A program made the position numbers and the translations under genes. The notes under the pieces are model-generated. The model worked only from the letters and a program-made list of their open reading frames with translations. It made no database searches and was not told the DNA's origin. From positions 17,546 to 36,867 of the forward strand of contig CAZJHM010000002.1 of NCBI GenBank assembly GCA_964545925.1: a stretch of 19,322 bases of DNA, read 5' to 3'. This stretch comes from an uncultured archaeon. Lineage in GTDB: Archaea > Iainarchaeota > Iainarchaeia > Iainarchaeales > CAZJHM01. This document shows positions 1 through 19,322 of this stretch, one piece after another. The first letter of the stretch is position 1. Each line of letters starts with the position of its first letter.

Positions 1-340
1 ACCCCAAAACCTCAACCCAAAAAAGAAACCACAAAACCTGAAATCCCTGCTCCGAGAAAAATCAAAGAACCTGAAATTCCACCTCAGAAAAAACCAGAAG
101 AAAAGAAAAAAGGATTTTTAGAAAAAATCTTCGGAGTACCAAAACAACCCTCCCAAAAAGAACCTGAAAAAGAAATCCCAATCCAGAAAGAACCAGAAAC
201 CCAGAAAATTCCAGAAATCCCTTTTTCAAGAGAACCTGAAATCCAAATCCAGAAAGAAATTCAAGAACAAAAAGAAATTCCAATCCAGAAAGAACAAATA
301 GAAATTCAAAAGAAAGAAGAAAAACAACCAAAACTAGGAA
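1..340 (+). repeat. Imperfect tandem nucleotide and peptide repeats that encode the FtsY A-domain, with recurring units gaacctgaaat and atccagaaagaa[ac].
   Basis: gaacctgaaat recurs near 67, 158 and 231. atccagaaagaa recurs near 181, 247 and 283. The peptide repeats are EPEIP, IQKE and IPIQKE. The region is coding, not an intergenic repeat. Confidence 0.5.
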
Positions 341-1209
341 TCTTTACAAAAGCAAAAGCAATTTTTTCACAAAAAGTAAAACTTTCAGAAAAAGAAATAG
401 ATTCACTTTTATTTGATATTGAAATGTCTTTAATTCAAGCAGATGTAGAACTAGAGACAGCACAACAATTAACAAAATATATGAAAGAATCTCTTTTAGA
501 AAAAGAATTTTCAAAAGAATCCCTTTCAAAAGACTTAGACACAGCAATGAAACAAGCAATTGAAAAACTAATAGATATTCCTTATCCAAATTTAATAGAA
601 GAAATAAAACAAAAAAAGAAACCAGTGAAGATTTTATTTTTCGGCCCAAATGGAGCAGGAAAAACAACAACAATTGCAAAAATAGCTGAACATTTAAAAA
701 ACGAAAATTTAACTTCAATTTTAGCAGCAGGAGATACTTTCAGAGCAGCATCAATAGAACAAATAAAAAAACATGCAGACAGATTAAATCTAAGATTAAT
801 AAGTCATTCTTATGGAGCAGACCCATCAGCAGTTGCTTTTGATGCAATAAAAGCAGCAGAAGCAAACAACATAGATGTAGTTTTAATAGACACAGCAGGA
901 AGACAAGAAACAAACACAAACCTTTTGAAAGAACTAAGTAAAATAGTTAGAGTATCAAAACCAGATTATAAAATATATGTCGGAGAATCAATTTCAGGAA
1001 CAGCAATTTTAAATCAAGCAAAAGAGTTTGATAAAGAGTTTGGTTTAGATGGTTTCATACTTACTAAATTAGATTTAGACCCAAAAGGAGGCTCAGCTCT
1101 TTCTTTAATTTACAATCTTCAAAAACCAATCTATTTCTTTGGAACAGGGCAAACCTATAAAGACTTGAAACACTTCTCAAAACAAGAACTCTTAAACCAA
1201 ATCCTCTGA
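1..1209 (+). CDS. ftsY: Signal recognition particle receptor FtsY. It is 5'-partial: the reading frame is open from base 1 in frame with the 424 ATG. The N-terminus is a low-complexity acidic/lysine/proline-rich A-domain followed by the NG GTPase domain.
   Basis: Frame 1 has no stop from 1 to 1209. The N-terminal translation TPKPQPKKETTKPEIP...EPEIQIQKEIQEQKEIPIQKE is typical of an FtsY A-domain. SRP-GTPase motifs are present: GPNGAGKTTTIAKIA (G1), DTFRAA, DTAGR (G3), TKLDLDPKGG (G4). The protein ends directly after the NG domain with no M domain, which separates it from SRP54. Confidence 0.9.
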   Translation, partial: TPKPQPKKETTKPEIPAPRKIKEPEIPPQKKPEEKKKGFLEKIFGVPKQPSQKEPEKEIPIQKEPETQKIPEIPFSREPEIQIQKEIQEQKEIPIQKEQIEIQKKEEKQPKLGIFTKAKAIFSQKVKLSEKEIDSLLFDIEMSLIQADVELETAQQLTKYMKESLLEKEFSKESLSKDLDTAMKQAIEKLIDIPYPNLIEEIKQKKKPVKILFFGPNGAGKTTTIAKIAEHLKNENLTSILAAGDTFRAASIEQIKKHADRLNLRLISHSYGADPSAVAFDAIKAAEANNIDVVLIDTAGRQETNTNLLKELSKIVRVSKPDYKIYVGESISGTAILNQAKEFDKEFGLDGFILTKLDLDPKGGSALSLIYNLQKPIYFFGTGQTYKDLKHFSKQELLNQIL

Positions 1210-1246
1210 AAACATCTTTTTATTTCTTTCCCCCCAAATTCTATTT

Positions 1247-2563
1247 ATGTTAGGACAAGCCTTAAGAAATGCATTAGACAAAATAAAGTCAACTTTCACA
1301 GACAATGAAATGGAAGAGTCTATAAAAGATATCCAAAGAGCACTTCTTCAATCAGATGTAGATGTAGAATTAGTTTTTGAAATTTCAAAAAAATTAAAAG
1401 ATTTAATAAAAGAAGAACAACCAAAAGGAATTACAAGAAAAGAATTCTTCACAAAACAAGCTTTTGAATTATTAGCAGATTTATTAGGAGGAAAACCAAA
1501 AGAAAGAGAACCAAAGAAAATTCTTTTAGTAGGTTTATTTGGTTCAGGAAAAACAACAACCTCAGCAAAACTAGCCCATTTCTACCAAAAAAGAGGAAAA
1601 AAAGTTCTTTTAGTAGCAGCAGACACTTATCGTCCAGCAGCTTATGAACAATTAAAACAATTATCAGAAAAAATCCAAGTTTCTTTCTACGGAGAACCAG
1701 AAGAAACAAATCCATCAAAAATTGTTAGAAATGCTTTAAAGGAAAAAGCAGACATAATTATAGTTGATTCAGCAGGAAGAAATGCTTTAGATTCTGAATT
1801 ACAAAAAGAAATCAAAGAAATAAAAAAAGAATTAAATCCAGACAACACTTGGTTGGTTTTAAGTGGAGACATAGGAAAAATAGCAAAACCTCAAGCTCAA
1901 GCATTTCATGATTTAGTAGATGTAAATGGAGTAATTATTACAAAATTAGATGGTTCAGGAAAAGGAGGAGGAGCATTAGCAGCTTGCAGACAAACTCAAG
2001 CCCCAGTTCTTTTTATAGGAACAGGAGAACACATAGATGATTTGGAAATATTTGATGCAGAAAGATTTCTAAGCAGAGTAATGGGATATGGAGATTTACA
2101 AGGATTAATGGAAAAAATCTCAAATATTCAAGATGAAATTGAAAATCCTTTAGAATCAGAGTTTACATTAGAATCTTATTACAAACAATTAGAACAAACA
2201 AAAAAAATGGGCTCTTTAGGAAAGATAGCAGAAATGATTGGTTTGAAACAAGCAATACCTCAACAACAATTAGACATGACTGAAGAGAAGATGAAACATT
2301 TCAAATATATTATGGATTCAATGACAAAAAAAGAAAGAAAAAATCCAGAAATTCTATCTCACTCAAGAATAGAAAGAATAGCAAAAGGTTCAGGAACTCC
2401 AACAGAAGAAATCAGACAACTTTTAAAACAATATAAGCTAATGAAAAATGCATTTGAAAAAATGAAAGATATTCAACAAGAAGATTTGAAAGAAGGTTCA
2501 TTTGAACAAATAGCAAAGAAGTTAGGTATGGGAAAAAAGAAAAAGAAAAAAAGGTTCTGGTAA
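1247..2563 (+). CDS. srp54: Signal recognition particle protein SRP54, with NG domain and a methionine-rich M domain.
   Basis: GLFGSGKTTTSAKLA (G1), DTYRPAA, DSAGR, TKLDGSGKGGGALAA. The C-terminal M-domain is Met-rich (MGSLGKIAEMIGLK...MTEEKMKHFKYIMDSMTKKERKNPEIL). The K-rich tail ends at a TAA that overlaps the next ATG (TAATG at 2561-2565). Confidence 0.93.
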   Translation: MLGQALRNALDKIKSTFTDNEMEESIKDIQRALLQSDVDVELVFEISKKLKDLIKEEQPKGITRKEFFTKQAFELLADLLGGKPKEREPKKILLVGLFGSGKTTTSAKLAHFYQKRGKKVLLVAADTYRPAAYEQLKQLSEKIQVSFYGEPEETNPSKIVRNALKEKADIIIVDSAGRNALDSELQKEIKEIKKELNPDNTWLVLSGDIGKIAKPQAQAFHDLVDVNGVIITKLDGSGKGGGALAACRQTQAPVLFIGTGEHIDDLEIFDAERFLSRVMGYGDLQGLMEKISNIQDEIENPLESEFTLESYYKQLEQTKKMGSLGKIAEMIGLKQAIPQQQLDMTEEKMKHFKYIMDSMTKKERKNPEILSHSRIERIAKGSGTPTEEIRQLLKQYKLMKNAFEKMKDIQQEDLKEGSFEQIAKKLGMGKKKKKKRFW

Positions 2564-3324
2564 TGATTCTCTTTAAACAACTAATAATTCTCTTTTTCAC
2601 ATCCATAGCTTCCTTTCAAGACATAAAAGAAAGAGAAGTTTCAGATATTCTTAATTATTCTTTTCTTTTCTTCTCTCTTTTACTAATAATTTATTTACAA
2701 GAATATACAAGCATTTTCTATGCTTCTTTAGTTTTCTTAATAGGATATCTCTTATACAGAAAAGGAATAATAGGAGGAGGAGATGTAAAACTTTTAACAG
2801 CAACCAGTCTTTTACTTCCTTTTTATAATCAAAGATTTCTTATTTTAGATATTGTTTTCTTAGCAATTCTCTTAACTTCTCTTGCTCTTTCCCCAAACTT
2901 AATAAAATATTTAAGAAAAAAGAAAATAAAAGCAATAAAGGAAAACAAAACAAATCTTTTTTCTTCTTCAATTTTTTTCTTAGCTCTTGTTTTTATTTTT
3001 CTAACTCTTTCTCTCCCTCTCACTCCAACAAATATTCTTCTTTCTCTTTTAGTTTTATTAGCAATAATCTATTCAGGTTTTGAAAAAGGAGTAAGAAAAA
3101 TGTTTTATTTAAAGGAAATTTCAATAAATCAATTACAAGAAGATGAAATAGTAGAAACAGAAAATCTACCAAAAGAATTCCAAAATAATTTCCTAACAAG
3201 AAAAGAATTCAATCAATTGAAAAAATTAGGATACAAGAAACTAAAAGTTTATAGAAATCTTCCACCTTTAGTTCCCTTTATCTTCATAGCAGAAGTAATT
3301 ATTTTCGGAATCCAATTTCTATAA
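2563..3324 (+). CDS. A24-family aspartic membrane peptidase, an archaeal preflagellin/prepilin peptidase of the FlaK/PibD type, with a C-terminal extension.
   Basis: Polytopic membrane protein. The first catalytic-Asp motif is SFQDIKEREVSD (FlaK-like D-x-K-x-R-E-x-x-D). The second is IIGGGDVKLLTA, matching the GxGDxKL signature of type IV prepilin peptidases. Its start is translationally coupled to the srp54 stop. Confidence 0.7.
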   Translation: MILFKQLIILFFTSIASFQDIKEREVSDILNYSFLFFSLLLIIYLQEYTSIFYASLVFLIGYLLYRKGIIGGGDVKLLTATSLLLPFYNQRFLILDIVFLAILLTSLALSPNLIKYLRKKKIKAIKENKTNLFSSSIFFLALVFIFLTLSLPLTPTNILLSLLVLLAIIYSGFEKGVRKMFYLKEISINQLQEDEIVETENLPKEFQNNFLTRKEFNQLKKLGYKKLKVYRNLPPLVPFIFIAEVIIFGIQFL

Positions 3325-3378
3325 GTTAGAAAAATATATTTTAAATTATTTTTATCCAAATAAAAGTTTTATATACAA

Positions 3379-4230
3379 TTAAATCATTTTTTTCTTCTTA
3401 AACTCTTCAATCATTAGTTTAATCCCTTCTTTATATCCTGTCTTAGGAGCCCAACCAATATTTCTTATCTTAGTTATATCATATTTTCTTTCGCGAACTA
3501 ATCTAGTTATATGTTCAGGAATAATAGAAGGATGTTTTTTGAAACTCTCATTTATTGCATATATCTGCCCAAACAACATAGGAACACTACTTCCTTTTCC
3601 CAATCCAAGATTTTTCCTAATTTCTTCATAAATATCTCTTAGACTAACATTTTCATCATTTGCAACAACAAAAGTCTCACCCAAAACCCCTTTTTTGAAA
3701 ATTAACATTTCAATAACTTCAGCCAAATCCTCAACATAAATAGTTTGCCATTGAAAGTTCCCAGAACTTATCAAAGGTTTTTTAGATTGTTTAGTAATTC
3801 CAACCCAATATCTATTTGTCCCCAAAACCAATGCACTTCTTATTATCACATGATTTTTAAATCCTCTAACAATCATCTCAGCCATTTGCTTACTTCTTTC
3901 ATATGGGGTTTCTGGGGCATATTTGCTTTTTTCATCAAAAGGAGTATCTGAAAGAGCACATACTCCACTTGTGCTTAAATAAACTAATTTCTTAACTTTG
4001 TTTTCTTTGCATGCTTTAACAACATTATCAGTTCCAATAACATTTACTTCAAATAAATCTGGACTTTGTTCATCTAACACAGCAGCCATATGCAAAACAA
4101 TGTCTGCATTTTTTGTTTGTTTTAAACAATTCTTGTAATCTCTTATATCTCCCTTAAACTTTTTAGCTCCCTTTAATCTTTTCATAACTCTTTTCCCAAC
4201 AAATCCATCATGTCCAATAACTAAAATCAT
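3379..4230 (-). CDS. NAD-dependent epimerase/dehydratase of the extended SDR family; probably a nucleotide-sugar epimerase or reductase.
   Basis: N-terminal Rossmann motif MILVIGHDGFVGKRV (GxxGxxG). Catalytic YxxxK in PYERSKQMAEM. About 283 aa. Its start ATG overlaps the upstream gene's stop (ATGA at 4227-4230). Confidence 0.8.
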   Translation of the reverse strand: MILVIGHDGFVGKRVMKRLKGAKKFKGDIRDYKNCLKQTKNADIVLHMAAVLDEQSPDLFEVNVIGTDNVVKACKENKVKKLVYLSTSGVCALSDTPFDEKSKYAPETPYERSKQMAEMIVRGFKNHVIIRSALVLGTNRYWVGITKQSKKPLISSGNFQWQTIYVEDLAEVIEMLIFKKGVLGETFVVANDENVSLRDIYEEIRKNLGLGKGSSVPMLFGQIYAINESFKKHPSIIPEHITRLVRERKYDITKIRNIGWAPKTGYKEGIKLMIEEFKKKKMI

Positions 4231-5027
4231 AATAATCCTCCAATTATCAATGCAATCATATATACAATCATCCCTTTCTTATATATTTCTTGTGCATTTG
4301 AATATTTGCCAGAAAGAAGTTTTTTAATTCCAAAAATAAATATTAAAAAACTTAAACTTGTCAAAATTAAATAATACAAACTAAACACACTATATAGATA
4401 AATCGCAAAAGGAAATCCAGCCAAAACAAATGCCCCTCCTATTACTCCTGCCCATTTTTTCCCAATAACAGAAGGAAACCCTTTTTTCTCTTCTTTATCT
4501 CTTTCATAATCTTCCAAATCTTTTGCAATTTCTCTCCCAACATTTACTAAAAAAGCAGAAGTGCTTGCATAAAGAACAATTCCAATATTACCAGCAATTA
4601 TTCCTCCAAAAAGAAAAGTTAATCCAGTTCCCAAAGCAACAGCAAAGTTCCCAAGCCATTTTAATTCTTTCATAATAAATGCATAAATAATCATCAAAAG
4701 ATAAATCCCAATAGCTAACACACTTCCCCAAAAACCTAAGACAAGCGAAAGTCCAAGAGAAATAAAACTTAAGATAAAAAATAATTTCCAAGCATTTTCT
4801 AGAGAAATTTTCCCAGAACTTATTGGGTTTTTCTCTTTGGAATCTCTTTTCCAATCAGCAATATTATTAGCAATGTTTCCACAAGCACATATACCAAAAG
4901 CAACAATTCCACCAATTAATCCATATTCCCAAAAAATTCCAGCTTCAATCCAAAATCCAATCAAAACAGCAAGAAGAGCAATTAAACAATTCCCAATTCT
5001 TATCAACCTTAATACATCTTTTAGCAT
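4227..5027 (-). CDS. UbiA-family prenyltransferase, most likely digeranylgeranylglyceryl phosphate (DGGGP) synthase.
   Basis: Polytopic membrane protein with two Asp-rich motifs: NIANNIADWKRD (NxxxDxxxD) and REIAKDLEDYERD (DxxxD). The track start at 5042 is TTG. I place the start at the in-frame ATG at 5027 (MLKDVLRLIRIGNCL...), which fits a UbiA N-terminus. Confidence 0.7.
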   Translation of the reverse strand: MLKDVLRLIRIGNCLIALLAVLIGFWIEAGIFWEYGLIGGIVAFGICACGNIANNIADWKRDSKEKNPISSGKISLENAWKLFFILSFISLGLSLVLGFWGSVLAIGIYLLMIIYAFIMKELKWLGNFAVALGTGLTFLFGGIIAGNIGIVLYASTSAFLVNVGREIAKDLEDYERDKEEKKGFPSVIGKKWAGVIGGAFVLAGFPFAIYLYSVFSLYYLILTSLSFLIFIFGIKKLLSGKYSNAQEIYKKGMIVYMIALIIGGLL

Positions 5028-5046
5028 AATAAAAAAACCCAAATCC

Positions 5047-5056
5047 TTTTTAAAAA
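5047..5056. promoter_or_regulatory. Palindromic TATA-like element TTTTTAAAAA, centred about 24-25 bp from both divergent start codons (5027 on the minus strand, 5076 on the plus strand). It is a candidate shared bidirectional promoter for two leaderless genes.
   Basis: The 48-bp divergent intergenic region contains a self-complementary A/T decamer exactly equidistant from the two ATGs. Archaeal TATA boxes sit about 26 bp upstream of the transcription start, and leaderless transcripts start at or next to the ATG. Confidence 0.35.
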
Positions 5057-5075
5057 CATATTCTCACTCTTTTAT

Positions 5076-6017
5076 ATGCTAGAAATACCAGCTTACACAG
5101 AAAAAACACTATCTTTTTCTCTTTCTCTTTCTGCTTTTCAACAAAAATCAGTCAAACTTTTAGATATAAGAAAAAGAGAAGATAGAAAAGGAATTCAAAA
5201 TCAAGATATAATTCTCTTAGAAGCTTTAAAAAAAATAACAAAAGCAGAAGTAAAAAAAGATTCGTCAATTTTTTTCTCCCCAACAACTTTTGATTCTTCT
5301 CCAATCCGCATCTCGGCTAATTCTCCTGTCTCTCTTCCTGATTTTTTTCTCCCTCTTCTTCCCTTAGCAAAAAAAACAAACCTAAAAATAACTGCTTGTG
5401 GAATAACAGACACAGAAAAAAGTTCTCTAGATTTCCTCCAATATTCTCTTCTTCCATTATCAAGAAAACATGGTTTAAAAGCAAATTTAAAAATAACAAA
5501 AAGAGGATTTTATCCTAAGAACAAAGGACAAGTAACTTTAACTCTTTTAAGATCAAAGTTAAAACCAATAAAAATCTCAAATAAAGGAAAAATAGATTAC
5601 ATAAAGATAATTACAAATTCCAGAGGATTTACAACACAAGCAATAGAAATGGAAAAACTTGCTAAATTTCATCTAAAAAATCTAGCAGAAATAGACATCC
5701 AAAGAAACCACATAGAAACCAAAGAAAACAAAGGAGCCTCAATCTCTTTAATCGCATATTGCGAAAACTTGCCTTTCTTTTCATATTCAATCTTAACTCC
5801 AAAAAGAAATCCAGAAAAAACAGTTCTTTCAGCAATTGAACTCCTCAAAAAGAAACTTTCTTTACCTATAGACCCCCTTCTATTAGATTATTTCTTAGTC
5901 CATACAGCAATTGTAAAAAAAGGAGTTTTTCCTTACACAAAAACAGAAATAAAAGAATTATCTGAAGTTTTTTTCAATATCTCTTTTACAGAAAAAGATA
6001 ATCTAATTTCTCTTTAA
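5076..6017 (+). CDS. RNA 3'-terminal phosphate cyclase-like protein (RtcA/Rcl1 family), divergent and possibly non-catalytic.
   Basis: N-terminal LEIPAYTEKTLSFSLSLSAFQQKSVKLLDIRKRE aligns with RtcA [36 protein letters not shown], but the GGGQ is replaced by TEKT. The central KRGFYPKNKG matches the RtcA RHGFYPAGGG motif, and GITD matches GGTD. By rough hand alignment the C-terminal adenylated-His position appears substituted. Length 313 aa. Confidence 0.55.
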   Translation: MLEIPAYTEKTLSFSLSLSAFQQKSVKLLDIRKREDRKGIQNQDIILLEALKKITKAEVKKDSSIFFSPTTFDSSPIRISANSPVSLPDFFLPLLPLAKKTNLKITACGITDTEKSSLDFLQYSLLPLSRKHGLKANLKITKRGFYPKNKGQVTLTLLRSKLKPIKISNKGKIDYIKIITNSRGFTTQAIEMEKLAKFHLKNLAEIDIQRNHIETKENKGASISLIAYCENLPFFSYSILTPKRNPEKTVLSAIELLKKKLSLPIDPLLLDYFLVHTAIVKKGVFPYTKTEIKELSEVFFNISFTEKDNLISL

Positions 6018-6073
6018 TTACAAATAAATACAAAAAAAGTTTTTGAAAAGAAAGAAATCTAATTTCTCTTTAA
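6000..6073. repeat. 18-bp perfect direct repeat aatctaatttctctttaa (copy 1 at 6000-6017, copy 2 at 6056-6073). It covers the 3' end of the RtcA-like gene and the 3' end of the convergent Rpp21 gene.
   Basis: Read directly from the sequence. Copy 1 ends with the RtcA-like TAA stop. Copy 2 overlaps the Rpp21 stop codon at 6059-6061 on the minus strand. The spacer is 38 bp. Confidence 0.6.
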
Positions 6074-6283
6074 ATTATTCCCACATTCACATTTCAAATT
6101 TTTCCCAAGAAATTTCTTGCATTTTTTACAAAATAATTTTTTCTGCTCCCCAGTTAGTTTTACTCTTGCCTTTTGTTGTATTTTAAGTGCAATTTCAAGA
6201 TATCTATCAGCATATTTAGAATTCTTTTCAGCTAATAAAAAAAGTTTCCTAATTCTTTCTTCTGCAATTTCTTTTACTCCCAT
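6059..6283 (-). CDS. rnp4: RNase P protein component Rpp21/Rpr2, a zinc-ribbon protein.
   Basis: MGVKEIAEERIRKLFLLAEKNSKYADRYLEIALKIQQKARVKLTGEQKKLFCKKCKKFLGKNLKCECGNNLKRN has the Rpr2 pattern: ERI..LF.LAE, RYV..A.KI..K.RV.L....K..FCKKC...L. The track start at 6304 is GTG and falls inside the tRNA. The first ATG is at 6283. Confidence 0.75.
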   Translation of the reverse strand: MGVKEIAEERIRKLFLLAEKNSKYADRYLEIALKIQQKARVKLTGEQKKLFCKKCKKFLGKNLKCECGNNLKRN

Positions 6284-6295
6284 TTCAAAAACCAA

Positions 6296-6367
6296 TGCGG
6301 CCACCGGGGCTCGAACCCGAGTCTCAAGCTTGGCAAGCTTGCATTCTAACCACTAAACTATGGCCGC
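6296..6367 (-). tRNA. tRNA-Gly (anticodon GCC), 72 nt, no encoded CCA.
   Basis: The minus-strand sequence GCGGCCATAGTTTAGTGGTTAGAATGCAAGCTTGCCAAGCTTGAGACTCGGGTTCGAGCCCCGGTGGCCGCA folds as a cloverleaf. The 7-bp acceptor stem is GCGGCCA/TGGCCGC. The anticodon stem is CAAGC/GCTTG with loop TTGCCAA, giving anticodon GCC. The T-arm is TCGGG-TTCGAGC-CCCGG. It is a GC-rich island in AT-rich surroundings. Confidence 0.85.
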
Positions 6368-6390
6368 TTCTAAATAAATCCCCTGTAAAA

Positions 6391-6410
6391 CATATAAAAA
6401 TCTTTCCTAA
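6391..6410 (-). promoter_or_regulatory. Candidate archaeal promoter for tRNA-Gly: a purine-rich BRE-like element followed by the TATA box TTTTTATATG, centred about 28 bp upstream of the tRNA 5' end.
   Basis: The minus strand reads TTAGGAAAGA-TTTTTATATG at 6410 down to 6391. The tRNA 5' end is at 6367. Confidence 0.4.
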
Positions 6411-6457
6411 ATTCCTCAAAGCAAACCTTTTTAATTATTCAATTCTAAATTATTCTT

Positions 6458-7225
6458 ATGGATAAGGGAATTTACAAGAAAATTCTAAAATTAATACAAG
6501 AAAAAGGAACATTAACTTTTATGCAAATTGACCCTCCAAATTACAATCCAGAACAAATTCCAAAAATAGCAAAGATAGCAGCAGATAATGGAATCTCGGC
6601 ATTTGCAGTTGGAGGCTCAGTAGGAGCACAAGGAAAAATCTTGGAAGATGCTTTAATATCAATAAAAGATGTTTGTGACACACCAACAATTCTTTTTCCA
6701 GGAAACATAGCAACTCTCTCCTCAAAAGCAGATGCAGTTTATCTCTTAAGTATGCTTAATTCAAATGACCCTTATTGGATATCAGGAGCACAAATAGCTT
6801 CTTCTTTCCCAATAAAGAAAATGAATTTAGAAGTAATTCCAACATCTTATATAATAGTTGAACCAGGAAGAGCAGTAGGATGGATAGGAAGAGCCCAACC
6901 AATACCAAGAAACATACCTTATTTAGCAGCAGCAACTTGCTTAGCAGGAGAATACATGGGAGCAAAACTTCTTCTTTTAGAATCAGGAGGAGGAGCAGAA
7001 TCCCCAGCCCCACCTGAAATGATTAAAATAATAAAAAAACATACAACTATTCCTTTAGGTGTAGCAGGAGGAATAAGAACTGAGAAAAATGCTCAAGACA
7101 CAGCAGCAGCAGGAGCAGACATTATTCAAGTAGGCACAGTTTTTGAAAATTCTTTCTCAACCTTAGGAAAAAGAGTCAATAATATAGTCAAAGCCGCAGA
7201 AAAAGGAGCAAAGCAAAGAAAATAA
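6458..7225 (+). CDS. Geranylgeranylglyceryl phosphate synthase (GGGP synthase, PcrB family), the first committed enzyme of archaeal ether-lipid synthesis.
   Basis: TIM-barrel PcrB/GGGPS signatures: FMQIDPPNY (compare the H..LDP N-terminal motif), AFAVGGS, LLLLESGGGAESPAPPEMIKIIKK, and PLGVAGGIRTEKNAQDTAAAGADIIQVGTVFE (compare GGGI..E.A......AD.IVVGN). Confidence 0.85.
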   Translation: MDKGIYKKILKLIQEKGTLTFMQIDPPNYNPEQIPKIAKIAADNGISAFAVGGSVGAQGKILEDALISIKDVCDTPTILFPGNIATLSSKADAVYLLSMLNSNDPYWISGAQIASSFPIKKMNLEVIPTSYIIVEPGRAVGWIGRAQPIPRNIPYLAAATCLAGEYMGAKLLLLESGGGAESPAPPEMIKIIKKHTTIPLGVAGGIRTEKNAQDTAAAGADIIQVGTVFENSFSTLGKRVNNIVKAAEKGAKQRK

Positions 7226-7266
7226 TTTTACTAACTCTTTTTATCCTCATCTTATCTTATTTTTAT

Positions 7267-8010
7267 ATGCAAAAAAAACCAAATCTAAACCAATCCTTTT
7301 CAAAACCAATAGTCTTAATCCCAGCATGGAATGAACAAAACAATATTTCGCAAACAATTTCAGAATTGAAAAAAACAGGTTTAAATTTCAAAATTCTTCT
7401 TGTAAATGACGGAAGCACAGACAAAACAATAGAAACAGCTGAAAAACAATTTAGGGAATCAGGTTTTTCAAAAGAAGATTATGAAATAATTTCCCACCCA
7501 AAAAATATGGGAAAAACAGCAGCCTTTTTCACAGGATTAAAAAGAGCTCTTCAACTAAATCCTGTGGCTCTTATAACAATAGATGCAGATATGGAAAAAG
7601 TTCCAAGAACTTCCTTAGAAGAAATGCTTAACCCAGTGATACAAGCAACAAAAGAAAGAAAAGTAAAAATGGTTGTTGCCAAAGTAAAAGAAGGACATTT
7701 AAATATGGATGTTGATTACTCAGGAATAAGAGCTTTCAGTTCAGGAGCCCTTTCTCTTTTAAGGCAGTCAAATGTAAAGAGATTTCCCCAAGGATATGGA
7801 CTTGAACTTTTCTTACAACAATTGTTTAAAACACATTCGCCAACTTCTTATCTTGTTCAAAACCATCCAGAAATATTGCAGAAAAATCAAAGACTTTTTT
7901 TAGAAGAAGAAAGAGTATTAACAGAAAGAGGAAAAAGACAAGAAAAAGAGTTAATGAAAATAGTAAATCAAAGAAATAAAATACAAAGAAGACTTCGTCC
8001 AAGAAAATAA
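7267..8010 (+). CDS. Family-2 glycosyltransferase (GT-A fold), soluble and short. It could be a dolichyl-phosphate or lipid sugar transferase.
   Basis: PIVLIPAWNEQNNISQTI...KILLVNDGSTDKT is the classic GT2 N-terminus. The DxD motif is ITIDADME. The protein is 247 aa with no TM segment. Confidence 0.8.
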   Translation: MQKKPNLNQSFSKPIVLIPAWNEQNNISQTISELKKTGLNFKILLVNDGSTDKTIETAEKQFRESGFSKEDYEIISHPKNMGKTAAFFTGLKRALQLNPVALITIDADMEKVPRTSLEEMLNPVIQATKERKVKMVVAKVKEGHLNMDVDYSGIRAFSSGALSLLRQSNVKRFPQGYGLELFLQQLFKTHSPTSYLVQNHPEILQKNQRLFLEEERVLTERGKRQEKELMKIVNQRNKIQRRLRPRK

Positions 8011-8011
8011 T

Positions 8012-9217
8012 CTAATGAACAATTAATCTTCCATCTTTCAAAAGAAACTGTCCTTCATTATATGTAAAGTCTTTTTCTCCAACAGAAACAGTTATTTGCT
8101 GTTTTCTTTTGTCTATCCCAACAACTCTTCCCAAATAATTCTCAGAACTATCAAATACTCTTATATTCAATAAAAGCTTGCTTACTTTGTTTGTAAATTC
8201 AAAAGGTTCAGTGCTCTTATAAGTTACTAAGAAAGCAATTAATCCTCCAACTAAATTAATAATAAAGAAATCAACATCAACTTCTGCCAAAAGAACATTT
8301 GTCCCAGATACCAAAACCAACCAAAGAACAAAAAGAGACATTATTGAAAGAATATATTTCCTAAAATTATAAGCTCTTTTGAAATGAAATGAATCTATTA
8401 TTTTCCCAATTAAAATTCCCAAACCAAATAAAAACAAGAAAGCATAACTAGAACTTAAAATAACTAGTCCTGAATTTATATTAATTGAATCCATCCCAGT
8501 ATATACAACATATGTGTTTGCTACTCCGAAAATAAGAGAAAATATTGATGCAAAATAAAAAAGAAAACTAATTCTTTGTTCATATAAACTTCCAAGAACT
8601 GTTTTCAAATAATCTTTGAAATATTTAATAATATCAAATCCAACACTTAAAAGATAAATTCCAACTAAAAAACCAAGAACTTTAAATCCCAAATCCCCAA
8701 AAACAGCCAAAGTCAAAAAAGCAAATCCTGGTAATCCAAACACAACTTTAGCAACATCTTTATCTCTCAATATTTCTTTCAAAGTATAAACAGTTGATTC
8801 AACTTTTTCTGCTTGTTTGATTATCACATTTACTTTTGATATAATCTTTGCTCTTCCTTGCAAAAGAGGAATTATACTTGAATCTTCTGCTCCATCACTT
8901 ACAAAAACAATATCTTTTGCCTCGCTTTTTTTCAATACAAAATCAACTTGTCTCAATAATTCTTCATCACTTCCAAACCCAATTTTTCCCTTTCCAGTCA
9001 CAACCGCAATTTCTACTTTTTTTCCTAATCCTTTTAGTTCATCATATTTCTTAACAGCCGCAAACATACTGTTTCCATCTGTCTCTTCTGGGTCTTTTAA
9101 GAGTAAAACTTCAGCTCCTTTAAGAACATCTTTTCTCCCATAGAGAGGAGCCTTAATCTTTCCTTTTTTCCCTAAATCATTATCTTTGTCTACACAAAGA
9201 ACAAGTATGCTTTCCAT
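8012..9217 (-). CDS. DUF373-family archaeal membrane protein, with an N-terminal soluble domain, a polytopic membrane region, and a C-terminal beta-rich tail.
   Basis: N-terminal LVLCVDKDNDLGKKGKIKAPLYGRKDVLKGAEVLLLKDPEETDGNSMFAAVKKYDEL matches the conserved DUF373 N-terminus (LCVDRDDDLG...DPEDSD.N). Multiple TM helices follow. The stop codon lies 1 bp from the GT2 stop; the two genes are convergent. Confidence 0.7.
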   Translation of the reverse strand: MESILVLCVDKDNDLGKKGKIKAPLYGRKDVLKGAEVLLLKDPEETDGNSMFAAVKKYDELKGLGKKVEIAVVTGKGKIGFGSDEELLRQVDFVLKKSEAKDIVFVSDGAEDSSIIPLLQGRAKIISKVNVIIKQAEKVESTVYTLKEILRDKDVAKVVFGLPGFAFLTLAVFGDLGFKVLGFLVGIYLLSVGFDIIKYFKDYLKTVLGSLYEQRISFLFYFASIFSLIFGVANTYVVYTGMDSININSGLVILSSSYAFLFLFGLGILIGKIIDSFHFKRAYNFRKYILSIMSLFVLWLVLVSGTNVLLAEVDVDFFIINLVGGLIAFLVTYKSTEPFEFTNKVSKLLLNIRVFDSSENYLGRVVGIDKRKQQITVSVGEKDFTYNEGQFLLKDGRLIVH

Positions 9218-9237
9218 ATCTATATATTTAAAGCAAA

Positions 9238-9250
9238 TTTATTTATAAGA
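9238..9250. promoter_or_regulatory. TATA-like element TTTATTTATAAGA at the exact midpoint (about 27 bp) between the divergent DUF373 start (9217) and stomatin start (9271). It is a candidate bidirectional promoter.
   Basis: The 53-bp divergent intergenic region carries a single A/T-rich TATA-like element equidistant from both ATGs. This is the same architecture as at 5047-5056. Confidence 0.3.
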
Positions 9251-9270
9251 TTTCCTTTGCTAAAATATAT

Positions 9271-10194
9271 ATGGAAAAACAGGATTTGAAATACATTTTG
9301 TTCCTAGTTTTAGTAATATTTGGAATATTAGCCTTAGCAACAGCAATTCTTTATTCCCACTTCTTTTTTGAAAATTTCCTTTGGCTTTTGCTTTTGGGTT
9401 TATTTATCATCATCATTTGGAAAACAGACTTAGTTCTTCCTTTGCAAGAATATGAAAAAGCTTTAGTTTTCAGATTTGGGAGATTAAAAAAAGTCTCAGG
9501 CCCAGGATGGATTTTTATCTTGCCTTTAATAGAAACTTACAAAATAGTGGATTTAAGAGTTCATACAATAGACATACCAAAACAAGATGTTATTACAAAA
9601 GAAAATGTTGAACTTCAAATAGATGCAGTTCTTTATATAAAAGTTAAGAACAACCAGCAAGCAATAATTAATTCAGTCATAGCAGTTGATGACTTTCAAA
9701 AAGCATCCCAACTCTACACAATCTCAGTAATCAGAAACATGGTTGGTTCAATGACTTTAGCAGAATTAATCTCAAACATAGATGGGCTTAATTCTAAAAT
9801 AAAAGAAAGATTGGAAAACATAGCAAATTCTTGGGGTTTAGAGATAGTTGCAACAGAAATAAAAGATATAGATGTCCCAAGAACAATTTTAGATGCCATA
9901 GACAGAGATATGGCAGCAGAAAGAGACAAACAAGCAAGAATAAAAATAGCAGATGCTCATACTGCAGAAATAGAAGCAGTAAAAAAAGCAGCAGAATCTT
10001 TATCAAATGATACTTTAGCTTATTATTACATCAAAGCTTTGGAAAAACTTGGAGAAGGACAAGCAACAAAAATAATCTTTCCAATGGAATTAACAAACTT
10101 AGCAAATTCTCTTTCAAAGACAACTTCGGAAAAACAAATAGAACAACTTTTGAAAAAATACAAACCAGTTCTTGATAAACTCATTCAAGATTAA
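9271..10194 (+). CDS. Stomatin/prohibitin-family (SPFH, band 7) membrane protein.
   Basis: N-terminal TM helices are followed by YEKALVFRFGRLKKVSGPGWIFILPLIETYKIVDLRVHTIDIPKQDVITKENVELQIDAVLYIKV, the canonical stomatin core, and then a coiled-coil C-terminus. Confidence 0.9.
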   Translation: MEKQDLKYILFLVLVIFGILALATAILYSHFFFENFLWLLLLGLFIIIIWKTDLVLPLQEYEKALVFRFGRLKKVSGPGWIFILPLIETYKIVDLRVHTIDIPKQDVITKENVELQIDAVLYIKVKNNQQAIINSVIAVDDFQKASQLYTISVIRNMVGSMTLAELISNIDGLNSKIKERLENIANSWGLEIVATEIKDIDVPRTILDAIDRDMAAERDKQARIKIADAHTAEIEAVKKAAESLSNDTLAYYYIKALEKLGEGQATKIIFPMELTNLANSLSKTTSEKQIEQLLKKYKPVLDKLIQD

Positions 10195-10253
10195 AGGGTT
10201 GTAGAACTCCTCAAAAACAAAATCCTTTTTAATCTCATAAACCTATTTATCTT

Positions 10254-11180
10254 ATGCTTAAATTTCTCAAACAAAAATATCAGGGTTCTTTAGAATATCT
10301 CTTAGTTATCAGTGGAGCAATCTTAGTCGCAGTTATTGTCTTAATGGTTCTAAGTGGAACACCTATAACAAATAATGAAACAGCAATAGATGATTCAAAA
10401 TGTAGTCCATATGGAAATCAAAACTACTGCAATATAGCAGATATAGAAGGAGATGGAATAGTTGATTGCATTTGGAAAGACAATCAATGTCTCAGAAAAA
10501 CCATGAGAGATAGATTAAAAGAAGGCTTAGTCCTTTTCTTGAAAATGGATGATTCAAATGCAACTCACACAGCAGTAATCCAAGATTCCTCAGGTTATAA
10601 CAACAATGGAATTCTTTACACAGGAGAGGGAGCAACAAGCAAATCAATAGCAGGAAGATATGGAAATGCAATCACCTTTGATGGAACAAATGATTATATA
10701 TCAGTATTACCAGATACAAGTTTAGACATAAATAATTATCTTTCATTGTGTGCTTGGGTAAAACTAAATTCCAAAAATATTGACCAAAAAATAATTGCAA
10801 GAGTTTCAAGAAATCCAGATTTTTGGGGATATCAACTTGATATTTTTTCTGATAATAAATTAGAAATGATTACTGGAGGCACAACAAGATGGAATACAAC
10901 TAGAGGAGTTTCAGGGGGAACATCTTTAGATACAGGAACATGGTATTATGTTACAGGCATATTTGATGGAGTTAGAAATAAAACATATATAAATGGGGTT
11001 TTAGATCGTAATAATAATATTTCATATGGTTTATCTAGTTTAAGTCAAATATTAAATATAGGAAAATCAACTGAAGGAACAGGTTATTATTTCAACGGAA
11101 TAATAGACGAAGTAGCAATTTGGAACAGAGCATTATCAGAATCAGAAATAAAAGAAATTTATACAAATGGATTAGATTGA
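10254..11180 (+). CDS. Secreted or surface protein with an archaeal class-III (type IV pilin-like) signal peptide fused to a LamG/concanavalin-A-like lectin domain. It is a putative pilus-associated adhesin.
   Basis: The N-terminus MLKFLKQKYQG-SLEYLLVISGAILVAVIVLMVL has a basic leader, a Gly, and a SLEYLL hydrophobic core typical of archaeal prepilin-like (DUF361 / class III signal) proteins. The C-terminal region carries LamG_3 hallmarks: GNAITFDGTNDYISV, LSLCAWVKLNS, TWYYVTGIFDG and the near-invariant FNGIIDEVAIWNRALSESEIKEIYTNG. Confidence 0.75.
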   Translation: MLKFLKQKYQGSLEYLLVISGAILVAVIVLMVLSGTPITNNETAIDDSKCSPYGNQNYCNIADIEGDGIVDCIWKDNQCLRKTMRDRLKEGLVLFLKMDDSNATHTAVIQDSSGYNNNGILYTGEGATSKSIAGRYGNAITFDGTNDYISVLPDTSLDINNYLSLCAWVKLNSKNIDQKIIARVSRNPDFWGYQLDIFSDNKLEMITGGTTRWNTTRGVSGGTSLDTGTWYYVTGIFDGVRNKTYINGVLDRNNNISYGLSSLSQILNIGKSTEGTGYYFNGIIDEVAIWNRALSESEIKEIYTNGLD

Positions 11181-11191
11181 TTTCAGAAAAA

Positions 11192-11216
11192 TATTTTCAA
11201 CAAATATCTTTTTTAA
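11192..11216 (+). terminator. T-rich tract (atattttcaacaaatatctttttt) downstream of the pilin-LamG gene; candidate archaeal oligo-T terminator.
   Basis: A run of T6 at about 11209-11214 immediately follows the stop. Archaeal RNA polymerase terminates at oligo-T tracts. Confidence 0.3.
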
Positions 11217-11237
11217 CCCTCCTTGTCTAATAATCTT

Positions 11238-11957
11238 ATGAAAGACATAAATGCAGAGGAAAGAATTTTCAAAGTAATAAAAAAATCAGACATAATCATA
11301 GAGGTTCTTGACTCAAGATTTATTGCAAAAACAAGAAACAAAAAATATGAAAAAGCAATAATAGAAAGAAAAAAACAACTAATTATATGTGCAAATAAAT
11401 GTGAGCTTTTAACTCCTCAGGAAATATCTCTTTTGAAAAAAATCCACCCAAGAATTATTTTTGTTTCAGCACACAGCAGAAGAAACATAAAAAAATTAAG
11501 AATTGCAATTTTAATCGCCCAAAAGAAAACAAGAAAACCAGAAGTAAAAGTAGGAGTAATTGGATATGCAAACACAGGAAAATCATCAGTTATAAATGCT
11601 TTAAAAGGAAAACACACTGCTCGCACAGCAAAATATGCTGGATTCACAAGAGGAGAACAATTTTTCAGAATCTCAGACAAACTTCTTTTGATTGATAGTC
11701 CAGGAACAATCTTTGACCCTTTGAAAACAGAATTAGATATGTTTCTAATAAATGCAAAAAATGTTGAAAATATTTCAGACCCTTTAACTTTAGCTGAAAA
11801 ATTAATTGAATTAATTCATCTGCCTTACACTCTTGAACAATTAGCCGAAGAAAAAGGTTTTAAAGAAAAAGGTGGAGAATTAAATATAGATAGGGCAGCA
11901 ATTTATGTCTTAAAGCAATATCAAAATAATAAAATAAGATATGTTGAGATAAAATGA
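11238..11957 (+). CDS. Circularly permuted GTPase of the YlqF/RbgA (MMR_HSR1, MJ1464-like) ribosome-biogenesis family.
   Basis: The G4/G5 region precedes G1, the circular-permutation hallmark: DIIIEVLDSR...ICANKCEL, then G1 VGVIGYANTGKSSVINAL, then G3 DSPG. The track start at 11223 is TTG. The first ATG at 11238 gives MKDINAEERIF. Confidence 0.8.
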   Translation: MKDINAEERIFKVIKKSDIIIEVLDSRFIAKTRNKKYEKAIIERKKQLIICANKCELLTPQEISLLKKIHPRIIFVSAHSRRNIKKLRIAILIAQKKTRKPEVKVGVIGYANTGKSSVINALKGKHTARTAKYAGFTRGEQFFRISDKLLLIDSPGTIFDPLKTELDMFLINAKNVENISDPLTLAEKLIELIHLPYTLEQLAEEKGFKEKGGELNIDRAAIYVLKQYQNNKIRYVEIK

Positions 11958-12298
11958 CAGAAGAATATAAACAAGCAATAATAATTAATACCTCCCTTAA
12001 AATGCAAAAAGGAAAAGCATGTGCTCAAAGTTCTCATGCTTCTCTTTCGGCTTATTTAAAAACAGAAAAGAAAATATCTGAAAAGTGGATTGAAGAGGGA
12101 ATGAAAAAAATAGTCTTAAAAGCCGAAGAAAAAGAAATTCTCTCAATTTTCAATTCCCTGAAAAAAATATTCCCTTGTGCTTTAATAAAAGATGCAGGGC
12201 GCACTCAAATCCCAGCAGGTTCAATAACTGCCTTAGGCATAGGCCCAGCAGAAGAGTCTCTTTTAAACAAACATCTTTCTCATCTAAAACTTTTCTAG
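11954..12298 (+). CDS. pth2: Peptidyl-tRNA hydrolase, archaeal/eukaryotic type (PTH2).
   Basis: KQAIIINTSLKMQKGKACAQSSHASL...KIVLKAEEKEILSIF...IKDAGRTQIPAGSITALGIGPAEESLLNKHLSHLKLF matches the PTH2 consensus (L.MGKGKIAAQC.HA...KVVLK...DAG.TQ...GS.T.LAIGP...TG.LKL). The ATGA overlap with the GTPase stop indicates translational coupling. Confidence 0.85.
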   Translation: MTEEYKQAIIINTSLKMQKGKACAQSSHASLSAYLKTEKKISEKWIEEGMKKIVLKAEEKEILSIFNSLKKIFPCALIKDAGRTQIPAGSITALGIGPAEESLLNKHLSHLKLF

Positions 12299-12319
12299 TC
12301 TTTTTACAAAATCAGAAAT

Positions 12320-12544
12320 TTACATCCATTTCTTAGAATATGAGTCAAATTGTTCATTCACTGTTGCTACTGCCTCTGCTTTTGCAAAATTATCTTTCAT
12401 TCCTTGTTTTCTGTATATTTGGTAAAATGCTTCTATTGCTTCTTCTCTGCTTTTACCTAATTTAGCCAATAGTTGTCCAAAAGTCAAGGCTGTTATTCCT
12501 TTTTTCTTAGCTTCATCATAGTATTTCTGTTTTATTGCATCCAT
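12320..12544 (-). CDS. Small hypothetical alpha-helical protein of 74 aa, encoded immediately downstream of LonB and probably co-transcribed with it.
   Basis: The ORF is open with a GGTGG Shine-Dalgarno-like element 5 nt upstream of the ATG at 12544. The track start at 12559 is TTG. The sequence is MDAIKQKYYDEAKKKGITALTFGQLLAKLGKSREEAIEAFYQIYRKQGMKDNFAKAEAVATVNEQFDSYSKKWM. I recognise no known family. Confidence 0.4.
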   Translation of the reverse strand: MDAIKQKYYDEAKKKGITALTFGQLLAKLGKSREEAIEAFYQIYRKQGMKDNFAKAEAVATVNEQFDSYSKKWM

Positions 12545-12555
12545 TAAACCACCTG

Positions 12556-14457
12556 TCAATTACCATTTATCTTTCTTAAATATCCTTTTATCTTTTCACT
12601 TTTTATTGCTATCTTCAATACATCCTCTAATTTCTCAACACTTTTTATCTTTATTTTATCCATATCTTTTTTACCAAGAACAATATCCTGCATATTTGCC
12701 TTAGGTATAATAGCTTCTTTATACCCTGCTTTAATAGCAGCCAATAACTTAGGAGTAATTCCTCCAACAGGCAAAACATCCCCACGAACAGATAAACTTC
12801 CAGTCATTACAATATTTTGTCTGATTGGTAATTTAGTCATTGCACTAAAAACAGCAGTTGCTATACTCACAGATGCACTATCTCCTTCAACTCCTTCATA
12901 TGTCTGCAAAAATTGTATATGCACATCATGTCCACTTACATCTTTTCCAGAAAGTTTTTTTATCTGTGCAGAAACATTCATCACAGCTTCTTTTGCAATC
13001 TCTCCTAATTTTCCTGTTGCTATTATTTTTCCCTCACTTTTTGAAGAAGCAGGAACAACTTCTGCTTCAATAGGTAGTATAGTTCCTGAATTTCCAACAA
13101 CAGCCAACCCATTAACTCTTCCAATAAATTTTCCTTCTGTTTTGTATATCTCATAATCTTTTTTATAATCCAAAGCTTTCTCAATCATCTGTTGCTCCAA
13201 AGTTTTCACACTCTTCTTTGCTTCATCCAAATCTTCCACATCTGCAAATTTCTTTCCTTTTTCTTTTGCTATATCTCCAGCTGCCCTGACTAATCCACCT
13301 AATTCTCTAAGTTTAATTGTTAGTTTATTTTTTCTTCCACTTCTTTTTCTAGCTTCTAAAACAATCTCTTCAACAGCTTCTTTTGTAAAATGAGGAATTT
13401 TTCCATCTTTAACAACTTCTTGTGCAACAAACCTTGCAATTGCTTTTCTATTTTCTTCATTATCTTCCATTTCACTTTTCATATATATTTCATAACCATA
13501 TCCTCTAATTCTTGAACGTAGGGCAGGATGAACTTTTTTCAAATCCTCATAATTTCCAGCAGCAACTAAAACAAAATCACAAGAAACAGGTTCTGTTCTT
13601 GTCATTGCTCCACTTGACATATCGCTTTGTCCAGTGATTGAATATTTTTTATCCTGCATTGCTGTTAATAATTCCTGCTGACTTTTTGGGGAAAGAGTTG
13701 CAATTTCATCAATAAACAAAACTCCACCTGAGGCTTTATGAATCATTCCAGGTTCAACTCTTAAATGTGGAGGAGTTCCTAACCCTCCCGATTGGAGCGG
13801 GTCATGTCTTACATCCCCTAACAATGCTCCTGCACGAGCACCAGTTGCATCAAAGAAAGGAGCTTTTTTTCTTTCTGAATTTTCAATCAATAACTTAGGA
13901 GGACTATAACCACTCATTGGTCTTACTTGGGTACCAATTATAAATCCAACCATTAAAAACCCGCCTAAAAGTAAGAGAGCTGCAAAAATAATATCTGAAA
14001 TATACCCAAACTGCCAAATAACATAAGCAAATATAAACCAAAGAAAAGGCATTACAAATCCCATTAATCTTGCATTGTCTCCAGCCTTCTTAAAATCAAA
14101 TCTTTCTTTTTCCATTATTTTTTTTCCTTCTCCTGCTTTCACAACTTTTATTTTAGGATTGTTTGGATCAATTTGATTCTCATAAACCAAAATATCTTTT
14201 AATTCCGAAACAGGCAATATTTCAGCCATTGCTTGAGCAAGCAGACTTTTGCCAGTTCCAGGCAAACCAACCAAAAGTATATTTCTTTTTTGTTTAGCTG
14301 CTTTCTTAATTAATTCAACACTTTTTTCCTGTCCAATAACTTGTTCAACAATTAGTTTAGGAACTTTAATATCAGCAGTAGTTTTCCAAGTCTTAACCAT
14401 AAAACAAAAAGCAACATTATCTTTTAAAACCAATCTTCTTGCTTGTATTTCATTCAC
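12556..14457 (-). CDS. lonB: Archaeal membrane-bound ATP-dependent Lon protease (LonB).
   Basis: Walker A is [19 protein letters not shown]. Two TM helices are inserted in the AAA+ module ([42 protein letters not shown]). Walker B is [10 protein letters not shown]. The protease domain has the catalytic Ser in [12 protein letters not shown] and Lys in [10 protein letters not shown]. The longest-ORF start at 14457 is GTG; an internal in-frame ATG lies at 14400. Confidence 0.93.
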
Positions 14458-14501
14458 AAAAATTTAAATACTCCATCTTCCTTATAGACTAGGGGAAAAA
14501 T

Positions 14502-15200
14502 ATGATTATTATTAAGGATTTGAAAACATGGCAGAATCTTCTTTCTGCTCTTTCTTTCTTGAAAGAGGCTAATTTCCGATTTTCCTCCGAAGGTTTGAAA
14601 TTAAAAGCTTTAGATAAAACCCAATCAATCTTAGTAGATTTATTCCTTCCAAAAAAAGCATTTACAAAATATGATGTTGAACCAAATTTCATAGGTTTAG
14701 GAATAGAAGAATTAACAAAAATTTCCCAAAGAGCCTTTCCAACTGATTCAATTAACATAAATATAACTGATTCCTCCATGGACATAATGATTGAGGGAAA
14801 GTTTGATAGAAACTTTCAATTGCCTCTTCTTCAAATAGATGAAGAAATAGTCAAGGATTTAGTAATTGAGAAACCATTTCAAATACAATTAGATGCAGAA
14901 GAATTCAAAGAAGTTCTAAAAGATGCTTCTCTTTTCTCAAAAAATATAATGTTTAAAATAGAAGACTCAGTTTTTTTCTCAGAAGCTTTAGGCCCTTCTG
15001 GACATCAAAAAACAATAATCAAAAAGAAAGTTGAATATCCAAATATGATTTCCAAATATGATATTCTTTACTTACAAACAATCACAAAATCAGCAGAAGG
15101 AAAAATTTCTTTCTCTTTAGCAAATGATTCTCCAGTTCGCTTAGATTATTCAATTGGAAAAGCAGATGTGACTTTCTATCTCGCTCATATGATTCTCTGA
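14502..15200 (+). CDS. pcn: DNA polymerase sliding clamp PCNA.
   Basis: 232 aa with PCNA-like N-terminal organisation: MIIIKDLKTWQNLLSALSFLKEANFRFSSEGLKLKALDKTQSILVDLFLP..FTKYDVEPNFIGLGIEELTKI. There is an AGGGG Shine-Dalgarno-like element 8 nt upstream. The call rests on length and motif pattern only. Confidence 0.75.
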   Translation: MIIIKDLKTWQNLLSALSFLKEANFRFSSEGLKLKALDKTQSILVDLFLPKKAFTKYDVEPNFIGLGIEELTKISQRAFPTDSININITDSSMDIMIEGKFDRNFQLPLLQIDEEIVKDLVIEKPFQIQLDAEEFKEVLKDASLFSKNIMFKIEDSVFFSEALGPSGHQKTIIKKKVEYPNMISKYDILYLQTITKSAEGKISFSLANDSPVRLDYSIGKADVTFYLAHMIL

Positions 15201-15223
15201 TTTTTTTCTTTCTAATTCCAAAA

Positions 15224-15703
15224 TCAGATTTTTTCTCTTTCTAAAATTATTTTATTAGTTAATCCATATTTCTGTTTTTTTATCAATCTTTTTTCTTCTA
15301 ATCTTAAAAGAGTTCTATGAACTTGTATTTTACTCATTCCTGTTTCTTTAACAATTTTTGATTGTGTGCTTTCTTCATCATTATTTGATAAATATTCAAT
15401 TATCTTTTTTTCATCAGGCAATAAAAAATCTCCCATTATTTGCTTTTTCATTTTTTTAACTTCTTTTTTTTCTTTTATTTCTTTTATTGTTAGTCCAGCT
15501 AAGAGACTAACTATACTTCCAACTAAAGCAAGAATGATTGAAATAATATTAACAGACCTAAATGCATCATTCATTTTCCTTTGATTAAAAATTGGAGATT
15601 GGAAAAAATTATTATCGTCTTCATTGTTTGCTCCATTTGGAAAATTTCCGTTTGGAAACCTATTCAAATCAATATTTCTTTCCACTTCAATTGTCTGAAA
15701 CAA
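15224..15703 (-). CDS. Membrane-anchored winged-helix (MarR/TrmB-like) transcriptional regulator. It has an N-terminal N/P-rich extracytoplasmic tail, a single TM helix, and a C-terminal cytoplasmic wHTH.
   Basis: TM helix is VNIISIILALVGSIVSLLAGLTI, followed by a positive-inside KEIKEKKEVKKMKKQ. The wHTH is LLPDEKKIIEYLSNNDEESTQSKIVKETGMSKIQVHRTLLRLEEKRLIKKQKYGLTNKII. The start is uncertain. The longest ORF begins with TTG at 15703 and has 43 stop-free upstream codons, which is unlikely by chance in this AT-rich DNA. The first ATG is at 15574 (116-aa version) and has an AAAGGA element upstream. Confidence 0.55.
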   Translation of the reverse strand: MFQTIEVERNIDLNRFPNGNFPNGANNEDDNNFFQSPIFNQRKMNDAFRSVNIISIILALVGSIVSLLAGLTIKEIKEKKEVKKMKKQIMGDFLLPDEKKIIEYLSNNDEESTQSKIVKETGMSKIQVHRTLLRLEEKRLIKKQKYGLTNKIILEREKI

Positions 15704-16125
15704 TCTCGGAAACCCTTAGCACTTTAACTCTTTTTTTAGGAGCAATAGCAGCAATTTCTCTTTTAGTTGGAGCAGTTGGAGTTGCAAACAGTATGTTTAC
15801 CTCTGTTCTTGAAAAAACAAGAGAAATTGGAATTCTAAAAGCTTTAGGAGCAACAGAAAATGAAGTTCTTCTTCTTTTTATATTTGAATCTGGGCTTTTT
15901 GGTTTTGTAGGAGGTGTCCTTGGAATTTTATTAAGTTATATTCTTTCTTATGCAATGCTTATTTTTGGAATAACTCTTTTTTCATCTTCTTCTCAAGTTT
16001 ATATAAGCCCTGTTCTGATAATAGGTGCAATTATAATGTCCACTTTGATTGGAATTGTTTCAGGTGTTTTTCCAGCTCGCTCAGCCTCTAAACTTAAACC
16101 AATAGAAGTTCTTCGCCAAAACTAA
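15592..16125 (+). pseudogene. N-terminally truncated FtsX/MacB-family ABC transporter permease. Only the C-terminal FtsX domain (TM2-TM4) is present. It is probably a gene remnant.
   Basis: From about 15700 on, LSTLTLFLGAIAAISLLVGAVGVANSMFTSVLEKTREIGILKALGATENEVLLLFIFESGLFGFVGGVLGILLSY matches the conserved FtsX-domain core (compare ...[22 protein letters not shown]....I..QFL.EA...). TM1 and the large extracytoplasmic domain are missing. The first ~37 codons of the ORF are not protein-like and overlap the minus-strand regulator. No partner ATPase gene is adjacent. Confidence 0.5.
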
Positions 16126-16137
16126 TTTTTCTCTAAT

Positions 16138-16869
16138 TTAACACAACCCATTAAAATCAGAAGGAAGTCTTCCTTTCAAAAGAAGATAAAACAAATTATC
16201 AGTCAGCCAAATCTTTGCACAACCTAAATAAGGAACTACAAAAAATACTTTTCCTTGAATCTCATTTTCAGAAACAGGATAAAGTGTTATACAAGCTTTT
16301 TTAGGCAAGCCATTAATAATTACTCCACAATCTTGGTCAATAGTTGGATTCTTCAAACTATCTCCTTTTGTTAAATAATATTTTCCATCTAAAGCCTGAA
16401 TCCCTAATACAGTTCTATGTATTATAGATTTTTTCTGCAACTCAGACCAATAAACAACAATATCTCCACTAGTTTCTAATTCAATTTTCTTTCCCTCTAA
16501 ATTTATTGTCTTTGCTCTTAAAACATTATCAACTATTTCGTATTCTATTTCTCCAATTTCTGAAAAACTTTTTCCTTTAATATATTTCTCTATGGAAACT
16601 TCAAGAGAATTTATTTCTCCTCCTCCCCAAAGAAAGATTATATCTCCTCTATTTAATACAGGTTCCATAGATGCACTCATTACAACACTTATTGGCATAT
16701 CTGTCTGAAAGACTAAGCCCAAAAACAAAAGAAAGAGCCATGCAAAAACAAATGCACTAACCAAATGAACAATAAATTCTCTATTACTATCTCCATTAGG
16801 ATTAACAACAGGCATTAGATATTTATCAACATAAAAAAAAGGGTCTAACCATTTAAGTTTATCCTTCAT
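16138..16869 (-). CDS. Signal peptidase I, archaeal/eukaryotic Sec11 type (S26B).
   Basis: Catalytic Ser box VVMSASMEPVLNRGDIIF (SxSMxP..rGD), His box SIIHRTV, and TKGDSLKNPTIDQD (compare the GDNN..D box). There is an N-terminal TM anchor. The ATGA overlap at 16866-16869 couples it to the upstream gene. Confidence 0.8.
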   Translation of the reverse strand: MKDKLKWLDPFFYVDKYLMPVVNPNGDSNREFIVHLVSAFVFAWLFLLFLGLVFQTDMPISVVMSASMEPVLNRGDIIFLWGGGEINSLEVSIEKYIKGKSFSEIGEIEYEIVDNVLRAKTINLEGKKIELETSGDIVVYWSELQKKSIIHRTVLGIQALDGKYYLTKGDSLKNPTIDQDCGVIINGLPKKACITLYPVSENEIQGKVFFVVPYLGCAKIWLTDNLFYLLLKGRLPSDFNGLC

Positions 16870-17504
16870 TTTTCCACTTTCTTATACTCAAAATAAGAAT
16901 AAGCAAATAAATATCCTGTGGCAAGCAAAATACAAACAATAAAGAAAATAAACAATCCCTTTATCATTCCAAGCAAAACCATCAAAACACAAATCAATCC
17001 AAATACTTTGAATATTTTTCCTCCCAATTTATTTGTTTTATCCCAAATTTTATCACTAGACATTGTCCAAGGAGTTCTTATTCCAATAAACCAATTTCTT
17101 TTTGATTTTTCCATTACAACTCCAGCATAAAATAAAATAACAGCAATTCCTCCAATTGTCATTGCCCCAATATCCAATTCATATCCATAATTAACAGTAA
17201 TTACAATTGCATGCAAATACAAAAGAAACAAAAGCAAAAGAACGACAAATTTTTCATAATATCCTTCAAACTTCTTAATATTTTTAGTTGGGTCAATTTT
17301 AGGAATAACCAAGAAAACAACAACCATTGCTAAACTGAGCAAAGGCATTATTGCCAATCCCCAAAACTTGTCCATATAACCATTTGCTTCTCCTTCTAGT
17401 CCCCAATGTGTAATCATTTCATCAGGCATTTGTTCATAGACTGCAAAAGAAAAAACAAACCCCAATAATATAATAATTAATGCAATTTTTTCCATACTAA
17501 TCAT
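16866..17504 (-). CDS. DUF1648 / SdpI(YfhL)-family polytopic membrane protein.
   Basis: N-terminal MPDEMITHWGLEGEANGY resembles the DUF1648 motif (P.HW...G..D). The near-diagnostic SdpI-family motif NWFIGIRTPWTMSS is present, with about six TM helices. The track start at 17513 is TTG; in-frame ATGs lie at 17504 and 17495. Confidence 0.65.
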   Translation of the reverse strand: MISMEKIALIIILLGFVFSFAVYEQMPDEMITHWGLEGEANGYMDKFWGLAIMPLLSLAMVVVFLVIPKIDPTKNIKKFEGYYEKFVVLLLLFLLYLHAIVITVNYGYELDIGAMTIGGIAVILFYAGVVMEKSKRNWFIGIRTPWTMSSDKIWDKTNKLGGKIFKVFGLICVLMVLLGMIKGLFIFFIVCILLATGYLFAYSYFEYKKVEK

Positions 17505-17585
17505 ACTCACCAAGCAAATAAAAAACTATCCTCTTTTATTTTCTCCATTCTAAAATATAATAACTCCGGCATTCAGCCTCCATCT

Positions 17586-17597
17586 CTTTTTTATACT
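17586..17597 (+). promoter_or_regulatory. Candidate TATA-like element CTTTTTTATACT about 25 bp upstream of the NurA start codon.
   Basis: A/T-rich box in the 112-bp divergent intergenic region between the SdpI-like gene and NurA. Confidence 0.25.
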
Positions 17598-17616
17598 TCT
17601 CTAACCCTTTTCTTTT

Positions 17617-18633
17617 ATGCATCACTCTTTGGACGAAATAATCCAAACATTAAAACAAAAAGAAACCCAACTTCAATCTTCTCTTTCCAATTTTCTCCAC
17701 AATCGTTCCCTTCAAAATTCACAAAACTTCCAAGAAAATCTAGTTATACCTCTCCAAAAGAAAATCCTAAGAGAAAAAATAGCAGGAGTAGATTCAGGAT
17801 TTGTAGATTTCAACTTCTCTCATCTCCAAGTAATCGCAGTCCGCACAACTTCTGCAATCTATTCTTTCAATGAAAAACTCCAAGAATATTCATATTATCC
17901 CCACTACTACTCACAACCTTTACTTTTCTACTCCGAGAAAACAGTTGATTCAAATGACTTAACTTTAAACAAAAATTTAATCCGTCTCCGTGAGGAAATC
18001 CAAACAGCAATTGAAACAATTGAAAAACATAAACCCCAATACCTTTACTTAGATGGAAGTATAGTCCCCCAATATTCTGAAAAACCAGCCCAAAACTCCA
18101 AACTAAAAAAAGAATATGAAGATTTAGTCCTTCTTTTTGAAACTCTTTACCTAACAGCAGAAAAAAATAATTGTCTTCTAATAGGTTGTGTAGAAGATTC
18201 AAGAGGCACAAGATTCACTGAACTTTTAGCAAAAGAAATAAACAAAGACATCTCTCTTTATGATACTCAATTTCTCCATTACTTCCTGCAACCCGGAGAA
18301 AGAACTTCTTTATTTTCATACACTCCTGAAAAACATCCTATTCTAATGGATTTTGATGAAAAATACAGAAACTCAATTTATGTTTTTTATCTAAAAGCTG
18401 GTTTAGACAAACCTCTAAGAATTGAATTCTTAAAAAAAGAGTCAGCAAAAGAAATAGCAGAAATAACATACACTCTTTCTTCTATTCACAGAACATATTC
18501 TTATCCATCTGTTTTAATAGAAGCAGATTTGCGCTCTCGCTTAAAGCCAAAAGAGATAGACTTTATATTTAATTCGATTATCAATAGAGTAGGAAAAGGA
18601 ATCTTAATGAGAAGAGAAAGGAGGCCATTCTAA
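17617..18633 (+). CDS. nurA: NurA-domain 5'-3' nuclease homologue.
   Basis: Motif I is KIAGVDSGF (NurA vDGS-type catalytic Asp). A later motif is YLYLDGSIVPQ. A C-terminal conserved block is YSYPSVLIEADLRSRL, matching the NurA YP.pl..AH..a motif. Length 338 aa is in the NurA range. A strong Shine-Dalgarno element (AAAGGAGG, 18616-18625) and a TAATG overlap couple it to the next gene. Confidence 0.6.
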   Translation: MHHSLDEIIQTLKQKETQLQSSLSNFLHNRSLQNSQNFQENLVIPLQKKILREKIAGVDSGFVDFNFSHLQVIAVRTTSAIYSFNEKLQEYSYYPHYYSQPLLFYSEKTVDSNDLTLNKNLIRLREEIQTAIETIEKHKPQYLYLDGSIVPQYSEKPAQNSKLKKEYEDLVLLFETLYLTAEKNNCLLIGCVEDSRGTRFTELLAKEINKDISLYDTQFLHYFLQPGERTSLFSYTPEKHPILMDFDEKYRNSIYVFYLKAGLDKPLRIEFLKKESAKEIAEITYTLSSIHRTYSYPSVLIEADLRSRLKPKEIDFIFNSIINRVGKGILMRRERRPF

Positions 18634-19274
18634 TGAAAGCACTTTTGTTTGACTTATGGGACACAATCGCTGTCTCTAAACATTTCATAAAAAATTTCAA
18701 AGAAACAATTAACATAGGCCCAGAAATCTCTCTAAAAGATTTTCATATTCGTCTAGCTCACACCTGCTTTACTCATCCTTTTCAAGATTACAATTCACTT
18801 GTTAAGGCAATTTTCTCAGAATTTGGAAAAAAACCAAATCCACAAGACATCTCAAAAGCAGTTTCTAAATTAGAAAATTTTTTCATAAATGCAGAACTTT
18901 TCCCAGACTCAAAATATATTTGGCAATTAAAAGAAAACTACAAGTTTGCTCTTTTAACCAATACAATATCTCCTAATTTTGATGAAATCTTGGAACTTTT
19001 AAACATAGAAAACAAGTTTGATGTTTTAGCTCCCTCTTTTCTCACAAACTCAATTAAACCTCAACCAGCAATCTACCAATATGCTCTTAAAAAATTAAAA
19101 CTAAATCCTCAAGACACAATGATGATTTCAGATTCAATAAAAGATTTAGATGGGGCAATTGTCTTGGATATCCATCCTTTATTAATAGATAGAAAAGACA
19201 AACATCAATATTCTCCAAAAATAAAATCTCTAAAAGAACTTCCAAAATATCTAGAGGGATTTGAATGGAAATAG
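18633..19274 (+). CDS. HAD-superfamily hydrolase, phosphatase-like, with an atypical motif I.
   Basis: Motif I region is LLFDLWDTIAV (D-x-x-D-T rather than the canonical DxDGT). Motif II is LLTNT. Motif IV is MISDSIKDLDGA (SDSxxD). A Lys lies before motif IV (NSIKPQPAIY). It is translationally coupled to NurA. Confidence 0.65.
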   Translation: MKALLFDLWDTIAVSKHFIKNFKETINIGPEISLKDFHIRLAHTCFTHPFQDYNSLVKAIFSEFGKKPNPQDISKAVSKLENFFINAELFPDSKYIWQLKENYKFALLTNTISPNFDEILELLNIENKFDVLAPSFLTNSIKPQPAIYQYALKKLKLNPQDTMMISDSIKDLDGAIVLDIHPLLIDRKDKHQYSPKIKSLKELPKYLEGFEWK

Positions 19275-19322
19275 GAACAGTTGTCTCAACAACTCTCTCA
19301 CCTTCTCCAACAAAAGTAGATT
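19265..19322 (+). CDS. 5' end of a downstream gene (3'-partial) whose ATG overlaps the HAD stop. The N-terminus MEIGTVVSTTLSPSPTKVDF resembles the start of the HerA HAS-barrel; this is speculative.
   Basis: The frame is open to the end of the window. The resemblance is to archaeal HerA N-termini such as MEFIGYIVGETSSTEFYF and MIIGYVIGQATTQEALIL (M.IG.V...T...E..F). Only 19 codons are visible. Confidence 0.2.
   Translation, partial: MEIGTVVSTTLSPSPTKVD

What the first reader, a model, noticed from the sequence alone, without database searches (positions are those of the whole stretch)
10254..11180. Pilin-type signal peptide fused to a LamG lectin domain: a candidate host-attachment adhesin with its processing peptidase in the same window
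The 308-aa protein starts with a class-III / type-IV-pilin-like signal (MLKFLKQKYQG|SLEYLLVISGAILVAVIVLMVL). The rest of the protein is a LamG_3 / concanavalin-A-like lectin domain with the near-invariant C-terminal motif FNGIIDEVAIWNRALSESEIKEIY. Archaeal pilins are usually small structural subunits, so a pilin signal carrying a lectin-like beta-sandwich suggests a pilus-tip or surface-displayed adhesin. The only A24 prepilin/preflagellin peptidase in the window (2563-3324) is the natural candidate to process it. If the genome is from a small-genome episymbiotic (DPANN-like) archaeon, host-cell or glycan attachment is a plausible function. No other pilus genes lie between them (no pilus ATPase or platform), so this looks like a minimal or distributed system.
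Basis: partly seen in the sequence, partly recalled or inferred. Interest (0 to 1): 0.7.

Follow-up and report, generated by a model that had tools for sequence, protein, structure and literature searches.

The report
Archaeal pilin fused to a lectin domain
This gene encodes a complete miniature archaeal type IV pilin with a sugar-binding-type (LamG) domain attached, most likely a pilus-displayed adhesin of a small DPANN-like archaeon; this design is already known from bacteria, so it is a useful but not surprising find.

The parts
10254..11180 (+). Whole gene: 308-aa modular pilin (class-III leader + mini-pilin module + LamG_3 module), stop codon included
10254..10280 (+). Leader peptide aa 1-9 (MLKFLKQKY): 3 Lys, no acidic residue; K8 at -2 is canonical, Y9 at -1 is non-canonical
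   Evidence: In 45 relatives the -1 residue is G 32, A 11, S 1, Y 1 (the Y is the target); the -2 residue is K 32, R 7.
10281..10352 (+). aa 10-33: QGSLEYLLVISGAILVAVIVLMVL, the predicted mature N-terminus (+1 Gln, +5 Glu) and hydrophobic alpha1-N helix / transmembrane segment
   Evidence: PF04021 alignment to aa 10-32; helix 10-33 / 12-33 in both AF2 models; invariant Q10 G11 L13 E14 Y15
10353..10508 (+). aa 34-85: pilin head with four conserved Cys (C50, C59, C72, C79); helix 39-50, short helix 56-59, beta-hairpin 72-81. Stand-alone family members end just after the 4th Cys.
   Evidence: pLDDT 88-91 for aa 50-80
10440..10466 (+). aa 63-71: D-I-E-G-D-G-I-V-D loop between the Cys pairs, resembling the DxDxDGxxD Ca2+-binding loop of FG-GAP/dockerin repeats (inferred)
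   Evidence: Multi-stretch hits are FG-GAP/dockerin proteins matching only this loop
10527..11168 (+). aa ~92-305: LamG_3 / concanavalin-A-like jelly roll, the lectin module
2563..3324 (+). A24 aspartyl prepilin/preflagellin-type peptidase (253 aa), the candidate processing enzyme; FlaK-sized, catalytic D20 (SFQD) and D74 (GGGD) present

Best explanation
The gene encodes a modular minor type IV pilin of an Epd-like ('System 1') archaeal type IV filament, in a low-GC, DPANN-type archaeon. Shown: the protein has three parts. They are a 9-aa basic leader, a complete mini-pilin module (hydrophobic alpha1 helix starting at Gln10 with Glu at +5, then a ~50-aa four-Cys head), and a ~215-aa LamG/ConA-like jelly roll that begins exactly where stand-alone family members end. 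Inferred mechanism: the preprotein inserts into the membrane with its N-terminus inside. An A24 peptidase removes the leader on the cytoplasmic side. The ATPase/platform machinery, encoded elsewhere in the genome, lifts the helix out of the membrane into the filament core. Because the 25-kDa LamG module is three times the size of the ~8-kDa pilin module, the subunit fits best at the pilus tip or as a sparse minor subunit. There the LamG module binds a glycan or glycoprotein on a host cell or other surface. It works like S. sanguinis PilC and the lectin-like minor pilins of Saccharibacteria. The Tyr at -1 makes the processing step the weakest link.
Against: The -1 residue is Tyr, the only such case among 45 relatives. 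-1 Gly is critical for FlaK, and all listed archaeal sites have G/A/S at -1 (PMC4187195, PMC4371748). PF04021 is below its cut-off (16.5 vs 23.7 bits). No ATPase, platform or other pilin gene is in the 19-kb window, and the rest of the genome could not be reached. The window's A24 lacks the EppA-type Arc_PepC domain. No ligand, filament or processing data exist. LamG domains also mediate protein-protein binding, so a lectin function is inferred from fold neighbours only.
Confidence: 0.55

Rival explanations
1. Membrane-anchored surface lectin derived from a pilin. The class-III site is degenerate (Tyr at -1), so the leader is not removed. The N-terminal helix then acts as a permanent signal-anchor, and the LamG module is displayed on a short Cys-stabilised stalk at the cell surface rather than on a pilus.
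For: Y9 at -1 is unique among 45 relatives. The closest fragment P0121 (65% identical) still has Ala there, so this is a recent lineage-specific change. -1 Gly/Ala is required by the characterised peptidases (PMC4187195). In bacteria unprocessed pilins are not assembled (general knowledge of type IV pilus biogenesis). The gene lies among housekeeping genes.
Against: The rest of the pilin module is fully conserved: +1 Q, +5 E, the helix, 4 Cys and K at -2. That argues for continued selection for pilin function. PibD-type enzymes are more permissive (PMC4187195). An alternative G11|S12 cut (small residue at -1) remains possible. Stand-alone location is also seen for the canonical-site homologues.
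Confidence: 0.28
2. Bindosome-like display. The class-III signal is processed, and the protein is assembled into a short pseudopilus-like surface structure that positions a carbohydrate-binding module for capturing or scavenging polysaccharide substrates, rather than for attaching to a host cell.
Against: No ABC transporter or glycoside hydrolase lies next to the gene here or in three homologous loci. The N-terminal module is homologous to pilins that sit in Epd-like pilus clusters, not to Sulfolobus Bas components.
Confidence: 0.12
3. Ordinary secreted or Sec-anchored LamG surface protein whose N-terminus only resembles a class-III signal by chance.
For: PF04021 is below its gathering cut-off. 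LamG_3 occurs behind many kinds of N-terminal signals: Sec, SipW-type, PGF-CTERM proteins and bacterial prepilin.
Against: The N-terminal 100 aa alone hit class-III pilins with E down to 1e-13 against 1.84 billion sequences. The signal motif and all four Cys are in conserved columns (Q10, G11, L13, E14, Y15, C50, C59, C79 invariant; C72 >=90%), and homologues pass PF04021.
Confidence: 0.03

Closest known systems
Streptococcus sanguinis PilC (modular minor type IV pilin with a ConA-like lectin module; PDB 7OA7/7OA8; PMC9934059) and 'modular pilins' in general (PMC8179133)
   Different: The pilin module is of the archaeal PF04021/Epd type (+1 Gln, QGSLEYLL, 4-Cys head), not the bacterial G|FTLxE N-methyl type (IPR012902/PF07963). 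There is no intervening Ig-like module. Sequence identity to PilC is about 14%. The published modular-pilin census used only the bacterial signature. The target has Tyr at -1.
Methanococcus maripaludis Epd pilins / EppA substrates (PF04021, formerly DUF361; PMC4371748, PMC3875500)
   Same: QxSxE motif with +1 Gln and +5 Glu, a short basic leader and a small mature size for the pilin module. Relatives' gene clusters have one ATPase plus two platform genes plus a large EppA-like A24 peptidase.
   Different: Epd pilins have no LamG graft and no four-Cys/DxDGDG head. The target's -1 residue is Tyr instead of Gly/Ala. The window's A24 is short and lacks the EppA C-terminal domain.
Saccharibacteria (TM7x) lectin-like minor pilins PilX1/PilX2 (PMC11623550)
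   Same: An ultrasmall, host-dependent organism and a minor pilin with a large C-terminal lectin-like domain (PilX1 is a beta-jelly roll). PilX2 was shown experimentally to be needed for host binding. This is the ecological scenario proposed here.
   Different: It is a bacterial T4P system. The pilX genes lie inside pilus loci. There is no detectable sequence relationship in the pilin part.
Haloarcula hispanica TafC, tip subunit of Tat-fimbriae (NCBIfam NF052521; PMC11821415)
   Same: An archaeal filament subunit whose C-terminal laminin-G-like domain is modelled at the filament tip. The target's aa 116-305 match the TafC model's LamG part (E=1.1e-13).
   Different: Tat-secreted, assembled by donor-strand exchange, with a TafA-like N-domain. 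The score is 51 bits against a 410-bit cut-off, so the target is not a member.
Sulfolobus bindosome sugar-binding proteins (GlcS/AraS) and other SPIII-bearing binding proteins (PMC4187195; 10.64898/2026.04.22.720090)
   Same: Archaeal class-III signal placed in front of a functional binding domain, with genes scattered away from the assembly machinery.
   Different: Those are ABC-transporter solute-binding folds processed by PibD and assembled by the Bas system. Here a complete Epd-type pilin head precedes a lectin fold.

Membership tests
Pfam PF13385 Laminin_G_3 (ConA-like lectin/glucanase superfamily) | HMM score above the gathering cut-off | tested here: met
   103.9 bits against 27.6, E=1.2e-29, profile positions 1-151 of 151
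Pfam PF13385 Laminin_G_3 (ConA-like lectin/glucanase superfamily) | Two-sheet jelly-roll fold | tested here: met
Pfam PF13385 Laminin_G_3 (ConA-like lectin/glucanase superfamily) | Carbohydrate or other ligand binding | not testable with these tools
   Only fold neighbours (CBM40, AbnA domain 4, PilC) suggest glycan binding.
Pfam PF04021 Class III signal peptide (Epd/EppA-substrate type) | HMM score above the gathering cut-off (23.7 bits) | tested here: not met
   16.5 bits, E=0.0085. Homologues P0125, P0141, P0140, P0124 and others score 24-30 bits.
Pfam PF04021 Class III signal peptide (Epd/EppA-substrate type) | QxSxExxxL motif with Gln at +1 and Glu at +5, followed by ~20 hydrophobic residues | tested here: met
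   Q10-G-S12-L-E14-Y-L-L-V18 (Val in place of the final Leu), then a hydrophobic stretch to residue 33
Pfam PF04021 Class III signal peptide (Epd/EppA-substrate type) | Small residue (Gly/Ala) at -1 and a basic residue at -2 | tested here: not met
   -2 is Lys (met), but -1 is Tyr. Among 45 relatives the -1 residue is G 32, A 11, S 1, Y 1, and the Y is the target.
Pfam PF04021 Class III signal peptide (Epd/EppA-substrate type) | Sequence homology to accepted members | tested here: met
   phmmer with aa 1-100 gives E 1e-13 to 1e-3 to 45 class-III proteins; invariant Q10 G11 L13 E14 Y15
Pfam PF04021 Class III signal peptide (Epd/EppA-substrate type) | Cleavage by an A24 prepilin peptidase | not testable with these tools
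   Needs a biochemical assay or N-terminal mass spectrometry.
Type IV pilin (subunit of an archaeal type IV filament) | N-terminal hydrophobic alpha-helix followed by a globular head | tested here: met
   AF2: helix 12-33 plus 39-50, then a 4-Cys head with hairpin 72-81, pLDDT 79.6
Type IV pilin (subunit of an archaeal type IV filament) | Cognate ATPase and platform protein in the same genome | not testable with these tools
   None in the window, and the rest of the genome is not retrievable. Stand-alone relatives of the N-terminal module sit in T2SSE-T2SSF-T2SSF clusters in 3 of 3 contigs examined.
Type IV pilin (subunit of an archaeal type IV filament) | Incorporation into a filament | not testable with these tools
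   Requires experiment.
Modular pilins sensu Raynaud et al. 2021 (PMC8179133) | Pilin module joined by a short linker to a domain that is not specific to T4P biology | tested here: met
   The pilin module (aa 1-~85) equals full-length stand-alone pilins, and LamG starts at ~aa 92.
Modular pilins sensu Raynaud et al. 2021 (PMC8179133) | Bacterial prepilin N-methylation motif (IPR012902 / PF07963), as used in their census | tested here: not met
   No PF07963 hit. The motif is the archaeal QGSLEYLL type. Bacterial LamG homologues such as P0012 and P0056 do carry PF07963.
NCBIfam NF052521 TafC family fimbrial protein | Score above the 410-bit cut-off with a full-length match including the TafA-like N-domain | tested here: not met
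   51.1 bits, and only model positions 169-362 (the LamG part) are matched.
A24 prepilin peptidase (window 2563-3324) | Pfam Peptidase_A24 above its cut-off and two catalytic Asp (one in GxGD) | tested here: met
   50.4 bits against 26.5; D20 and D74 (GGGD) align with the catalytic Asp regions of FlaK 3S0X
EppA-type pilin-specific peptidase | Larger enzyme with extra TM segments and an Arc_PepC C-terminal domain; NCBIfam NF053826 | tested here: not met
   The window enzyme is 253 aa, with no Arc_PepC hit even at E<=10 and no EppA hit. The cluster-encoded DPANN enzymes (314-369 aa) hit both. Weak C-terminal motif similarity only.

The most novel reading that the evidence does not exclude
DPANN archaea have a so far undescribed toolkit of modular pilins built on one conserved mini-pilin. 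That mini-pilin has an EppA-type leader, an alpha1 helix, and a four-Cys head with a Ca2+-loop-like DxDGDGxxD motif. Interchangeable binding modules (LamG, CBM60, beta-helix, ILEI, Ig-like, MopE) are grafted onto it, and together they determine host or surface recognition by these episymbionts. Within this toolkit the present protein, with Tyr at -1, is an uncleavable derivative that has changed from a pilus-tip adhesin into a membrane-anchored surface lectin. It would be a snapshot of how pilins are exapted into cell-surface receptors.
Probability: 0.2. Interest if true: 0.55.

Novelty: new member of a known kind. Interest (0 to 1): 0.38.

Why it matters
How DPANN archaea recognise and hold on to their hosts is largely unknown, and almost none are cultured. 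A pilin that carries its own lectin module is a concrete, testable candidate for the recognition step. It parallels the lectin-like minor pilins of Saccharibacteria, one of which (PilX2) was recently shown to be needed for host binding. The analysis also shows that the bacterial 'modular pilin' principle extends to archaeal Epd-type pilins, which earlier censuses missed because they used a bacterial signature. It identifies a compact 4-Cys pilin scaffold with several alternative grafts. The principle is established, LamG proteins are already known to be abundant in DPANN, and related proteins are already annotated as class-III-signal or LamG proteins. A specialist would therefore find this plausible rather than surprising.

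Tried and rejected
(1) Exact-sequence contig look-ups for the target and for its closest LamG relative P0003 found nothing on record. Cluster look-ups gave no names or taxa. The organism and the rest of the 44-kb contig therefore stayed out of reach.
(2) The genome-contig scan did not contain the source genome. All 77 loci matched through LamG only, mostly in giant DPANN/CPR surface proteins. L040 and L060, which looked full-length, are not class-III proteins.
(3) The metagenome scan with the full-architecture profile gave no closer orthologue. The one full-length-looking hit, L095, is a 1,480-aa surface protein.
(4) A combined alignment of small pilins and LamG proteins (A4) was misaligned, with pilin Cys pulled onto C166 of LamG. 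I discarded it and modelled the pilin module separately.
(5) A Foldseek PDB search with the pilin-module model found nothing (best E=7). The afdb50 library was unavailable.
(6) TafC membership was rejected: 51 bits against a 410-bit cut-off, LamG part only.
(7) N-glycosylation sequons are not enriched: 5 observed against 4.7 +/- 1.9 expected.
(8) The multi-stretch hits of the N-terminal query to large proteins are not homologues of the pilin. They are FG-GAP/dockerin repeat proteins sharing only the DxDGDG loop.
(9) The PibD mutagenesis paper (PMC161584) is not held. Tolerance at -1 rests on two reviews.
(10) Model coordinates are not exposed, so disulfide geometry (C50-C59, C72-C79) could not be measured.

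Full report
**1. The observation**

The ORF at 10254-11180 (+) is real: ATG start, 308 aa, and the translation is exactly as quoted. Pfam places a full-length Laminin_G_3 domain at aa 143-300 (103.9 bits, E=1.2e-29, cut-off 27.6). It also gives a sub-threshold Class_IIIsignal (PF04021) hit at aa 10-32 (16.5 bits, E=0.0085, cut-off 23.7). In an alignment with 82 homologues the C-terminal block FNGIIDEV.I.NRALS is the conserved core: D285, N291, R292, A293, L294 and S295 are at least 90% conserved. ORF 2563-3324 is an A24 peptidase (50.4 bits), and its D20 (SFQD) and D74 (GGGD) align with the catalytic regions of FlaK, PDB 3S0X.

The other ORFs are archaeal housekeeping genes:
- FtsY and SRP54
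- GGGP synthase and a DGGGP-synthase-like UbiA
- RNA cyclase, DUF373 and an SPFH protein
- a GTPase, PTH2, LonB and PCNA
- archaeal signal peptidase I, NurA and a HAD hydrolase

There is no pilus ATPase or platform gene. GC content is about 30%. A scan of all ORFs of at least 40 aa, using every possible start codon, found no other class-III-like N-terminus in the window.

**2. The LamG part**

Sequence searches show that LamG_3 is a promiscuous surface module. It sits behind Sec signals, SipW-type signals, PGF-CTERM anchors, bacterial prepilin signals (PF07963, mostly CPR bacteria) and archaeal pilin-like N-termini. It also occurs inside giant DPANN/CPR surface proteins. The nearest relatives are only 35-39% identical, and only over the LamG part.

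An AF2 model (pLDDT 84.6, pTM 0.77) gives a confident beta-sandwich for aa ~92-305.
- Foldseek matches the lectin-like H_CN domain of clostridial neurotoxins (E about 1e-12).

**3. The N-terminal part is a complete pilin module (the main new result)**

I searched aa 1-100 alone against 1.84 billion representative proteins. This gave 88 hits at E <= 1e-3. Forty-five carry QG[AS][LI]E[YF][LI] within their first 45 residues. About 35 of these are complete proteins of 83-124 aa. They align with the target from the leader through four conserved cysteines and then stop, exactly where the target's LamG extension begins. In a 66-sequence alignment Q10, G11, L13, E14, Y15, A22, V29, C50, C59 and C79 are invariant, and C72 is at least 90% conserved.

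The remaining hits are FG-GAP/dockerin repeat proteins that share only the D-x-D-G-D-G-x-x-D loop. The target has this loop as D63-I-E-G-D-G-I-V-D71. That suggests, by inference only, a Ca2+-binding loop in the pilin head.

A profile of the small proteins retrieves 890 relatives (E <= 1e-6). Almost all are flagged PF04021 and, where named, are called 'class III signal peptide-containing protein [Candidatus Diapherotrites archaeon]' or UPF0333.

In three independent contigs (L080, L081, L082) these small pilins lie in a conserved cluster:
- T2SSE ATPase
- T2SSF and a second T2SSF
- a 47-aa class-III mini-protein
- 82-95-aa pilins
- an A24 peptidase with an Arc_PepC domain
- two small unknown ORFs

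One ATPase with two platform genes is the hallmark of the Epd-like 'System 1', which a recent survey reports in methanogens and DPANN (10.64898/2026.04.22.720090).

An AF2 model of aa 1-95 with this family as alignment (pLDDT 79.6) shows helix 12-33 continuing in helix 39-50, then a compact head with a hairpin at 72-81 (pLDDT 88-91 for aa 50-80). It has no counterpart in the PDB by Foldseek.

**4. The architecture recurs**

P0125 (319 aa) has a canonical class-III signal (RRG|QG, PF04021 at 30.4 bits), the 4-Cys head and LamG_3 (E=2.9e-29). It aligns with the target over its whole length. P0122 (N-terminally truncated), P0211, P0220 and P0252 share the design. P0248 has a class-III signal plus LamG without the Cys head.

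Other family members keep the pilin module but carry ILEI, right-handed beta-helix, CBM60, CarboxypepD_reg/Big_1/macroglobulin, MopE or PSI modules instead.

The LamG-bearing genes that could be located (P0220, P0211, P0125) are all stand-alone genes among housekeeping neighbours, as here. This matches the many stand-alone pilin genes noted for archaeal T4P (PMC4858521). 'Distributed' is therefore supported, and 'minimal' is not.

**5. The processing site and the peptidase**

For PF04021/EppA-type substrates the cleavage is before a conserved Gln. [quoted passage not shown] Glu sits at +5 and the sites read KG|Q or RA|Q (PMC4371748). The DPANN family pattern [KR][GA]|QG[AS]LEYLL is in the same register.

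K8 at -2 is canonical, but Tyr at -1 is unique. Among 45 relatives the -1 residue is G 32, A 11, S 1 and Y 1. The closest fragment (P0121, 65% identical) has Ala there. Against P0125 the target looks as if the Gly is missing. -1 Gly is critical for FlaK, while PibD is more permissive (PMC4187195).

Three outcomes are open:
- inefficient cleavage at Y|Q
- use of the next small residue (G11|S12, which would shift Glu to +3)
- no cleavage

The window's A24 is 253 aa. It is 32-44% identical to the cluster-encoded DPANN enzymes over the catalytic part and shares weak C-terminal motifs with them. Unlike them, it has no detectable Arc_PepC domain and no NCBIfam EppA hit. EppA is the larger, pilin-specific enzyme that requires +1 Gln, whereas M. 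maripaludis FlaK does not cut +1-Gln substrates (PMC4371748). On the other hand, many archaea use a single peptidase for all class-III substrates (PMC4371748), and the DPANN archaeon Mia14 has a single FlaK-like peptidase away from its two pilus loci (PMC5498576). The window's A24 is thus a reasonable candidate but an unproven one.

**6. Mechanism**

Shown: domain composition, homology of the N-terminal module to pilins of Epd-like clusters, the fold of the C-terminal module, and the presence of an intact A24 peptidase nearby.

Inferred, in order:
- membrane insertion with the N-terminus inside
- removal of the leader
- extraction by the ATPase/platform machine into the filament
- placement at the tip or as a sparse subunit, because a 25-kDa LamG rides on a 7.9-kDa pilin module
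- binding of a glycan or glycoprotein by LamG

I put this model at 0.55, the membrane-anchored (uncleaved) lectin at 0.28, a bindosome-like scavenging display at 0.12, and a chance resemblance at 0.03.

**7. Comparison with what is known**

- The closest mechanistic relative is S. sanguinis PilC, a modular minor pilin whose ConA-like module binds glycans and is modelled at the pilus tip (PMC9934059).
- More than 1,200 modular pilins were catalogued, but only through the bacterial IPR012902 signature (PMC8179133).
- The closest ecological analogue is Saccharibacteria TM7x, whose minor pilins PilX1 (jelly roll, lectin-like) and PilX2 carry large C-terminal domains. PilX2 is needed for host binding (PMC11623550).
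- TafC puts a LamG domain at the tip of an unrelated Tat-dependent fimbria (PMC11821415).
- LamG proteins are noted as expanded in DPANN and sometimes linked to T4P loci (PMC5498576, PMC7443923).
- Library searches for 'class III signal peptide' plus 'laminin G', and for 'modular pilin', found no explicit description of an archaeal pilin-LamG fusion. The principle is nevertheless well established.

**8. Verdict**

This is a real, well-supported feature. I file it as a new (archaeal, DPANN-type) member of the known kind 'modular, lectin-bearing minor type IV pilins'. It fails two formal membership criteria of PF04021: the score cut-off and the -1 residue. It is homologous to the family all the same. 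Interest is 0.38. It is a good experimental handle on DPANN-host recognition and a pointer to an unsurveyed archaeal modular-pilin repertoire, but it is not a surprise to specialists. The most novel reading still open is a toolkit of interchangeable pilin grafts, with this copy caught in transition to a membrane-anchored receptor. I give that about 0.2.

Noticed in passing
window 424-3324: ftsY (424-1209), srp54 (1247-2563) and the A24 prepilin peptidase (2563-3324) are co-directional. The srp54 stop codon TAA (2561-2563) overlaps the peptidase ATG (2563-2565) as TAATG. This suggests translational coupling of the membrane-targeting genes with class-III signal processing.
   Followed up: partly
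L080:6027-12389, L081:5221-12469, L082:5953-12561: A conserved DPANN type IV filament cluster: T2SSE ATPase, two T2SSF platform genes, a 47-aa class-III mini-protein (possibly a headless major pilin like EpdE/Flp), 82-95-aa four-Cys pilins, an EppA-like A24 peptidase with Arc_PepC, then two conserved ORFs without any Pfam hit (~163-182 aa and ~116-122 aa).
   Followed up: partly
window 10440-10466 (aa 63-71): The pilin head contains D-I-E-G-D-G-I-V-D between the two Cys pairs. The same loop makes the query hit FG-GAP and dockerin repeat proteins, so it may be a Ca2+-binding loop. A strict regular expression finds it in about a third of the aligned small pilins (22 of 66).
   Followed up: partly
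proteins P0124, P0135, P0138, P0140, P0141, P0161, P0175: The same class-III + four-Cys pilin module is fused to other domains: ILEI, right-handed beta-helix/NosD, CarboxypepD_reg + Big_1 + macroglobulin, PSI, CBM60 and MopE. This points to an unsurveyed repertoire of archaeal modular pilins.
   Followed up: partly
protein P0248: A 287-aa protein with a class-III signal (NRA|QGALEILLLIGGA) and LamG but no Cys-rich head. This suggests that LamG was joined to class-III N-termini more than once.
   Followed up: no
window 4227-5042 and 6458-7225: Both a DGGGP-synthase-like UbiA prenyltransferase and a GGGP synthase (PcrB) are present, so this low-GC, DPANN-like archaeon keeps the ether-lipid backbone steps that many DPANN genomes lack. 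The UbiA gene overlaps the downstream NAD-epimerase gene (3379-4230) by 4 nt.
   Followed up: no
window 10226-10233: A TATA-like TTTTTAAT lies 21-28 nt upstream of the ATG of the pilin-LamG gene, in the 59-nt gap after the SPFH gene. This could be an own promoter giving a leaderless or short-leader mRNA. The evidence is weak in a 70% A+T genome.
   Followed up: no
window 15224-16125: A membrane-anchored winged-helix protein (DUF7343, 15224-15703, minus strand) overlaps by 112 nt a plus-strand ORF (15592-16125). That ORF matches only the C-terminal ~140 residues of MacB/FtsX-type permeases, so it may be a truncated permease gene or a mis-set start.
   Followed up: no
window 16138-16869: The archaeal signal peptidase I homologue (243 aa) matches the 158-position TIGR02228 model in two separate stretches, which implies a sizeable insertion. 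It is followed by an SdpI/DUF1648 membrane protein (16866-17513) that overlaps it by 4 nt.
   Followed up: no
protein P0003: The closest LamG relative (39% identical, 217 aa, NCBI) begins MKMDDFNATHTAVIQD, which matches the target from aa 96. Either its pilin module was lost or its gene start is mis-called. The contig could not be retrieved.
   Followed up: partly

Follow-up and report, generated by a model that had tools for sequence, protein, structure and literature searches.

The end of the window (positions 17587-19322 of the 19,322-nt stretch of DNA analyzed here) very probably carries the head of a DNA end-resection operon with the gene order nurA-HAD-herA. The DNA comes from a DPANN archaeon, kin of the Iainarchaeota (Diapherotrites), and the arrangement is a new variant of a known resection system, conserved in one DPANN group, in which a gene for a haloacid dehalogenase (HAD) family hydrolase lies between the other two genes. 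In archaea, HerA-NurA takes the place that long-range resection nucleases have in bacteria and eukaryotes: a HerA hexamer and a NurA dimer carry out 5'-3' resection of DNA ends. From what is known of the family, the NurA dimer would dock on the HerA hexamer, which would feed DNA ends to the nuclease. What would a HAD enzyme contribute to such an operon? To our knowledge, no phosphatase partner has been described for HerA-NurA, and a literature search found no paper naming NurA, HerA, and a haloacid dehalogenase together. Our tentative answer, to which we give slightly less than an even chance as a complete statement, is that the operon combines the resection machine with a phosphatase for a small molecule, namely, a nucleotide.

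The first gene, nurA (17617..18633, +), encodes 338 amino acids and stops at TAA (18631-18633). A T/A-rich, TATA-like box, TTTTTTATA, can be read from the sequence at 17587..17595 (+), about 26 nt 5' of the nurA ATG, whereas no Shine-Dalgarno (SD)-like element was seen when one was looked for at this start. The box, if it functions as its sequence implies, suggests a leaderless transcript that begins with nurA. In this window, SD-like elements are found at the internal genes HAD and herA and are lacking at the heads of transcription units. One such element, AAAGGAGG, lies within the end of the nurA coding sequence (18617..18624, +), 8 nt 5' of the HAD ATG. The last A of the nurA TAA is also the A of that ATG (18633-18635), producing a TAATG stop/start overlap at 18631..18635 (+). 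The HAD gene (18633..19274, +; 213 amino acids; stop TAG at 19272-19274) in turn contains, within its own coding end, the SD-like GAGGG (19254..19258, +), 6 nt 5' of the herA ATG at 19265, which starts 10 nt ahead of the HAD stop. Across the whole window, the 8-mer AAAGGAGG shows no enrichment (it occurs 3 times where 1.09 matches are expected, and 25 of 200 shuffles reach 3), and its meaning derives from its position. Because SD-like elements and start/stop overlaps are present at both HAD and herA, a single mRNA probably yields NurA, HAD, and HerA through translational coupling.

The surroundings are ordinary. Upstream of nurA and divergent from it lies a gene for an SdpI/DUF1648 membrane protein (16866-17513, -), and the gene content of the whole window is housekeeping. 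An Rfam scan of the window had a tRNA at 6296-6367 as its sole match, with none in the nurA-HAD-herA region. An antisense open reading frame (ORF) inside nurA (17867-18211, -) was without support and was set aside. The original prediction had described the SD-like element and TAATG overlap at the HAD start as well as a divergently oriented membrane protein upstream, all of which are found at the positions given here.

The first protein is NurA by domain, motif, and fold. Pfam PF09376 matches it at 59.3 bits (cutoff, 21) over residues 54-306, and the motifs GVDSGF and LDGSIVPQ, which contain the DSG and DGS originally noted, lie at residues 57-62 and 145-152. A sequence-profile search against the PDB found no NurA, only spurious RBM16 matches at an E value of ~0.02, so fold comparison was needed to place the protein among the solved NurA structures. 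Its AlphaFold model (pLDDT, 91.6) has the RNase H-like NurA fold. The top Foldseek match is S. solfataricus NurA (2ygk; E = 5e-13), and the other top matches are also all NurA: 9x1m_G, which is the NurA chain of the T. kodakarensis HerA-NurA complex; 3tal and 3taz, from P. furiosus, the latter with bound dAMP; 3tai; and 1zup. Among the matches is also 8wfd_G, the TdpAB nuclease chain (E = 2e-6). D59, E127, D146, H291, and D304 are invariant across 53 homologs and are candidate metal-binding residues.

The window ends within the third ORF (19265-), leaving the first 19 codons of herA (19265..19322, +), and the ORF is judged to be HerA by orthology with the closest relative. This relative, locus L001, has a NurA 69% identical to that of the window and the gene order nurA-HAD-herA, then Rad50, with the same 1-nt and 10-nt overlaps. 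Its HerA begins MEIGTIVSTSLSPTPTRIDF, where the window reads MEIGTVVSTTLSPSPTKVD, and the two agree at 15 of their first 19 residues. The L001 HerA, 511 amino acids in length, matches DUF87 at 101.7 bits and carries the motifs GAGKS and LLVIEEAH; the Walker A/B evidence thus comes from the orthologue, the window itself holding 19 codons. The 1-nt nurA/HAD overlap recurs in L041, L056, and L074.

The protein encoded between NurA and HerA is, as judged from its sequence and predicted structure, a C1-capped HAD-IA phosphohydrolase with an intact Mg site, belonging to an uncharacterized D-x-W-x-T (W-type) subfamily. It matches PF00702 at 65.2 bits, PF13419 at 60.7 bits, and TIGR01549 at 31.3 bits (cutoff, 23.3), and it falls below the cutoff of every NCBIfam equivalog. 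Its model (pLDDT, 96.3) places a four-helix C1 cap between motifs I and II (residues 18-85), and motifs I to IV, the Rossmannoid core, and the C1 helical cap that mark the HAD-IA class are all present. The nearest solved structures are PH0459-derived designs, the HAD phosphatase 4ygq, L-2-haloacid dehalogenases, and NANP. The Mg/phosphoryl site is kept (D7, T11, S/T109-N110, K142, and D167/D171 are conserved), and D7, W9, T11, N110, S135, K142, and D171 are invariant among the homologs aligned. Motif I, predicted to be atypical, is indeed F-D-L-W-D-T (residues 6-11), with the codons for D7-L-W-D-T11 at 18651..18665 (+): the nucleophile Asp remains, and the canonical Asp+2 of DxDxT is absent, Trp9 standing in its place. 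This Trp occurs in 114 of 114 homologs with a readable motif and in 126 of 135 cluster representatives, Asp being found in none. The subfamily comprises about 480 clusters at 50% identity (E up to 1e-30). One member is fused to a Metalloenzyme domain (P0355), a case too isolated for use as evidence.

How firmly is the HAD tied to its neighbors? In 71 of the 80 species-level genome loci surveyed from the nurA side, nurA is followed by a herA of the same orientation, and a W-type HAD lies between the two in 20 of these 71 resolved Iainarchaeota-type loci, as well as in the cut locus L038; about 50 of the 71 are without it. Its presence tracks three NurA clades. The pairwise distances of NurA and HAD correlate (Mantel r, 0.876; reached by 0 of 2,000 permutations), and the HAD has kept its slot while NurA diverged to ~37% identity and the HAD itself to ~28%. 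From the HAD side, NurA upstream and/or HerA downstream was found at all 17 metagenome loci retrieved with the HAD, a search that used main-clade patterns (at least 56% identity) and so covers close relatives. By these sequence comparisons, the HAD has been passed on vertically together with NurA, as an accessory specific to the lineage.

The nurA-herA pair itself occupies a syntenic, Rad50-linked site in nearly all related genomes. In relatives, Rad50 lies 2 to 5 kb downstream, mostly on the opposite strand, which is past the window end, and Mre11 was not identified around nurA-herA in their loci. The nurA-herA gap measures no more than 100 nt in 11 loci, 100 to 400 nt in 22, and more than 400 nt in 38. 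The slot is permissive, since unrelated genes are found in it as well: toxin-antitoxin pairs, a GNAT, a methyltransferase-like gene, an HGSNAT-type membrane acyltransferase, and a Zn-ribbon protein. A second HAD type sits alongside the W-type HAD in three loci. In six loci, a DSP/PTP-type phosphatase with HCxxGxxR, unrelated to the HAD, directly follows nurA, and in five of these it starts 0 to 11 nt past the stop of nurA. Phosphatases are by far the commonest enzymatic occupants of the gap (the W-type HAD in ~21 loci, including L038, and the PTP type in 6).

Much of the original prediction therefore stands: a NurA and HAD pair, followed by HerA with its ATG overlapping the HAD stop, forms a DNA-end-processing module. 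The linkage of the HAD to NurA/HerA recurs in many genomes. The gene downstream might have proved unrelated to HerA, and the HAD an orthologue of a metabolic phosphatase without linkage to NurA; neither is what was found. As the original prediction stated, there is no mre11 or rad50 upstream of nurA; downstream, relatives have Rad50 within a few kilobases, past the window end.

What, then, does the HAD do? We propose that its substrate is a small phosphorylated molecule rather than a DNA end, and that it would serve as a clean-up or salvage enzyme produced together with the resection machine. Most HADs with C1 or C2 caps have small-molecule substrates, and most of those without a cap work on macromolecules (PMC11164532). 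Given the four-helix C1 cap and the Trp at Asp+2, a small-molecule substrate is favored and a PNKP-like 3'-phosphatase activity disfavored. The likeliest substrate would be a nucleotide, either the (d)NMPs released by NurA or noncanonical or activated nucleotides. This assignment as a nucleotide phosphatase draws on the fold class and on the neighborhoods of eight distant W-type members, none adjoining NurA, and we regard it as possible but somewhat doubtful. A HIT gene lies within ~3 kb of the HAD in five of the eight and is its immediate neighbor in three. Others adjoin MazG, whose start overlaps the HAD stop, or NUDIX, whose stop overlaps the HAD start, and further neighbors are HD, DHH, a Metallophos_2 phosphoesterase, and an MBL hydrolase followed by Hjc. 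The dAMP bound in the P. furiosus NurA structure 3taz is in keeping with this nucleotide theme. Of course, Asp+2 is the general acid/base of these enzymes, and its loss normally cripples phosphomonoesterase turnover, so straightforward (d)NMP hydrolysis is not the reaction one would first expect. It is just as possible that the substrate has a good leaving group or that the phospho-enzyme is long-lived.

Could the HAD instead belong to the NurA-HerA machine, whether as its dedicated regulator or as a third subunit? As a protein phosphatase, it might reset NurA, HerA, or Rad50 after their phosphorylation; alternatively, it might be a phospho-aspartyl switch that lacks a general acid and times the activity of the complex through slow turnover. 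With Trp at Asp+2, the enzyme should be slow to lose its own phosphate. The tight coupling seen at the two junctions, in the window and in L001 alike, would fit such a partner, as would strict linkage of the HAD to NurA and its co-divergence with it. So would the unrelated PTP/DSP enzyme in the slot at six loci; two phosphatase folds in one slot suggest nonorthologous replacement. Phosphorylation of NurA and Rad50 in a phosphatase-deletion strain of S. acidocaldarius, according to the account of Reimann 2013 given in PMC6555300, points the same way. Against a regulator, the distant W-type members adjoin nucleotide hydrolases and not repair proteins, and no NurA-HAD or HerA-HAD fusion occurs among the matches listed (120 NurA and 120 HAD homologs). 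Macromolecules, moreover, are normally excluded by a C1 cap, and the HAD protein phosphatases known to us are capless or C2-capped. We consider a regulatory role unlikely, and we hold the same view of the idea that an ordinary metabolic phosphatase, with no tie to resection, has hitchhiked in a permissive gap. The highly variable size of that gap, its miscellaneous cargo (the second HAD type included), the absence of the HAD from most lineages, and the occurrence of related W-type HADs elsewhere in other DPANN genomes are what a hitchhiker would lead one to expect. Its retention despite the divergence of both proteins, the linkage at every HAD-side locus, the start/stop overlaps preserved on both of its sides, and the predominance of phosphatases in the gap are not. 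Were the HAD an operon passenger after all, the result would be a useful annotation of little wider interest.

Two functions raised by the original prediction fare worse. One was that the HAD is a polynucleotide 3'-phosphatase cleaning damaged DNA ends for NurA. HAD-family DNA 3'-phosphatases of the PNKP/Tpp1 type do exist, and the gene is probably cotranscribed with an end-processing nuclease, but the DNA-end HAD phosphatases we know of are capless and have DxDxT. Here, a Trp replaces the second Asp, and the protein has a large C1 cap, whereas an enzyme of that type should have an open active site with no cap. No PNK3P (PF08645) match appeared in Pfam at E values up to 1, and no PNKP-type structure was among the 50 best fold matches; we judge this activity quite improbable. 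The other was an antivirus defense cassette built on HerA, with NurA as the effector nuclease. Several bacterial defense systems pair HerA ATPases with nucleases, the L001 HerA matches PADLOC HerA models, and the NurA model, as mentioned, resembles the TdpAB nuclease chain. However, the PADLOC matches of the L001 HerA are generic, family-level ones, and PADLOC has none for NurA or the HAD. The window consists entirely of housekeeping genes, and in virtually all of the related genomes sampled, nurA-herA is found at its syntenic site, linked to Rad50. Such near-universal synteny marks a core repair operon and not a patchy defense island, and a defense function is highly improbable.

A phosphatase that is both conserved and translationally coupled suggests that a step of resection has been overlooked, be it control through phosphorylation, the chemistry of the ends, or the clean-up of nucleotides, and the case is strengthened because an unrelated phosphatase fold fills the slot in sister lineages. 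A bolder and rather doubtful extension is that resection in these DPANN lineages includes an unrecognized phosphatase step, performed by a dedicated NurA-HerA partner that was recruited at least twice from unrelated folds. The recruits into the slot after nurA may be the D-x-W-x-T HAD in three clades and the Cys-based PTP/DSP enzyme in others, and the target could be the machine itself, the DNA end, or the released nucleotides. In the last case, NurA-HerA in nucleotide-auxotrophic DPANN cells would become the first stage of a salvage pathway from DNA to nucleosides. The analysis also defines a sizeable uncharacterized HAD subfamily with a consistent active-site departure, Trp in place of the general acid/base.

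How does this operon compare with known systems? In Sulfolobus, Pyrococcus, and Thermococcus, the operon is herA-mre11-rad50-nurA. As in the archaeal HerA-NurA complex, an RNase H-like NurA adjoins a DUF87/HerA protein on the same strand, with Rad50 near in relatives, though the window NurA is so divergent that its profile misses the solved NurA. Here, nurA comes first and then herA, so the four-gene cluster is not reproduced; in relatives, mre11-rad50 lies outside the transcription unit, and Rad50 is usually encoded on the other strand; and nurA and herA have an additional gene between them, the HAD, in translational coupling.

The HAD itself is closest in fold, cap type, and best sequence and structure matches to PH0459 (1x42; P. 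horikoshii), ST2620 (2zg6; S. tokodaii), the T. onnurineus HAD phosphatase 4ygq, and TIGR02253, and its motifs II to IV are phosphatase-typical (GDSxxxD), as in these HAD-IA hydrolases, whose functions are broad or unassigned. It differs from them in its ~20 to 25% identity (60 bits against the TIGR02253 cutoff of 169.75), its invariant Trp at Asp+2, and its linkage to nurA-herA. An aromatic residue at Asp+2 is shared with the L-2-haloacid dehalogenases (HAD type II, TIGR01428), the second-best NCBIfam match, and 2no4, 3umc, and 1qq5 are among the structural matches. These dehalogenases have D-x-Y-G-T as motif I and S-S-N-x-x-D as motif IV, whereas motif IV of the window HAD is the Mg-binding, phosphatase-type G-D-S-x-x-x-D. 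Dehalogenase activity was rejected on that motif and on a score of 59.6 bits against a cutoff of 125.4; it is also unlikely because the genome context is one of DNA and nucleotide enzymes. With the PNKP/Tpp1-type enzymes, which are capless and keep both Asp residues of DxDxT, the HAD shares its superfamily and a tie to DNA-end processing, but it has a C1 cap and a Trp at Asp+2 and gives no PF08645 match. The house-cleaning nucleotidases (YjjG, TIGR02254; pyrimidine 5'-nucleotidase, TIGR01993; and B. subtilis YutF) match it weakly, at 32 to 34 bits, far under their cutoffs, and they keep Asp+2 where the W-type HAD has Trp. They are, however, C1-capped HAD-IA proteins like it, and the relatives of the window HAD have HIT, MazG, NUDIX, and HD genes as neighbors, a setting common among house-cleaning enzymes.

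The 3' end of the window carries two complete genes and the start of a third. nurA (17617-18633, + strand, 338 aa) contains the motifs GVDSGF and LDGSIVPQ and matches PF09376 at 59.3 bits (cutoff, 21), while the HAD gene that follows (18633-19274, + strand, 213 aa) matches PF00702 at 65.2 bits and PF13419 at 60.7 bits. Pfam thus confirms the pair named in the original prediction. The TAA stop of nurA and the ATG of the HAD gene have one base in common (TAATG, 18631-18635), with the Shine-Dalgarno (SD)-like AAAGGAGG at 18617-18624, 8 nt 5' of that ATG. A third open reading frame (ORF) begins with the ATG at 19265 (+ strand), 10 nt before the HAD stop and behind a GAGGG at 19254-19258, and leaves the window after MEIGTVVSTTLSPSPTKVD. 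The two overlaps and the 8-nt element had been predicted and are all present, as is the divergent membrane-protein gene upstream, an SdpI/DUF1648 gene on the opposite strand. A TTTTTTATA box (17587-17595) lies about 26 nt 5' of the nurA ATG. Across the window, the 8-mer AAAGGAGG shows no enrichment (3 matches versus 1.09 expected). SD-like elements precede both internal genes, HAD and herA, and none precedes the genes that head transcription units in the window; in archaea, the first gene is usually leaderless and the internal genes are SD led.

Several other features of the window deserve mention. A 243-aa ORF (16138-16869, - strand) with no Pfam match at an E value of ≤0.001 has a 4-nt overlap with the start of the SdpI-like gene and holds SASMEP...GD, which recalls type I signal peptidases. 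The 177-aa ORF at 15592-16125 (+ strand) has only a C-terminal FtsX permease domain, and its 5' end overlaps by about 110 nt that of a divergent winged-helix (DUF7343/MarR-like) gene (15224-15703, - strand); it may be truncated, or one of the two overlapping starts may be miscalled. The sole Rfam match is a tRNA gene at 6296-6367 (- strand; RF00005, 68 bits).

What is the third ORF? In the closest relative, locus L001, whose NurA (P0002) is 69% identical to that of the window, the gene arrangement is the same, down to the 1-nt and 10-nt overlaps: nurA (338 aa), HAD (215 aa, 61% identical), and a DUF87/HerA gene (511 aa). The L001 HerA begins MEIGTIVSTSLSPTPTRIDF, scores 101.7 bits against DUF87, and has Walker A/B motifs, and LonB and PCNA lie upstream in both loci. 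Because of this shared arrangement and synteny, the third ORF, of which only 19 codons are visible, is identified by orthology as herA, bearing out what had been a tentative suggestion. Beyond herA, L001 encodes a 404-aa protein without a Pfam match (13249-14463), EamA on the opposite strand, and a Rad50-like SMC protein. Throughout the lineage, a protein of about 400 aa with neither Pfam nor PADLOC matches is encoded between herA and rad50, and weak homologues of the L001 protein occur downstream of herA in most loci. Since Mre11 was not recognized in the loci examined, this protein could be a divergent partner. In several Iainarchaeota loci, HerA is about 1,110 to 1,130 aa long (L011, 7988-11320; L056, from 6033; L060, from 8193; L027, from 7230), its Walker A motif split (..SGAGK|C...HN|SY..) by an intein-like insert of about 600 aa that starts with Cys and ends with His-Asn, then Ser. 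Split tblastn matches suggest the same insert in L039, L054, L058, and L086.

A sequence profile of the window NurA family did not find a solved NurA. The AlphaFold model (pLDDT, 91.6) best matches the fold of Sulfolobus solfataricus NurA (2ygk; E value, 5e-13), and other top matches include the NurA chain of the Thermococcus kodakarensis HerA-NurA complex, Pyrococcus furiosus NurA, and TM1739. D59, E127, D146, H291, and D304 are invariant among 53 homologues.

One genome per species was scanned, giving 80 loci, nearly all labeled Iainarchaeum, Diapherotrites, or "archaeon." In 71 of these, herA lies 3' of nurA and on the same strand; the remaining 9 showed no HerA downstream, in most cases because the contig stops at that point. 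Rad50 is usually encoded on the opposite strand, 2 to 5 kb beyond herA. The distance between nurA and herA varies: ≤100 nt in 11 loci, 100 to 400 nt in 22, and >400 nt in 38. When gap ORFs were clustered and Pfam was run on cluster representatives, the window-type HAD was found in 20 resolved loci and 1 cut locus; the adjacency recurs in these related genomes. Loci with the HAD fall into three clades of the NurA tree, and the window, L001, and L056 belong to one of them. Pairwise NurA and HAD distances correlate (Mantel r, 0.876; reached by 0 of 2,000 permutations), which indicates long vertical coinheritance rather than repeated insertion. In the converse search, metagenomes were queried with main-clade HAD patterns specific to relatives at least 56% identical; where the contigs extend far enough, all 17 loci recovered carry NurA upstream of the HAD and/or HerA downstream of it.

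The contents of the gap vary. A Zn-ribbon protein (37 to 95 aa, CPxCGS...C..CG) directly 5' of herA in about 33 of the 71 loci (e.g., L007, 6988-7218; L009, 7630-7833; L071, 7071-7184) may be an unrecognized HerA/NurA partner; it and the HAD are nearly mutually exclusive, occurring together only in L056. Six loci carry a DSP/PTP-type phosphatase (motif VHCNMGRQRTG; PF22785, PF22784, and PF00782) directly after nurA, the position of the HAD in the window (L009, 6987-7526; L032, 1532-2038; L060, 6979-7503; L066, 7076-7663; L081, 1359-1946; L029, 3665-4273), starting 0 to 11 nt past the nurA stop in five. Type II toxin-antitoxin pairs (PIN plus AbrB; MazF/PemK plus RHH) are sporadically inserted (L023, 7024-7651; L068, 6969-7551; L076; L058; L040; L075; L063), the gap acting as a hot spot for insertion. 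Further cargo includes a GNAT, methyltransferase-like genes, an HGSNAT-type membrane acyltransferase and, directly 5' of the W-type HAD in three loci, a second HAD type (motif I D-x-G-G-V, also without Asp+2; L030, 8396-9004; L052, 7075-7680; L074, 6972-7589).

The HAD itself is unusual. Its motif I is F-D-[LFMC]-W-x-T, with Trp in place of the general acid/base Asp (Asp+2) in all 22 nurA-linked sequences, in 114 of 114 database homologues with a readable motif, and in 126 of the 135 closest 50%-identity cluster representatives with one, none of which has Asp. Motifs II (S/T-N), III (K), and IV (Mg binding, G-D-S-x-x-x-D) are conserved, as is the nucleophile Asp. This W-type family numbers about 480 representatives (50%-identity clusters) at an E value of ≤1e-30. 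All NCBIfam equivalogs fall far below cutoff (the two highest scoring are TIGR02253, 60 bits versus 169.75, and haloacid dehalogenase type II, 59.6 versus 125.4), and the protein is not a clear orthologue of a named metabolic phosphatase. The model (pLDDT, 96.3) has a Rossmannoid core and a four-helix C1 cap at residues 18 to 85; the nearest solved structures are PH0459 and engineered derivatives, a Thermococcus onnurineus HAD phosphatase (4ygq), PH1655, L-2-haloacid dehalogenases, and NANP. One metagenomic protein (P0355, 389 aa) joins a W-type HAD to the C-terminal half of a Metalloenzyme-superfamily protein (PF01676, phosphopentomutase/iPGM type), a single case that could be a gene-calling artifact.

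What might such a HAD do? Lack of the Asp+2 general acid suggests either that the substrate has a good leaving group or that the phospho-enzyme is long-lived. A clue comes from eight more distantly related W-type members on Woesearchaeota-like and other DPANN contigs. None adjoins nurA or herA. A HIT gene lies within about 3 kb in five and directly adjoins three, a MazG start overlaps a HAD stop, and a NUDIX stop overlaps a HAD start. Their other neighbors are HD, DHH, a small Metallophos_2 phosphoesterase, an MBL hydrolase followed by Hjc, and a Toprim protein. This set of neighbors is typical of nucleotide hydrolysis and house-cleaning. NurA releases 5'-mononucleotides, and P. furiosus NurA has been crystallized with dAMP bound (3taz, among the NurA fold matches). 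The most economical reading is that the HAD would be a nucleotide-directed phosphohydrolase coproduced with the resection machine.

Could it instead regulate NurA-HerA or be a subunit of it? The unrelated Cys-based phosphatases in the same slot of six loci suggest that this position calls for a phosphatase activity in itself, and both NurA and Rad50 are phosphoproteins in Sulfolobus acidocaldarius (Reimann 2013, as cited in PMC6555300); the C1 cap and the gene contexts of the distant relatives argue the other way, leaving this idea rather unlikely. Equally doubtful is the view that the HAD is a passenger and the gap simply permissive: the cargo is varied and the HAD is missing from about 50 of the 71 loci, yet its linkage is strict and ancient and both its junctions are translationally coupled. 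The original prediction raised a DNA 3'-phosphatase and, alternatively, a defense cassette as possibilities. Capless HADs act on macromolecules, whereas C1- or C2-capped ones act mostly on small molecules (PMC11164532). With its C1 cap, Trp at Asp+2, and no PNKP- or FCP-type enzyme among the 50 best fold matches, the HAD fails each defining feature of a 3'-phosphatase examined, which makes that identity very improbable. A defense role is harder still to credit, given that NurA and the HAD have no PADLOC matches, that the window is all housekeeping (FtsY, SRP54, prepilin peptidase, UbiA, RtcA, GGGP synthase, PTH2, LonB, and PCNA), and that the locus is core and syntenic in the lineage.

Overall, the nurA-HAD-herA arrangement is real and conserved; the role of the HAD is tentative and may be mundane. 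A literature search found no paper naming NurA, HerA, and haloacid dehalogenase together, and the DPANN papers found name HerA/NurA only in passing. The locus is the known HerA-NurA system in an arrangement specific to DPANN, in which nurA comes first and mre11-rad50 is separate, and it carries a conserved extra gene from an uncharacterized HAD subfamily.
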